Source: an uncultured Pelagibacteraceae bacterium
GTDB lineage: Bacteria; Pseudomonadota; Alphaproteobacteria; Pelagibacterales; Pelagibacteraceae
Length of the DNA stretch: 64,000 nt
Assembly: GCA_902536005.1 (NCBI GenBank)
Contig: CACAVT010000001.1
Location: 7 to 64,006, forward strand
Direction: 5' to 3'
Part shown: in pieces, positions 1 through 64,000 of the stretch
Position numbering within the stretch: the first letter of the stretch is position 1
Layout: every line of letters starts with the position of its first letter
Program-made: the position numbers and the translations under genes
Notes under the pieces: model-generated
What the model was told of the DNA's origin: nothing
What the model saw: only the letters and a program-made list of their open reading frames with translations
Databases searched by the model: none

Positions 1-3000
1 TTTTTTTCGATAATTGAGACTCAGTTTCTTTGAAGTGCTCACTTACTAAATTTTTTAAATATTCTTTCCAATAATCTGTCTCTACATTTTGCCAAACTAC
101 TGATTCTGGATTTACTTTTTTTTCAAATTGTTGAGATTTATCATATATAAAGGCCATTCCACCTGTCATACCAGCTGCAAAATTATCACCAACATCTCCT
201 AAAATTACTACAGTTCCACCAGTCATATATTCACATCCATTAGAATCGCATCCTTCAATTACTGTAACTGCACCGGAATTTCTGACTGAAAATCTTTCAC
301 CAGCTTGGCCAGCAGCAAAAAGTTTTCCTGAAGTAGCTCCGTAAAGAACAGTATTTCCTAAAATTGTATTCTCATTTGAAACTAAATTGCTCTCTTCAGG
401 TAATTTTATTGAAATAGTAGCTCCTGACAAACCTTTACCAACATAATCATTTGCATCTCCCTTTAATACAAGTTTTAAACCTTTAGAAGAAAATGCACCA
501 AATGATTGACCTGCTGATCCTTTAAAATTTAAAACTAAAAAGTTTTCATCGAGTTTTTCATAACCATATTTTTTATACAAATGATGAGAAATTCTAGTGC
601 CTACTGCCCTGTGAGTATTTTTTATTTGATATTCTTTGTCAATTTTTTCAGAATTATCTAAAGCTTGTTCAATTTCTGGCCAAATTTGTTGGTCAAGAGT
701 ATCTGGTACGCTATTTATTTCTTGATCCTCACAATACCTTGGATTATTTCCAGTATCAGCTTGAACAAATAAAGGATTTAAATCTAAATCGTCTAAATTT
801 GGAGAACCCTTACTAACCTGTTTTAACAAGTCTGTCCTACCAATCACTTCATTTAATGATTTAAAACCTAAATTTGCTAATATTTCTCTTACTTCACTGG
901 CTACAAATGTGAACAAATTTACTACTTTTTCTGGAGTTCCAGTAAATTTTTCTCTAAGCTTTTCATCTTGAGTACAAACACCTACAGGGCATGTATTTGA
1001 ATGACACTGCCTTACCATTATACATCCCATTGCAACTAAAGCTGTAGTAGCAACACCATATTCTTCAGCACCCATCATTGCAGCTATCACCACATCTCTT
1101 CCTGTTTTAATTCCACCATCTGTTCTTAATGTAACTTTATGTCTAAGATTATTTAAAGTTAATACTTGGTTTGCTTCCGTCAAACCCATTTCCCATGGTA
1201 TTCCAACATACTTAACACTAGTCTGTGGTGTTGCTCCTGTTCCACCATTATGTCCAGAAATTAATATTATATCTGCTTTTGCTTTAGCTACACCAGCTGC
1301 AATTGTTCCTACTCCAGAGGAAGCAACAAGCTTAACTCCAATTCTTGCTTTAGGATTTATCTGTTTTAAATCATAAATTAGTTGTGCAAGATCTTCGATT
1401 GAATAAATATCATGATGTGGTGGTGGTGATATTAAAGTAACTCCAGGAGTTGAATGTCTAAGTTTAGCAATCTCCTCTGTAACTTTAAATCCTGGTAGCT
1501 GACCTCCCTCACCAGGTTTAGCGCCTTGTGCAATTTTAATTTCTATCTCATTACAATTATTAAGATAATTAACTGTAACTCCGAATCTTGCAGAAGCTAT
1601 TTGTTTAACTCTAGAGTTTGCGCTGTCACCATTATCCAAAACTTTAAATCTACTTGCATCTTCACCGCCCTCTCCACTACATGAAGCACCTTTAATCCTA
1701 TTCATACCGGTTGCCAAAGTTTCATGCGCCTCTTTTGATAAAGCTCCATGAGACATACTCCCACTTCCAAATCTTTTTAAAATATTTTCTATTGGCTCAA
1801 CCTCAGAAATGTCTATTGGTCCACTTAATTTTTTTTCTCTAAAATCAATTAAATCTCTAAGATTAATAGGTGGTAAACTATAAATACCATCTGCATATCT
1901 TTTATAAGCATCATAGGAATTAGATCCAACAGCGCTTTGAAGTAAATGAATTAATTTTCCTTGATATTGATGAGTTTCACCATTTTTACGATATCTGTAT
2001 ATACCACCTATCGGCAATATGGTTTCAGAACTTTCAAATGCCTCTTCATGAATCTCTCGAATTTTTTTCTCTATACCGGTAAGTCCAATACCTGAAATTT
2101 TAGATACAACTCCTGGAAAATAATCTGCAACAATTGTTCTGCTTAAACCTACGGTTTCAAAGTTACATCCACCTCTATAAGAACTTAGAACTGAAATACC
2201 CATCTTAGACATAATTTTTAATAGACCTGCGTTTACTGATTTAATGTATCTCTCCACACATTCATCAAAGCTAAATTGACCAAATAATTTCTTTTCATAA
2301 CGCTGAAATAAACTATCAAATGCTAAATATGGATTTACAGTAGTTGCTCCAACTCCTATTAATGTTGCAAAAGAGTGTGTATCTAAAGCCTCTCCAGATT
2401 GAACATTGATTGATACATATCCTCTTAGTTTTTTTTCAATAAGGAATGAATTAATTGATCCAACTGCTAAAAGCATTGGTATTGGAAGTTTTGAGCTAGA
2501 AAGCTCTTTGTCGCTTAAAATCAATTGAGTAACTCCCTGTCTTACTGCAATTTCAGCTTCTTTTTGAATTTTTTTAATTGAGTCAAATAAAATTTCTTCC
2601 TCAGAAAAAGTACAATCAATTATAGATGAATTATTGCCAAAAAAATTTATAAATTTTTCAAACTGAGAATTTGATAATATTGGGCTATTTAAAACATAAA
2701 TATTTTGCTTTGTTAAATTATCAAAATTTAAAATATTGCCAAGATTTCCAAATCTTGTTTTCAAACTCATAACCTTGTTTTCTCTTAAAGAGTCTATTGG
2801 TGGGTTTGTAACTTGGCTAAAGTTCTGTCTAAAAAAATGGTATAATGGTCTATACCTATCTGACAAAACAGCCAATGGTGTATCATCCCCCATAGATCCA
2901 GTTGCTTCTTTAGCATCTTCTGCCATAGGATGCAGTATGAGTTCAAGGTCTTCTAAACTTATTCCAAAAGTATATTGCCTTCTTCTTAAATCATCTCCCG

Positions 3001-4390
3001 AAAAAGAATTTTTTTCATCTGAAATAGTTAACTTGTCATCTAGGTCGATAATTTGTGAATTAAAGTGTTTATATTCTTTAGCTAAATAATCTTTTATTTG
3101 CTTGTTAGTAAATACTTTACCTTTTTCTATTCTAACTCCAATTATTTCCCCAGGACCCAATCTTCCCTTTGACAAAATTCTTTTTTCATTTAATTCAATC
3201 ATTCCTGTTTCAGAACCTGCAAATAATAATTTATCTTTTGTAATTGCGTATCTTAAAGGTCTTAATCCATTTCTATCATTTGCAGCTATTACCCACTCAT
3301 TGTCAGTTCCAGCAATGGCTGCCGGTCCATCCCATGGCTCCATAGTACTATTTAAAAAATTAAATAATTGTTGGTGATCTTTTGGTAGAGTTTTATTTTT
3401 TTTAGACCAAGCGTCCGGAACCAACATAAGCTTCGCCAAAGGCGCAGGCTGACCAGATATATTTAATAATTCAAAAACATTGTCTAATGCAGCAGAGTCT
3501 GATGCTCCCTGTTGGATAACAGGTTTTAAGTTCTCAACATCGTCAAAAAGGGGACTGTTCATCTCTTGTTCATGAACTTTCATCCAATTTTTATTTCCTC
3601 TATAAGTATTAATTTCTCCATTATGAGCTATAGCTCTAAAGGGTTGAGCTAAATTCCAGCTAGGCGCTGTATTTGTTGAAAATCTTTGATGAAAAATAGC
3701 AAACCTTGAAACAAATCTCTCATCTTTTAAATCAAGGTAGAAATCTGAGATAGCTTCAGCTAAAAACATCCCCTTGTAAATGATAGATTTAGAACTCAAT
3801 GAACAAATATAAAAATTGTTTAAAGATTTTTTAAAAGCTTCATTTTCTATCTTTCTTCTAGTTTCATAAATTTTTCTTTCTAAATCTTTATTGGTTAATT
3901 CTGGATCATAAGGTTTAAACAATACTTGTATAATTTCAGGCATTGTTTGAAATGCCTTTTCTCCTAAAACTTTTGGATTAACTGGAACTTGTCTCCAGCC
4001 GTAAATACTAAAATCATTTTTTGTTAATTCACTTTCAACAATAGTTTTGCAACTTTCTTGTGCTGCATAATCATTCCGAGGCAGAAATATCATGCCCACA
4101 CATATTTCAGAATTGTCATGTGTGTGTCCTGTCACTTCTATCTTTTCAATAAAGAAATCTTTTGGTATTTCAACATGAATACCAGCACCATCACCGGTTT
4201 TCCCATCGGCATCTACGGCGCCTCTATGCCAAACAGCTTTTAAAGCTTCAATACCATACTCTACAACTTTACGAGATTTTTTACCTTCAGTTGATGCAAT
4301 TATACCAACACCACAAGCATCATGCTCCATGTCCTCTGAATAAACATTGTTTTCTTTTAAAAGGTGAAAGTTCTTTTTATAATTTTCCAT
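1..4390 (-). CDS. gltB: Glutamate synthase large subunit (3' end runs off the window start)
   Basis: ATG at 4390 overlaps the gltD stop. My translation begins MENYKKNFHLLKENNVYSEDMEHDACGVGIIAS (Ntn amidotransferase CGVG motif). HQRFSTNT, KIAQGAKPGEGGQLPG and CHSNTCPVGVCTQ motifs are readable on the minus strand. Absent from the ORF track because it is truncated. Confidence 0.97.
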   Translation of the reverse strand, partial: MENYKKNFHLLKENNVYSEDMEHDACGVGIIASTEGKKSRKVVEYGIEALKAVWHRGAVDADGKTGDGAGIHVEIPKDFFIEKIEVTGHTHDNSEICVGMIFLPRNDYAAQESCKTIVESELTKNDFSIYGWRQVPVNPKVLGEKAFQTMPEIIQVLFKPYDPELTNKDLERKIYETRRKIENEAFKKSLNNFYICSLSSKSIIYKGMFLAEAISDFYLDLKDERFVSRFAIFHQRFSTNTAPSWNLAQPFRAIAHNGEINTYRGNKNWMKVHEQEMNSPLFDDVENLKPVIQQGASDSAALDNVFELLNISGQPAPLAKLMLVPDAWSKKNKTLPKDHQQLFNFLNSTMEPWDGPAAIAGTDNEWVIAANDRNGLRPLRYAITKDKLLFAGSETGMIELNEKRILSKGRLGPGEIIGVRIEKGKVFTNKQIKDYLAKEYKHFNSQIIDLDDKLTISDEKNSFSGDDLRRRQYTFGISLEDLELILHPMAEDAKEATGSMGDDTPLAVLSDRYRPLYHFFRQNFSQVTNPPIDSLRENKVMSLKTRFGNLGNILNFDNLTKQNIYVLNSPILSNSQFEKFINFFGNNSSIIDCTFSEEEILFDSIKKIQKEAEIAVRQGVTQLILSDKELSSSKLPIPMLLAVGSINSFLIEKKLRGYVSINVQSGEALDTHSFATLIGVGATTVNPYLAFDSLFQRYEKKLFGQFSFDECVERYIKSVNAGLLKIMSKMGISVLSSYRGGCNFETVGLSRTIVADYFPGVVSKISGIGLTGIEKKIREIHEEAFESSETILPIGGIYRYRKNGETHQYQGKLIHLLQSAVGSNSYDAYKRYADGIYSLPPINLRDLIDFREKKLSGPIDISEVEPIENILKRFGSGSMSHGALSKEAHETLATGMNRIKGASCSGEGGEDASRFKVLDNGDSANSRVKQIASARFGVTVNYLNNCNEIEIKIAQGAKPGEGGQLPGFKVTEEIAKLRHSTPGVTLISPPPHHDIYSIEDLAQLIYDLKQINPKARIGVKLVASSGVGTIAAGVAKAKADIILISGHNGGTGATPQTSVKYVGIPWEMGLTEANQVLTLNNLRHKVTLRTDGGIKTGRDVVIAAMMGAEEYGVATTALVAMGCIMVRQCHSNTCPVGVCTQDEKLREKFTGTPEKVVNLFTFVASEVREILANLGFKSLNEVIGRTDLLKQVSKGSPNLDDLDLNPLFVQADTGNNPRYCEDQEINSVPDTLDQQIWPEIEQALDNSEKIDKEYQIKNTHRAVGTRISHHLYKKYGYEKLDENFLVLNFKGSAGQSFGAFSSKGLKLVLKGDANDYVGKGLSGATISIKLPEESNLVSNENTILGNTVLYGATSGKLFAAGQAGERFSVRNSGAVTVIEGCDSNGCEYMTGGTVVILGDVGDNFAAGMTGGMAFIYDKSQQFEKKVNPESVVWQNVETDYWKEYLKNLVSEHFKETESQLSKK

Positions 4391-5829
4391 TAAGCTACTC
4401 TTTTTTCCACTTTAGATTTACTCTCTAGATAAGTTTTAATTGAAGCTGCTGCATCTCTTCCATCTTTTATTGCCCAAACAACTAATGAAGCTCCTCTAAC
4501 TATATCACCAGCAGCAAACACCCCTTTTATATTTGTTTCCATAGTATCAAAATCTGTTTTAATAGTTCCCCACTTTGTTACTTGTAATTCACTACTATCA
4601 AATAAATTTGGTAAATCCTCAGGATCAAAACCTAGTGCTTTGATAACCATATCTGCTTTTGTTTCGTAACTTGAGCCTTCTTGTACTTGTGGCTTTCTTC
4701 TTCCTGTCTCATCTGGATCACCTAATTTAATTTGATCTACAATTATTTTTTCTACTTTATTTGTACCTTTAAATTCCTTAGGACTTGATAACCATACAAA
4801 CTCAACACCTTCTTCTTCTGCATTTGCAACTTCTCTAGCAGATCCTGGCATATTTTCTTTATCTCTTCTATACAAACATTTAACAGATTTTGCCTTCTGT
4901 CTTATAGAAGTTCTTACACAATCCATTGCTGTGTCACCTCCACCGATTACAACAATATCTTTACCTTCTGCATTTAAAATTCCCTTATCAAACAACTCAA
5001 CATCATCTCCTAGACCTTTTTTGTTTGATGCTGTTAAAAAATCCATTGCAGGAAAAATATTATCAAGATCATTTCCAGGTATATTTACTTCTCTTGCTTT
5101 ATAAACTCCTGTTGCAATTAAAATTGCGTCATGTTTTTTTCTCAATTGATCTAGGCTTGCATCTTTACCAACTTCAAAATTTTGAACAAATTCAATTCCT
5201 CCATCCTTTAAAAGTTTTGTTCTTCGCTCTACAACTTCTTTTTCTAATTTAAAATTTGGAATTCCATAAATTAATAATCCTCCTGCTCTATCATATCTAT
5301 CGTAGACAGTAATTTTATATCCATTTTTTCTTAATTGTTCTGCAGCAGCTAATCCGGCGGGACCTGCTCCTATAATTCCTACACTTTGATTTTTTTCGTT
5401 CGTTACCTTAATTGGTTTTACCCAGCCCTGAGCCCAAGCATTATCTGTAATATATTTTTCTACTGATCCAATAGTTACTGTTCCATGACCAGACTGTTCA
5501 ATTACACAATTTCCCTCGCATAATCTATCTTGGGGGCAAATTCGGCCACACACTTCAGGCATATTGTTTGTGCTTTGGGATAATTCATACGCCTCTTTTA
5601 ATCTTCCCTCAGCTGTCAGTTTAAGCCAATCTGGAATGTTGTTGCTTAGAGGACAATGAACTTGACAAAAAGGTACTCCACATTGCGAACATCTACTTGA
5701 CTGTTCTTTGGCTTTTTCATTTATATACTCGTCGTAAATTTCGTTAAAATCTTTCTTTCTTGTATCAACTTCCCTTTTAGGTGGAGTTTGTTGACCTATT
5801 TTAACAAATTTAAGCATTTTATCTGGCAT
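4390..5829 (-). CDS. gltD: Glutamate synthase small subunit
   Basis: RCSQCGVPFCQVHCP Fe-S motif, GAGPAG and GGGDTAMDC nucleotide-binding motifs; adjacent to gltB. Confidence 0.97.
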   Translation of the reverse strand: MPDKMLKFVKIGQQTPPKREVDTRKKDFNEIYDEYINEKAKEQSSRCSQCGVPFCQVHCPLSNNIPDWLKLTAEGRLKEAYELSQSTNNMPEVCGRICPQDRLCEGNCVIEQSGHGTVTIGSVEKYITDNAWAQGWVKPIKVTNEKNQSVGIIGAGPAGLAAAEQLRKNGYKITVYDRYDRAGGLLIYGIPNFKLEKEVVERRTKLLKDGGIEFVQNFEVGKDASLDQLRKKHDAILIATGVYKAREVNIPGNDLDNIFPAMDFLTASNKKGLGDDVELFDKGILNAEGKDIVVIGGGDTAMDCVRTSIRQKAKSVKCLYRRDKENMPGSAREVANAEEEGVEFVWLSSPKEFKGTNKVEKIIVDQIKLGDPDETGRRKPQVQEGSSYETKADMVIKALGFDPEDLPNLFDSSELQVTKWGTIKTDFDTMETNIKGVFAAGDIVRGASLVVWAIKDGRDAAASIKTYLESKSKVEKRVA

Positions 5830-5886
5830 AATATTATTTAAGTTTTGGCAAAATATACCTTGATTTATGTATATAAAGCATAAAAT

Positions 5887-5905
5887 AGGTCATATATATT
5901 GACCT
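5887..5905. promoter_or_regulatory. Palindromic operator-like site AGGTCA-N7-TGACCT between divergent gltD and uppP
   Basis: Perfect 6-bp inverted repeat 57 bp upstream of the gltD start; cognate regulator unknown. Confidence 0.4.
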
Positions 5906-6012
5906 TAATTTTTAAATTTTTACCGTCAATAAACAGGTTTTTAATTATTGCATAGCTATTATGCTTAAATCGAATTGTTTTAAATAAATACTTTTTAAGT
6001 TACGAAGAAATA

Positions 6013-6777
6013 ATGTTTCAAAATATTATAGAAGTTTTAATTCTCTCTGCAATTCAAGGAATATCAGAATTTCTTCCTGTTAGTTCTTCTGCTCATTTAA
6101 TTTTGGTTTCTACTTTATATGAATTTAAATCTAGTTCTATGCTTATTGATATCAGCCTCCATCTAGGATCACTAATAGCAATAATTTATTTTTTTAAAGG
6201 TGAACTGTTTGATATTAGAAAAAATAAAAGAATTTTAAATTTAATTATATTAGGATCTATTCCATTAATAATTGTTGGATACATACTTTATAGTACAAAT
6301 TTAATTTATCAGTTAAGAAATTTAGAGGTCATTGCTTGGACTACTTTAATATTCGCAATTATTTTATACATCTCAGACAAAAATCGATTTGATAAAAAAA
6401 TTTATTCAAATTTAAATTTTCAGTCAATAATATTTATAGGTGTTTTCCAAATTTTCTCTCTTGTACCTGGAGTAAGTAGGGCAGGAATTACTATAACAGC
6501 TGCGAGAATTTTAAAATTTAATAGAGTAGACTCAAGCAAGATATCTTTTTTACTTTCCATCCCAGCATTATCTGGAGCTAGTGTCTTAAGCTTAAAAGAT
6601 GTTTTGGAACAATCAATACAATTTAATTACTTAGTTGTTATCGCAATTATATCTTCTTTTATTTTTTCTTTTCTAACAGTAAAATTCTTTTTAATTTATA
6701 TAAATAAATTTTCAATGAATGCGTTTGTAATTTATAGAATAATAATTGCTTTGATTTTATTTAGTTTAATTTATTAA
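6013..6777 (+). CDS. uppP: Undecaprenyl-diphosphatase (BacA/UppP)
   Basis: QGISEFLPVSSSAH and PGVSRAGIT motifs; hydrophobic protein. Confidence 0.95.
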   Translation: MFQNIIEVLILSAIQGISEFLPVSSSAHLILVSTLYEFKSSSMLIDISLHLGSLIAIIYFFKGELFDIRKNKRILNLIILGSIPLIIVGYILYSTNLIYQLRNLEVIAWTTLIFAIILYISDKNRFDKKIYSNLNFQSIIFIGVFQIFSLVPGVSRAGITITAARILKFNRVDSSKISFLLSIPALSGASVLSLKDVLEQSIQFNYLVVIAIISSFIFSFLTVKFFLIYINKFSMNAFVIYRIIIALILFSLIY

Positions 6778-7667
6778 ATATACTTCCTTTTAATTAAAGG
6801 AAGTAATTGAGACAAGAGAACTCCACATAGAATAAAAAAGCATCCAAGTAAATTATTAACATCTAGAATTTGATTTAAAATAAACCAAGCAGCTATAGTT
6901 GCAAATACACCTTCAAGAGAAAAAATTATAGCAGCAGGTGCTGGAGTAATATTGCGCTGTGCATAAATTTGTAATACAAATGCAAATCCACCGGATAATA
7001 TACCTGCATATAAAACTGAATAAATTTCCATTAAAATATTGCTGAAAATAAATTCTTCATAAATAATTCCAATTATAAATGAAAAAATAGCCACAATTAA
7101 AGTCTGCGCAGCTCCTAAGGTAAGTGGAAGATTGTATCTAGTTATAATGATCCCAGTAAAAATGATATGAGTGCTCCAAAATAAAGCTCCGAGAACAACC
7201 AAAGTATCTCCTAATCTTACTGTTGCATCATGAAAATTTGTTAATAAATATCCTCCAATTAAACATAGAACTACAGAAGGCCATACACTCCAATGAATTG
7301 ATTTTTTACCAAACAAAAAAATGATAATCGGTACCATTGGCACATAAAAAATTGTAAAAAAAGCAGCATTTGCAACATCTGTATAAAGCAAAGCAACTTG
7401 TTGTAGTGCTGAGCCAAAGAATAAAGAAATTCCAATTAATAATGAATAAATTATGAAAGTTTTTTTATCTAATTTAAATTCTGATTTAAAATTTTTTAAT
7501 TCAAATAAAATCATAAGTGGAATTATGGCTAGAAAACCAACAAAAAACCTCACAGCATTAAATGTAAAAGGGCCAATATTATCCATGCCCGTATCTTGGG
7601 CAATAAAAGTTGTACCCCAAATAAAAGTGCATAATAAGGCACTTAATAATGATATGGATTTACTCAT
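6774..7667 (-). CDS. DMT/EamA family transporter
   Basis: IWGTTF N-terminal motif, about 10 TM segments, SLEGVFA motif. Confidence 0.88.
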   Translation of the reverse strand: MSKSISLLSALLCTFIWGTTFIAQDTGMDNIGPFTFNAVRFFVGFLAIIPLMILFELKNFKSEFKLDKKTFIIYSLLIGISLFFGSALQQVALLYTDVANAAFFTIFYVPMVPIIIFLFGKKSIHWSVWPSVVLCLIGGYLLTNFHDATVRLGDTLVVLGALFWSTHIIFTGIIITRYNLPLTLGAAQTLIVAIFSFIIGIIYEEFIFSNILMEIYSVLYAGILSGGFAFVLQIYAQRNITPAPAAIIFSLEGVFATIAAWFILNQILDVNNLLGCFFILCGVLLSQLLPLIKRKYI

Positions 7668-7673
7668 TTTTAA

Positions 7674-8933
7674 TTAGACAGCTAGTTTGTAGGCAAAATT
7701 CTTGCCTAAGTTTTCTTTTAGATCATTATTAAACCTAGCTGCTTCTGCACCATCAATAATTCTGTGATCATAAGATAAAGAAATTGGCAGCATAGTCCTA
7801 GTTTGAAACTTTCCATTCATAAAAATTTGTTTTTTTTCTGATCTTCCTACTCCTAATATAGCAACTTCAGGATAATTAATTATAGGAGTAAAAAATGAAC
7901 CTCCTATACCACCTAAACTCGTGATCGTCATCGAACCACCAAACAATTCTTTTTTATCAATTTTTAAATTTCTACAAAGTTCGCTTACCTCTTTTAATTC
8001 TTTACTTATAAGAGAAATTTTTTTGTTATTAGCATTTCTTATTTTTGGAACCATTAATCCATTTGGCGTGTCAACTGCTATCCCAATATGGTAATATTTT
8101 TTTAAAGTCATTTTTCCAGTCTCAATTTCATCAATAGATGAATTAAAACTAGGAAATTTCTTAAGAGATGCAACTAAAGCCTTTATTATAAATGCTAGAG
8201 GCGTAATTTTAATTTTTTCTCTAGTATACATGTCTGTTAATGAACTTCTAAAACTTTCCATCTCTGTTATGTCGGCTTCATCGTGATTTGTAACATGAGG
8301 AATTGTTGTCCATGAATTTGTAAGATATTTTGATGATAATTTTTTTACTCTTGGTATGTCTTTTATTTCTATTTCACCAAAATCAGAATGTTCAAATTCG
8401 TTTTTAATTTTATCTGGTTTTGTATCTTTTGCTACAACTGTGTTTTTTGAATTCGATGAAACAAATTTTTTAATATCATCTTCAACAACTCTGCCATCTT
8501 TCTGACTTCCCGCTACTTGATTAATATCTACACCAAGTTCTCTAGCAAATTTTCTAGCTTTCGGACTTGCAGACGAAATGTCTGAAATATTATTTTTAGA
8601 AAATGTTTTTTCTTGGATTTCAGGTTTTATCACCTCAATATTTTTTGACTCTTTTTCAATTTCTGGTTTCTCTTTAATCTCTTCCTTTTTAACTTCTGAA
8701 ACATCTATAGTTAAAATTAAGTCGCCCTCAGAAACTTTGTCTCCTACTTTTATTTTTAAATTTTTAATTTTACCTTCTAAATTTGATGGTATTTCTACGC
8801 TAGATTTATCGCTTTCAATTGTTATTAGAGCATCATTTTTTTTAATTGATTGACCTTCGGTAACTAATACCTCAATAACCTCAACATCTTTAAAATCTCC
8901 AATATTAGGTACTTTAATCTCAGTTTCTGACAT
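7674..8933 (-). CDS. aceF: Pyruvate dehydrogenase E2, dihydrolipoamide acetyltransferase
   Basis: One lipoyl domain (ESDKS), E3-binding ASPKARKFARE segment, catalytic DHRIIDG. Confidence 0.95.
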   Translation of the reverse strand: MSETEIKVPNIGDFKDVEVIEVLVTEGQSIKKNDALITIESDKSSVEIPSNLEGKIKNLKIKVGDKVSEGDLILTIDVSEVKKEEIKEKPEIEKESKNIEVIKPEIQEKTFSKNNISDISSASPKARKFARELGVDINQVAGSQKDGRVVEDDIKKFVSSNSKNTVVAKDTKPDKIKNEFEHSDFGEIEIKDIPRVKKLSSKYLTNSWTTIPHVTNHDEADITEMESFRSSLTDMYTREKIKITPLAFIIKALVASLKKFPSFNSSIDEIETGKMTLKKYYHIGIAVDTPNGLMVPKIRNANNKKISLISKELKEVSELCRNLKIDKKELFGGSMTITSLGGIGGSFFTPIINYPEVAILGVGRSEKKQIFMNGKFQTRTMLPISLSYDHRIIDGAEAARFNNDLKENLGKNFAYKLAV

Positions 8934-11900
8934 TATAATTTTGTTGGCATTGGTTTGTTGGTATCAATATTATACTTCTTCATTGCATCTTTTGCATGTT
9001 TAGAGGTAATAAGCTGTTCTTTTGCTAAAATACTTAAACCATAGGCAACCAAATGTTCTTTATCTACCTCGAAAAATTTTCTTAAATTTTTTCTTGTATC
9101 ACTTCTTCCAAAACCATCTGCTCCTAATGAATAAAAGCTTTTATTAGTATAAGGTCTGATTTGATCAGAATTCATTCTCATATAATCAGATGCAGCCATA
9201 ATTGGGCCTTCTGTTTGGCCCAGGCATTGTTCAACATAAGATTTTTTAGGTTCTTTATCTGGGTTCAAAAGATTATATCTTTCTACTTCCATTCCATCTT
9301 TTCTTAATTCATTAAAACTTGTTACACTCCATATCTCGCTATCAATTTGATAATCATTTTGTAAAATCTCTGCAGCAGACATCATTTCTCTTAAGATTGT
9401 TCCTGATCCTAAAAGTTGGATTTTAGTTTTTTTGTATTTGTTAAATTCTTTAATTTTATACATGCCCTTTAAAATGCCTTCCTCACAATTTTTATCTTTT
9501 GGCATTTCTGGGTGTGAGTAATTTTCATTCATTGTTGTAATATAGTAAAAAACATTCTCATTTTTCTCATGCATTCTTCTTAGACCTTCTCGAAAAATTA
9601 CCGCTAATTCATAATGAAATGTAGGATCATAAGTTACACAATTTGGAATAGTTGATGCAATTAAATGACTGTGCCCATCTTGGTGTTGTAAGCCTTCTCC
9701 AGCTAATGTTGTTCTTCCAGCTGTTGCACCTACCAAAAATCCTCTAGCCTGACTATCCCCGGCTGCCCAAGCTAGATCTCCTATTCGTTGGAAACCAAAC
9801 ATTGAATAAAAAATATAAATTGGGATCATTTCGATATCATGATTAGTATATGCAGTGGCAGCAGCAATCCATGAAGACATAGCACCTGCCTCATTGATAC
9901 CTTCCTCTAAAACTTGACCACTTTTGTCTTCTCTATAAGAACTTAATTGAGCTGCATCCTCAGGTTCATATTTTTGTCCTTCATGAGCATAAATCCCTAT
10001 TTTTTGAAAAAATCCTTCCATGCCAAACGTTCTTGCTTCGTCGGGAATAATAGGAACCAGTCTAGGAGATATATTTTTATCTCTTAATAAATTTGTTAAC
10101 ATTCTTACCAAGGCCATAGTAGTAGACATTTCTTTTTCACCAGTTGATACTTTCATGAAATCGAAAATATCTTTTGAGGGTGCTTTGATTGGTTTTGCAA
10201 AAGTCGAACGTTCGGGTAAATATCCACCTAATTTTATCCTTTTTTCTTTTAAGTATTTTATTTCAGAAGATTTTTCGTCAGGCCTAAAGTATTCAATATT
10301 TCTCACCTGTTCATCTGTTAAGGGAACATCAAATCGATCTCTATAATACATCAAGTCATCAACATCTAATTTTTTAGTTTGATGAGTAGTATTTACACTT
10401 TCTCCTGATTTTCCCATTCCATAACCTTTAATAGTTTTTGCAATTATCACTGTTGGGCTTCCTTGATGTTTAGTCGCTTTATCATATGCAGCAAAAACTT
10501 TGTGAGGATCGTGACCACCTCTATTAAGTCTCCAAATATCTGTATCTGACATGCTTGAAACTAATTCTAATGACTCAGGAGATTTCCCAAAAAACTTTTC
10601 TCTTACATAAGCACCGTCTCTTGCTTTCATTGCCTGATACTCACCATCTACTGTCTCGTTCATAATTTTTATTAAGTGGCCAGTTTTATCATTAGCAAGC
10701 AACGAATCCCAATATGACCCCCAAATAACTTTAATTACATTCCAGCCAGATCCTCTGAAACTTCCCTCAAGCTCTTGAATAATTTTTCCATTACCTCTAA
10801 CGGGACCATCTAATCTTTGAAGATTACAATTTATTACAAATATTAAATTATCTAAATTTTCTCTAGCAGCTAATCCAATAGCTCCCATTGACTCAGGCTC
10901 ATCCATCTCCCCATCGCCTAAAAAGGCCCATACTTTTCTTCCTTCATCTTTAATCAAACCTCTATTGATTAAATATTTCATGTATCTAGCTTGATATATA
11001 GCAAGCATAGGACCTAACCCCATGGATACAGTGGGGAACTGCCAAAAATTTGGCATTAGCCAAGGGTGTGGATATGACGATAGACCCCCAGGTTTTACCT
11101 CCTGTCTGAAACTATCTAATTGTTTTTCATTTAATCTACCTTCTAAGAAAGCTCTTGCATACATTCCTGGAGCGCTATGTCCTTGAAAATAAATTAAATC
11201 TCCACCAAATTTGTTATTTTTTGCTCTCCAAAAATGGTTCATCCCAACATCATATAATGTTGCAGCAGATGCAAATGTACCAATGTGGCCGCCAAGCTCT
11301 GGATATTTTTTATTTGCTCGAACTACCATTGCTGCTGCATTCCATCTAATCAAAGATCTAATTCTTCTTTCAATATTTTGATCACCACCAGACTTTACTT
11401 CAGCCTCAGGAGGTATTGTGTTAATGTATGGTGTATTTTGAGTATAAGGAATATTTGCTCCTTCACGATAAGCTTTGTTAATTAGTTCTTTAATTAAAAA
11501 ATGAGCTCTTTGATTTCCATCTTTCGAAATAACTGCAGATAAAGACTCTAACCAATCTTGAGTTTCAAGTGGATCAATATCGGCCCCATTAACTACTTGA
11601 ATTATGGATTCTTTTTTTTCAATTATAGGTTCAGAGATAATTTTTTTTTCCTCTTTTTTTTCAGCCATTGCTTCTTCAGCTTGTTTAATTATATTTTCTG
11701 TATCTTTTGGAAGAGTACTTTCTGGTGATGTTTTTGATGAAGGTGTAAGATTAAGCAACAAATCTCCCTTAGAAACTTTATCACCAACTTTAACTGCTAA
11801 AGTATCTACTTTACCAGAAATGGTAGAAGGAATTTCAACACTTGATTTATCACTTTCAATTGTGACTATTGGATCATTTTGTTTAATTTGATCACCAGGT

Positions 11901-11971
11901 TTTACAAGTATCTCTATAACCTCAACATTTTCAAAGTCACCAATGTCAGGAACAAGTAATTTTTCGCTCAT
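8933..11971 (-). CDS. aceE: Pyruvate dehydrogenase E1, homodimeric AceE type, with fused N-terminal lipoyl domain
   Basis: DIDPLETQDW, QFPTVSMGLGP, GDGEMDEPES TPP-binding motif, GEGLQHQDGHS; N-terminal ESDKS lipoyl domain. Confidence 0.96.
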   Translation of the reverse strand: MSEKLLVPDIGDFENVEVIEILVKPGDQIKQNDPIVTIESDKSSVEIPSTISGKVDTLAVKVGDKVSKGDLLLNLTPSSKTSPESTLPKDTENIIKQAEEAMAEKKEEKKIISEPIIEKKESIIQVVNGADIDPLETQDWLESLSAVISKDGNQRAHFLIKELINKAYREGANIPYTQNTPYINTIPPEAEVKSGGDQNIERRIRSLIRWNAAAMVVRANKKYPELGGHIGTFASAATLYDVGMNHFWRAKNNKFGGDLIYFQGHSAPGMYARAFLEGRLNEKQLDSFRQEVKPGGLSSYPHPWLMPNFWQFPTVSMGLGPMLAIYQARYMKYLINRGLIKDEGRKVWAFLGDGEMDEPESMGAIGLAARENLDNLIFVINCNLQRLDGPVRGNGKIIQELEGSFRGSGWNVIKVIWGSYWDSLLANDKTGHLIKIMNETVDGEYQAMKARDGAYVREKFFGKSPESLELVSSMSDTDIWRLNRGGHDPHKVFAAYDKATKHQGSPTVIIAKTIKGYGMGKSGESVNTTHQTKKLDVDDLMYYRDRFDVPLTDEQVRNIEYFRPDEKSSEIKYLKEKRIKLGGYLPERSTFAKPIKAPSKDIFDFMKVSTGEKEMSTTMALVRMLTNLLRDKNISPRLVPIIPDEARTFGMEGFFQKIGIYAHEGQKYEPEDAAQLSSYREDKSGQVLEEGINEAGAMSSWIAAATAYTNHDIEMIPIYIFYSMFGFQRIGDLAWAAGDSQARGFLVGATAGRTTLAGEGLQHQDGHSHLIASTIPNCVTYDPTFHYELAVIFREGLRRMHEKNENVFYYITTMNENYSHPEMPKDKNCEEGILKGMYKIKEFNKYKKTKIQLLGSGTILREMMSAAEILQNDYQIDSEIWSVTSFNELRKDGMEVERYNLLNPDKEPKKSYVEQCLGQTEGPIMAASDYMRMNSDQIRPYTNKSFYSLGADGFGRSDTRKNLRKFFEVDKEHLVAYGLSILAKEQLITSKHAKDAMKKYNIDTNKPMPTKL

Positions 11972-12097
11972 TTTTAAATGTTTTATATACCCAAAAAAAC
12001 ATTATTGGGTTTTATTTTATCACATTAATAAGGTTTTTTCGTTAATCTTATATTTTTATTATACAAAAAATAAAAAAATAAATGAATATAAAGCTTT

Positions 12098-13285
12098 TTA
12101 GCTTCTCTCAATACACATAGCTATTCCCATACCACCGCCTATACAGAGTGCCGCACAACCTTTTCTTTTATCTTGCTTAATCATTTCATGAATAAGAGTA
12201 ACCAAAATTCTCGATCCAGAGGCTCCTATCGGATGACCTAAAGCAATTGCACCCCCATTGACGTTAACTTTCTGCTCAGGTAATTTTAATTCTTTAATTA
12301 CCGCGATACTTTGTGCTGCAAATGCTTCGTTTATTTCAAATAAATCAACCTCATCAACTTTCCATTTAGCTTTAGATAAAGCCTCTTGAATTGAAGGTAT
12401 TGGTCCAAGTCCCATTAATGAGGGCTCAACCCCACAAGTCGCCCACGATACAATTTTAACTAATGATTCTAACGATTTTTTTTCTGCTTGCTCTCTTGAC
12501 ATTAATACTAAAGCAGCTGCACCATCATTTATTCCTGAAGAATTACCAGGTGTTACAGTTCCATTTTCTTTAAAAACTGTTTTTAATTTTTTTAAATCAT
12601 CAATACTTAAATTATTTCTAGGGTGTTCATCTTTTTCAAAGACAAATTTTTTATCACCATCTTCAATTTGTAATTTTATCAGCTCATCTTTAAATTTATT
12701 TTCGCTGTAAGCTTTTTCTGTTTTTTTTTGAGAATTTAGAGAAAAATTATCTTGTTCATCTCTTGAAATTTTATACTTTTCCGCAACATTTTCAGCGGTA
12801 ACACCCATGTGATAATCATTAAATGAGTCTAAGAGACCATCATTTATCATTGTATCTACCAATTTTTTTTCTGAAAATTTTTTATCTTCTCTATAAAAAA
12901 TCGCATGAGTTGCTCTAGACATGCTTTCTTGACCACCTGCAATGACAATTTTATTTTCTCCTAAACTAATTGATTGATATCCTGAAACAACAGATCTTAA
13001 TCCAGATCCACAAACTTGATTAACAATATGAGCAGGTTTCGAAACCGGTACACCAGCACCAATTGAAGCTTGTCTAGCAGGATTTTGTCCAAGTCCAGAA
13101 GTTAAAACGTGCCCCATAATTACTTCATCAATCTCCTCTAAATCTAATTTTGATTTATAAATTACCTCTTTAATTGCTATTGATCCTAATTTTGATGCGC
13201 TAAGATTTTTTAACGACCCTTTATATCTTCCAATTGGAGTTCTTAGTGCTGAAGTAATAACAACATCGCTAGAATTTTTGCTCAT
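12098..13285 (-). CDS. Acetyl-CoA C-acetyltransferase (thiolase, PhaA/AtoB family)
   Basis: NQVCGSG, NEAFAAQ, GHPIGASG and CIGGGMG thiolase motifs. Confidence 0.93.
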   Translation of the reverse strand: MSKNSSDVVITSALRTPIGRYKGSLKNLSASKLGSIAIKEVIYKSKLDLEEIDEVIMGHVLTSGLGQNPARQASIGAGVPVSKPAHIVNQVCGSGLRSVVSGYQSISLGENKIVIAGGQESMSRATHAIFYREDKKFSEKKLVDTMINDGLLDSFNDYHMGVTAENVAEKYKISRDEQDNFSLNSQKKTEKAYSENKFKDELIKLQIEDGDKKFVFEKDEHPRNNLSIDDLKKLKTVFKENGTVTPGNSSGINDGAAALVLMSREQAEKKSLESLVKIVSWATCGVEPSLMGLGPIPSIQEALSKAKWKVDEVDLFEINEAFAAQSIAVIKELKLPEQKVNVNGGAIALGHPIGASGSRILVTLIHEMIKQDKRKGCAALCIGGGMGIAMCIERS

Positions 13286-13358
13286 AAAGTAATTAACATA
13301 ATATTTTATAAGTTAAATTACATCAAAAACTTTGATATATGAGATATATTATTTAAAG

Positions 13359-13435
13359 GGACCGCTGGCCAAATTGGATAAGGCGCTCGGCTACGAACCG
13401 GGAGATTCCAGATTCGAGTTCTGGGCGGTCCACCA
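13359..13435 (+). tRNA. tRNA-Arg(ACG)
   Basis: Acceptor stem GGACCGC/GCGGTCC, anticodon arm CTCGG-CTACGAA-CCGGG, T loop TTCGAGT, encoded CCA. Confidence 0.96.
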
Positions 13436-13449
13436 AAAAGGAAACAAAA

Positions 13450-13548
13450 ATGTTTAATTGGCTTTTAAATGCATCTTTACAAAAATCAGTAATTTATTTT
13501 TTTATAATTATTTTAATTATTTTATTAATTTTAACTTTTGTATTATAA
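13450..13548 (+). CDS. Putative 32-aa single-pass membrane microprotein
   Basis: MFNWLLNASLQKSVIYFFIIILIILLILTFVL; AAGGA RBS upstream; fills the gap between tRNA-Arg and the thioesterase. Confidence 0.5.
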   Translation: MFNWLLNASLQKSVIYFFIIILIILLILTFVL

Positions 13549-13554
13549 AAAATT

Positions 13555-13980
13555 ATGAGCAATGAATTTGAGCAAATAAGTATTAAACCTGGATTTATGA
13601 AACACAATGGAGGAGTTTTATTTAGAGCTATTTCAGAAAATGAATATGAATTTAAATCTATTATTAATGAAAATCATTTAAATGCTGCTGGAATAACTCA
13701 TGGTGGTTATTTATCTGCTTTAATAGATGCAGGGGCAGGAACAGCTGCACACAGAGCATCTGGAAATGCTCCATGTGTAACCATTTCTTTAGATATAAAA
13801 TTTATTGGTGCTTCAAAAGTAGGAGATGAAATTATTGGTAATACAAAAATTTTAAAAAAAACAAACACCCTTGTCTTTTTATTTTGCGAGCTAAAGTGTA
13901 ATGATAAAATAATTTCTTCTGCATCTGGAGTATGGAAAATTATTAAAATAAACCCTTCTAATTTAGGACCTGGTGGTTAA
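13555..13980 (+). CDS. PaaI family hotdog-fold thioesterase
   Basis: HLNAAGITHGGYLSALID motif. Confidence 0.9.
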   Translation: MSNEFEQISIKPGFMKHNGGVLFRAISENEYEFKSIINENHLNAAGITHGGYLSALIDAGAGTAAHRASGNAPCVTISLDIKFIGASKVGDEIIGNTKILKKTNTLVFLFCELKCNDKIISSASGVWKIIKINPSNLGPGG

Positions 13981-13990
13981 TTTTTTATAT

Positions 13991-15952
13991 TTAGATCTCT
14001 AATTCTTTTATATTACTATATTGTTCGAGTGCTTCGGGATTTGCTAAAGCTTCAATGTTCTTAATTTCACTTCCTTCAATCTTACTCTTAACCGCTAGTT
14101 CGACTATTTTACCACTCTTTGTTCTGGGTATATCTTTCACAACAATAATTTTACTAGGAACATGTCTAGGAGATGCGTTTTTTTTTATTTGTAATTTTAT
14201 TTTGTTAATTAATTCTGCTGTTAATGAATAATTTTTGCTCATTACAATAAATAAAACTATTCTAACATCATTATCCCATGATTGTCCTACAACGATAGAC
14301 TCTCTTATTTCTTTAAACTTTTCAACTTCTGAATATATCTCTGCTGTTCCAAGTCTTACACCTCCTGGATTTAAGGTGGTATCTGATCTTCCATGAATTA
14401 TATATCCACCACTATTTTTTATCTCTGCGTAATCTCCATGGTGCCATATATTTTTAAATCTATTAAAATAAGCACTCTTAAATTTAATATCATTTTTATC
14501 ATTCCAAAACTTTAAAGGCATTGATGGAAAAGGATTTTTACAGACAAGTTCCCCTTTACTATTTTTTAAAGACTTCCCTTTATCGCTTAAAACATCTACA
14601 TCTAAAGCCAAACCATTGTTTTGTATTTCTCCTATATTCACTGGCTGATATAAATTTCCTAATACGAAGCACGAAACAATATCAGTACCACCAGAAATAG
14701 ATGACAAGTGCACATTTTTTTTAATATGCTTATAAACATATTTAAAACTTTCTTGTGAGAGAGGTGAGCCAGTTGAACAAATTGTTCTTAGTTTATTTAA
14801 TTTAAATTTATATTTTAAATTTGGTTTAAATTTTCTTAAAGCATCTACATACTTCGCACTTATTCCAAACAAAGTAATTTTTTCTCTTTGTGCTATTTTC
14901 AAAAGCAAATCGGATGATTTAAACATTGGAGATCCATCAAAAAGAACAATAGATGCCTTCGAAGCTAATGAACTAACTAACCAATTCCACATCATCCATC
15001 CACATGTGGTAAAATAGAAAACGTTATCATTTTCTTTAATATTACAATGTAATTGATGTTCCTTCATATGCTGGATTAAAACACCACCAGATCGATGACA
15101 AATGCATTTAGGTTTTCCAGTAGTTCCGCTTGAATATAATATTGCTAACTCTGTTTCAAAATCAAATCTTTTGAAATCAATTTTTTCAGCATTAGTTTTC
15201 ATTAATTTATTCCATTTAAATAAATTAATTTTTTTAAATTTATATTTATTTTTAACAAACTTTTTTCCAGGATAGTTACATAGTACAACACTTTTAATTG
15301 AAGGGATTAATTTTAAAATCTCTGGAAGTCTATTTAAAATATCTATTTTTTTTCCATTATAAAAATACTGATCAGTAATAAATAAAACTTTAGGATTAAT
15401 TTGTGAAAATCTTTCTATAACACCTTTAGATCCGAAATCAGGACTACAAGAAGACCAAATACCTCCCAAAGAAGTTGTAGCAATGAATGCTTCAACAGTT
15501 TCGATAGTATTTGGCATATATGCAGCTACTCTATCTCCTTTTTTAATATTTATTTTTTTTAGAAACTTTGAAATTTTATTAGTATTTAAATTTAATTTTC
15601 TCCATGATCTTTCTTCTCTAAATCCATTTTCACTAATAAAGGTTACTGCTTTTTCATTATTTTTTTTAGATAGTAAATTTTCACCAAAATTTAGTCTGCT
15701 ACCTGGTAAAAATAAATTTTTATAAAAAGTTTTTGATTTCCTAATTTTTTTTTTACTTTTAGTTCCTTTTATTTTGCTAAAATCCCAAAATTTACTCCAA
15801 AATTCAGGTGAATTTTTTATACTCCAATTTAATAATTTTTTATAATTTCTATTAAATTTTATTTTTAATTTTTTTGAAATATAATTTTCAAAAGCAAATA
15901 AATTTGAATTTTTTTTTACAATTAGAGAGGATTGCCAAAGTTCTTTACTCAT
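13991..15952 (-). CDS. Acetoacetate--CoA ligase
   Basis: WSSCSPDFG, YSSGTTGKPKCICH, GWMMWNWL and GRSDTTLNPGGVRLG signatures. Confidence 0.92.
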   Translation of the reverse strand: MSKELWQSSLIVKKNSNLFAFENYISKKLKIKFNRNYKKLLNWSIKNSPEFWSKFWDFSKIKGTKSKKKIRKSKTFYKNLFLPGSRLNFGENLLSKKNNEKAVTFISENGFREERSWRKLNLNTNKISKFLKKINIKKGDRVAAYMPNTIETVEAFIATTSLGGIWSSCSPDFGSKGVIERFSQINPKVLFITDQYFYNGKKIDILNRLPEILKLIPSIKSVVLCNYPGKKFVKNKYKFKKINLFKWNKLMKTNAEKIDFKRFDFETELAILYSSGTTGKPKCICHRSGGVLIQHMKEHQLHCNIKENDNVFYFTTCGWMMWNWLVSSLASKASIVLFDGSPMFKSSDLLLKIAQREKITLFGISAKYVDALRKFKPNLKYKFKLNKLRTICSTGSPLSQESFKYVYKHIKKNVHLSSISGGTDIVSCFVLGNLYQPVNIGEIQNNGLALDVDVLSDKGKSLKNSKGELVCKNPFPSMPLKFWNDKNDIKFKSAYFNRFKNIWHHGDYAEIKNSGGYIIHGRSDTTLNPGGVRLGTAEIYSEVEKFKEIRESIVVGQSWDNDVRIVLFIVMSKNYSLTAELINKIKLQIKKNASPRHVPSKIIVVKDIPRTKSGKIVELAVKSKIEGSEIKNIEALANPEALEQYSNIKELEI

Positions 15953-16125
15953 TTTATTAAATTAAATTACTGTTATAGAATTAATCTTATTTATGATAAT
16001 CTCACTAACATTTAAAAGAAAATGAGAACTTTTTACCCTCCGATTCGGTCATGTTTTAGTCTATTTTTGTTCTTTAGTAGTAACAATATCTGGTAGGTAA
16101 AAAAAAAGAAGCACAAAAGATAGAA

Positions 16126-18606
16126 ATGACTAAAAATAAAATTACAGCTGTTCTTGGCCCTACTAATACAGGCAAAACCCATCTTGCTATCGAAACCATG
16201 CTTTCTTTTGAAAGTGGTATGATTGGATTTCCACTTAGATTACTTGCAAGAGAAGTATATGACAAAGTAATCAAGAAAATAAGTTTAGATAAAGTTGCAC
16301 TTATAACTGGAGAAGAAAAAATAATCCCATCTAACGCTAAGTATTTTTTATGTACAGTGGAGTCTATGCCAATTGACAAACATCTTGAGTTTGTTGGCGT
16401 AGACGAGATTCAAATGTGCTCTGATCATGAAAGAGGTCATATTTTTACTGACAGACTTTTAAATATGAGAGGAGAAAAACTTACAATGTTAATGGGTTCA
16501 AGTACCATTAAAAATATTATTTCAAAATTAGATGCAGATATTGAATTTATAAATAGAGAAAGACTATCTAAACTTACCTACGCTGGTCATAAAAAAATAT
16601 CGAGAATTGACAGAAAAACAGCAATCATTGCGTTTTCAGCAGAGGAGGTTTATGCAATTGCTGAGTTAATAAGAAGACAAAAGGGTGGTGCCGCAATTGT
16701 AATGGGATCACTAAGTCCAAAAACAAGAAATGCTCAAGTTGAATTATATCAATCTGGGGATGTTGATTTCCTAGTTGCAACAGATGCAATTGGGATGGGA
16801 ATAAACATGGATTTAGATTTTGTTTATTTTTCAAATGTTAAAAAATTTGATGGAAAAAAATTAAGAAGATTAAATTTATCTGAAATAGGTCAAATAGCCG
16901 GTAGAGCTGGTCGATACCTTAACGATGGAAGTTTCGGTATTACTGGTGATTGTAAAGAAATATCTCCAGAAGAGGTAGAATTATTAGAAAATCATAAATT
17001 TGAAGAAATAAGAACTTTGTTTTGGAGAAATTCAAATCTTAATTTCAATAACCCAATTAGTTTAATTAAAAGTTTAGAGGAAAAACCTAAGGTGGAATGG
17101 CTAAGAAAAATACATGAATGTGAGGATGAAAAAGCACTTAAATATTTTTTAAAAGATCAAAAAATTTTAAATAGAGAATTTGATAAGAAAGCTTTAATGC
17201 TCTTGTGGGAATGTTGTCAAATACCTGATTTTGTTAAAAAAACTTATGGAAATCATTTTGAAGTTATTGGAAATGTATTTAAATTTTTAAGTAGCAAAAA
17301 AGGACTAATTTCTGAAGATTATATGAGATTACAGCTCATGAAACTAGATAAATTAGATGGAAATGTAGATTCTTTATCAAATAGAATTGCAAATGTCAGA
17401 ACTTGGTCATATGTTTCAAATAAAAATAATTGGGTAGAAAATCAAAGTTATTGGATTGAAAAAACTAAACACTTAGAAGATAGACTTTCAGACAGATTAC
17501 ATGAAGAACTTACTAAAACTTTTATTGACAAAAGAGCAAGCGTGCTGGCTAGAGGTTTAAAACAGGATATGGAATTTAAAACTGAAATTTTACAAAACAA
17601 TGATGTTAAAATTGATGATCAATTCATCGGAAAGATAAAAGGACTAAAATTAGAACTAGATCTTAAAAAAGGTGCTTTGGAAACTGATATTAAATCTTTA
17701 AAAAAAGCTGCCAGGCAAACCATTGGTCCAGAATTAGAAAAACGTGTTCAATCAATAATTGATACAGGATTAATTAGTTTGAATGAAGATTTTAAAATTT
17801 ACTGGAATGATTTCCCAATTGCGAAATTAACAACAGGTAATGATTATTTAAATCCTAATTTTGATTTAATTGTTGATGATGTTATTGAAAAAAACACTAA
17901 ACAAAAGTTAAATGACTATATTAATAAATGGATACATTCAAAAATAAATAACGTTCTTAAAAGTTTAATTGATTTAAAAAATATAAAAGAAAATAATTCA
18001 TCAATTAAAGCACTGGCATACCAACTCTATGAAAATAATGGAGTATTAAAGCGAGATCAAGTATCTGAATACCTAAAAAACCTAGAACAAAATGAAAGAA
18101 AAATTCTTAGAGACTTGGGAGTAAAGTTTGGGAGATATCATGTTTTCCTTTATCAATTAATTAAACCAGAAGCAGTATCTTTGCGAACATTATTGTGGAA
18201 AAATTTTTATCAAAAATTTCATAATTTAAAACCACCTACCTTTGGTTTGAATTTTTTAGACGATAAAGAAATAAAAAATAAAAACTTTATGCTTCTGTGC
18301 GGATTTGAAAGATTTGATAATTTTTTTGTAAGAATTGATATTTTGGAAAGATTATTTGTATTAATAATAAATTCTAGTTCAAAGGAAAATTCTGAAATAA
18401 AATTAGTTCCAGAAATGTTAAATCTTTTAGGATGTAGTAAAGATAATTTCAAAAAATTACTTCAAAAAATGAATTATAAAATATTTGAAAAAGAAAATGA
18501 AATATTTTTTAAATATAGTCCTACTAAGAAATTTAAAAAAATTACCACAAAGAAGATCTCAAATGAAAATCCATTTAAAATATTAAAGAATTTAAATTTA
18601 AATTAA
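16126..18606 (+). CDS. SUV3-like / MgpS superfamily II helicase
   Basis: GPTNTGKT Walker A, DEIQ, ATDAIGMG, QIAGRAGR. Confidence 0.9.
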   Translation: MTKNKITAVLGPTNTGKTHLAIETMLSFESGMIGFPLRLLAREVYDKVIKKISLDKVALITGEEKIIPSNAKYFLCTVESMPIDKHLEFVGVDEIQMCSDHERGHIFTDRLLNMRGEKLTMLMGSSTIKNIISKLDADIEFINRERLSKLTYAGHKKISRIDRKTAIIAFSAEEVYAIAELIRRQKGGAAIVMGSLSPKTRNAQVELYQSGDVDFLVATDAIGMGINMDLDFVYFSNVKKFDGKKLRRLNLSEIGQIAGRAGRYLNDGSFGITGDCKEISPEEVELLENHKFEEIRTLFWRNSNLNFNNPISLIKSLEEKPKVEWLRKIHECEDEKALKYFLKDQKILNREFDKKALMLLWECCQIPDFVKKTYGNHFEVIGNVFKFLSSKKGLISEDYMRLQLMKLDKLDGNVDSLSNRIANVRTWSYVSNKNNWVENQSYWIEKTKHLEDRLSDRLHEELTKTFIDKRASVLARGLKQDMEFKTEILQNNDVKIDDQFIGKIKGLKLELDLKKGALETDIKSLKKAARQTIGPELEKRVQSIIDTGLISLNEDFKIYWNDFPIAKLTTGNDYLNPNFDLIVDDVIEKNTKQKLNDYINKWIHSKINNVLKSLIDLKNIKENNSSIKALAYQLYENNGVLKRDQVSEYLKNLEQNERKILRDLGVKFGRYHVFLYQLIKPEAVSLRTLLWKNFYQKFHNLKPPTFGLNFLDDKEIKNKNFMLLCGFERFDNFFVRIDILERLFVLIINSSSKENSEIKLVPEMLNLLGCSKDNFKKLLQKMNYKIFEKENEIFFKYSPTKKFKKITTKKISNENPFKILKNLNLN

Positions 18607-18607
18607 A

Positions 18608-19018
18608 ATGTTTTTTAAAAAAGAAGAAATAATAAATAATAATTTTCTCACGAAAGTTTGTGCTTTATTAATTCATGCTGCAAAAATAGATGAGAACTAT
18701 ACAGATAAAGAGGAAGAAATTATTAAAAAAACACTTAATGAGCTAGGTATAGAAAGTGAAAATATTTCTAAAACAATTGAAGAAGCAAAAATAATTGAAG
18801 AAAGCTCAAATCAAATTTTAGATTTTACTCGAGAAGTAAAGGGGTTACCCGAACAAGATAAAATTAAAATTATTGAGGCTTTGTGGTCTATAATCTATTC
18901 AAACAAAGATGCTGATATATATGAAACTAATTTAATGAGACGACTTGCGGGTTTACTTTACATTGACAATAAAACAATGGGCGATATTAAAGAAAAAATT
19001 AAACAAAATTTAAAATGA
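18608..19018 (+). CDS. TerB-family (tellurite resistance-like) protein
   Basis: [13 protein letters not shown]...EE and [12 protein letters not shown] pattern typical of TerB-like proteins. Confidence 0.75.
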
Positions 19019-19341
19019 CATATATCGTTAACGACAATTGTATTAAGTGCAAACTAACAGACTGTGTTGATGTTTGCCCAGTTGATTGCTTTTACGAAGG
19101 TAAAAATATGCTTGTAATTAAACCCGATGAGTGTATAGATTGTGGCGTTTGCGAGCCAGAATGTCCTGTAGATGCCATAAAAGCAGACACCGAACCTGGA
19201 AGTGAAAAATGGTTAGAGATCAATAAAAAATATTCTGAAATCTGGCCTAACATAAGTGAAAAAAAGGATCCACCAGCGGATCACGAGAAATTTAAAAATG
19301 AGCAAAATAAGTACGAAAAATATTTTAAAGAAAATCTTTAA
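19015..19341 (+). CDS. fdxA: 7Fe ferredoxin FdxA
   Basis: [18 protein letters not shown] and [12 protein letters not shown]. Confidence 0.93.
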
Positions 19342-20185
19342 AGGCAAAACAGATAAAAAAGTGAAAAAAAAAGTTTCTAAAAAAAAGGTTGTAAAAGCTA
19401 AAAAAGCAAAAAAAGCTAAAAAAATAATTTCAAAAAAAATCAAAAAAGTTGTTAAAAAAGTTAAACCTAAATTAACTAAAACAAAAAAAGCTGTTAAAAT
19501 TGCAGAGACGACAGGTGAACCGAAAGTAGATAATTTAAGAATTTCAAAAACAAATGAAGTTAAGCCTGAAATTAAAAAAGTTAAAAAACAAGAAACCGAA
19601 AAAAGAGAATACAAAATTAAAGATCATGTTGTTTATCCAAAGCATGGAGTAGGGCAAATTACTGAATTTAAAAAGATCAACATTGGTGGAATTGATGTTG
19701 AAACGTATGTTATTAAATTTGAAAAAGACAAAGCTAATGGAATGGTCCCTGTAAATAAGCAGTCTCACTTAAGATCATTAGCAACCATTAATCAAGTAAA
19801 TAAGTGTATTTCAATTTTAAAAAGTAAACCAAAAATTAAAAGATCAATGTGGAGTCGAAGAGCACAAGAATATGAAGCAAAAATATCCTCTGGGAAAATA
19901 TATGAATTAGCTGAGGTTGTCAGAGATTTAAACAAGGGTGATGACCTTATGGTTGACCAGTCTTATAGTGAAAGACAATTATTTGAAAAAGCATATGAAA
20001 GAATTTTGTCTGAATTTCAGATTGTTTTGAATGTATCATTAGAAGATACTCAAAAAAAATTGGATAAAGCACTAAAAAGAAACTTAGGTGGGCAGCCTCA
20101 ACCAGCTGCACCCGTAAAAACGCCAACTACTGAACTACCTGTAGACGAGCCAATTTCTGATAACGACGAACCAATTGACGAGTAA
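19298..20185 (+). CDS. carD: CarD/CdnL family transcription factor with Lys-rich N-terminal extension and acidic tail
   Basis: [24 protein letters not shown] and [10 protein letters not shown] motifs. Start uncertain: ATG 19298 overlapping fdxA, or GTG 19361. Confidence 0.9.
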
Positions 20186-20229
20186 AAAAAAACGCCTCTC
20201 ACACACTACTGTAATGAGAAGCGTTTTTT
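20186..20229. terminator. Probable bidirectional intrinsic terminator between carD and the convergent basic microprotein
   Basis: AAAAAACGCCTCTCA...TGAGAAGCGTTTTTT imperfect hairpin flanked by A and T tracts. Confidence 0.65.
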
Positions 20230-20247
20230 GTAAAGAATACTAAGTTA

Positions 20248-20340
20248 CTATTTTCTTCTTCTTTTTTTTGCTTTTTTCTTAGCTTTTTTCTTAGCTTTTT
20301 TCTTAGTTTTCTTTGCCGCTTTTTTTCTCTTCTTAGGCAT
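20248..20340 (-). CDS. 30-aa highly basic protamine/histone H1-like microprotein
   Basis: MPKKRKKAAKKTKKKAKKKAKKKAKKRRRK, tandem TAG-TAA stops, GGGAG RBS, TTGACA -35 upstream. Confidence 0.75.
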   Translation of the reverse strand: MPKKRKKAAKKTKKKAKKKAKKKAKKRRRK

Positions 20341-20392
20341 CTTTAGCTCCCTTTTTTAGTTAAACGAATCAAATTGATTCGCTGTTAACATA

Positions 20393-20421
20393 TTTTTATT
20401 TTTTTCTATAAGTTATGTCAA
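20393..20421 (-). promoter_or_regulatory. Sigma70-type promoter of the basic microprotein gene
   Basis: TTGACA (20416-20421), 17-bp spacer, TAAAAA (20393-20398). Confidence 0.5.
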
Positions 20422-20540
20422 TTCTTTAATTAAAAGTTAAATTTTATAAAAATTTTTTTTAACTTTTTATTTTTATAAAACTTTTTTTTATTAATTTAGT
20501 TAATGTTTATGCGGTTAATAAACAACTTAAATTAAATATT

Positions 20541-22271
20541 TTAATAAAGGTTTTCTAGCTGATTTTTATATTTTTCTGTAACTTTTTTTCTTTTTACTTT
20601 CATTGTTGGTGTCATTAAACCATTTTCAATAGAAAAATTTTCATCTATTAATTGAATTTTTTTTATCTTTTCTAATAAAGTTAATTTTTTATTTATTTTT
20701 TCAATTACTTTATTTATTTTTTCTTTTTCATTTAAAAAATCTTTATTAGGAACAATTAAAGCAACTAAGTAATTTTTTTTATCACCATAAACCATGCATT
20801 GATCTATCTCGGGCTCATTTGTAATCATATTTTCAATTTTGGCTGGTGAAATATTATCTCCTCCAGCACTTACTATGATATCTTTTTTTCTATCAGTTAT
20901 TTTTAAATAGCCATCATTTGGATCTATCTCTCCAATATCGCCTGTATGAAGCCATCCATTTATAATTACTTTCTCAGTTTCTTCTTTTTTATTCCAATAT
21001 CCTAACATTACATTTTCGCCTTTAACTAATATTTCTCCATCTTCTGCAATTTTAACTTCATTTCCTTTAAATGGAGGTCCTACAGTTTCTACTTTAATTT
21101 TATGTATTGGATTGCAACTTACTACTGGTGATGTTTCTGTTAAGCCGTATCCCTGAAGTGTCGGTAATCCTATAGCATTTAAAAATTCACCTATTTCTTT
21201 ATCTAAAGCACCACCACCTGAAACGAAAGCTTTCAAATTCCCACCAAACTGTTTTTTAATTTTTTTTCTAACTAATTTATCAACTACAAAATTAAGTAAT
21301 TTTTCAGAAAAAGTCATATTTTGATTTAAAAGTTTTTTTCTTCCCAAACGAATTGTTGCATCAATTAATTTTGCTTTGAAACCTGTCTGTTTTTTTAAAT
21401 TCATGTTTATTTTATTGTAAAGGTTTTGGTAGAACCTAGGGACAGCTGCCATAATTGTAGGCTTTGCTTCAGATATATTTTCTAGAAGTTTTTCAATTTT
21501 TTCAGCATAGAATACTCTAGCTCCTACTGCTATCTGTACAAATTGAAGACAGTGCTCATAAGAATGAGAAAGCGGAAGCCAAGTTAAAAATACTGGTCTT
21601 GAATTAAATAATGGTTTTGTAATTTCACACGATCCCACAACATTATTCAAAATTCCACCATGACTTAAGATTACTCCCTTAGGATTACCACCAGTACCAG
21701 AAGTATAAATAATACATGCAGGAGAATTTCTTTTTAATTTATTATTTTCAATTTTATCGTCTACTAATAAATTATTCTTTAAAATAGAATTATAATCTAA
21801 ATATTTTTCTTTGTTATTTAAACTTAAATTATTTGTTACCTTAGCTATTTCATCTAAAGTTATAACTTTTTTAATAAAATCTTTTTCATTAATTATATTA
21901 TTTAATTTTCTTAACATTTCATTATTTGAAACTATAACTAATCTTGGTTCACAATCTTCTATTAAATACTTATAATCATCTTCTATATAAGTTGTATATG
22001 CTGGAACTGTAATTCCACCAGCTAACATTATAGCTAAATCAGAAACAAACCACTCAGGTCTATTCTCCGAAACTAAAAGACATCTATCACCTTCTTTTAT
22101 ATTTTCTTTAATAACTTTTGATAATTTTAAAATATTCTTTTCAGTTTGTTCCCATGTGTATGTTTTTTTATTTCTTGGGTTTAGCCATTCTAAAAAAATA
22201 TCTTTTTTATTTTGTTTATTTGCTTGATTAGCAAATAATTGGATTAAATTATTTAAATTATCTAAATTCAT
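20541..22271 (-). CDS. Long-chain fatty acid--CoA ligase (FadD-like)
   Basis: YTSGTGGNPKG AMP-binding motif, GYGLTETSP, GWLHTGDIG. Confidence 0.92.
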   Translation of the reverse strand: MNLDNLNNLIQLFANQANKQNKKDIFLEWLNPRNKKTYTWEQTEKNILKLSKVIKENIKEGDRCLLVSENRPEWFVSDLAIMLAGGITVPAYTTYIEDDYKYLIEDCEPRLVIVSNNEMLRKLNNIINEKDFIKKVITLDEIAKVTNNLSLNNKEKYLDYNSILKNNLLVDDKIENNKLKRNSPACIIYTSGTGGNPKGVILSHGGILNNVVGSCEITKPLFNSRPVFLTWLPLSHSYEHCLQFVQIAVGARVFYAEKIEKLLENISEAKPTIMAAVPRFYQNLYNKINMNLKKQTGFKAKLIDATIRLGRKKLLNQNMTFSEKLLNFVVDKLVRKKIKKQFGGNLKAFVSGGGALDKEIGEFLNAIGLPTLQGYGLTETSPVVSCNPIHKIKVETVGPPFKGNEVKIAEDGEILVKGENVMLGYWNKKEETEKVIINGWLHTGDIGEIDPNDGYLKITDRKKDIIVSAGGDNISPAKIENMITNEPEIDQCMVYGDKKNYLVALIVPNKDFLNEKEKINKVIEKINKKLTLLEKIKKIQLIDENFSIENGLMTPTMKVKRKKVTEKYKNQLENLY

Positions 22272-22278
22272 AGTTTCT

Positions 22279-22332
22279 TGGTGGGCGAAGAGAGAATCGA
22301 ACTCTCACTTATTGCGAAACACGATTTTGAGT
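22279..22332 (-). pseudogene. 3' half of the disrupted host tRNA-Leu(CAA)
   Basis: Minus strand ACTCAAAA-TCGTG-TTTCGCAATAAGT-GAGAG-TTCGATT-CTCTC-TTCGCCC-ACCA; similarity stops at the anticodon loop. Confidence 0.9.
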
Positions 22333-22387
22333 ACTGTAAGTCAGTCAGAACCTTTGCGTTTACTTGTTTCATTTCACTAACTTTTTT

Positions 22388-22409
22388 TGTGTTTGAGTTG
22401 TGTTTGAGT
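22388..22409 (+). repeat. Tandem 11-bp repeat TGTGTTTGAGT x2 (putative integrase arm-type sites, left end)
   Basis: Two perfect copies starting 55 bp inside the left core. Confidence 0.8.
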
Positions 22410-22441
22410 AATTTACAATTTTAAAAATAAAGAATCTATTA

Positions 22442-23068
22442 TTATTTGATACAGTGAAATGCTAATGCTTTCAGTTCTCCATTTTCTTCAATGAATCTCT
22501 CTTTTTCTTCAACTTCACCAAATATTGAAATACCCGAGTCACCAAATTCACATTCTCTTATATTTTTAAATCCACTTATTTTTAGTTCATAATGTAATGA
22601 TTTATTATCAAACATCCATTTGTGTCTACTCCCCCCAAAATAAAATCTAAGTTTTCTGAAAAAATTATAATTTTCATTCCTGTTTACACAACCCAAACTT
22701 TCCATGAATAAATCAGCATCTTTATATTTATTATATCTTAAAATTCTTGATTCTAATGAAGGAACAACAATTCTAAATACTCCACCTGGTTTAAGCATTT
22801 TATATATATTTTTAAGCATTTTTTTTCCGTCAACCAGGGTAACATGTTCCAAAACATGACTACAAAAAATATTATCTGCTTCATTCTCTTTACAAAGACT
22901 TTTTTTAACAATATTTCCATATTTAATATTTTTAGGAAACTTTTTATCATTTAAATTTATTATTAAATTTAATAAAGGGATTTGATCTATTAAAGCAATT
23001 GGACTGCTATCATAATTTAACCAACTTTTTCCAATTTTAAAACCACATCCTATATGATAATTTTTCAT
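22442..23068 (-). CDS. Class I SAM-dependent methyltransferase (type 11-like), island cargo
   Basis: HIGCG motif I-like segment, SHVLEHV, LKPGGVFRIVVP. Confidence 0.85.
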   Translation of the reverse strand: MKNYHIGCGFKIGKSWLNYDSSPIALIDQIPLLNLIINLNDKKFPKNIKYGNIVKKSLCKENEADNIFCSHVLEHVTLVDGKKMLKNIYKMLKPGGVFRIVVPSLESRILRYNKYKDADLFMESLGCVNRNENYNFFRKLRFYFGGSRHKWMFDNKSLHYELKISGFKNIRECEFGDSGISIFGEVEEKERFIEENGELKALAFHCIK

Positions 23069-23094
23069 TTTTTTATTTTCATTCTTTTTTAGTG

Positions 23095-23181
23095 TGGTAG
23101 CGCCAGAGAGACTCGAACTCTCACGTGATTGCTCACAACGGATTTTGAGTCCGTCTTGTCTACCAGTTCCAACATAGCGCC
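23095..23181 (-). tRNA. tRNA-Leu(CAA), complete, island-borne
   Basis: 87 nt: acceptor GGCGCTA/TGGCGCT, anticodon arm ACGGA-CTCAAAA-TCCGT, long variable arm GTGA-GCAA-TCAC, T arm GAGAG-TTCGAGT-CTCTC, ACCA end. Confidence 0.95.
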
Positions 23182-23193
23182 ATTTTTTTCAAA

Positions 23194-23250
23194 ACTCTAA
23201 CACAAATCAATACCCGAGTTAATCACTTTGTGTTGGACTTGTGTTTGAGT
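23194..23250. repeat. Right-end arm-type repeats: inverted copy (23194-23204) plus tandem TGTGTTGGACT-TGTGTTTGAGT (23229-23250)
   Basis: Same 11-mer as at 22388-22409; the tandem pair ends 55 bp before the right core. Confidence 0.78.
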
Positions 23251-23305
23251 GTTAAATAATCAGTTTTGTAAATTAAATCAATGAGAATAAAAATAAATTA
23301 GAAGG

Positions 23306-23344
23306 TTTTGAGTCGTGCGCGTCTACCAGTTCCGCCATTCTCCC
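23306..23344 (-). pseudogene. 5' half of the disrupted host tRNA-Leu(CAA)
   Basis: Minus strand GGGAGAATGGCGGAACTGGTAGACGCG-CACGA-CTCAAAA; CACGA pairs with TCGTG of the 3' half near 22320. Confidence 0.9.
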
Positions 23345-23405
23345 CTAGTATTCAATTAAATTATATTTAATAGTATAAGAACTAAATTTATATTAAAACC
23401 AAAAA

Positions 23406-24011
23406 ATGTTTCAAACACTTTACAAAAAATGTTTAGACTTAGCTGCCCATAAAAGTTCAAATTTTTATTTAGGGCTTGTATCTTTTATAGAAAGTTCTTT
23501 TTTCCCTATACCTCCAGATGCAATGATAATTCCAATGGTAATTGCTAAAAAAAAGGAATATTTTAAAATATTTTTAATAGCATCGATATTTTCAGTTCTT
23601 GGAGGAATTTTCGGATATTTGATAGGTTATTTATTTTTTGATTTAGCAATGTATGTAATCGAATTTTATGGTTATCAAGATAAAGTTGAAAATTTGAAAT
23701 TGAGTATGTCACAAGGGAGTGGATTCCTCGCATGGCTGAGTATTCTTTTTTTAGCAGGCTTTACTCCATTGCCCTATAAAGCCTTTACGATTTCAAGTGG
23801 TTTAATTGGTTTTAACCTTCCTGTTTTTATAATTGTTAGCTTAATTTCAAGAAGCCTGAGATTCTTTATAGTTTCCTATTTGTCTTATAAATTTGGAGAA
23901 TTATTTACAGAGTACATGGAAAAACATGGATCAAAATGGTTTACCATAATTGGAATTATTATAGTTATAATATTTATTATTATTTATTTATTTTTAAAAT
24001 TTAATGGTTGA
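23406..24011 (+). CDS. YqaA/DedA (SNARE-associated) membrane protein
   Basis: SFIESSFFPIPPD and GFTPLPYK motifs. Confidence 0.9.
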   Translation: MFQTLYKKCLDLAAHKSSNFYLGLVSFIESSFFPIPPDAMIIPMVIAKKKEYFKIFLIASIFSVLGGIFGYLIGYLFFDLAMYVIEFYGYQDKVENLKLSMSQGSGFLAWLSILFLAGFTPLPYKAFTISSGLIGFNLPVFIIVSLISRSLRFFIVSYLSYKFGELFTEYMEKHGSKWFTIIGIIIVIIFIIIYLFLKFNG

Positions 24012-24489
24012 GATTAACAAAACAATTACATTAAAGTTAATTTTTTTAATTAGCATTATTGCTTTATCTTCAGCATTTTTTATTGAATATGTTTTAGGTT
24101 ATCAACCTTGTAACTTATGTGTGCTGGAAAGAATTCCATACCTTTTAGCATTAATGATTATTGTATTAAATTATAAATTTATTGATCTTGAAAAATATTT
24201 CATTTTTTCTCTTATTTTAATTTTTTTAGCAGCTACTATTTTATCTTTATATCATTTAGGTATTGAGCAAGGTTTTATTGAAGAATCATTAGTTTGTGAT
24301 TTAAAAAATGGCTCCAATTTACTATCTAAAGAGGACATATTAAGACAGTTACAAGAAAAAAATGTAAGCTGCAAAGATGTTACATTTAAAATTTTAGGAT
24401 TATCGCTTACAAGTTACAATATTATAATATCAATATTAATAGTATATTTTACAACAAGAGTTTATTTAAGTTATGACAACAATAAATAA
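24004..24489 (+). CDS. dsbB: Disulfide bond formation protein B family
   Basis: PCNLCVLER motif, second Cys pair, TM helices. Confidence 0.85.
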   Translation: MVEINKTITLKLIFLISIIALSSAFFIEYVLGYQPCNLCVLERIPYLLALMIIVLNYKFIDLEKYFIFSLILIFLAATILSLYHLGIEQGFIEESLVCDLKNGSNLLSKEDILRQLQEKNVSCKDVTFKILGLSLTSYNIIISILIVYFTTRVYLSYDNNK

Positions 24490-25006
24490 AAAGAAAATAG
24501 AAGAATTTATTAGAGTTGATCACGCTGGGGAGCGTGGTGCTGTTAAAATTTATGAAGGACAGTTGCTTGCTTTAAACACATTAGTCAAAGATGAAGCTTT
24601 AAAAAAAACAATTGAAGAAATGAAAGTTCATGAAAAAGAACATTCTGATTTTTTTGAAGAAGAAATTAAAAAAAGAAATATAAAACCGACAAAATTTTTA
24701 CCTTTATGGGATTTATTAGGTGTAGGATTAGGTTTTGGTTCAACTTTACTTGGTAAGAAAGCAGCTATGCTTTGTACTGCTTCCGTTGAAGAAGTAATAG
24801 ATGAGCATTATTTAAACCAAATAAAACAACTTGATAATAGTGAATCAAAACTAAAAAAAAAAATAATTAAATTTAGAGAAGACGAATTAAATCATAAAGA
24901 CATAGCTTACGAAAAAGGTGCTACAAAAGAAGGTCCATACTCTGTATTAGATAAAATTATTAAAACTGGATCAAAAATTGCAATAAATATTTCTGAGAAA
25001 ATTTAA
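24473..25006 (+). CDS. coq7: Demethoxyubiquinone hydroxylase (Coq7 di-iron family)
   Basis: IRVDHAGERGA, EKEH, VEEVIDEHY, DELNH. Confidence 0.92.
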   Translation: MTTINKKKIEEFIRVDHAGERGAVKIYEGQLLALNTLVKDEALKKTIEEMKVHEKEHSDFFEEEIKKRNIKPTKFLPLWDLLGVGLGFGSTLLGKKAAMLCTASVEEVIDEHYLNQIKQLDNSESKLKKKIIKFREDELNHKDIAYEKGATKEGPYSVLDKIIKTGSKIAINISEKI

Positions 25007-25572
25007 GACTCTAGTTCTACATCCCAATATAAGTAATCCATCCAGCTTTTATGTAAAAAATTTGGTGGAAAATTTTTACCATTTTTATGTAGATCCTCTG
25101 TTGATGGTCGATAAGGGTACTGATGCAACTTCATCCCTGAATATTTTAATAGTTTTCCACCCTTTTTCACATTGCATGCAGAACAAGCTGTTACAACATT
25201 ATCCCAATTAGTTTCACCTCCTTTTGATCTAGGTAATAAATGATCAAAAGTTAACTCTTCATTGCTTCCACAATATTGGCAGGAAAATTTATCTCTTAAA
25301 AACACATTAAATCTAGTAAAACTTGGCTTACTTTGAGGAACAATATAATCCTTTAATGCGATGACACTTGGTAGTTTCATGTTAAATGATGGACTTCTTA
25401 TAGTTCTATCGTAATGACTAACAATAATAACTCGATCAAGAAAAACTGATTTAACAGTATCCTGCCATGACCATAAAGACAAAGGGTAGTAGCTCAAAGG
25501 TCTATAGTCTGCATTGAGTACTAGTGCAGGACACTTTTCTAATGAAACATCTTGATCAATAAAATTGTTCAT
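25003..25572 (-). CDS. HNH endonuclease
   Basis: LVLNADY, RDKFSCQYCG, TFDHLLPRSKGG, ACSACNVKKG; ATG at 25572 preferred. Confidence 0.9.
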   Translation of the reverse strand: MNNFIDQDVSLEKCPALVLNADYRPLSYYPLSLWSWQDTVKSVFLDRVIIVSHYDRTIRSPSFNMKLPSVIALKDYIVPQSKPSFTRFNVFLRDKFSCQYCGSNEELTFDHLLPRSKGGETNWDNVVTACSACNVKKGGKLLKYSGMKLHQYPYRPSTEDLHKNGKNFPPNFLHKSWMDYLYWDVELES

Positions 25573-25618
25573 ACACAATTTTAACTTAGTTAAACAATTT
25601 TATCAATAATAAGAGATG

Positions 25619-26269
25619 TTAAATTTTTTTTAAAATAAAATTTAAAGCTGTACTTGATGCTTCAATAGGAATATGATGATCACAATTTTTTATTAATAAT
25701 GTATCAACTTTAACGTTGTTTCTGATTAAAAAATCTTTTGCTTCTAGTAAATGTGTTGATGGGACAATTTGATCAGCCTCTCCATGTATAAGTAATGTTT
25801 CAGTATTGTTTTTGATTCTGTTTTTTAAATCTTTTTGATTTATTATCTTTCCAGAAAAACCAACTATACATGAAAACTTTTCTTCAAATGTAAGACCAAC
25901 ATTTAAAGACATCATACATCCCTGACTGAAGCCGGATAAACAGATTTTATTATTTGATAACTTGAACTCTTCTTTTATTTCATTAATAAATTTTTTTAAA
26001 ACCTCTTCAGCCTTAATTGATTGCTCTAATATGTAATCAGTATCCTCTTTCGTTAAATCAAACCACTGATAACCAGAAGGATTTATAGCGCATGGCTCAT
26101 GACCATTTGGACAAACAAAGATTGTATTAGGCATATGTCTTTTCCAGTTTAAAGATAACATGCTTATATCCTTTCCATCACCTCCATAACCATGAAGCAA
26201 AATAATAGCATTTTTAATTTCAACACCGTCTTCTGGTTTAATAATAATTGAATCTAGGCAAAATGTCAT
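25619..26269 (-). CDS. Phospholipase/carboxylesterase (alpha/beta hydrolase)
   Basis: LHGYG, GFSQG nucleophile elbow, HGEADQIVP. Confidence 0.9.
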   Translation of the reverse strand: MTFCLDSIIIKPEDGVEIKNAIILLHGYGGDGKDISMLSLNWKRHMPNTIFVCPNGHEPCAINPSGYQWFDLTKEDTDYILEQSIKAEEVLKKFINEIKEEFKLSNNKICLSGFSQGCMMSLNVGLTFEEKFSCIVGFSGKIINQKDLKNRIKNNTETLLIHGEADQIVPSTHLLEAKDFLIRNNVKVDTLLIKNCDHHIPIEASSTALNFILKKI

Positions 26270-26318
26270 AGTTGATAAATTATGTTTTTTATTTCAAAAA
26301 ACAATCTAAAATAAAAAT

Positions 26319-26522
26319 ATGTTAACAGGAATATTTGTAAAAATTTTATCAATAGCTCTTTTGATTGCTGTGGGAATAGTTTTAATTTTAGGCATAGGTA
26401 CTCTTTTTAAAGGTGGAGAGACTAGTAAAAAATATTCAAACAAATTAATGCAATTAAGGGTTCTTCTCCAATTTATTGCTATTATTGCTTTGGTTGGCTT
26501 TGCTTACTTTTTTAAAAATTAG
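26319..26522 (+). CDS. Twin-transmembrane HIG1-domain small protein
   Basis: SNKLMQLRVLLQ motif between two TM helices. Confidence 0.85.
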   Translation: MLTGIFVKILSIALLIAVGIVLILGIGTLFKGGETSKKYSNKLMQLRVLLQFIAIIALVGFAYFFKN

Positions 26523-27028
26523 TTATATTTTTTTATCCAATTAATAAAATTTGTATCTTCAAAGTCAATTGAACCTATTATTCTAGCAAATTCTTGACCC
26601 TCTTTATTAATTAAAATTGTTGTAGGGACACCTCTTAAAGTAAACATTTTTGCTAATGTAGTAGGTGGATCAAAATAAGGTTCAAAATTTTTAATTTTAA
26701 AATCTATAAAAAATTTATTAACTTTGTTTAGTGTTTCTTTGCCTATATTTATTGGAAAAATTTTTATTTTATCCAATTCTGGGTTAACTTGGAGTTTATC
26801 TAAAGATGGCATTTCATCTTTACAAGGCTCACACCAAGTTGCCCAAAAATTCAATATCAATAAATTGCCCTTATACTGATCGATATTAATTTTTTGATCT
26901 TTTTTGTCTAAAAAAATAACATTATCATATGTTTTTGGTATTTTATGGATTACAATATTTTTAATACCAGGTAGTTCTTCTGCTACAACATCTGTTATCA
27001 AAAAAATAAATATTATTAAAATTCTCAT
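26519..27028 (-). CDS. TlpA-family thiol:disulfide oxidoreductase
   Basis: LNFWATWCEPC motif, signal/TM N-terminus. Confidence 0.9.
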   Translation of the reverse strand: MRILIIFIFLITDVVAEELPGIKNIVIHKIPKTYDNVIFLDKKDQKINIDQYKGNLLILNFWATWCEPCKDEMPSLDKLQVNPELDKIKIFPINIGKETLNKVNKFFIDFKIKNFEPYFDPPTTLAKMFTLRGVPTTILINKEGQEFARIIGSIDFEDTNFINWIKKYN

Positions 27029-27052
27029 GTTAAATAGGTATAATTAAATATC

Positions 27053-28444
27053 ATGGCAAAAAATAAAAACAACCAAGCAATCTGGAACACACGGATAAAA
27101 AAAAATGCATCAAGTTTGTTTCAAAAAGTCGGTAATTCAATAGATATTGATAAAAGACTTTATAAAGAAGACATCCAAGGATCAATTGCTCATGTTGAAA
27201 TGCTTTTTAAACAAAAAATAATTTCATTTAAAATAAAAAATAAAATTGTTTATGGACTAACGAAAATTCATAAGGAAATCACAAATAATAAATTTGAGTT
27301 TAATAAAAAATATGAAGATATTCATATGAATATCGAAAAGAGACTTTTTCAAATTATAGGTGAGGAAGCTGGCTATGTTCACACTGCAAGATCAAGAAAT
27401 GATCAAGTAATTACTGATTTTAAAATTTGGATTAAAAATTCGACTAACGAAATAAATAGTAACATTAATAGAGTTATTAAGAGTACAATTAAGTTAGCTG
27501 AAAAAAATGTTGAGACTATTATGCCAGGATTTACACATCTTAAAAATGCTCAAGCTATATCTTTTGCACATTATTTAATGTCTTATGTAGAAATGTTTAA
27601 CAGAGACAAAAAGAGATTTTCTAATAATTTAGACAGTTTAAATGAAAATCCCTTAGGTGTTGCAGCTTTAGCAGGAACATCATTTAATATAGATAGAAAT
27701 TATACAACCAAAAAACTTGGTTTTAAAATACCTACAAATAATTCTATCGATACAGTTTCGGATAGAGATTTTGTTTTAGATTTCTTATATGCTTCATCTG
27801 TGTGTGCTATGCATATTTCTAGAATTGCTGAAGAGTTAATTATTTGGAATTCTGAAGGTTTTAACTTGATCTATTTATCTGATAAAGTTGTTACTGGATC
27901 ATCGATAATGCCACAAAAGAAGAATCCTGATCTTTTAGAGTACTTGCGTGGAAAATCAGGAAGCGCTTATGGAAATTTATTTTCTATGCTTACAATTTTA
28001 AAAGGCTTACCATTGTCTTATTTTAAAGATTTGCAAGACGATAAGGAGATTGTTTTCAAATCTAACGACAACCTAAATAATTGTTTAAAAATTTTCGATG
28101 AAATACTAAAAAATTGTAATCCAAATAAGAGTAAAATGTTAGAACTTGCTAATTCTGGATATATTACAGCAACTGATTTAGCTGACTATCTTGTGAAAAA
28201 TCACTCAATGTCTTTTAGAAAAGCATACCAAAAAACTGCTGCTGTAGTTAATTTTGCTGAAAAAAGAAAAAAAAAATTAAATGAATTGACTTTAGAAGAA
28301 TTAAGAAAAATTGAACCTAAACTTAAAGATGATGTATTAACTATATTTAATTTAAAAAATTCAATTAATTCAAAAAAATCTTATGGTGGAACTTCTTTTG
28401 ATAATATTAAAAAAATGATAATGAAATATAAAAAGGAAAAATGA
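27053..28444 (+). CDS. argH: Argininosuccinate lyase
   Basis: HTARSRNDQ, GSSIMPQKKNPD. Confidence 0.97.
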   Translation: MAKNKNNQAIWNTRIKKNASSLFQKVGNSIDIDKRLYKEDIQGSIAHVEMLFKQKIISFKIKNKIVYGLTKIHKEITNNKFEFNKKYEDIHMNIEKRLFQIIGEEAGYVHTARSRNDQVITDFKIWIKNSTNEINSNINRVIKSTIKLAEKNVETIMPGFTHLKNAQAISFAHYLMSYVEMFNRDKKRFSNNLDSLNENPLGVAALAGTSFNIDRNYTTKKLGFKIPTNNSIDTVSDRDFVLDFLYASSVCAMHISRIAEELIIWNSEGFNLIYLSDKVVTGSSIMPQKKNPDLLEYLRGKSGSAYGNLFSMLTILKGLPLSYFKDLQDDKEIVFKSNDNLNNCLKIFDEILKNCNPNKSKMLELANSGYITATDLADYLVKNHSMSFRKAYQKTAAVVNFAEKRKKKLNELTLEELRKIEPKLKDDVLTIFNLKNSINSKKSYGGTSFDNIKKMIMKYKKEK

Positions 28445-28560
28445 TTAAAAAAATTATATTTATTTTATTTATATCTTTAATGTTATTTTCTTGTGGAAAG
28501 AAAGGTTGTCCGAAAAATAGTGAAGCAGATAAATGTAGTGAATTATTCAGGCAATCTTAA
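28441..28560 (+). CDS. Small lipoprotein, LptM/YifL(LppL)-like, 39 aa
   Basis: MIKKIIFILFISLMLFS-CGKKGCPKNSEADKCSELFRQS; lipobox and CGxKG motif; overlaps argH stop and lysA start, matching the usual argH-lptM-lysA synteny. Confidence 0.75.
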   Translation: MIKKIIFILFISLMLFSCGKKGCPKNSEADKCSELFRQS

Positions 28561-29774
28561 TGAATTATATTAAAAAAAAACTTAATATCGAGAGAATAAG
28601 TATTCCTAATATTGCAAAAAAATATGGGACACCTTTTTATTGCTACTCATATTCAAAATTAAAAGGAAATATTAATAATTTTAAAAAAAACTTCAGATCT
28701 TTTTCACCACTTATTTGCTTTGCAGTTAAATCCAACACAAATATTAATATAATTAGAGAAATTAAAAAATTTGGATTGGGTGCTGATGTTGTTTCAGTAG
28801 GAGAGCTGATGATGGCACTAAAAGCAGGAATTAATCCAAGCAAAATAGTATTTTCTGGAGTTGGTAAAACAACAAGTGAAATCAGTTTTGCTATTGATAA
28901 AAAAATTTTGCTTATTAATGCTGAGTCTTTAAGTGAAATTAAAGAAATAAATCGAATAGCAAAATCAAAAAATAAAAGAATAAAAATTGGTGTAAGACTA
29001 AACCCCAATACAGATGCAAAAACATTAAGTCAAATATCTACTGGAAAAAAAGAAAATAAATTTGGTGTAAATAAAAATACATTCTATGAAATTATAAATT
29101 ATTGCAAAAATTCAAAAAATATTGATTTAAAATGTCTAAGTGTTCATATAGGTAGTCAAATTTTAGACCATAGGCCTTATGAAAAAATGCTTAAAGCTGT
29201 CAGCCAAATTCTAAATAAAACAAATCATAAATTTGAATTTATAGATTTAGGTGGAGGTATGGGCATTACTTACACTGATAAAAATAAAAAACTTAATTAT
29301 AAAAAATATAACACAGCCATACTTAAATTTTTAAGAAAACATAAAGTTAAAATTATATTCGAACCAGGCAGATCAATTATTGGTGATACCGGTACATTGG
29401 TATCAAAAATAATCTATATAAAAGATAGTGGAAGTAAAAAATTTATCATTTTAGATGCAGCAATGAACGATTTAATGAGACCTGCTTTATATGGAGCGTA
29501 TCATAAAACCTTACCAGTTACAAAATCTAACAAAATGTCAAAAAAACCATATGAATTTGTAGGTCCTATTTGTGAAAGTACAGATAAATTTGTTACATTA
29601 AAAAAATTTCAAGTTTTGAAAGAAAGAGATTTAATAGCAATATGTGATGTAGGGGCTTATGGAATGTCACTTAGCTCAAATTATAATTTAAGACCTAAGC
29701 CTATAGAATTATTAATAAAGGGATCAAAAATTAAAGTAATAAGAAAAAGACAAAAGCATAAAGATATAATTTAG
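28560..29774 (+). CDS. lysA: Diaminopimelate decarboxylase
   Basis: FAVKSN, HIGSQI, EPGRSI, GPICESTD. Confidence 0.96.
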   Translation: MNYIKKKLNIERISIPNIAKKYGTPFYCYSYSKLKGNINNFKKNFRSFSPLICFAVKSNTNINIIREIKKFGLGADVVSVGELMMALKAGINPSKIVFSGVGKTTSEISFAIDKKILLINAESLSEIKEINRIAKSKNKRIKIGVRLNPNTDAKTLSQISTGKKENKFGVNKNTFYEIINYCKNSKNIDLKCLSVHIGSQILDHRPYEKMLKAVSQILNKTNHKFEFIDLGGGMGITYTDKNKKLNYKKYNTAILKFLRKHKVKIIFEPGRSIIGDTGTLVSKIIYIKDSGSKKFIILDAAMNDLMRPALYGAYHKTLPVTKSNKMSKKPYEFVGPICESTDKFVTLKKFQVLKERDLIAICDVGAYGMSLSSNYNLRPKPIELLIKGSKIKVIRKRQKHKDII

Positions 29775-29786
29775 CTTTTGACAAAA

Positions 29787-30488
29787 ATGATAAGAAACTT
29801 TTTATTTTCAATATTATTTTTTGCTGGAATTATTTTTATTTCAATAATTTTTTTACCATCATTTTTTTTTCCTAAACAGTTTGTTTTGATAGGAGGTAAA
29901 TTAATGGGCCATTGGGCTGGTTTTTGCTTAAGGTTTGTTCTTTCAGTAAAAATTTCAATCAAAGGTAGGGAAAATATTATTAATAATGACAAATTTTTTA
30001 TTGCGGCATCTCATCAATCAATGTTTGAAACTTTTTATTTACAAACAATCTTTAACTCACCTGTATTTATTCTTAAAAAAGAATTATTATTAATTCCAAT
30101 ATTTGGTTGGTATTTAAAAAAAATAGGATCAATTTCAATAAAGAGAAATAAAGTTACAAAAGACAACTTGGGTTTTTTTGATGATATTTCAAAAATGATA
30201 GCTACTTCTAATAGACCTTTAATTATTTTTCCCCAAGGAACTAGAGTTCTTCCAGATGAAAGACCACCTTTTAAAAAAGGTGCTTCGAGAATTTATGAAG
30301 AGCTAAATATTAATTGTCAGCCAGTTGCAATTAACTCTGGATATGTATGGCCTAAAAAAGGTGAAAAGAAATCAAATAAAACAATTACAATCTCTATTCT
30401 AAAACCAATTCCTGCTGGGTTAACGAAGGATAATTTTATTCAAATTCTTGAAAAAAATATTTATTCAGAGTTAGATTTAATTAATTAG
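29787..30488 (+). CDS. plsC: 1-acyl-sn-glycerol-3-phosphate acyltransferase family
   Basis: SHQSMFE and IFPQGTR motifs; start ATG 29787 or TTG 29778. Confidence 0.85.
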   Translation: MIRNFLFSILFFAGIIFISIIFLPSFFFPKQFVLIGGKLMGHWAGFCLRFVLSVKISIKGRENIINNDKFFIAASHQSMFETFYLQTIFNSPVFILKKELLLIPIFGWYLKKIGSISIKRNKVTKDNLGFFDDISKMIATSNRPLIIFPQGTRVLPDERPPFKKGASRIYEELNINCQPVAINSGYVWPKKGEKKSNKTITISILKPIPAGLTKDNFIQILEKNIYSELDLIN

Positions 30489-31597
30489 CCCTTCATAGGC
30501 ATAACAACAAAAATACTATCAAAATCACTTGGATCTTTTATTAGTGCTGGTGAACCAGTATCATTGAAGAAAATTTCAACTCTGTCTCCATCTAGTTGTG
30601 AAGCAACATCTATCAAATATCTAGAGTTAAAACTTATCTCTAAATCATGATCAAACTTAACATTTAAAGTTTCTTTACCATCACCACTGTTGGTATTATT
30701 TACCGAAAGATCAAGAGTATCTTTAGATAAATTGAATTTCACACCATCTTTTTTATCTAATGAAACAGATGCTACTCTATCAACAGAATTTAAAAATAAT
30801 TTTAAGTCTATTTCTAATTTTTTTTGATTATTTTTAGGTATAACTTGAATATAATTAGGAAATTTTCCATCAATAAGTTTTGAAATTAAAATACTATTAT
30901 TTAATTCAAATTTTATTTTTGATTTAATATTTGAAACTTTTATATCTCCATCATAACCATCTAATAAAGAACAAAGTTGGAAAATTGTTTTTTTAGGTAA
31001 AATTATTGGATCAAAATCAATTTTTTTCTCTAATCTAACTTTTGAAATAGACATTCTATGACTATCAGTTGCAACTGCAGTTAAATAATTTTTATCCTCA
31101 ACCTCTGTTTGATGAAAATAAATACCACTTAGATAGTGTCTTGTTTCATCATTAGAAACTGAAAATTTACACTTATTTAATAATTTCAAAAATTGTTTTG
31201 ATTTAATTACAAATTCATTTTGATTAAAATTTTCGTCTGTCAATGGAAACTCTGTTGCACTTATACAATTCAAATTAAAAATAGATTTTTCAGACTCTAC
31301 TTGTAATTTACTTACATCTGTTAGAGAAAGATTTATTTTTTTTCCTGAATTAAACTTTCTTATAATATCATACATGATTGAGGAAGTTGTGGTTGTTTTG
31401 CCCTCCTCTAGAATTTCTACATTATTTAACTGATGTATAAATATTAAATCTAAATCAGTTGCGGTGATAGTAAGTTTTGAATTGCTTGCATCTAACAAAA
31501 TATTAGAAAGTATTGGTAATGTACTTCTTTTTTCAATAACGCCTTGGCAATAATTTAAAGCTTGCTGAAGGTCTTGTTGATTAACGTTAAATTTCAT
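30485..31597 (-). CDS. dnaN: DNA polymerase III beta clamp
   Basis: PILSNIL, ATDSHR, KLIDGKFPNY, VVMPMK. Confidence 0.97.
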   Translation of the reverse strand: MKFNVNQQDLQQALNYCQGVIEKRSTLPILSNILLDASNSKLTITATDLDLIFIHQLNNVEILEEGKTTTTSSIMYDIIRKFNSGKKINLSLTDVSKLQVESEKSIFNLNCISATEFPLTDENFNQNEFVIKSKQFLKLLNKCKFSVSNDETRHYLSGIYFHQTEVEDKNYLTAVATDSHRMSISKVRLEKKIDFDPIILPKKTIFQLCSLLDGYDGDIKVSNIKSKIKFELNNSILISKLIDGKFPNYIQVIPKNNQKKLEIDLKLFLNSVDRVASVSLDKKDGVKFNLSKDTLDLSVNNTNSGDGKETLNVKFDHDLEISFNSRYLIDVASQLDGDRVEIFFNDTGSPALIKDPSDFDSIFVVMPMKG

Positions 31598-31598
31598 T

Positions 31599-33005
31599 TT
31601 ATTTATTATTATATAAAATCTGGTTTTTTAATTTATTTATATTATCAACCATCTCAGGATCTTTTTCTTTTATCTTTTCAATAGTTTTTACTGAATGAAT
31701 TATTGTAGTGTGGTCTCGGTTAGAAAATTCTCTTCCAATTTCAGGTAATGATTTAGAAGTCAAAATTTTAGTTAAATAAATTGCAGTTTGCCTAGGTCTT
31801 ACTAAATATCTTGATCTTCTAGATGATAGCATTTCATTTTTGCTGATTTTGAAATACTTACAAACAATTGTCTGAATTAGATCTATCGTAACCTTATTTT
31901 CTGCTAAATTTAATAAATCCTTTAAAACTACTTTAGTTTCAGCAAGATTTGGGACTTTGTTGTAAATTCTTGAAAATGATACAACTCTGTTTATTGCTCC
32001 AACTAGTTCCCTTATACTTCCAGTTATTTCATTACCTATAAAATCTTGAATTTCTTTAGAAACTTGTAATTGTTCAGAATACAAAGCATTCAATTCTTCA
32101 GTTTTTTTTTCAACTATTTTTTTTCTTAGTTCAAGGTCTGGCTTTTGAATATCAACGACTAATCCGCCAGAAAATCTTGATTTAATTCTTTCTTGAATCC
32201 TTGATAATTTGTTAGGTGATCGATCAGCTGATGCAATTATTTGAGATCCCTTATCAAGTAATGCATTAAATGTATGAAAGAACTCTTCCTGCATAGCCTC
32301 TTTTCCACTTATAAACTGGATATCATCGATTAATAAAATATCTGTATTTCTAAAATATTCTTTAAACTTAACCATGTCGTTTGATTTAATTGATTTTACA
32401 AACTGATACATGAAACGTTCGGCAGAAATAAACATTACTTTATTATTTTTTTTAAGCTCTAAACCTATTGAATTTAATAAGTGAGTTTTTCCCATTCCAA
32501 CACCACCATAAATATAAAGTGGATTATAATGAGATATATTTTCTGAAACTTTTAATGAGGCTTCGTAAGCTAATTTGTTACTTGAACCTGTTATAAAATT
32601 ATCAAATCTTTTATTTGGATCAATTCGATTATACTGAAGGTAAGAATCTTTTATAAATGAAACATTTTCATTAGCATTGTTCTCCTCAATATTATTTTTT
32701 TTTAATGAGATATCTTGAGCTTTTTCAACTATTTTGAACTCAATTCTAATTATGTCTTTTTTATATACTTTAATTATTTGTAATATTTGATCTAAATACC
32801 TTGATGTAATCCAATCTCTAATAAATCTTGTTGGAACTGATAATAGTAAGTAATTATTGAATTCCTCTTCAAACGAAATCTTTTTTAACCAGCTCTCATA
32901 AACTTCTAAGCCTAGTTTATTTTTCATTTCATTCTGCACTTGGTTCCATTCAAAGCCTTTAGAAGAAAAATTGTTAATATTTTTTGTATTTGTTAATTTG
33001 TTCAT
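31599..33005 (-). CDS. dnaA: Chromosomal replication initiator DnaA
   Basis: YNPLYIYGGVGMGKTHL, LLIDDIQF, RDHTTIIHS. Confidence 0.98.
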   Translation of the reverse strand: MNKLTNTKNINNFSSKGFEWNQVQNEMKNKLGLEVYESWLKKISFEEEFNNYLLLSVPTRFIRDWITSRYLDQILQIIKVYKKDIIRIEFKIVEKAQDISLKKNNIEENNANENVSFIKDSYLQYNRIDPNKRFDNFITGSSNKLAYEASLKVSENISHYNPLYIYGGVGMGKTHLLNSIGLELKKNNKVMFISAERFMYQFVKSIKSNDMVKFKEYFRNTDILLIDDIQFISGKEAMQEEFFHTFNALLDKGSQIIASADRSPNKLSRIQERIKSRFSGGLVVDIQKPDLELRKKIVEKKTEELNALYSEQLQVSKEIQDFIGNEITGSIRELVGAINRVVSFSRIYNKVPNLAETKVVLKDLLNLAENKVTIDLIQTIVCKYFKISKNEMLSSRRSRYLVRPRQTAIYLTKILTSKSLPEIGREFSNRDHTTIIHSVKTIEKIKEKDPEMVDNINKLKNQILYNNK

Positions 33006-33147
33006 AACTTAAGGGGAAATCTCAGTTAGAACTATTTAAAAAAATTTGCAACAAGTTAATAAAGAAATTTAAAAAAAAATAAAATCTATGATTGTGATTA
33101 ATTTTTTAAAAAATAATTCTAAATTAAAATTAAATTTAAAATTATAA

Positions 33148-33213
33148 ATTGAATCAAATATAAATTGAATCAATAAAATGATTGAACTAAAATTAAATCA
33201 AATATAGATTGAA
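33148..33213. repeat. Degenerate ATTGAATCAAATATA-like repeats in the rpsT-dnaA intergenic region
   Basis: Units start at 33148, 33164, 33181, 33192 and 33208; two contain GAATC. Confidence 0.55.
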
Positions 33214-33316
33214 TATCTGTAATCCAAATATTTACTAAATCTAAATATAGTAACTTAATACAAAACTTAAATATATGATGTAGATATCAGGAGTTGTTTA
33301 AAATTTAAACTAACGT

Positions 33317-33577
33317 TTAGATTGCAGCAATTTTTTTTGTTATTCTAGAAACATTTCTAGAAGCATTTTGTTTTTTTATTATTCCTGTTTTTGCAATTTT
33401 CATCAACTCAGAGTTTAACTTTGGTAAAAATTTAAGAGCTTCATCTTTCTTTTTACCATCAATTAGAAGGTTCATTTTCTTAAGAGCGTTTTTAAACCTA
33501 CTCTTTCTAGCTTTATTTACCGCTGTTTGTTTAGAAATTCTTCTAATTCTCTTAATTGCTGATTTTGTGTTTGCCAT
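33317..33577 (-). CDS. rpsT: 30S ribosomal protein S20
   Basis: MANTKSAIKRIR N-terminus. Confidence 0.96.
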   Translation of the reverse strand: MANTKSAIKRIRRISKQTAVNKARKSRFKNALKKMNLLIDGKKKDEALKFLPKLNSELMKIAKTGIIKKQNASRNVSRITKKIAAI

Positions 33578-33585
33578 TGCGCAGG

Positions 33586-33614
33586 GGTATAGCTTGAGAA
33601 TTTATAGTGGTCAA
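33586..33614 (-). promoter_or_regulatory. rpsT promoter
   Basis: TTGACC (33609-33614), 17-bp spacer, TATACC (33586-33591), only 8 nt before the ATG. Confidence 0.55.
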
Positions 33615-33626
33615 CTAAATATTTAA

Positions 33627-34490
33627 CTATTTTTGACAAGAAATACAAAAAAAAGTTGATCTATTTGATGTTATTTTTTTTTTTATAATACCCTTACACT
33701 GCGTACGCTTACAACCAGTACCTTCTTGCTGATAAACTTTAAACTCCTTTTGGAAGTTACCTTTATTACCTGAGATATCTTTAAAATCTCTTATACTTGA
33801 ACCCCCCTTATTAATTGCCTGTTGAAGTATTTTCTTAGAATTTAAAATAATACTTAAACATTCATTTTTATTAAGTCTTTTTGCCTTTTTAAATGGATTT
33901 ATTTTACTAGCAAAAAGAATTTCACTTGCATAAATATTACCTATTCCAGAAACAAATCTCTGATCAAGTAAGAAACTTTTTATATCCTTATTTTTTTTCT
34001 TAAAATAATTAACTACATAATTTAAGTTAAATTTATCGCTAAAGGGTTCAGGTCCCATTGATTTAAATCTTTTCTCTAAATCTTGATAATTTTTAATTAT
34101 TTCGAAAAATCCAAAACGTCTTGGATCATTATAAATTACTTTCAAGCTATCAAATACAAACTCTGCATGATTATGTTTTTTAGGTAAAAAAGGTGAATGA
34201 TAAAAACTAGTATTCGTAAATTTTAGAGGCTTTTTCTTATCAAGAATATGAATTGTTCCTGACATTCCTAAATGGATTAAACAATAATCGTTATTTTGAA
34301 AATGGATAATCAAATATTTAGAAAATCTACTAACTTTAATTATTTTTTTATTTTTAAGAAAACTTTCAAAATCACTTGGTATTTTAAACCTTAAATTTCT
34401 GTTTCTAATTATTACTTTTTTTATGCTTTTTTTTTTGATCTTTTTATGAAGGGATTGTCTAACAATTTCTACTTCTGGTAATTCTGGCAT
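33627..34490 (-). CDS. mutM: Formamidopyrimidine-DNA glycosylase
   Basis: MPELPEVE, HLGMSG, GIGNIYASE, C-terminal zinc finger. Confidence 0.97.
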   Translation of the reverse strand: MPELPEVEIVRQSLHKKIKKKSIKKVIIRNRNLRFKIPSDFESFLKNKKIIKVSRFSKYLIIHFQNNDYCLIHLGMSGTIHILDKKKPLKFTNTSFYHSPFLPKKHNHAEFVFDSLKVIYNDPRRFGFFEIIKNYQDLEKRFKSMGPEPFSDKFNLNYVVNYFKKKNKDIKSFLLDQRFVSGIGNIYASEILFASKINPFKKAKRLNKNECLSIILNSKKILQQAINKGGSSIRDFKDISGNKGNFQKEFKVYQQEGTGCKRTQCKGIIKKKITSNRSTFFCISCQK

Positions 34491-34519
34491 TTGATACTAT
34501 ATTCAATATATATTTTTTT

Positions 34520-35224
34520 ATGCAACAAAATCTTCAAAATAAAAAAGGACTTGTAGAAAATGTATTTGATCAGGTCTACAACAAATATGACTTGATGAAT
34601 GACTTTATGTCTATGGGTGTACATAGATATTGGAAAAAAAGTTTAATTAATATGATGAATCCGAGAGCCAGTAGAAAATTAATAGATGTTGCTTGTGGGA
34701 CGGGAGATGTTGGAAAATTATTTTTAGATAGCACAAATAAAGAGGCTGAAATTACTTGTGTAGACCCTAATAAAGGAATGGTCAGTGAAGGAAAACAAAA
34801 ATTATCTAATTACAAAAATGTAAAATGGGTTATTTCTCCAGCAGAAAAATTACCAATAACAGACAATTCATTTGATTATTACACTATTAGCTTTGGGTTA
34901 AGAAATACTAAAAATCTAAATAAAGCACTTTCAGAAGCCTATAGAGTTTTAAAGCCTGGTGGACGCTATCTATGTCTAGAATTTTCTAAGATTCAAAACT
35001 CAAATCTTGATTTTATATATAAAAATTATTCAAAACTCATTCCTATAATTGGCCAGTTTGTAGTTGGAGAAAAAAAACCTTACGAATATTTAATCAAAAG
35101 TATTGAACAATTTATTAATCAAGAGGAATTAATAGAGTTAATGGAAAAAAATAATTTTCATAAATGTTCTTATAGAAATCTTTCTGGTGGTATTATTTCA
35201 ATTCATAGTGGTTGGAAAATTTAA
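34520..35224 (+). CDS. ubiE: Ubiquinone/menaquinone C-methyltransferase
   Basis: YDLMNDFMSMGVHRYWK, DVACGTGD, SFGLRN. Confidence 0.95.
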   Translation: MQQNLQNKKGLVENVFDQVYNKYDLMNDFMSMGVHRYWKKSLINMMNPRASRKLIDVACGTGDVGKLFLDSTNKEAEITCVDPNKGMVSEGKQKLSNYKNVKWVISPAEKLPITDNSFDYYTISFGLRNTKNLNKALSEAYRVLKPGGRYLCLEFSKIQNSNLDFIYKNYSKLIPIIGQFVVGEKKPYEYLIKSIEQFINQEELIELMEKNNFHKCSYRNLSGGIISIHSGWKI

Positions 35225-36792
35225 TGATTAAAAAACTTATTACTTTATTTAAATTAGGAAGAAAAATTGCAAAATCAGATATTTTAAAAATTGCATCAAA
35301 GTTTAAAAAACCTCCTTTAGCTATAACAATATTATTCCAAATATTATCTATTTCGTTTGAAAAGAAGGAACAAAATAATTTAATTGAAGATGATGGTGAA
35401 AGACTATCTAGGTCATTAGAATCTATGGGTACAACTTTCATCAAACTTGGGCAATTTCTTGCTACAAGACCTGATATAATTGGAGAAGAATTATCTTTAA
35501 AGCTAGAAAAACTTCAAGATCGATTACCCCCTTTTTCAATTCATGAAGCAAAAGAAATTATTAAAGAAGATCTTGGAGTTGATGCATTTAATTCAATAAT
35601 TGATTTAAGTGAACCAGTTGCTGCTGCATCAATTGCACAAGTTCATAAAGCAAAAATAAATGACAATGGAACTATTAAAGATGTAGCAATAAAAATTTTA
35701 AGACCAAATATAAAAAAAATATTCAATGAAGAAATAGATGCGATGATGTTATTTGCATTTATTATTGAGTCATTTGTGAAAAAAACAAAAAGATTAAAAC
35801 TTGTTGAAGTTGTTTTTTTACTTAAAGAAATAACTAATCTTGAAATGGATTTAAGATTTGAAGCTGCTGCAGCAAATGAATATGCAGAAAATACTAAAAA
35901 TGATGCTGGATTTAAAGTTCCTGAGATTTATTGGAATTTTACTAGTGAAAATGTAATGACTTTGGATTGGATAGATGGAATTTCAATAAGAGAAGCTGAG
36001 GAGCTTAAGAAAAGAAATTTAGATACTAATAAAATAGCTGAAGATATTATCCAACATTTTTTGAGACATGCTGTAAGAGATGGTTTTTTTCATGCAGACA
36101 TGCATCAAGGAAATATTTTTGTTGATAATAGTGGCCAGATTGTCCCTATAGATTTTGGGATTATGGGTAGATTAGATAAACTTAGTAAAAGGTTTTTAGC
36201 AGAAATTTTATTTGGATTTATTCAAAGAGATTATCGAAAAGTAGCTGAGGTTCATTTAGTGGCTGGATTAGTTCCTAAAGAAGTGCCAATCGATGATCTA
36301 GCTCAAGCTTTGAGATCTATTGGTGAGCCTATATTTGGTCAAGAAGTAAAAGATATTTCAGGAGGAAAATTACTCAAACAATTGTTTGATGTAACAGAAA
36401 AGTTTAATATGCAAACTCAACCTCAATTATTAATGTTGCAAAAAACTATGGTTGTTGTTGAAGGTGTGGCAAGAAAATTAAATCCAAACACAAATATTTG
36501 GACAACCTCAAAGCCTGTACTAGAAAATTGGCTTAAGGAAACAAAAGACCCAATTAATAATTTAAATGAAACTTTAAAAAGTACATCTGAAGTTATTAAA
36601 CGTTTGCCAGAATTTCCAGAGATTATGGATAAAGCAAACCAAGCATTAACATTTTTAGCTAGTGGTCAAATTCCACAAAATTCAAATTCTTACACAGCTC
36701 TGAATGATAAGAAATCAGAAATGATAGCATTTAGAAATCAATCTATTATTGGTTTATTACTTCTTGTAATTTTTGGCCTTATAGTATTTTAA
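35224..36792 (+). CDS. ubiB: Ubiquinone biosynthesis kinase-like protein
   Basis: IKLGQFLATRPD, AAASIAQVH, FFHADMHQGN; ATG 35224 overlaps the ubiE stop. Confidence 0.95.
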   Translation: MIKKLITLFKLGRKIAKSDILKIASKFKKPPLAITILFQILSISFEKKEQNNLIEDDGERLSRSLESMGTTFIKLGQFLATRPDIIGEELSLKLEKLQDRLPPFSIHEAKEIIKEDLGVDAFNSIIDLSEPVAAASIAQVHKAKINDNGTIKDVAIKILRPNIKKIFNEEIDAMMLFAFIIESFVKKTKRLKLVEVVFLLKEITNLEMDLRFEAAAANEYAENTKNDAGFKVPEIYWNFTSENVMTLDWIDGISIREAEELKKRNLDTNKIAEDIIQHFLRHAVRDGFFHADMHQGNIFVDNSGQIVPIDFGIMGRLDKLSKRFLAEILFGFIQRDYRKVAEVHLVAGLVPKEVPIDDLAQALRSIGEPIFGQEVKDISGGKLLKQLFDVTEKFNMQTQPQLLMLQKTMVVVEGVARKLNPNTNIWTTSKPVLENWLKETKDPINNLNETLKSTSEVIKRLPEFPEIMDKANQALTFLASGQIPQNSNSYTALNDKKSEMIAFRNQSIIGLLLLVIFGLIVF

Positions 36793-36800
36793 TTCTGCAG

Positions 36801-38006
36801 ATGAAAAATTTGTTAAATAAAAAAATACTATTTATTATCTGTGGAGGAATATCTGCTTATAAAAGTCTTGAAACAATTAGGCTTTTTAAAAAGAATGGTG
36901 CAGATATAAAGACAATTCTTACAACAAGTGCTAAAGAGTTTGTAACTCCACTTTCAGTAACTTCACTTTCTCAGGGTAAAGTTTATAGCGATTTATTTTG
37001 TGTAGAAAATGAGACAGAAATGGATCATATTTCACTTTCAAGATGGGCAGATATAATTGTAATTGCGCCTGCAACGGCAAATACAATTTCAAAACTGGCT
37101 CAAGGAACAACTGATGATTTAGCATCCACTGTTGTTTTGGCTTCAGATAAAGACATTATTTTAGCACCAGCAATGAATGTAAGAATGTGGGAGCATCCAA
37201 CTACTAAAACAAATATAAAAAAATTAAAAGAGTTTGGATATAAACTAATTGGTCCAGAGGTTGGTGATATGGCATGTGGTGAATATGGAGAGGGTAAAAT
37301 GTCAGACCCATCAATAATTGCTGAAGAAATTGATAAATATTTCTTAACTCAAACAAAAAACAAAAAATTTAAAGCTTTAGTTACAGCGGGTCCAACTAAT
37401 GAGTACATTGATCCAGTTCGTTTTATTACGAATAAATCAAGTGGCAAACAAGGATACGAATTAGCAAAATCATTATCCAAAAAAGGTTTTGATACAACAT
37501 TAATATCAGGTCCAACTAATCTTGAAATGACTAAAGATATTAATCTTATAAAGGTCGAAACAGCAGATGAAATGTTGGTTGCAACACAAGAAAATTTACC
37601 TGTTGATGTAGCAATTTTTTCTGCTGCGGTAGCTGATTTTAAAATTAATAAAAAATATGAAAGTAAAATTAAAAAACAAGATAACTTACATTTAAATTTA
37701 GAAAAAAATATAGACATACTTAATTATGTGTCTAACCATAACTACATGAGACCTGAGCTTGTCATTGGATTTGCAGCAGAAACTAATGAGATTGATAAAA
37801 ATGCAGAGGAAAAATTAAATAAGAAAAATTGCGACTGGATAATTTCTAATGATGTATCAAATAAAGATATAGGATTTAATTCTGATTATAATGAGGTAAC
37901 AATTCATTATAAAAACAGAGACGTTAAAAAAGAAAAACTTTCATACAAAAAAAAATCTGGAATTTCTGATGAAATAGTTGATAGAATACTTGATCAATTA
38001 AATTAA
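36801..38006 (+). CDS. coaBC: Phosphopantothenoylcysteine decarboxylase/ligase
   Basis: APATAN, PAMNVRMW, DPVRFITNKSSGKQG. Confidence 0.96.
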   Translation: MKNLLNKKILFIICGGISAYKSLETIRLFKKNGADIKTILTTSAKEFVTPLSVTSLSQGKVYSDLFCVENETEMDHISLSRWADIIVIAPATANTISKLAQGTTDDLASTVVLASDKDIILAPAMNVRMWEHPTTKTNIKKLKEFGYKLIGPEVGDMACGEYGEGKMSDPSIIAEEIDKYFLTQTKNKKFKALVTAGPTNEYIDPVRFITNKSSGKQGYELAKSLSKKGFDTTLISGPTNLEMTKDINLIKVETADEMLVATQENLPVDVAIFSAAVADFKINKKYESKIKKQDNLHLNLEKNIDILNYVSNHNYMRPELVIGFAAETNEIDKNAEEKLNKKNCDWIISNDVSNKDIGFNSDYNEVTIHYKNRDVKKEKLSYKKKSGISDEIVDRILDQLN

Positions 38007-38443
38007 TGGCGAAAGTTCTTATCAAAAAGTTAGACCCTGCGGTTGAATTACCTGCTTACAAAACAGAAGGTGCATCAGGTATGGATTTGATGGCACTAAT
38101 AAAAAAACCCATTAATCTTAAACCAAACTCATCATGCTTAGTTCCAACAGGGCTTGCTGTTGCATTTTCTAGTGATTTCGAAATCCAAATAAGACCAAGA
38201 TCAGGTTTAGCTGCAAAAAACAGCATTAGTGTTTTAAACACACCTGGAACTATTGATAGTGATTATAGGGGAGAGATAAAAGTAATCCTTTTTAATCACG
38301 GAAAAAGTGATTTTTTAATAAATAATAAAGATAGAATAGCACAAATGATTTTAACTCCTGTAATTAAAATGGATCTTGAGGAAACTGATGATCTACCAGA
38401 AACAATTAGAGGAGAGGGTGGTTTTGGCTCTACTGGAAAATGA
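38006..38443 (+). CDS. dut: dUTP diphosphatase
   Basis: RPRSGLA, GTIDSDYRGE, RGEGGFGSTG. Confidence 0.97.
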   Translation: MAKVLIKKLDPAVELPAYKTEGASGMDLMALIKKPINLKPNSSCLVPTGLAVAFSSDFEIQIRPRSGLAAKNSISVLNTPGTIDSDYRGEIKVILFNHGKSDFLINNKDRIAQMILTPVIKMDLEETDDLPETIRGEGGFGSTGK

Positions 38444-39207
38444 GCAAAAATTTAAGCAAAAAAGAAATAGATAAATTTTCTAGACAAATAATTTTAAAAA
38501 ACATAGGTCCATTAGGACAAAAAAAAATTCTAGACTCAAAAGTTTTAATAATTGGAATGGGCGGTCTGGGATGTCCAGCAGCTGATTTTTTAACCCGATC
38601 TGGCATTGGTAAACTAGGAATTGTTGATCATGACATCGTTAGCCTATCAAATATTCATAGACAAAGTTTATACGATGAAAAAGATTTAAATCACTCAAAA
38701 GTAATAATTGCCAAAAAAAAACTAAACAGCATAAACCCAAAAACAAAAATAAATATTTATAACTTTAAAATGGATAGAGTAAAATTTGAAAAAATAATAA
38801 AAAATTATGACTTCATTGTTGATGGTACTGACAATTTTGAAAGTAAATTTTTAATAAATGATTTAAGTTTAAAATATAAAAAATATCTTGTGACTGGAGC
38901 AATTAGTAAATTTGATGGTCATATTTTTACTTTTGATTTTGTAGATAAAAATACTCCTTCTTTACGAGATTTCTATCAAGAGGAAGTTATTAATGATGAA
39001 ATATTAAACTGTGAATATGAAGGAATATTGGGACCAGTAGCAGGAACAATTGGGACAATGCTAGCTAATGAAGTTTTAAAAAAAATACTAAAAGTTGGCC
39101 AAAATTTAAATGGATTTATTCTTATTATAGATTTATTAAATTTAAGCTTTAGAAAAGTTAAATTAAATAAAACAAAAAAAAGTGAAAATAAAAAATTTAA
39201 TAAATAA
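38440..39207 (+). CDS. ThiF/MoeB/HesA family adenylyltransferase
   Basis: FSRQIIL, GMGGLG, SLSNIHRQ, DGTDNF; canonical CxxC pairs absent. Confidence 0.88.
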   Translation: MSKNLSKKEIDKFSRQIILKNIGPLGQKKILDSKVLIIGMGGLGCPAADFLTRSGIGKLGIVDHDIVSLSNIHRQSLYDEKDLNHSKVIIAKKKLNSINPKTKINIYNFKMDRVKFEKIIKNYDFIVDGTDNFESKFLINDLSLKYKKYLVTGAISKFDGHIFTFDFVDKNTPSLRDFYQEEVINDEILNCEYEGILGPVAGTIGTMLANEVLKKILKVGQNLNGFILIIDLLNLSFRKVKLNKTKKSENKKFNK

Positions 39208-39637
39208 TATTTTTATATTCTCTCTTTTAATATTCTTTATTAACTCTAGTAATGCAGGAGAAATATTCGTTTCTCTTAAAAAAAATAAGGTGAACGTACG
39301 CTATGGACCAAGTTTTGAGTCTGACATTAAGTATGTTTACAAAAAAATAAATTTACCTTTAAAACAAATTGATGAAAAAGAAAATTTTAGACGAATTATT
39401 GATTTTAAAAATAACAGCGGATGGATTCATATTTCACAATTAAAAAAAAGTAATTCAGTAATAGCTACTAAAGATAAAGTTTTATTTAAGAAACCTACAT
39501 CTTTTGCTAAACCAGTTGCTCAAATAAAAGAAGGAAGATTATTAATTTTAGAAAAATGTGAACAAAATTGGTGCAGAATTACATCAGAAGAATTTGAAGG
39601 TTGGATTAAAACAGATAATATTTGGGGACTAAATTAA
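39182..39637 (+). CDS. Exported bacterial SH3-domain protein
   Basis: Signal peptide, FVSLKKNKVNVRYGPS, two GWI repeats. Confidence 0.82.
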   Translation: MKIKNLINNIFIFSLLIFFINSSNAGEIFVSLKKNKVNVRYGPSFESDIKYVYKKINLPLKQIDEKENFRRIIDFKNNSGWIHISQLKKSNSVIATKDKVLFKKPTSFAKPVAQIKEGRLLILEKCEQNWCRITSEEFEGWIKTDNIWGLN

Positions 39638-40227
39638 CTAAAATCAGCAGATAAAGAGGCTATATTTTCTTTAGATAATTTTGTGCTATGTGAGTATTCT
39701 TTATGATTAATACCAAGCTCAATTTCTAAACTATTAGATTTAAATTTTTCTATTTGATCATCAGTAAAATTAAAATGAATAAACTGTACTGAAGAAGCTT
39801 TTCCTTCAGTAGAAGTTCTATCTACATCTTCCTCTGGAACCGCTTTAATTTTTTCACCATTTATTTTCATAAATACTGTTTCTTCTATTCCACCAACTTT
39901 TCCAAGAAACGCCGCTCTTGAAATAGGATTATCTATTTCAAACATTAAAGTTGCTGTAAGCTCTTTTCCGTTAGGTATTAGAGGATTATATGCAGAAAGC
40001 TCATCATGAAGTTGTTCATCACCACCTTTTTCAATGTATAACATTTCTTGAACCTGAGCTAACATTGTTTCATAGCTTTCAAAATAAAAAGTAGCATAAG
40101 GGCCTAAAGCAACTCTTCTATTTTTTTTATAATCGACAATATTTTTTCTTAGTTCACGTCTCTTCCCTGTATAAACATCTAGAGGCATGATGTCTTCTTT
40201 TTGGATTTCTCTTTTTTCTCTAGGCAT
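39634..40227 (-). CDS. DUF3501 family protein
   Basis: QVQEMLYIE, YNPLIP, LTATLMFE, KASSVQF; downstream of rbr and the Fe-S oxidoreductase. Confidence 0.88.
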   Translation of the reverse strand: MPREKREIQKEDIMPLDVYTGKRRELRKNIVDYKKNRRVALGPYATFYFESYETMLAQVQEMLYIEKGGDEQLHDELSAYNPLIPNGKELTATLMFEIDNPISRAAFLGKVGGIEETVFMKINGEKIKAVPEEDVDRTSTEGKASSVQFIHFNFTDDQIEKFKSNSLEIELGINHKEYSHSTKLSKENIASLSADFS

Positions 40228-40229
40228 GA

Positions 40230-41561
40230 TTATAAGTTATAACTTTTTGCCATTAATTCGATAGGGTGTAGTGCCTCATCATTAGATATATTTGTATCAA
40301 CCTCTAACTGTTTTAAATGTTTACCAGCTAAAGGACAATCCGAAGCCATATACTTATTATTTTTAGTTTTAATTTGTCTAGCCGTAGGTCTTCCAACTTT
40401 ATTTGCTAAATCATGAGTTTCTTTCATTACTCCAAAAGTTCCTCCATGACCCGCACATCTTTCAACAACATCAATTTTAACGTTTGGTATTAATTTTAAC
40501 ATATCTCTTGCTTTGATTCCCATGTTCTGTGCCCTGGCATGACAAGCATGATGCACGGTTACTCCTCCATCAATCTCATTTAATCCTTCTACTAATCCCT
40601 CATTGTTTGCTATATCAACCACATACTCATCAATATCCATAACATTTGAAGATAATTTTTTAATTTTTTCATCGTTTGGTAATAATAAAGGCCATTCGAA
40701 TTTTAACATCAATCCACAACTTGCTGTTAAAGTTACTACTTTATATCCTTTATCAATCCATTCTATTAAGTCTTTGGATACTTTCTTTGCTTGTTCTACA
40801 ACTTTTGGGAGATCTGCTTGCTCTAGAAATGGCATTCCACAACAACCAGGATAAGCCTCCTGAACCTCGACACCATTTTTTTTCAAAACTTTTAAAGCTG
40901 CAACACCAGTATTTTTTTTATTAAAATTTACGAAACAAGTTGAATAGATAATAACTTTTCTATCTTTTAAACTTGTCTCATAATTTAATTTATCTTTATT
41001 TTTTTTAAAGAATTTTGAAAAAGTTTCTGAGTTATATTTTGGCAGCTGAACTCTTTTATCTATTCCAGCAATAAGTTCTAAAATTTTTCTAATTAATTTA
41101 TTTTTAATATTTGATGCCCAGTTGATTATTTTAGAGAACATGACACCAATTTTAGCATTTCGATCTATTTGAGCTAATTGTGTTGGTACACTTGGTAATT
41201 TACCTAATTTTTTTTGAGCTGTTCTATATCGCAGCATTAAATGTGGAAAATCCAGATCAAAATCATGAGGTGGAACATATGGGCATTTGGTCATAAAACA
41301 CATATCACACAAAGTACATGCATCAACAACAGGAGCAAATTGATCGCTAGATAAGCTTTCTACATCCTCATTTTTAGACTCATCAATCATGTCGAATAGC
41401 TTCGGAAATGAATCGCAGAGATTAAAACATCTTCGACATCCATGACAAATATCAAACACTCTTCTCATTTCAGCGTCTAACTTTTCGGGATTTAAAAAAT
41501 CAGGATGCTCAAAATCTATAGGATGTCTTATAGGTGCACTTAAACTTCCTTCTTTGCTCAT
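40230..41561 (-). CDS. Fe-S oxidoreductase (GlpC/heterodisulfide reductase-related, CCG domains)
   Basis: CHGCRRCFNLC, CTLCDMCFMTKCP, CCGMP, CAGHGG. Confidence 0.9.
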   Translation of the reverse strand: MSKEGSLSAPIRHPIDFEHPDFLNPEKLDAEMRRVFDICHGCRRCFNLCDSFPKLFDMIDESKNEDVESLSSDQFAPVVDACTLCDMCFMTKCPYVPPHDFDLDFPHLMLRYRTAQKKLGKLPSVPTQLAQIDRNAKIGVMFSKIINWASNIKNKLIRKILELIAGIDKRVQLPKYNSETFSKFFKKNKDKLNYETSLKDRKVIIYSTCFVNFNKKNTGVAALKVLKKNGVEVQEAYPGCCGMPFLEQADLPKVVEQAKKVSKDLIEWIDKGYKVVTLTASCGLMLKFEWPLLLPNDEKIKKLSSNVMDIDEYVVDIANNEGLVEGLNEIDGGVTVHHACHARAQNMGIKARDMLKLIPNVKIDVVERCAGHGGTFGVMKETHDLANKVGRPTARQIKTKNNKYMASDCPLAGKHLKQLEVDTNISNDEALHPIELMAKSYNL

Positions 41562-41590
41562 GGAATTAATTTTTAGGAATTTAAATTTTT

Positions 41591-41614
41591 TTAGTGGGCA
41601 TTTAAGCCCACTAA
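41591..41614. terminator. Stem-loop after rbr (terminator or mRNA-stabilising hairpin)
   Basis: TTAGTGGGC-ATTTAA-GCCCACTAA perfect 9-bp stem; no immediate U tract on the coding strand. Confidence 0.55.
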
Positions 41615-41623
41615 GAAATTTGA

Positions 41624-42040
41624 TTAGCTAATAGACTCTAAAGTTTTTTGAAACTTACCAGCGTGTGATTTTTCAGCTTTTGCTAAAGTTTCAAACCAGT
41701 CAGCAATTTCTTCAAAACCTTCTTCTCTTGCCGTTTTAGCCATACCTGGGTACATATCAGTGTATTCATGCGTTTCACCTTGTACTGCAGAAGCAAGGTT
41801 AGCTTTTGTTTCGCCAATTGGCATACCAGTTCCTGGATCACCAACTTCTTCTAGATACTCTAAATGACCATGTGCGTGACCAGTCTCACCTTCGGCTGTT
41901 GATCTAAAAACTGCAGCTACATCATTGTAACCTTCTATGTCAGCTTTTTGAGCGAAATAAAGATATCTTCTGTTTGCTTGACTTTCACCTGCAAAAGCTT
42001 CTTTTAAATTTTCTTCTGTTTTACTTCCTTTTAAAGACAT
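41624..42040 (-). CDS. rbr: Rubrerythrin (short, no rubredoxin domain)
   Basis: [35 protein letters not shown]. Confidence 0.95.
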
Positions 42041-42099
42041 TTTTTCTCCTTTTTAATGATAAGCAAATCATATAATGGATCTTAACAATATGTCAATAG

Positions 42100-42116
42100 T
42101 TTAGAATTATTATAAT
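42100..42116. promoter_or_regulatory. Irr-binding ICE-like box upstream of rbr
   Basis: TTTAGAA-TTA-TTATAAT versus consensus TTTAGAA-N3-TTCTAAA; next to a TTGACA -35 at 42091-42096 on the minus strand. Confidence 0.65.
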
Positions 42117-42145
42117 GTAGTTTTTAAGTGTATGATTTAATTGAA

Positions 42146-42574
42146 TTATTTTTGATTTTGATTATCACTCGCAACCTTAATCAAAACTTCCACTGAATTT
42201 ATTTTTTTCCCAGTAATATTTTTTTTAATATTTACCGGATCAATATCATTCTCATCACAATCGATTAACTCATTCGTATCTTCATCAAAAAAATGATGAT
42301 GTGCTGATGTGTTTGTATCAAAATAACTTTTATGACTATCGATGGAAATTTCTTTTAAATATCCTTTTTTTTCAAATGCATGAACTGTGTTATAAACTGT
42401 AGCTAGAGATATCTTTTGATTCATTTTCTCAGATATCATTTTAACTAAATCGTTAATTGTGAAATGGAAAGTTTTTTCTCTATTAAACAAAACTTCGCAC
42501 ATATTTACTCTTTGCTTGGTTGGTCTAAGTCCCACTTCTCTTAATTTTTCAATAAAATTGCAGTTTTTTGGCAT
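42146..42574 (-). CDS. irr: Iron response regulator Irr (Fur family)
   Basis: GLRPTKQR, SLATVYNT, YFDTNTSAHHHFF; divergent from fabA as in other alphaproteobacteria. Confidence 0.9.
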   Translation of the reverse strand: MPKNCNFIEKLREVGLRPTKQRVNMCEVLFNREKTFHFTINDLVKMISEKMNQKISLATVYNTVHAFEKKGYLKEISIDSHKSYFDTNTSAHHHFFDEDTNELIDCDENDIDPVNIKKNITGKKINSVEVLIKVASDNQNQK

Positions 42575-42579
42575 TGTTT

Positions 42580-42596
42580 TTTATAATAGTTCTAAA
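42580..42596. promoter_or_regulatory. ICE-like box immediately upstream of irr
   Basis: TTTATAA-TAG-TTCTAAA, one mismatch to the ICE consensus. Confidence 0.7.
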
Positions 42597-42667
42597 GTAT
42601 GAATAAAATTATACTGTTTTATTATATTATATTAAGATTAAATCAAGTATTAAGGGATCTCAAATTT

Positions 42668-43168
42668 ATGAAAAAAAACTCATATTCCTATGATGATCTA
42701 ATAACTTGTGGAAATGGTGACCTTTTTGGTCCTGGTAATGCTAAATTACCCCTTCCACCAATGCTTATGTTTGACAGAATAACAGAAATCAATGACAATA
42801 ATGGTGCATTTAACAAAGGCTCATTAAAAGCTGAGCTAGATATAAAAAATGATCTTTGGTTTTTTGATTGTCATTTTAAAAAAGATCCAGTTATGCCAGG
42901 ATGCCTAGGTTTAGATGCTATGTGGCAACTGGTAGGATTTTTTCTAGGTTGGCTAGGAAATCCTGGAAAAGGAAGAGCTCTAGGAGTGGGTACTGTGAAA
43001 TTTACAGGTGAAGTATTAAAGAGTGTAAAAAATGTAAGATATGAAATAGATATGAAAAAAATTATGTCTCCTGGTGGAACAACTGTTGGACTTGCAAATG
43101 GAATTGTTCTTGCAGATAATAAAAAAATATATTCAGCAGAAAGTTTAAAAGTGGGGTTATTTAAATAA
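42668..43168 (+). CDS. fabA: 3-hydroxyacyl-ACP dehydratase/isomerase FabA
   Basis: [29 protein letters not shown]; ATG 42668 preferred over 42599. Confidence 0.95.
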
Positions 43169-44379
43169 TGAGAAGAGTGGTTATTACAGGTTTAGGAGTT
43201 GTTTCTTGCTTGGGAAATAATCAAGAAGAAGTTCATCAATCTTTGTTAAATTCCAAATCAGGAATTTCTTATTCCGAAGACTACAAAGAACATAATTTAA
43301 AAAGCCATGTTCATGGTAAACCAAATATTAAACTTGAGGATCATATAGATAGAAAAACAATTAGATTTATGGGATCAGGCTCAGCTTACAATTATATTGC
43401 AATGAAAGAGGCTATTGAAGACTCTGGATTAGAAGAAAGTGAAGTAAGTAATTTTAAAACTGGAATTGTGATGGGTTCAGGAGGTCCTTCTATAGAAAAT
43501 GTAATTTTAGCAGCAGATAAAACTAGAGCTAAGACCCCAAAATTAATGGGACCATTTATTGTTCCAAGAACAATGGCCAGTACAGCTTCAGCAACACTTG
43601 CTGTGCCATTTAAAATTAAAGGAACTAATTACACAATGAGTTCTGCATGTGCAACTAGTGGACATTGCATAGGAAATTCTATGGAATTAATTCAAATGGG
43701 TAAACAGGATGTTGTTTTTGCAGGTGGAAGTGAAGAAATTCATTGGGCAATGACAGCAATGTTTGATGCTATGACAGCTTTATCATCAAAATATAATGAC
43801 ACTCCACAATCTGCGTCTAGAGCTTATGATAAAACTAGAGATGGGTTTGTAATTGCAGGTGGTGCAGGCGTATTAGTACTTGAAGAATACGAACATGCTA
43901 AAGCAAGAGGGGCTAAAATATACGCAGAATTAACAGGTTATGGAGCAACCTCAGATGGATACGATATGGTAGCGCCATCAGGTGAAGGTGCTGTTAGATG
44001 TATGAAAATGGCAATGGCAACTGCTAAAAATAAAATTGATTACATTAATACTCACGGAACATCCACTCCTGTTGGAGATATAACTGAACTTAATGCTATT
44101 AAAGAAACTTTTGGAGAGGACATTCCAAAAATAAGTTCAACAAAATCTTTATCAGGTCATCCTTTAGGGGCAGCTTCAGTGCATGAAGCAATTTATTGTT
44201 TAATAATGATGAAGAATAATTTCATTGCAGGTTCTGCAAATATTACTGATATGGATGATGATGCTAAAAAATTTCCTATAGTTTCAAAAACTGAAACGGG
44301 AGCAACATTAAATACAGTAATGTCAAATAGTTTTGGGTTTGGTGGAACTAATGCAGCTTTAATTTTTGAAAAGGTTTAG
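43168..44379 (+). CDS. fabB: Beta-ketoacyl-ACP synthase I
   Basis: [28 protein letters not shown]. Confidence 0.95.
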
Positions 44380-44382
44380 TTT

Positions 44383-45168
44383 ATGAGTTTGATGAAAGGT
44401 AAAAAAGGATTGATCATGGGTGTTGCCAATGAAAGATCTATTGCCTGGGGTATATCTCAAAAACTTGCAGATGCTGGAGCGGAGTTAGCATTTACATATT
44501 TAGGTGACGCTCTAAAAAAAAGAGTAGTTCCTTTAGCAGAAAAATTAAATTCAAATGTTACATTTAGCTGTGATGTTGAAAAGAAAGAAGAAGTGGTGAA
44601 ACTATTTGAAGATATCAAATCTCAATGGAGTGAAATTGATTTTGTAGTACATGCAGTTGCTTTCTCTGATAAATCAGAATTATCAGGTGAATATTTAAAT
44701 ACGACTAGAGAAAACTTTTTAAGAAGTATGTTAATCTCGTGCTTTTCATTTACTGAAGTAACAAAAGAAGCTTCAAAAGTAATGAAACAAGGTGGAAGTT
44801 TATTAACTTTAACTTACGAGTCTACTAAAGCAATTCCAAATTATAATGTAATGGGTGTTTGTAAATCAGCTCTTGAGGCAAGTGTTAAGTATTTAGCAAG
44901 AGATTTAGGAGCCAAAGGTATGAGAGTAAATGCTATAAGTGCTGGACCCATCAAGACATTAGCTGCCTCTGCAATTGGAGACGCAAAATTCCTCTATAAA
45001 TGGAATGAAGACCATTCTTTTCTTAAAAGAAACGTAGATATCCATGATGTTGGAAATTCAGCATTATATCTATTAAGTGACCTTGCTAACGGAGTTACTG
45101 GTGAAATCCACTACGTAGATGCTGGATATAACAAAGTTGGGATGCCAGATCCTAAAAATATTAGCTAA
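44383..45168 (+). CDS. fabI: Enoyl-ACP reductase
   Basis: GVANERSIAWG, YNVMGVCK, SAGPIKTLA. Confidence 0.96.
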   Translation: MSLMKGKKGLIMGVANERSIAWGISQKLADAGAELAFTYLGDALKKRVVPLAEKLNSNVTFSCDVEKKEEVVKLFEDIKSQWSEIDFVVHAVAFSDKSELSGEYLNTTRENFLRSMLISCFSFTEVTKEASKVMKQGGSLLTLTYESTKAIPNYNVMGVCKSALEASVKYLARDLGAKGMRVNAISAGPIKTLAASAIGDAKFLYKWNEDHSFLKRNVDIHDVGNSALYLLSDLANGVTGEIHYVDAGYNKVGMPDPKNIS

Positions 45169-45187
45169 AATTTAGTTAAATTTAGTT

Positions 45188-45221
45188 AAAAAAACCCCAA
45201 GAATTCTCATTCCAGGGGTTT
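45188..45221 (-). terminator. Intrinsic terminator downstream of pnp (convergent with fabI)
   Basis: Minus strand AAACCCCTGGAAT...ATTCTTGGGG followed by a T tract. Confidence 0.6.
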
Positions 45222-45240
45222 AGAATTTTAATTTAGGCTA

Positions 45241-47313
45241 TTACTCAGCAGCTTGTTTCATAGATAGTTTAACTTTACCTCTATCGAAACCAATCACTTT
45301 AACTTTTACTTCATCACCTTCTTTGACAACATCAGTAACTTTAGCGACTCTTTTATCTGCAAGTTCTGAGATATGAACTAGTCCATCTTGTTTTCCTAAG
45401 AAATTAACAAATGCACCAAACTCCATAATCTTCATTACTTTACCTGAATAAATTTTGTTTAATTCAGCTTTTGCAGTGATGTCTTTAATCATCTGCATTG
45501 CGATGTTTCTAGACTCCTCATCTGGAGCAGCAACTGTTACCACACCTTCATCATTTACATCTACTTTAGCGCCTGATTTTTCAACGATCTCTCTGATCGT
45601 TGCTCCACCTTTTCCAATCACAGCTGCAATGTCTTTTTTATCGACATTAACTTGTTCCATTTTTGGAGTATGTTTTCCAACATCAGATCTTGAAGCTGAT
45701 AATGCTTTATTCATTTCTCCCAGGATATGAACCCTTCCATCTTTGGCTTGGCTTAATGCCTGCTCCATAATTTCAAATGTAATACCTGTAATTTTGATAT
45801 CCATTTGGAGAGAAGTAATTCCATCTTTAGTTCCAGCAACTTTAAAGTCCATGTCTCCAAGATGATCTTCATCACCTAGAATGTCTGAAAGGACGCTGAA
45901 ATCATCACCTTCTTTAATTAATCCCATTGCAATACCTGCAACTGGTTCTTTAATCGGTACTCCTGCATCCATTAATGCTAAAGAAGTTCCACAAACAGTA
46001 GCCATTGAAGAAGATCCATTAGACTCTGTAATCTCCGAAACTACTCTAAAAGTATATGGAAATGCTTCTTTTGTAGGTAAGGAAGAGTTAATTGCTCTCC
46101 AAGCTAATTTACCATGACCAATTTCTCTTCTACCTGTTCCAATTCTTCCAGTTTCTCCAACTGAAAAAGGAGGAAAATTATAGTGAAGCATAAATCGTTC
46201 TCTTTGAAGCCCATCTAAGCTTTCAATTCTCTGTTCATCATCAGATGTTCCTAAAGTTGCAACTACTATTGCTTGAGTTTCACCTCTAGTGAACAATGCA
46301 GAACCATGTGCTCTAGGTAAAACACCCACTTCACATTCGATAGGTCTTACATCAGATAAACCTCTACCATCAATTCTATTTTTGTTTTTTAGAATGTCAG
46401 TTCTGACAATTGATTTTTCTAGATTTTTTAACTGACTGTTAACATCAAGATCTGTGTAGTTTTCATCTTCCTCATAAAGTTTTTTAGCTTTATCAGTGAT
46501 TTCAGAGATTTGATTTGATCTATCTTGTTTGTCTCTTGTTGCAAAAGCTTTTTTAAGATCTTCTGTAAAAGTTTCTTCAAGTTTTTTCTTAACATCAGAA
46601 AGATCTTTCTTTTCAACAGTCCACTCAGGTTTTCTGCATTCTTTTGCAAGTTCCTCGATCATTTCAATCACTGGAACAAATCCCTCATGACCAAATTTAA
46701 CTGCATTTAACATTTCTTCTTCTGTTAAACCATTAGCTTCAGATTCAACCATAAGCACAGCATCTTTTGTACCTGCAACGACTAAATCTAATTTTGATTT
46801 TTCTAAATCAGCTTTAGATGGATTTAGAACATATTTACCATCAATAAAACCAACTCTTGAAGCTCCTACAGGACCCATAAATGGCATTCCTGATATAGCT
46901 AATGCTGCTGAAGATGCAGTGATTGATAAAATATCTGGTTCATTTTCTTTATCATATGAAATGACAGTTGGTAATAACTGTACTTCATTTTTAAATTCAT
47001 CAGGAAACAAAGGTCTGATTGGTCTATCAATTAATCTAGAGATTAATGTTTCACTCTCAGTTGGTCTTGCTTCTCTTTTAAAATATCCACCTGGAATTTT
47101 TCCAGCTGCATAATATTTTTCTTGGTAATTTACAGATAATGGAAAGTAATCCATATCAGGATTTACTTTTTTTGCTCCCACCACTGTTGCTAGTACGACT
47201 GTCTCTCCACATGTTGCGATTATTGCACCGTCTGCCTGTCTTGCTACTTTACCTGTTTCTAAACTTATCTTCTTTCCTGCTACTTCAATTTCCTTCTTGT
47301 GTACTTTAAACAT
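45241..47313 (-). CDS. pnp: Polyribonucleotide nucleotidyltransferase
   Basis: [36 protein letters not shown] and S1 domains. Confidence 0.98.
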
Positions 47314-47355
47314 TTCATTTCCATTTCGTTTCGTTCGTTTCGTTCCATTCCGTTC
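47314..47355 (-). repeat. Purine-rich GAA(A)YG simple repeat in the pnp leader
   Basis: GAACGGAATGGAACGAAACGAACGAAACGAAATGGAAATGAA directly before the pnp ATG. Confidence 0.7.
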
Positions 47356-47370
47356 TATCTATCTTGACTT

Positions 47371-47619
47371 CTATTTTCTTAAATTCAATTTCGACAGTAC
47401 ATTTTTGTAAGAATCCATTTTATTTTTCTTTAAGTATTCTAACAATTTCTTTCTTCTATTTACCGCTCTCAACAATCCAACAGATGAATGTTTATCCTTT
47501 TTGAATTGCTTAATATGCTTAGAGAGAGTTTCAATTTTCTCTGTTAGCAAAGCTATCTGTATCTCTGAAGATCCAGTATCTTTATCGTGCGTTGCTAATT
47601 CTAGTGCCTTTTTATTCAT
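47371..47619 (-). CDS. rpsO: 30S ribosomal protein S15
   Basis: DTGSSEIQIALLT, KDKHS, LNLRK; upstream of pnp. Confidence 0.93.
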   Translation of the reverse strand: MNKKALELATHDKDTGSSEIQIALLTEKIETLSKHIKQFKKDKHSSVGLLRAVNRRKKLLEYLKKNKMDSYKNVLSKLNLRK

Positions 47620-47631
47620 GCCTCTTTCTTC

Positions 47632-48000
47632 CTATTTATTTGTTTGTTTTATTAAGTTTTCTATTTTTTCCGCATACTCAAAAGATTCGTCTTTTCTAAA
47701 AAGTAATTTTGGTAAAAATTTCATGACCACTTTTTGTGATAAAATTTTTCTAATTAAAAATGAGTACTCCTTTAAAACATTAATTGTTTCCTCCGCATCT
47801 TTCCCTCCTAGTGGAAGAACATACGCTTTAGCAATTTTTAAATCCGGACTCATTCTAACCTCAGTAACAGTTATTGTGTTCGTTTCTAAATTCGGCACCT
47901 TAGCCTCATTTCTTATAAAAATCATGCTTAAAGACTGTTTAATCATTTCTCCTACTCTAAGCTGCCTTTGAGATACTGGTTTACCTATTCTATCTGCCAT
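47632..48000 (-). CDS. rbfA: Ribosome-binding factor A
   Basis: RQLRVGE, VTEVRMSPDLK, PKLLFRKDES. Confidence 0.94.
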   Translation of the reverse strand: MADRIGKPVSQRQLRVGEMIKQSLSMIFIRNEAKVPNLETNTITVTEVRMSPDLKIAKAYVLPLGGKDAEETINVLKEYSFLIRKILSQKVVMKFLPKLLFRKDESFEYAEKIENLIKQTNK

Positions 48001-50219
48001 TAAATTGACCTCTCTGTAGATGTAACACTAAAAGCCTCTATTGTGTCATTTTTTTGGAAATCCATATAATCTTTGACTGTAATTCCACATTCTTGACCAC
48101 CACTTACCTGTTTTACCTGATTTTTTTCTCTAAATATTGATGAAACTTTTCCAGTATAAATAATAGCACCGTCCCTAATTATTCTAACATCTGAAGTACT
48201 ATTAATTTCTCCTTCAGTTACTTTTGAACCTGCAACTTTTCCAGCACCTGAGACTTTAAATATTTCCAAGATTTGTGCTGTACCAGTAATTGTTTCTTGG
48301 ACATCGGGTGCCAATAATCCTGACATTCTTTGTTTAATATAATCTAAAACTTCATAAATAATATTGTATGAGGATATTTTTATTTTCTCATTTTCAGCAA
48401 GTTTTTTTGCTTCTTTACTTGGTTTAACATTGAAGGCTATTAATACTGCGTTCGATGCTTTTGCTAATGTAACGTCAGTCTCTGTTACCATTCCAATATC
48501 TGCTAAAATTATTTTAGGTTTTACTTCATCATGCTTAATTTGACTAATTGCGTTTTTAATTGCTTCTGATGATCCATGTACATCAGATTTAATAATTAAA
48601 TTTAATTCTTCTGTGGATTTATCTGAGAAAGCAGAATCTTGAGTAGCAAAAGTTAGTGGATTTTTTCCATCTTTACTTTCTTGAGCTCTGTTTTCACTCA
48701 ATGTCTTGGCCTCTTTTTCTGAGTCTAGTACAATAAAATCGTCTCCAGCTTTTGCTGCACCATTTATTCCTAAAATTTCAACAGGAGTAGAAGGTAATGC
48801 TTCATTAATATTTTTACCTTTGTCATTAATAATAGCTCTTACTTTTCCCCACTTTAAACCACTTACAAAAAAATCACCTCTCTTAAGTGTTCCTGTTGTT
48901 ACAATTATATTTGCAACTGGACCTCTACCAACATCAATTTTTGACTCTAAAACTATACCTGTAGCTTTAGATTCATAATCCGTTTTAAGATCTAAAATCT
49001 CTGCTTGTAGTATTATTGACTCTACTAATTTATCTAAGTTTTGTTTTGTTTTAGTTGAAATCTCAACCATTAAAGTATCACCAGATAAATCTTCAGCAAT
49101 TAATTCATGTTCTAATAATTGATTTTTTATTTTCTGAGAATCTGCCTCTGGTAAATCACATTTATTTATTGCTACAACTATTGGAACATTTGCAGCTTTA
49201 GCATGTTTAATAGACTCAACTGTTTGAGGTTTAACTCCATCATCAGCAGCAACTACTAAAACAACAACGTCTGTTAATTTTGATCCTCTTGCTCTCATTT
49301 CTGTAAATGCAGCATGACCTGGAGTATCAATAAATGTTAATTTATTACCCTGACTCTCAATTTGATAAGCTCCAATGTGTTGGGTTATTCCACCAAATTC
49401 TCCTGAAACCACATTCGCACTTCTAAGCACATCTAGTACTGATGTTTTGCCATGATCCACATGACCCATTACAGTAACTATTGGTGGTCGATTTTTTAAA
49501 TTTTCTGTTCTTGAAGCTTTTATTTTTTTAATTATTTCTTCTGCTTTCTCTTCCCTAATTGGATTGTGACCAAATTCTTTAACTAAATATTCCGCAGTAT
49601 CTGCAGCTAATGTTTGATTGATAGTCACAGTAACACCCATACCAAATAAATGCTTAATTACATTGCTTGATTGTTCAGCCATTCTATTTGCAAGTTCTCT
49701 TACTGTGATTGCTTCAGGAATATTAACATCTCTTTTAATCGGTTTTAAATTTTCTTGAGAGTCATCTTTTGTAGAATTTTTAATTTCTTTTTGTCTTGCT
49801 CTCTTTACTGATGCTAAACTTCTTTGTTTCGCATCAATCTCATCACTTAGTGCTCTTGATACAGTTAACTTTAACTCTCTCTTCTTTGTTCCTGCTTTTA
49901 AAGTTTTTCTATCTTTGTTTTCACTATCTCCTTTAAGTCGTTTAGTAGCTCTCTGCTCTGCTAGTTTTCTCTTTTCAAAATCGTTTGTTACAGAAGGTGA
50001 TTTAGGATTAAATGAAGGTTTTAATGGAGCTCCTCTATTAAACGTTGAGCTTGTTCTTGGCTTATTGATACCAGATCTAAATGATCCACCTCTACTCGAA
50101 AATTTTCCAGTTTGTTTTTCAATTACTACAGAATTCTTTCCTTGGCTTTTAGCAATCTCAATGTTTTTGATTGATTTTTTGGCTGAGCCTGAAATTGTTA
50201 ATTTTGTTTTTTTCTCCAT
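48000..50219 (-). CDS. infB: Translation initiation factor IF-2
   Basis: MGHVDHGKTS, DTPGHAAF, NKCD. Confidence 0.98.
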   Translation of the reverse strand: MEKKTKLTISGSAKKSIKNIEIAKSQGKNSVVIEKQTGKFSSRGGSFRSGINKPRTSSTFNRGAPLKPSFNPKSPSVTNDFEKRKLAEQRATKRLKGDSENKDRKTLKAGTKKRELKLTVSRALSDEIDAKQRSLASVKRARQKEIKNSTKDDSQENLKPIKRDVNIPEAITVRELANRMAEQSSNVIKHLFGMGVTVTINQTLAADTAEYLVKEFGHNPIREEKAEEIIKKIKASRTENLKNRPPIVTVMGHVDHGKTSVLDVLRSANVVSGEFGGITQHIGAYQIESQGNKLTFIDTPGHAAFTEMRARGSKLTDVVVLVVAADDGVKPQTVESIKHAKAANVPIVVAINKCDLPEADSQKIKNQLLEHELIAEDLSGDTLMVEISTKTKQNLDKLVESIILQAEILDLKTDYESKATGIVLESKIDVGRGPVANIIVTTGTLKRGDFFVSGLKWGKVRAIINDKGKNINEALPSTPVEILGINGAAKAGDDFIVLDSEKEAKTLSENRAQESKDGKNPLTFATQDSAFSDKSTEELNLIIKSDVHGSSEAIKNAISQIKHDEVKPKIILADIGMVTETDVTLAKASNAVLIAFNVKPSKEAKKLAENEKIKISSYNIIYEVLDYIKQRMSGLLAPDVQETITGTAQILEIFKVSGAGKVAGSKVTEGEINSTSDVRIIRDGAIIYTGKVSSIFREKNQVKQVSGGQECGITVKDYMDFQKNDTIEAFSVTSTERSI

Positions 50220-50229
50220 ACCTCATCAC

Positions 50230-51783
50230 TCAATCTTTATAAACAATATTTCGTGCAGACATAATTAGTTCATCCGCTTCTTCTTTCGATAGAGCAAAGT
50301 CTTCCAGATAACCTTGAATTTTGACCCTCTCACCTTTTACCACATCATAACCACCAGTTAATTCATCAGATGCTAAATCTGCAAAATCTTCTAAACTTAG
50401 AATTTTTTGTTCACCAAGTGTGACTAACATTCCTGGGGTTAATCCATTTAAATTAATCAAGGCATCTTCAAGACCTAATTCTTTAATTCTCTGAGAAATA
50501 TCCTCCTGGTCTTTTTCGTGAAACTCTTTAGCTCTTTCTATCAATGCTTTGGCAGTATCTTCCTCGATACCTTCAATCTTCATTAAATTTTCAGCTGAGC
50601 TATCTTTTATGTCATCAATAGTTGAAAAACCTTCGGCAACTAGTAACTGGCCCAATGTTTCATCTAACTCTAAATTTTTTACAAAATTCTCTGTTTTTTC
50701 TTTAAATTCTAATTGTCTTCGTTCGGAATCTTCTGCATCTGTCATTATATTAATTTCATAATTTAGGAGTTTTGTTGCAAGTCTGACGTTTTGACCTCTT
50801 CTTCCAATTGCTTTACTTAAATTTTCTTCCGTCAGAATTACATCAAGTTTTTTTCTTTCACTATCAACATTAACTCTTTGTACTTCAGCAGGGGACAATG
50901 CATTAGAAACTAAAATAGCAGGATCTTCTGACCAGTTAACTATGTCAATTTTCTCTCCTTGAAGTTCATTTACAACAGCTTGAACTCTTGAACCTCTCAT
51001 ACCCACACACGCACCAACTGGATCTAAAGATGTATCAACTGCTTTCACACATATTTTAGCTCTACTCCCAGGATCTCTTGAAGAAGATTTAATTTCTATT
51101 AGTCCATCATAAATTTCCGGAACCTCTTGAACAAAAAGCTTTTCCATGAATTTAGGGTGAGCTCTAGATAAAAATATTTGTTGTCCCCTAGGTTCTCTTC
51201 TAACATCATAACAATATGCTTTTATACGGTCACCTGCTTTAATATTTTCACGAGGAATCAATTCATTTTTTTGAATTATTGCTTCGGTTCTTCCTAAATC
51301 AACAATTACGTTTCCAAATTCTAATCTTTTAACAATCCCACTTAAAATTGAATCTTTTTTATCAATAAAATCATTAAATTGTCTTTCTCTTTCAGCTTCT
51401 CTTACATTAAAACTAATCACCTGCTTAGCGGTTTGCGCAGCTATTCTTCCAAAATCAAATGAAGGAAGTGGCTGTAATACTTCATCACCAATAGACTTGT
51501 CTTTATTTAATTCATTTAAATTAATTGCATCCTCTAATTTTATCTCTGTATTTGCATTTTCAGGATTTTCAGCGATTATCAATTTTCTAAAAAGCTCAAT
51601 ATCTCCATTATCTCTATTGATAGACACTTTAATTTCATTTTCCTGTCCAAATTTTGATTTTGCCGCTTTAGCAATACCCGTTTCCATAGAACTTATAATG
51701 AGCTCTTTATCAATTGATTTTTCTAAAGCTACGGCTTCAGCAATTCTTAATAATTCAAGTTTATCTGCTCTTTTATTTAACAT
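50230..51783 (-). CDS. nusA: Transcription termination factor NusA
   Basis: FGRIAAQTAKQ, DPVGACVGMRGSR, AIGRRGQNVRLA; ATG 51783 with GGAG RBS preferred. Confidence 0.97.
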   Translation of the reverse strand: MLNKRADKLELLRIAEAVALEKSIDKELIISSMETGIAKAAKSKFGQENEIKVSINRDNGDIELFRKLIIAENPENANTEIKLEDAINLNELNKDKSIGDEVLQPLPSFDFGRIAAQTAKQVISFNVREAERERQFNDFIDKKDSILSGIVKRLEFGNVIVDLGRTEAIIQKNELIPRENIKAGDRIKAYCYDVRREPRGQQIFLSRAHPKFMEKLFVQEVPEIYDGLIEIKSSSRDPGSRAKICVKAVDTSLDPVGACVGMRGSRVQAVVNELQGEKIDIVNWSEDPAILVSNALSPAEVQRVNVDSERKKLDVILTEENLSKAIGRRGQNVRLATKLLNYEINIMTDAEDSERRQLEFKEKTENFVKNLELDETLGQLLVAEGFSTIDDIKDSSAENLMKIEGIEEDTAKALIERAKEFHEKDQEDISQRIKELGLEDALINLNGLTPGMLVTLGEQKILSLEDFADLASDELTGGYDVVKGERVKIQGYLEDFALSKEEADELIMSARNIVYKD

Positions 51784-51799
51784 AATTTTTGTTTGCTCC

Positions 51800-51823
51800 A
51801 AAAAAAAATGGGCTTAAGCCCAT
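51800..51823 (-). terminator. Leader terminator/attenuator upstream of nusA
   Basis: Minus strand ATGGGC-TTAA-GCCCAT followed by a long T tract, then the GGAG RBS. Confidence 0.7.
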
Positions 51824-51883
51824 CTTGTAAGGATCAATAATGTAATGGCAATATAGTAAAGTTTTTTTTTAATTCAACAGAAA

Positions 51884-53053
51884 CTATTTAGAAAAAACCT
51901 TAGTTTTATCAGTTTTTTCCCATGAAAATGAACCATTTTCCTCAGGTGCTCTACCAAAATGACCATAGGCAGCTGTTTTCTCATATATTGGTTTGTTTAA
52001 ATTTAACATTTCTCTGATGCCTCTAGGGCTCAAATCAAAATTTTCTTTAATCTTTTCTACAACAAATTTATTTTTATCTAGGTCGTTATCAAATAAATCA
52101 ACATAAATAGAAAGTGGTTTTGATACACCAATTGCATAAGCTAATTGAATTAAACATTTTTCAGCAATTTTTGAACCTACAACATTTTTAGCAATGTATC
52201 TTGCTGCATAAGCTGCCGATCTATCAACTTTAGTTGGATCTTTTCCTGAAAAAGCTCCACCACCATGAGGTGCTGCACCCCCATATGTATCGACTATAAT
52301 TTTTCTACCAGTAAGACCGCAATCTCCATCTGGACCACCTATCACGAAATTACCTGTTGGATTTACATAAAACTCATCTTCATTGAAAGCATCAATAAAA
52401 TTCTCAGGAATAGATTTTAACATATAAGGTCTTAATAAATCTCTCACTTGTGATTGATTAACATCTGGAGAATGTTGAGAGGATATTACTACTGATTTGA
52501 CTTTTGAAGGTTTTCCATCAACATATTCAAATGTTACTTGGCTTTTTGAATCTGGTTCAATATTTTTTAACTTTCCTAACTTTCTGTCTTCCGCCATTAA
52601 TCTTAAAATTTTGTGAGAATAATGAATTGGTGCTGGCATTAAAACATCTGTTTCATTACATGCGTATCCGAACATAATACCTTGATCTCCAGCTCCTTCA
52701 TCTTTATTTCCTGATGAGTCCACTCCCATAGCAATATCAGCTGATTGCGAATGTAAATGACTTTCAATTTTTGTAGCTTCTTTCCAAGTAAATCCTTCTT
52801 GGTCATAACCAATATCTTTTATACAATTTCTTACTTTTTGAATTAATTCTTCTTTTTTAATTTCTGGTCCTCTTACTTCACCGGCTAAGACAACTTTATT
52901 TGTCGTAGTTAGTGTTTCGCAAGCGACTCTAGAATATGGATCTCCAGAAATATAACTATCAACAACCATATCTGAAATCCTATCAGACACTTTATCTGGA
53001 TGGCCTTCTGAAACTGACTCACTTGTGAAAAGATAATTTTTTAAATTACTCAT
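51884..53053 (-). CDS. metK: S-adenosylmethionine synthetase
   Basis: [28 protein letters not shown]. Confidence 0.98.
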
Positions 53054-54590
53054 TTCTAAGTTTCTTAAATGAAAATATTAAAAAAATATACAATAAAATT
53101 ATAAATCCAAAAATTTTATTTCCAAATTTTGCAAATAGGGTCGGCTCTATTTTTCTTGTCTCACTTAAATCTATGTAACCTGATTTATTTATATCAACTT
53201 TTTGCTCTATAACTCCAAGTGGATTAATAATTGCTGATGTACCATTATTTGCTGATCTTAAAACATATTTTCCACTCTCTATCGCTCTAAAAATACTATG
53301 TGTTAAATGTTGCTCTGGTCCAATTGATTTACCAAACCAACCATCTTCAGAAATATTTACAATATAATCAAACTTGCTGTTTGAGAAAATTTTGCCAGAG
53401 TAAATTATCTCATAACAAATGAGAGGTAATATTTTCACTGATAAATTACTATATTTCAGATCAATTATGTTTCTTTCTGCACCTTTTGAATATGATTGGT
53501 ACTCATTAGTAATTGTTTTTAAACCAATACTTTTTAATATTTTTTCAAAAGGTAAAAATTCGCCAAAAGGAACAAGATTAATTTTCTTATATGAATTGAT
53601 TATATTTAGATTGTGATCATAAATAGATAATGAATTAAAATGTTTGATAGTTTTATTATCATCTTCTTTGCTATTAATTCCTATTGCTAACAAATGATTT
53701 TCATTGAATTCATTTTCAAACAACCATTTGTATTCTTTTAGTTGATCTTGTGAAATACCTGGAATTATACCTTCTGGCCAAATAAAAATTATTTTTTCAT
53801 TTTTTTTAGTTGAGCTGATTTCAATTAGCTCTTCTATTGCTGTTATAGGATCAATATTATTATAAAATCTATCTATGCCTATATTTGAACTTAAAATTCT
53901 TATTTTATAATCAAGCTTTTTTAATTGTTGATTATTAAATTTTTCTAAATTTTGTGAACCAAGTATATAAAATGACATCGTTGTAACAAGAAATGCAATA
54001 CAAATACTAATATCTTTTTTATTTTCTCTTAAAATGAATATTGATGGGCTTGTGAATAATGAAATACAGAAAAGATTAAAGCTATAAGTGCCTATGATTG
54101 ATGTGATGTTTAAAATTTCTATTTGATTATAGAAACTATAAGCAATTAAATTCCAAGGAAAACCAGTGAGTATTGATCCTCTTAGAAATTCTACTATTCC
54201 AAATATTAAAGAAAAGAGAAAAAATGAACTCAAATTTTCTTTTGGTTTTAAAACTACAAATAAGTAAGCGACTAAAGCGTAAAATAAAGCCAGGAAACCA
54301 GGTATTAAAACTATTGTTAAAGGTATTAAAAATTTAAAATTTTGATCAAAGGTTAATGATATTGATATCCAATATAAATTACTTACAAAATAACCAAACC
54401 CGAATAACCATCCATAAAGAAAAAATATTTTTTTATTTTTATAAAACTCAATTTTCTTTACTAAAAATATATAGAATAAACTGAAAGTTAAAAAATTAAT
54501 TACAACATAATTAAAGGGAGGTAAACTTAAGGAAGTAAGAGCTCCTAATAAAATTAAATAAATTAATTCAATATAAAATTTATTTTTCAA
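53046..54590 (-). CDS. lnt: Apolipoprotein N-acyltransferase
   Basis: [28 protein letters not shown]. Confidence 0.95.
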
Positions 54591-54591
54591 T

Positions 54592-55053
54592 TTAATTTAT
54601 TTTTGATTGCACAGATTTATATAATAGATTTTCCTCTTTTAACATTTTCGAATAGTCTTTATTTTTTTTATGATCAAATCCTAAAAGATGAAGAAAACCA
54701 TGTATGAATATTTTAGTAACTTTTTCTTTAAATGATTTTAAATCTTGTGATCTTGGTTTGTCTAGATAATTATAGCTGATGATGATGTCTCCAAGATAAG
54801 TATTTTTTGAAATTTTTAAATTTTTATTTAATGGAAAAGATAAAATATCGGTAGATTTATTTTTTTTTCTAAAAATCTTATTTAAATTTTTTATATTCTT
54901 ATTGTTTGAAAGTAATAGTGTGAAAGTTACTTTTTTATTTAAAAATTTATATTTTTTTGGAAAAGCTTTACATATTTTTTTAAAAAAAATATCCTTATTT
55001 TTTAGCCTTTTTGACCAAGCCTTCTCCTCAGAGAAGACATTAATATTAATCAT
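54592..55053 (-). CDS. ybeY: rRNA maturation endoribonuclease YbeY
   Basis: TDILSFP, HGFLHLLGFDH. Confidence 0.95.
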   Translation of the reverse strand: MININVFSEEKAWSKRLKNKDIFFKKICKAFPKKYKFLNKKVTFTLLLSNNKNIKNLNKIFRKKNKSTDILSFPLNKNLKISKNTYLGDIIISYNYLDKPRSQDLKSFKEKVTKIFIHGFLHLLGFDHKKNKDYSKMLKEENLLYKSVQSKIN

Positions 55054-56041
55054 TATTTGAGTATGCTTTAACTATTTTAGAAACTAGTGGATGTCTTACT
55101 ACATCGGAGTGATCAAAATCAACTATGGATATTTCCTTTAGATGTCCAAGTAGCTCTTTTGATCGGACTAATCCTGACATACTTTTATTTGGTAAATCAA
55201 TTTGAGAAGGGTCTCCATTGACTACTATTTTTGAATTTTCTCCAATACGTGTTAGAAACATTTTAATTTGAGTATCTGTAGCATTTTGTGCCTCGTCTAA
55301 AATTGCAAAGGAATTTTTAAGAGTTCTACCTCTCATAAAAGCTAAAGGTGCGATCTCTATATCTCCAATCTCAATCATTCTCTGTATTTTTTCAAAGTCA
55401 AAGAGATCATATAAAGAATCATACAAGGGTCTAAGATAAGGATCTACTTTTTCCTTCATATCACCAGGTAAAAATCCTAAACGCTCACCTGCTTCTACAG
55501 CGGGTCTTGAAAGAATAATTCTCTCAATCTTTTTTTCTAAAAGCATTGTTAAACCTACGGCAACTGCCAAAAAAGTTTTTCCTGTTCCTGCTGGACCGGC
55601 TGAAATTACAATATCACTCTCCCTCAATGCTCTCACATAACTTTTTTGTTTTTCAGATCTAGGAATTATAGATTTCTTGGGAGTTTTGATAATGTCTGTA
55701 ATATTATTATTTTTTACTTTTTCATTAATCATAAAGTTATCAACTGATGAAATTATATCTTTATTCTCTATACTTCCATTATTAATAAACTGATTTGCCA
55801 AAAACTGAATAGCGTTTTTAATCTTTTCATTCTTTTCAGGTGTTGATTTAATTAAAATTGAATTTCCCCTTGAATATAAGCTACAACTTGTGATTTTTTC
55901 CAATTCTTGTAAATTTTTATTAAATTCCCCAACAACACCCATTAACAAGTTATTGTCATGAAATATAACACTTAGAGAATTGTTGTCTGAATAAACAAAT
56001 TTTAAAGACTGATCGATATTTTTTTTTGTTATTCCGCTCAA
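55046..56041 (-). CDS. phoH: PhoH-like ATPase (YbeZ)
   Basis: GPAGTGKT, RPAVEAGERLGFLPG, AFMRGRT, DEAQN. Confidence 0.93.
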   Translation of the reverse strand: MSGITKKNIDQSLKFVYSDNNSLSVIFHDNNLLMGVVGEFNKNLQELEKITSCSLYSRGNSILIKSTPEKNEKIKNAIQFLANQFINNGSIENKDIISSVDNFMINEKVKNNNITDIIKTPKKSIIPRSEKQKSYVRALRESDIVISAGPAGTGKTFLAVAVGLTMLLEKKIERIILSRPAVEAGERLGFLPGDMKEKVDPYLRPLYDSLYDLFDFEKIQRMIEIGDIEIAPLAFMRGRTLKNSFAILDEAQNATDTQIKMFLTRIGENSKIVVNGDPSQIDLPNKSMSGLVRSKELLGHLKEISIVDFDHSDVVRHPLVSKIVKAYSNND

Positions 56042-56044
56042 ATT

Positions 56045-57373
56045 CTATGCAACCTTCTTGTCTGAATTAGTTATAGCTTCACCGAATAAAGTATTTCTAT
56101 TACTATCTTTAATTCTCACTTGAACTATTTTTCCAATATCGTTCTTTTTACCATTAAAAATTACAGATGTCATATACTCAGATCTACCAAAAGCTTTATT
56201 TTTATCTTCGGTTAAATTTTCAACCAATACATCAACAACTTTACCTTCCAATGACTTATTCATTCGTATTTGATTTTCGAATAAAATATTCTGAATTATT
56301 TCTAATCTTTCAATAGAAATTTTTTTTTCAATTAATTCTAAATTTTCAGCTACTGTTCCAGGTCTTGGACTAAAGATAAATGAATAAGAGTTTATAAATT
56401 TAATCCTTTCAATTAATCTGATGGTATCCTTAAAATCCTGATCTTCTTCGCCAGGATAACCTATAATAAAATCACTTGAAAATTCTATATTTGGATTAAT
56501 TTCTTTTAATTTATCAAAAGTGCTTAAATATTCCTCAATGCTATGTTTTCTATTCATTGATGCTAAAATTTTATTAGATCCACTTTGAACAGGTAAATGT
56601 ACAAGTGGCATTAACTTTTTAGAGGTTTTATACGCTTCAATCAAATCCTCTGTCATATCTTTTGGGTGAGATGTTGTATATCTAACTCTCTTAATTTCGG
56701 ATAATTTTTCAATTTTTAAAATCAAATCAGATAGTCTGTATCCTTCATTATCATAAGCATTTACATTTTGACCAAGTAAAATTATTTCTCTTGCACCATT
56801 ATCAGCTAAATATTTTGCTTCATCTAAAATTTGATTAAATGGACGGGAATATTCTGGTCCTCTTGTATATGGGACTACACAAAAATGACAAAACTTGTCG
56901 CACCCTTCCTGAATAGTTAAGAAGGATGAAACTTTTCCAGCTTCATTTTTTATATTACTTAAATATTTAAATTTAGAAACTGCATCAAACTCTGTCTCTT
57001 CTATTTTTTTATTTTTTTCAGTATAATTTAAAATTGTATCATTAATTTTATGATAAGCTTGAGGACCAATAACCAAATCTATATAAGGTTCTCTTTTAAG
57101 CATTTCCTGATTTTCTGCTTGAGCTACACACCCTGCAATAATTACCAATGGCTTTTTTTTAGATCTAAAAATTTTTTTTACTCTACCTATTTCTGAGTAA
57201 ACTTTTTCTTTTGCTTTGTCTCTAATGTGGCATGTATTTAAGAGATAACAATTTGCTTCTTCATATTTTTCTGTTTTTTCATAACCAATTTTTTTAACTG
57301 AATCATATATTCTATTTGAGTCATACTCATTCATTTGACATCCAAAAGTTTTGATAAATATTTTCTGATTCAT
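56045..57373 (-). CDS. miaB: tRNA-i6A37 methylthiotransferase
   Basis: TFGCQMNEYDS, GCDKFCHFCVVP radical SAM motif, TRAM domain; ATG 57373 preferred. Confidence 0.96.
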   Translation of the reverse strand: MNQKIFIKTFGCQMNEYDSNRIYDSVKKIGYEKTEKYEEANCYLLNTCHIRDKAKEKVYSEIGRVKKIFRSKKKPLVIIAGCVAQAENQEMLKREPYIDLVIGPQAYHKINDTILNYTEKNKKIEETEFDAVSKFKYLSNIKNEAGKVSSFLTIQEGCDKFCHFCVVPYTRGPEYSRPFNQILDEAKYLADNGAREIILLGQNVNAYDNEGYRLSDLILKIEKLSEIKRVRYTTSHPKDMTEDLIEAYKTSKKLMPLVHLPVQSGSNKILASMNRKHSIEEYLSTFDKLKEINPNIEFSSDFIIGYPGEEDQDFKDTIRLIERIKFINSYSFIFSPRPGTVAENLELIEKKISIERLEIIQNILFENQIRMNKSLEGKVVDVLVENLTEDKNKAFGRSEYMTSVIFNGKKNDIGKIVQVRIKDSNRNTLFGEAITNSDKKVA

Positions 57374-57374
57374 A

Positions 57375-57788
57375 TTATTGGGATTTTTTCTTAACCCCAT
57401 ATAATTCTAATTTATGGTCTACTAGAGTATATCCATATTTCTCTGCAACTTTTTTTTGAAGCTTTTCAATTTCTTCATCTACAAATTCGATAATTTCGCC
57501 AGTTTTCACATCAATTAAATGGTCATGATGACCTTCATTTAATTCCTCATATCTAGCTTTTCCACCTTTAAACTCGTGCTTCGTTAAAATTCCTGTCTCT
57601 TCAAATAATTTTACCGTTCTATAAACAGTTGCAATACTTATTTTTGGATCAATTTTAGACACTCTATTATAAAGCTCATCTACGTCCGGATGGTCAGAAG
57701 ACTCTGACATTACTTGTGCAATTACTCTTCTTTGATCGGTTAATTTAACCCCTTTTGCTATACACTTTTGCTCTATTGTTTCTGACAT
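57375..57788 (-). CDS. fur: Fur/Mur family metalloregulator
   Basis: DHPDVDELY, SIATVYRT, HHDHLID. Confidence 0.92.
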   Translation of the reverse strand: MSETIEQKCIAKGVKLTDQRRVIAQVMSESSDHPDVDELYNRVSKIDPKISIATVYRTVKLFEETGILTKHEFKGGKARYEELNEGHHDHLIDVKTGEIIEFVDEEIEKLQKKVAEKYGYTLVDHKLELYGVKKKSQ

Positions 57789-57797
57789 AAAATAATT

Positions 57798-58184
57798 TTA
57801 ACTTAAATAAATAGGGTTAATCAAATTTTTTTTAATATTAAATTTATCACACAAATCAGGGATATTTTCGTATTTTATGTCTTTTTCACCTTTAAAATCT
57901 TGAATGCTATAACAATAATAATCAATATTATTAGTTAAATTAAATGCTTTAACTATAGATAACGAATTTCGAATTCCCGCAAAACTTCCAGGTCCTCTAT
58001 TTAAATAAATTGTATTAATATCTTTCAAGTTTAATTGATGGGACTTTAAAAAATCATTAATAATCAAAGTTAATTTTTCATAATTAATTTTAGTATTCTC
58101 TTTAGTAATATTATAAATATCATTACTAGTAATGATCATTAAAAAAATTTTTTCACTGGCTACATCAATTATCAGTTTATTCAT
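57798..58184 (-). CDS. tsaB: Shortened TsaB (YeaZ) t6A biosynthesis protein, 128 aa
   Basis: LIIDVA N-terminus, GPGSFAGIR motif, C-terminal PIYL; position upstream of fur-miaB. Confidence 0.78.
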   Translation of the reverse strand: MNKLIIDVASEKIFLMIITSNDIYNITKENTKINYEKLTLIINDFLKSHQLNLKDINTIYLNRGPGSFAGIRNSLSIVKAFNLTNNIDYYCYSIQDFKGEKDIKYENIPDLCDKFNIKKNLINPIYLS

Positions 58185-59193
58185 AATTATTTTATTTTCT
58201 AGTACCAGTTCTAAATCAGATGAAAATAATATCAAATACTATTCCAATGATGAAGGAATTCTATCAATTATGTATCATCGTTTTAATGAGAATAAGTACC
58301 CTTCTACCAATATTAAAATGGATATATTTGAGGAACATATAAATATTATTAAGAACTCAGATTTTATTTTTCATAATCCAAATAATTTTGATGAACAGTT
58401 TAAAAAACCAAAACAAAAAAAAGAAATTCTTATAACTATAGATGATGCTTTTGAATCTTTTTATACTGAAGCATGGCCTTATCTAAAAGAAAATAAAATT
58501 CCGTTTATTTTATTTGTTTCAACTGAACCAGTGGGAAAAAGAGGTTATATGACTTGGGAGCAAATTAAAGAGGTTGAGGGTAATGAATTTGCAAATATAG
58601 GGCATCATTCTCATACTCATGAATATCTCATAGATGTAAGCAATGAAGAGTTTATTTTAGATATTGAAACAGCTAATAAAATTTTTCTAAAAGAACTTGG
58701 TTATATCCCCAACCTATTCTCATATCCCTTTGGTGAGTACTCTAAATCTATGAAAGACTATATATCTAAAAATTTCAAATATGCTTTCGGTCAGCATTCT
58801 GGTGTTATTGATTTAAATAAAGATAAATTTGAGTTACCTAGATTTCCAATTAATGAAAAATACGGAGAATTAAAAAGATTTAAATCAATAATAAATTATT
58901 TTCCACTTGAATATAAAAAAATTCTTCCTGAGGAAAAACAACTGGATGAAAATACAAACCCTCCAAATTTCAAGGTTGAATTTTTCAAGGAGCAAAAAAA
59001 TTTATCAAAAATTAATTGTTATTCTAATGAGGGAGACGTTTGGGAAAAATCAAAAACAATATTTGCCAACAACTCTTTAACGATTGAATTTAGAGAACCA
59101 TTCAAACCAAGAAGAGGAAGAATAAATTGTTCTCTGAGTGATAATGGAAAATGGAGATGGTTTGGTGTGCAATTTCCTATAAAAGAAAACTAA
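58132..59193 (+). CDS. Exported polysaccharide deacetylase (CE4/NodB-like)
   Basis: Signal peptide, IMYHRF, TIDDA, HHSHTH, FSYPFGE, LPRF. Confidence 0.9.
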   Translation: MIIKKIFSLATSIISLFIIILFSSTSSKSDENNIKYYSNDEGILSIMYHRFNENKYPSTNIKMDIFEEHINIIKNSDFIFHNPNNFDEQFKKPKQKKEILITIDDAFESFYTEAWPYLKENKIPFILFVSTEPVGKRGYMTWEQIKEVEGNEFANIGHHSHTHEYLIDVSNEEFILDIETANKIFLKELGYIPNLFSYPFGEYSKSMKDYISKNFKYAFGQHSGVIDLNKDKFELPRFPINEKYGELKRFKSIINYFPLEYKKILPEEKQLDENTNPPNFKVEFFKEQKNLSKINCYSNEGDVWEKSKTIFANNSLTIEFREPFKPRRGRINCSLSDNGKWRWFGVQFPIKEN

Positions 59194-60254
59194 ATTAAAC
59201 TTTCTAAATCTTTACTTGATGGCAACAGTCTCGCTTCATCAAAATCTTTTAAGTTATTCTGTTCAATAATTTTTTGTAAAACCTCTATATATTGGCTTCC
59301 TGTTTCTGCATATTTATCTAAATGTTTAGACAAAATTAAACTATCTAAAGGTTTATTTTGATTTCTAAGTTCTGTTCTAGCTTTTCTTAAATTTTTATAA
59401 GTTGAATGTGTATTTAAATTTCTTAAATATGCTCTTACAGATAGTTGCAAGCTATGGAATTTCATAACTTTATGATCTTTACCTTCATCAGCATTTTTAG
59501 GTTTTAATCCTTCTCCAGACCAAGTCCATTGTCCAAACAAAGCATTTCCCTTTAAAGCAAATCTTGAAGTACCCCAGCCAGTTTCTTTAGCAGCTTGAGC
59601 TATTGCTAATGAAACTGGTATTTCATCCATTCTCACTTTTAAAGTTGATAAATCATTTTTTCTTACACCATATTGTTTATATTTTTTTTCTAACCATTTT
59701 TTTTCAATATCAGTGTTGCTATTTTTATTTAAAATTGTGAATAATCTTTTTCTATCAATTCTAATTTTATTATTTTCCTTAACTATTAAAGGGAGAACAA
59801 TTTTTATAAACATATTTTTTCTTTTTTTAGTATTAGCTATGTTTTTAATTTCATTTGGAAGAAGGCCAATATCTATTGGTTTAACTAACTTTGTATCTCT
59901 CACATCTTTTAAATTATAATTTACCTCTTTGAACAATGAGTCAATCTCGGTTGTTGTGTATCTTACAAGATTAATCTCAGAATTATTATCTTCTAAAATA
60001 TCATATAATAAATCCCTCTCATCAGAATCTACTGCTGAGTCTTCCTCAATTAATTTATCTTTATTAAGAGTACTATTCAAAATATTTTTTGAATTATTTG
60101 TAAATTCTTTATTATTAAAATTTTTATCAGCAAAATTAATGATAATCGGTGCCACTGAAAAAAATGAAATTACAATAAAAGAACTTAAAAAAAACCGTGA
60201 AACTATATTGAAACTTTTATTTTTTAAAAAACCTGATTTTTTTGATTTACTCAT
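59190..60254 (-). CDS. Bax-like glucosaminidase (GH73-related) protein
   Basis: IPVSLAIAQAAKETGWGTSRFA, NALFG, YLRNLNTH. Confidence 0.87.
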   Translation of the reverse strand: MSKSKKSGFLKNKSFNIVSRFFLSSFIVISFFSVAPIIINFADKNFNNKEFTNNSKNILNSTLNKDKLIEEDSAVDSDERDLLYDILEDNNSEINLVRYTTTEIDSLFKEVNYNLKDVRDTKLVKPIDIGLLPNEIKNIANTKKRKNMFIKIVLPLIVKENNKIRIDRKRLFTILNKNSNTDIEKKWLEKKYKQYGVRKNDLSTLKVRMDEIPVSLAIAQAAKETGWGTSRFALKGNALFGQWTWSGEGLKPKNADEGKDHKVMKFHSLQLSVRAYLRNLNTHSTYKNLRKARTELRNQNKPLDSLILSKHLDKYAETGSQYIEVLQKIIEQNNLKDFDEARLLPSSKDLESLI

Positions 60255-60260
60255 AAATTA

Positions 60261-60803
60261 TTATTGTATAGCGACAACCTCTTTTACTTCTGGTAAATAA
60301 TGACATAAAAGATTTTGAACACCTTGTTTTAAAGTCATAGTTGAACTAGGACATCCAGAACAACTACCTTGCAATTGAACTTTTACAACTCCATCTTTAA
60401 ATTCTTTAAATTTAATATCACCTCCATCTCTAGCAACAGCTGGTCTTATTTTTTCTTCCAAAATTTTTACAATTTTTGTTTCAATTTCGCTTAAATCCAA
60501 ATCCTCTTCTTTTATATTTTCATCAATTACAAACTCTTTACCATCTGCGTAAAAATCATTTATTAGTGAAATTACGATATGTTTTATTTCATCCCACTTA
60601 ATGTTTTCGTTCTTATTTACTGAAATAAAATCTTGACCTAAAAAAATGCCCTCAACACCATTTATTGACAAAATATTTCTCACCAATTCATTATTCATAT
60701 CTTCTTTATTTGTAATTTCATAAGGACCACTATTTGAAACTTTCTTACCAGGAAGAAATTTCAAAGAATTTGGATTTGGTGTTACTTCTGTTTGCACGAA
60801 CAT
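60261..60803 (-). CDS. nfuA: NifU/NfuA-type Fe-S carrier
   Basis: TPNPNSLKF, IRPAVARDGGD, GSCSGCPSS. Confidence 0.9.
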   Translation of the reverse strand: MFVQTEVTPNPNSLKFLPGKKVSNSGPYEITNKEDMNNELVRNILSINGVEGIFLGQDFISVNKNENIKWDEIKHIVISLINDFYADGKEFVIDENIKEEDLDLSEIETKIVKILEEKIRPAVARDGGDIKFKEFKDGVVKVQLQGSCSGCPSSTMTLKQGVQNLLCHYLPEVKEVVAIQ

Positions 60804-60855
60804 AAATTATATATAGTGAATATTTTAAAAATTAAAACTCGATAATAAATTTTTA

Positions 60856-61857
60856 TTAAAAACCTACTATTTCTTTAATTCTTTCAATCTTTTTAGAGGC
60901 AATCATATTTGCTTTTTCAACTCCATCTAGAAGAATTTCATCAAGAAATTTTTCATCTTCTAAAAGTTTTTTTATCTCATTAGAAATAGGTTCAATTTTA
61001 TTAACAAGTTCCTCGGCTAATTGCTCTTTAAATTCTGAAAAATTTTTACCTGAAAAATTTTTTACTGAGTTTTGTAATGTAGAATTAGTTAAGCTTGAAT
61101 AAATTCCTAAAAGATTCTTTGCCTCTAATCTCCCATCAAGTTCCTTTATATCTTGTGGCATAGGTAAAGGATCAGTTTTTGCTTTTTTTATTTTATTTAT
61201 TATTTGATCTTTATCATCTGTTAAATTTATTCGACTTAAGTCCGATAATTCTGATTTACTCATTTTTTTTGAACCATCTTTTAAACTCATTATCCTAGAA
61301 AACTCTTTTTGAATTAAAGGTTCTGGAACTTGAAGAAAATTTCCTACATCAAAATCACTATTGAATTTTTGAGCTATATCTCTACACAACTCCAAATGTT
61401 GTTTTTGATCATCACCTACAGGAACATGAGTAGCATCATATAAAAGAATATCAGCTGCCATTAGAACTGGATAAGAATATAATCCAATACTAGCTTTCTC
61501 TTTGTCTTTGCCGGCTTTCTCTTTGAATTGGGTCATTCTATTTAACCAACCCATTCTAGCGACACAACTTAATATCCATGCTCCTTCTGCATGAGCAGCC
61601 ACTCTAGATTGATTAAAAATTATACTTTTTTTTGGATCTATTCCACTTGCTATAAAAGTTGCAACAGTTTCCCGGATATTATTTTTTAATTCTTTAGGAT
61701 CTTGCCTTATTGTAATAGCATGCAAATCAACTACACAAAAAATACACTTATTATCTTTATCGTTATTTAAGTCTACAAAGTTTTTTATGGCACCTAAATA
61801 ATTTCCAAGATGAAGATTACCTGTAGGCTGAACACCAGAGAATATTTTTTTACCCAT
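60856..61857 (-). CDS. trpS: Tryptophan--tRNA ligase
   Basis: [29 protein letters not shown]. Confidence 0.97.
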
Positions 61858-61861
61858 AAAA

Positions 61862-63391
61862 TTAATACTTTAATTTAATATCATTCATTTGAAAAGCTTT
61901 GATGAAATAGCACACAATTAAATAAAACAATAATCCCAATATAACAGATAAAACTAAATAAAAAGATTTAATTGATTGATTAAATGCTAACTCGTTTTGG
62001 AAAAAATTTAACATAAAGTTAAAAAATAAACCCATCATAATTGATGCAAAAATTATTTTAATAAATTTAATAAAAAATATTTGGTTAAAATAAAATAATT
62101 GTCGATTTTTTAAAAATAAAAATAACAATATTGAATTAAACCAAGATGAAATAGATGTCGCTATTGGAATTATTATAAAACCAATTTCACTAAAATAATA
62201 CAAACTGATAAAAATATTAACCAATACCGAGATCAAAGAAATGTAAAATGGAGTTTTGGTATCATGGTTTGCAAAGAAAAAACTTGAAAAAACTTTTATC
62301 AATGCAAAAGCTGGCAGACCTAAAGCAAAATAATATAAAGCTAAACTTGAGTTGCTCACCGAATTTTCATTGAAGGACCCATAGCCAAATAAAGCTGAAA
62401 TAATTTGTTCTGATCCTATGATTAAAGCGATAGTTGCTGGAAGACTTAAGAATAAACTTAATTCAAGAGCTTTATTTTGTATGAGCAAAATCTTATATTT
62501 TTTTCTAGATTTAATATGTTTTGAAAGCTGTGGAAGTATTACAACACCAATAGCAATACCAGCTATAGCTAGGTTAATTTGATAAATTCTATCAGCATAA
62601 TACAAATAAGAAACCGCACTTGCTTGAAATGATGCGATTATCGTTCCGATTAAAATATTAATTTGAGTAACACCTGATGAAAAAATACTAGGTAAAAGTT
62701 TTTTAAAAAAAAATTTAACTTTGTTACTTACTTTTAATTCAAAATTAAATTTAAGTAAGTAATATTTTGATACATATTTATATAAAAATATTAATTGTAA
62801 AAAACCAGCAAAAGAAACACCATAAGACAAATAATAAACTAATTGATCACCTAAAGATTTTGAAAAAATTAATACTAAAATTAAAATAACATTCAATATT
62901 ATTGGAGCTGCAGCAGCAGCTGCAAACTTGTTATGTGAATTTAAAATTGCAGAAAAAAAAGAGGCTAAACAAATAAAAAATAGAAAAGGAAAAGTAATCC
63001 TAGTTAAATTTATAGCCACCTCCATTTTTTCTAAATCACCTACAAACCCTGGAGCTATAATTGAAACAAATGCAGGCATGAAAATTTCAATAATTATTGT
63101 TAGAAATAGCAATCCTAAAAATAGAAGATTAAAAATGTCATTAGCAAATTTATTTGATTGTTTTTTACCTTTAGTTATTTCTGATGAATAACTTGGAACA
63201 AATGCTGCATTAAAAGTTCCCTCGGCAAATAACCGTCTGAAAGTATTTGGAATTCTAAATGCTACAAAGAAAGCATCTGCCAAAATTCCTGTTCCTAGAA
63301 AAAATGCTATTAAAATGTCTCTTAAATAACCAAGCAATCTACTAATGATAGTATAAAAACCAAATGTCCCTGTTGACTTAAGTAAGTTCAT
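61862..63391 (-). CDS. murJ: Lipid II flippase MurJ
   Basis: [30 protein letters not shown]. Confidence 0.96.
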
Positions 63392-63443
63392 AAATCATAT
63401 TAGTCTTAATTTTACCCCAATTGTACACTTATTGTTATCAGAA

Positions 63444-64000
63444 ATGAAAAAAACAAAAATTGATCATTATACAGATAAGGAAGCATTAGATTTTCATAAA
63501 GACAAAAAACCTGGCAAGATTGAGATTATTTCTTCCAAAAATATGACAACTAAGCGAGATCTCGCTTTAGCGTATTCACCAGGAGTCGCTGCTCCTGTAA
63601 AAAAAATAAGTGAAAACCCAGAAGCAGCTTATGATTACACAAGTAAAGGAAACCTTGTTGCTGTAATAAGTAATGGTTCAGCAATATTAGGGATGGGAAA
63701 TTTAGGTGCTCTTGCATCAAAACCTGTGATGGAAGGAAAGGCTGTATTATTTAAAAGATTTGCAGATATAGATTCGATTGATTTAGAGATTGATTGTAAA
63801 GATTCAGGCGAAATCATAAATTCAATTAAAAATTTTGCACCTAGTTTTGGTGGAATAAATTTAGAAGACATAGCAGCCCCAGATTGTTTTATAATAGAAC
63901 AGAAGTTAAAAGAAATTTTGGATATTCCAGTTTTTCATGATGACCAACATGGAACAGCAATTATAACAACCGCAGCATTAATTAATGCCTTAGATATTTG
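63444..64000 (+). CDS. maeB: NADP-dependent malic enzyme (5' part, runs off the window end)
   Basis: My translation: MKKTKIDHYTDKEALDFH...DLALAYSPGVA...KPVMEGKAVLFKRFA...FHDDQHGTA. Confidence 0.93.
   Translation, partial: MKKTKIDHYTDKEALDFHKDKKPGKIEIISSKNMTTKRDLALAYSPGVAAPVKKISENPEAAYDYTSKGNLVAVISNGSAILGMGNLGALASKPVMEGKAVLFKRFADIDSIDLEIDCKDSGEIINSIKNFAPSFGGINLEDIAAPDCFIIEQKLKEILDIPVFHDDQHGTAIITTAALINALDI

What the first reader, a model, noticed from the sequence alone, without database searches (positions are those of the whole stretch)
22279..23344. tRNA-Leu(CAA) split in its anticodon loop by a mini-island that replaces rather than repairs the gene
Seen: the 5' half (23306-23344) and 3' half (22279-22332) of one tRNA-Leu(CAA) lie 981 bp apart. 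Each keeps ACTCAAAA, which contains the 7-nt anticodon loop. Joining them restores the CACGA/TCGTG anticodon stem and a full cloverleaf. Between them is a different complete tRNA-Leu(CAA) and a methyltransferase, but no integrase. Known: tyrosine integrases often cross over at the 7-bp anticodon loop, but the element normally supplies the displaced tRNA part so the target gene is rebuilt at one junction. Temperate pelagiphages integrate at host tRNA genes. Inference: a 'break-and-replace' integration strategy in which the host gene is destroyed and complemented by an element-borne isoacceptor. Partial deletion of the element would then be costly, giving addiction-like stabilisation of the cargo. 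What remains is a minimal satellite or prophage remnant.
Basis: partly seen in the sequence, partly recalled or inferred. Interest (0 to 1): 0.9.

Follow-up and report, generated by a model that had tools for sequence, protein, structure and literature searches.

The report
Integrase-less cassette replaces SAR11 leucine tRNA
A 1-kb piece of foreign DNA has cut this marine SAR11-type bacterium's leucine tRNA gene in two and carries a spare tRNA plus one methyltransferase gene; the break-and-replace trick is already published for phages, but here it is likely the integrase-less dwarf of a family of non-phage islands whose single cargo gene varies between copies.

Summary
Observation confirmed. 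An 8-bp repeat (anticodon loop plus one base) bounds a 981-bp insertion in tRNA-Leu(CAA). The gene is intact at this site in 19 of 20 relatives' loci, and independent metagenomes carry the junctions.

Break-and-replace is known: pelagiphages HTVC019P/025P/119P/200P, and 'tRNA-dependent lysogeny'. This scan also noted it on other DNA (16 findings).

What this adds: the insert is likely not a prophage remnant but a dwarf of a SAR11 island family built att-arms-integrase-spare tRNA-cargo-arms. The family integrase was not found in two phage collections. In the dwarf the integrase gene is cleanly missing, arm-type repeats remain at both ends, and the tRNA starts where the integrase began. Four more complete dwarfs (968-1,249 bp) share the identical tRNA. 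The five carry four different methyltransferases, so the cargo is swapped, not locked in.

Addiction-like stabilisation of cargo is not supported. Both host halves here carry a pair-breaking change, so excision would likely restore a weakened tRNA. Movement in trans is plausible but unproven.

The parts
22279..23344 (-). Whole split locus: host tRNA-Leu(CAA) halves with the 981-bp integrase-less element between them
22279..22332 (-). 3' half of the host tRNA-Leu(CAA) (gene positions 32-85, with CCA); carries a private G53T change (window 22311) that breaks a variable-arm pair
22325..22332 (.). Left copy of the 8-bp att core (anticodon loop plus one base)
   Evidence: same core in all related elements
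22388..22409 (.). Two tandem 11-bp repeats (TGTGTTTGAGT), putative arm-type integrase sites, left end
   Evidence: 4 of the 7 genome-wide motif hits lie in this element
22442..23068 (-). Cargo gene: 208-aa class I SAM-dependent methyltransferase (PF13489, PF08241), substrate unknown
   Evidence: 73% DNA-identical copy outside any such element in G212
23095..23181 (-). Replacement tRNA-Leu(CAA), 87 nt with encoded CCA; identical in five dwarfs, one base from that of integrase-bearing L064; the only CAA tRNA found in this 64%-complete genome
23182..23193 (-). Place where the ~1.25-kb integrase gene begins in parent elements (ATG at -112 to -144 from the core); here the tRNA starts at -124
23194..23204 (-). 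Inverted copy of the arm repeat (-112 from the core), same position as in integrase-bearing relatives
23229..23250 (.). Two tandem 11-bp arm-type repeats (-77, -66 from the core), right end
23306..23313 (.). Right copy of the 8-bp att core
23306..23344 (-). 5' half of the host tRNA-Leu(CAA) (positions 1-39); carries a private C4A change (window 23341) that breaks an acceptor-stem pair
20541..22271 (-). Host flank: long-chain acyl-CoA synthetase (fadD-like)
23406..24011 (+). Host flank: YqaA/VTT-domain membrane protein

Best explanation
The host tRNA-Leu(CAA) gene is split at its anticodon loop by a 981-bp element that carries a spare tRNA-Leu(CAA) and one methyltransferase, and this element is likely the non-autonomous dwarf of a SAR11 tyrosine-integrase island family. 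Shown: parents have the layout host 5' half | 8-bp core, arm repeats, ~420-aa tyrosine integrase, complete foreign tRNA-Leu(CAA), cargo, arm repeats, core | host 3' half. The dwarf keeps cores, arms and tRNA but lacks exactly the integrase ORF. Inferred: the integrase crossed over in the 7-nt loop and the spare tRNA took over UUG decoding. The integrase gene was lost once, and the slot between the tRNA 3' end and the left arms has since been refilled with different methyltransferases, likely by recombination between the conserved flanks. Spare tRNA and cargo are likely read from the host tRNA promoter, since they lie on its strand. Between hosts the dwarf likely moves when a related island supplies integrase in trans. 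In this genome the idle halves have started to decay, so excision would give back a weakened tRNA.
For: Empty site in 19 of 20 relatives' loci and dominant in metagenomes (joint 22324-23306, depth 3186 in X2 and 2614 in X8, against about 5-12 over most of the methyltransferase). Junction scans gave 65 metagenome and 28 GTDB loci. Of these, 16 low-GC loci have a full-length integrase next to the 5' half, and 15 of the 16 have a different complete tRNA-Leu(CAA) right behind it; 5 of 7 tested hit PF00589. L128 is a complete 5,080-bp parent. Arms sit at -112/-77/-66 in both parents and dwarfs, and the dwarf tRNA begins at -123/-124, where the integrase ATG lies in parents. Five complete dwarfs (981, 968, 1,058, 1,102, 1,249 bp) share the tRNA and 91-98% of the right arm region. 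They carry four methyltransferase types that are at most 39% alike over short stretches. Window versus L053: 955/960 inside, but 47/60 in the left host flank. C4A and G53T occur in none of 27 intact-copy hits, and cloverleaf energy drops from -26.8 to -21.0 kcal/mol.
Against: No circle or attP joint was seen in 8 runs laid (contigs only). No family integrase was found in this genome (64% complete), and only 2 of 401 genus genomes have one, so helpers are rare. Host flanks of short metagenome contigs can be mis-joined across the conserved tRNA halves, and the right flanks are 88-93% alike, so 'different hosts' rests on one 60-bp flank per contig. All five dwarfs have at least one change in the halves, which fits sitting still; but about a quarter of intact genes also differ from the consensus (about 51 of 199, my reading of E-value classes). 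Promoter matches are at chance level (9 found, 7.1 expected). The two private changes could be amplification or sequencing errors.
Confidence: 0.7

Rival explanations
1. An immobile fossil: one old integration lost its integrase, and the filled allele now spreads and swaps cargo only by homologous recombination among SAR11 lineages; the arms are leftovers.
For: Every complete dwarf has changes in the host halves, whereas L128 and L137 have none. Helpers are rare (2 of 401). No attP joint was seen. An Arctic Pelagibacter study favours homologous replacement for variable single genes (passages).
Against: Arm repeats are kept at both ends, at parent spacing, in all five dwarfs although the left spacer has diverged (73-76% in three of them). 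Identity falls from 99.5% inside to 78% just outside the left tRNA half. This rival differs from the best explanation only on mobility.
Confidence: 0.2
2. One reading: remnant of a temperate pelagiphage or phage satellite whose spare tRNA makes the host addicted to the cargo.
For: Pelagiphages HTVC019P, 025P, 119P and 200P split host tRNAs and carry a spare. UUG is 2,846 of 24,046 Leu codons here, and 70 of 72 near-complete genus genomes match the CAA gene, so losing the spare would likely cost fitness.
Against: No match of the family integrase in 50,697 phage records or IMG/VR, and no junction, arm or tRNA match in IMG/VR (exact patterns, so limited). The complete parent L128 has a resolvase and small genes, with no phage gene recognised among the four of its proteins scanned. 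Cargo differs among dwarfs. leuX is deletable in Salmonella.
Confidence: 0.08
3. Assembly or amplification chimera.
For: The genome is fragmentary (61 contigs, 64% complete), and no laid contig spans the whole stretch.
Against: Junction-bridging contigs in separate studies, and four whole dwarfs in JGI contigs.
Confidence: 0.02

Closest known systems
tRNA-dependent lysogeny of actinobacteriophages (Fionnbharth, Cluster L; Guerrero-Bustamante and Hatfull 2024, PMC10865867; abstract and Discussion read)
   Same: Tyrosine integrase family, short (~10 bp) core in a tRNA gene, no rebuilt tRNA at either junction, element-borne tRNA of the same anticodon, paired arm-type sites flanking the core.
   Different: Here the carrier is not a recognisable phage, the window copy has no integrase, it is 1 kb with one cargo gene, and essentiality of the host tRNA is untested (UUG may be wobble-read).
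HTVC019Pvirus pelagiphages HTVC019P, HTVC025P, HTVC119P, HTVC200P (10.1101/410191; section 11 and passages read; supplements closed)
   Same: SAR11 host; host tRNA cut in the middle and presumed replaced by a phage tRNA; repair and replace types coexist.
   Different: Their targets are tRNA-Cys, tRNA-Leu(TAG), tRNA-Leu(TAA) and tRNA-Arg, not Leu(CAA). They are full phages. The present integrase has no tblastn match in INPHARED.
CIME, cis-mobilizable elements (definition in PMC5704250; passages read)
   Same: [quoted passage not shown]
   Different: CIMEs are described as decay products mobilised in tandem with an incoming ICE or IME. Here the loss is a clean removal of one ORF shared by five copies, and the element must keep a spare tRNA.
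ICEMh1/ICEPmu1 of Pasteurellaceae (PMC6861422; passages read)
   Same: Target is the anticodon loop of the tRNA-Leu for UUG, with an 11-13 bp direct repeat.
   Different: Large conjugative elements; the paper describes one full and one partial tRNA at the ends rather than two halves plus an internal foreign tRNA.
Tycheposons and cryptic elements of Prochlorococcus (10.1101/2020.12.28.424599; passages read)
   Same: Small tRNA-targeting tyrosine-integrase cargo elements in a streamlined marine bacterium, rare and transient in populations.
   Different: They are flanked by ~40-nt partial tRNA repeats, target other tRNAs, and often carry replication modules; the passages read do not describe replacement tRNAs.

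Membership tests
tRNA-dependent lysogeny | Short common core overlapping a host tRNA, so that no functional tRNA is rebuilt at attL or attR | tested here: met
   8-bp core; ARAGORN finds no tRNA at either junction
tRNA-dependent lysogeny | [quoted passage not shown] | tested here: met
   tRNA-Leu(CAA) at 23095-23181
tRNA-dependent lysogeny | Element-encoded tyrosine integrase | tested here: not met
   None in the window element or elsewhere in the held genome; present in parents
tRNA-dependent lysogeny | Carrier is a temperate phage | tested here: not met
   Family integrase not found in INPHARED or IMG/VR; complete parent L128 is 5 kb
tRNA-dependent lysogeny | The disrupted host tRNA is essential, so the spare is required | not testable with these tools
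   Single CAA gene, kept in 70 of 72 near-complete genomes; but a UAA tRNA is present and leuX is deletable in Salmonella
CIME (cis-mobilizable element) | Integration and transfer genes lost, attL and attR retained | tested here: met
   Cores and arm repeats at both ends, no integrase
CIME (cis-mobilizable element) | Mobilised by a related element integrated in tandem | tested here: inconclusive
   No tandem with an integrase-bearing element seen among the five complete dwarfs; mobility not testable
Tycheposon | About 40-nt partial-tRNA repeats flanking the element | tested here: not met
   Shared core is 8 bp
Tycheposon | Hallmark integrase clades and replication module | not tested
   No tycheposon profiles available; no replication gene in the window element

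The most novel reading that the evidence does not exclude
SAR11, said to be almost free of mobile elements, harbours a family of ~1-kb, still mobile, non-autonomous site-specific cassettes. Each borrows an integrase in trans, pays for its seat in the tRNA-Leu(CAA) gene with a spare tRNA, puts itself under the host tRNA promoter, and delivers one interchangeable methyltransferase that varies the cell surface or a metabolite.
Probability: 0.35. Interest if true: 0.65.

Novelty: new variant of a known kind. Interest (0 to 1): 0.42.

Why it matters
The family matters modestly. It gives a concrete, tiny and testable route by which single accessory genes enter and are exchanged in SAR11 genomes, where recent papers find almost no canonical mobile elements. 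It extends tRNA replacement from phages to non-phage islands and their dwarfs. Such insertions are invisible to island finders that need an integrase and an intact tRNA plus fragment. The decay of the idle halves shows how a host can come to depend on a foreign tRNA.

Tried and rejected
Phage source: blastn of the element against INPHARED gave only tRNA-length matches among the 30 of 104 records listed. IMG/VR scans with the methyltransferase, an arm-core-arm pattern, the element tRNA, the junction, one integrase and an integrase alignment all gave nothing; exact-pattern scans are insensitive, so this is 'not found', not 'absent'. Host origin of the spare tRNA: best match in 400 genus genomes was 83%, so rejected. 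The 87-nt host allele in G017, G022 and others is a native type, not the element's tRNA. GC content does not set the insert apart (27.6% against 29.3%). Promoter and terminator scan was at chance level. Expression: two metatranscriptome contigs cover parts of the methyltransferase at depth 2-3; DNA carry-over is not excluded, so not used. Genomes with two hits or weak hits: I opened 12 of the 18 two-hit relatives and 3 weak single hits. The second or weak hits were tRNA-Leu(TAG) in 13, two full CAA copies in G258, and a true split in G260. Methyltransferase substrate: NCBIfam gave nothing above cut-off except FkbM for L109; the O-chain paper PMC11898729 has no methyltransferase mention in its main text, so a surface-glycan role is recalled inference only. 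Earlier-finding look-ups by place and by sequence were empty.

Full report
OBSERVATION. On the minus strand the window reads: 5' half of a tRNA-Leu(CAA) (23344-23306), 124 bp, a complete different tRNA-Leu(CAA) (23181-23095), a 208-aa class I SAM methyltransferase (23068-22442), about 110 bp, and the 3' half (22332-22279). The 8-mer covering the anticodon loop is present at both junctions, 981 bp apart. Removing the insert in silico gives an 85-nt tRNA-Leu(CAA) with one acceptor mismatch. The spare is the only CAA tRNA among 23 tRNAs in this 64%-complete genome, which also has Leu(TAA) and Leu(TAG). That the host is SAR11 is inferred from named Pelagibacter records with the same tRNA, flanks and gene order.

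EMPTY SITE AND REALITY. In 40 relatives the two flanks abut with an 8-bp overlap wherever both match. Of 20 loci examined, 19 carry an unbroken gene (14 of the 85-nt type, 12 of them identical; 5 of an 87-nt type). In the genus sample 316 of 401 genomes match the 85-nt gene, 148 of the 150 listed rows at 100%. Contigs from 2018 salt-marsh runs (possibly one campaign) and a 2025 marine study bridge the left junction (X1, X8) and the right (X11, narrowly). The empty joint has depth 2,600-3,200 and the methyltransferase mostly 5-12. Summed depth is no share of cells, but the filled allele is clearly rare.

THE FAMILY. A pattern for the host 5' half preceded by a non-native base found 65 metagenome loci, 28 GTDB loci and no viral contig. 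Some are unrelated intact tRNAs or truncated contigs; all 93 were classified.

Parents. Sixteen low-GC loci (some are duplicates, e.g. L065/L087 and L070/L095) have a 411-436-aa ORF starting 112-202 bp inside the junction. Five of 7 tested hit PF00589, and the alignment keeps catalytic-type R, K, R and Y columns (assignment recalled from the tyrosine recombinase motif). In 15 of the 16 a complete foreign tRNA-Leu(CAA) follows the integrase; L120 instead rebuilds the host gene at the far end. L128 is a complete 5,080-bp example with a resolvase and small cargo. L064 carries a tRNA one base from ours. L115 has the most similar arm region by eye. The same integrase-plus-tRNA module occurs in 10 high-GC loci, the named ones being Alphaproteobacteria such as Sphingomonas and Bradyrhizobium. 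G260 is split by an 11.6-kb element with another integrase candidate and a reversed spare tRNA. Only 2 of 401 genus genomes have the family integrase, and this genome has none.

THE DWARFS. L052, L053, L075 and L109 match the window's layout. They have the identical 87-nt tRNA, arm repeats at -112 (inverted), -77 and -66, and two more repeats about 63-85 bp inside the left core, with lengths of 1,058, 968, 1,249 and 1,102 bp. The tRNA starts at -123/-124, where parents have the integrase ATG, and four of five read ATG across the tRNA's first base. This suggests one clean deletion of the integrase ORF (inferred). Sequence diverges right after the tRNA's CCA and rejoins near the left arms. Each dwarf holds one gene, always a methyltransferase: the window's type (also L053, 97.6% identical), two other class I types, and an FkbM type. 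Further cargo variants are hinted at by joints from the left arms to the tRNA end in three runs. Integrase-less elements with the same arms that rebuild the host tRNA also exist (L086, L103), as does an integrase-less replacement element of another arm type in a complete Pelagibacter genome (L137).

HOW IT LIKELY WORKS. Integration at the anticodon loop by a lambda-like integrase with arm sites follows from established knowledge and from PMC10865867 (Discussion); it was not tested here. The spare tRNA supplies UUG decoding (11.8% of Leu codons). tRNA and cargo lie on the strand of the host tRNA promoter, so promoter capture is likely but unshown (one search is at chance level). For movement in trans: arms are kept, and window and L053 are 99.5% alike inside but 78% in the 60-bp left flank. 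Against it: no circle was seen, helpers are rare, and short contigs may be mis-joined at tRNA halves.

DECAY OF THE HALVES. The window's halves carry C4A and G53T, both pair-breaking, seen in none of 27 intact-copy hits (19 identical, 6 A7G, 1 G56A, 1 C50T; some loci repeat a genome). They lower the cloverleaf from -26.8 to -21.0 kcal/mol and change the predicted minimum-energy fold. All five dwarfs have at least one change in the halves, one of which (C50T) is also a natural allele. This fits relaxed selection, but the numbers are small and about a quarter of intact genes differ from the consensus too.

ADDICTION. Deleting the methyltransferase alone would leave the tRNA, and the cargo is in fact variable, so the tRNA does not stabilise cargo. 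leuX (CAA) is deletable in Salmonella (passages), though the near-universal retention in this genus (70 of 72 near-complete genomes) suggests a real cost.

WHAT IS KNOWN. The pelagiphage preprint (section 11 read) reports HTVC019P, 025P, 119P and 200P splitting host tRNA-Cys or tRNA-Leu without repair and presumably using their own tRNA. PMC10865867 (abstract and Discussion read) names and proves the phenomenon. CIME names integrase-less elements with both att sites. ICEMh1 targets the same loop of the UUG tRNA. Seven literature searches and passages of four SAR11 papers showed no description of this SAR11 Leu(CAA) family or of such methyltransferase dwarfs. The library lacks most subscription papers, I did not open supplements, and bioRxiv supplements are closed, so it may be catalogued elsewhere. 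This scan has 16 earlier notes of split tRNA-Leu with a spare in at least 14 other genomes, including integrase-less ones (unchecked AI notes, seen after my reading was formed).

VERDICT. Real feature, known principle, new small variant: a non-autonomous, methyltransferase-carrying dwarf of a non-phage SAR11 island family. Interest 0.42.

Noticed in passing
L071, L073, L081, L094, L097, L100, L101, L111, L113, L125, L126, L130, L136, L138, L139, L143: Sixteen high-GC loci (named ones include Nitrobacter, Consotaella, Bradyrhizobiaceae) have the host 5' half followed after about 157 bp by a complete foreign tRNA-Leu(CAA), with no family integrase and no 3' half in the DNA held. This looks like a second, independent loss of the integrase at the same place, on larger islands.
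   Followed up: partly
L137 (complete Pelagibacter genome), 2,059-bp element: Integrase-less replacement element of another arm type, with a resolvase fragment running into the core, a 297-aa cargo gene with no Pfam hit (its start resembles a sulfotransferase motif, recalled) and the spare tRNA on the opposite strand.
   Followed up: partly
L086, L103 (also L069, L084, L089): Integrase-less elements with the same 11-bp arms; L086 and L103 rebuild the host tRNA by supplying a 5' half, so repair and replace designs share one arm type and one site.
   Followed up: partly
L174 (G260:C1:3515-15221): 11.6-kb element splitting tRNA-Leu(CAA), with a 484-aa ORF next to the 5' half that hits neither my integrase profile nor NCBIfam (same N-terminus as an ORF in L088), and a reversed spare tRNA.
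   Followed up: partly
L054, L079, L091, L108: A 556-559-aa ORF sits next to the tRNA-Leu(CAA) 5' half in place of the 420-aa integrase; possibly a third recombinase family at this site.
   Followed up: no
L148, L152 (G258:C13): Two full 87-nt tRNA-Leu(CAA) copies in inverted orientation 22.5 kb apart on one contig; could be an assembly chimera or a duplication.
   Followed up: no
L120: 6.4-kb repair-type island with the family integrase carries a 1,122-aa nuclease-helicase (Cas4-like, RNase H, AAA) and a NUMOD3 protein, possibly defence cargo.
   Followed up: no
L065, L087, L105: Cargo next to integrase and spare tRNA includes an AT3-SGNH acyltransferase and a GT4 glycosyltransferase, typical surface-glycan modifiers.
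   Followed up: no
L005, L018, L019, L020, L021: The genus has two native tRNA-Leu(CAA) types (85 and 87 nt) at the same fadD-yqaA site; both are targeted by the integrase family.
   Followed up: partly
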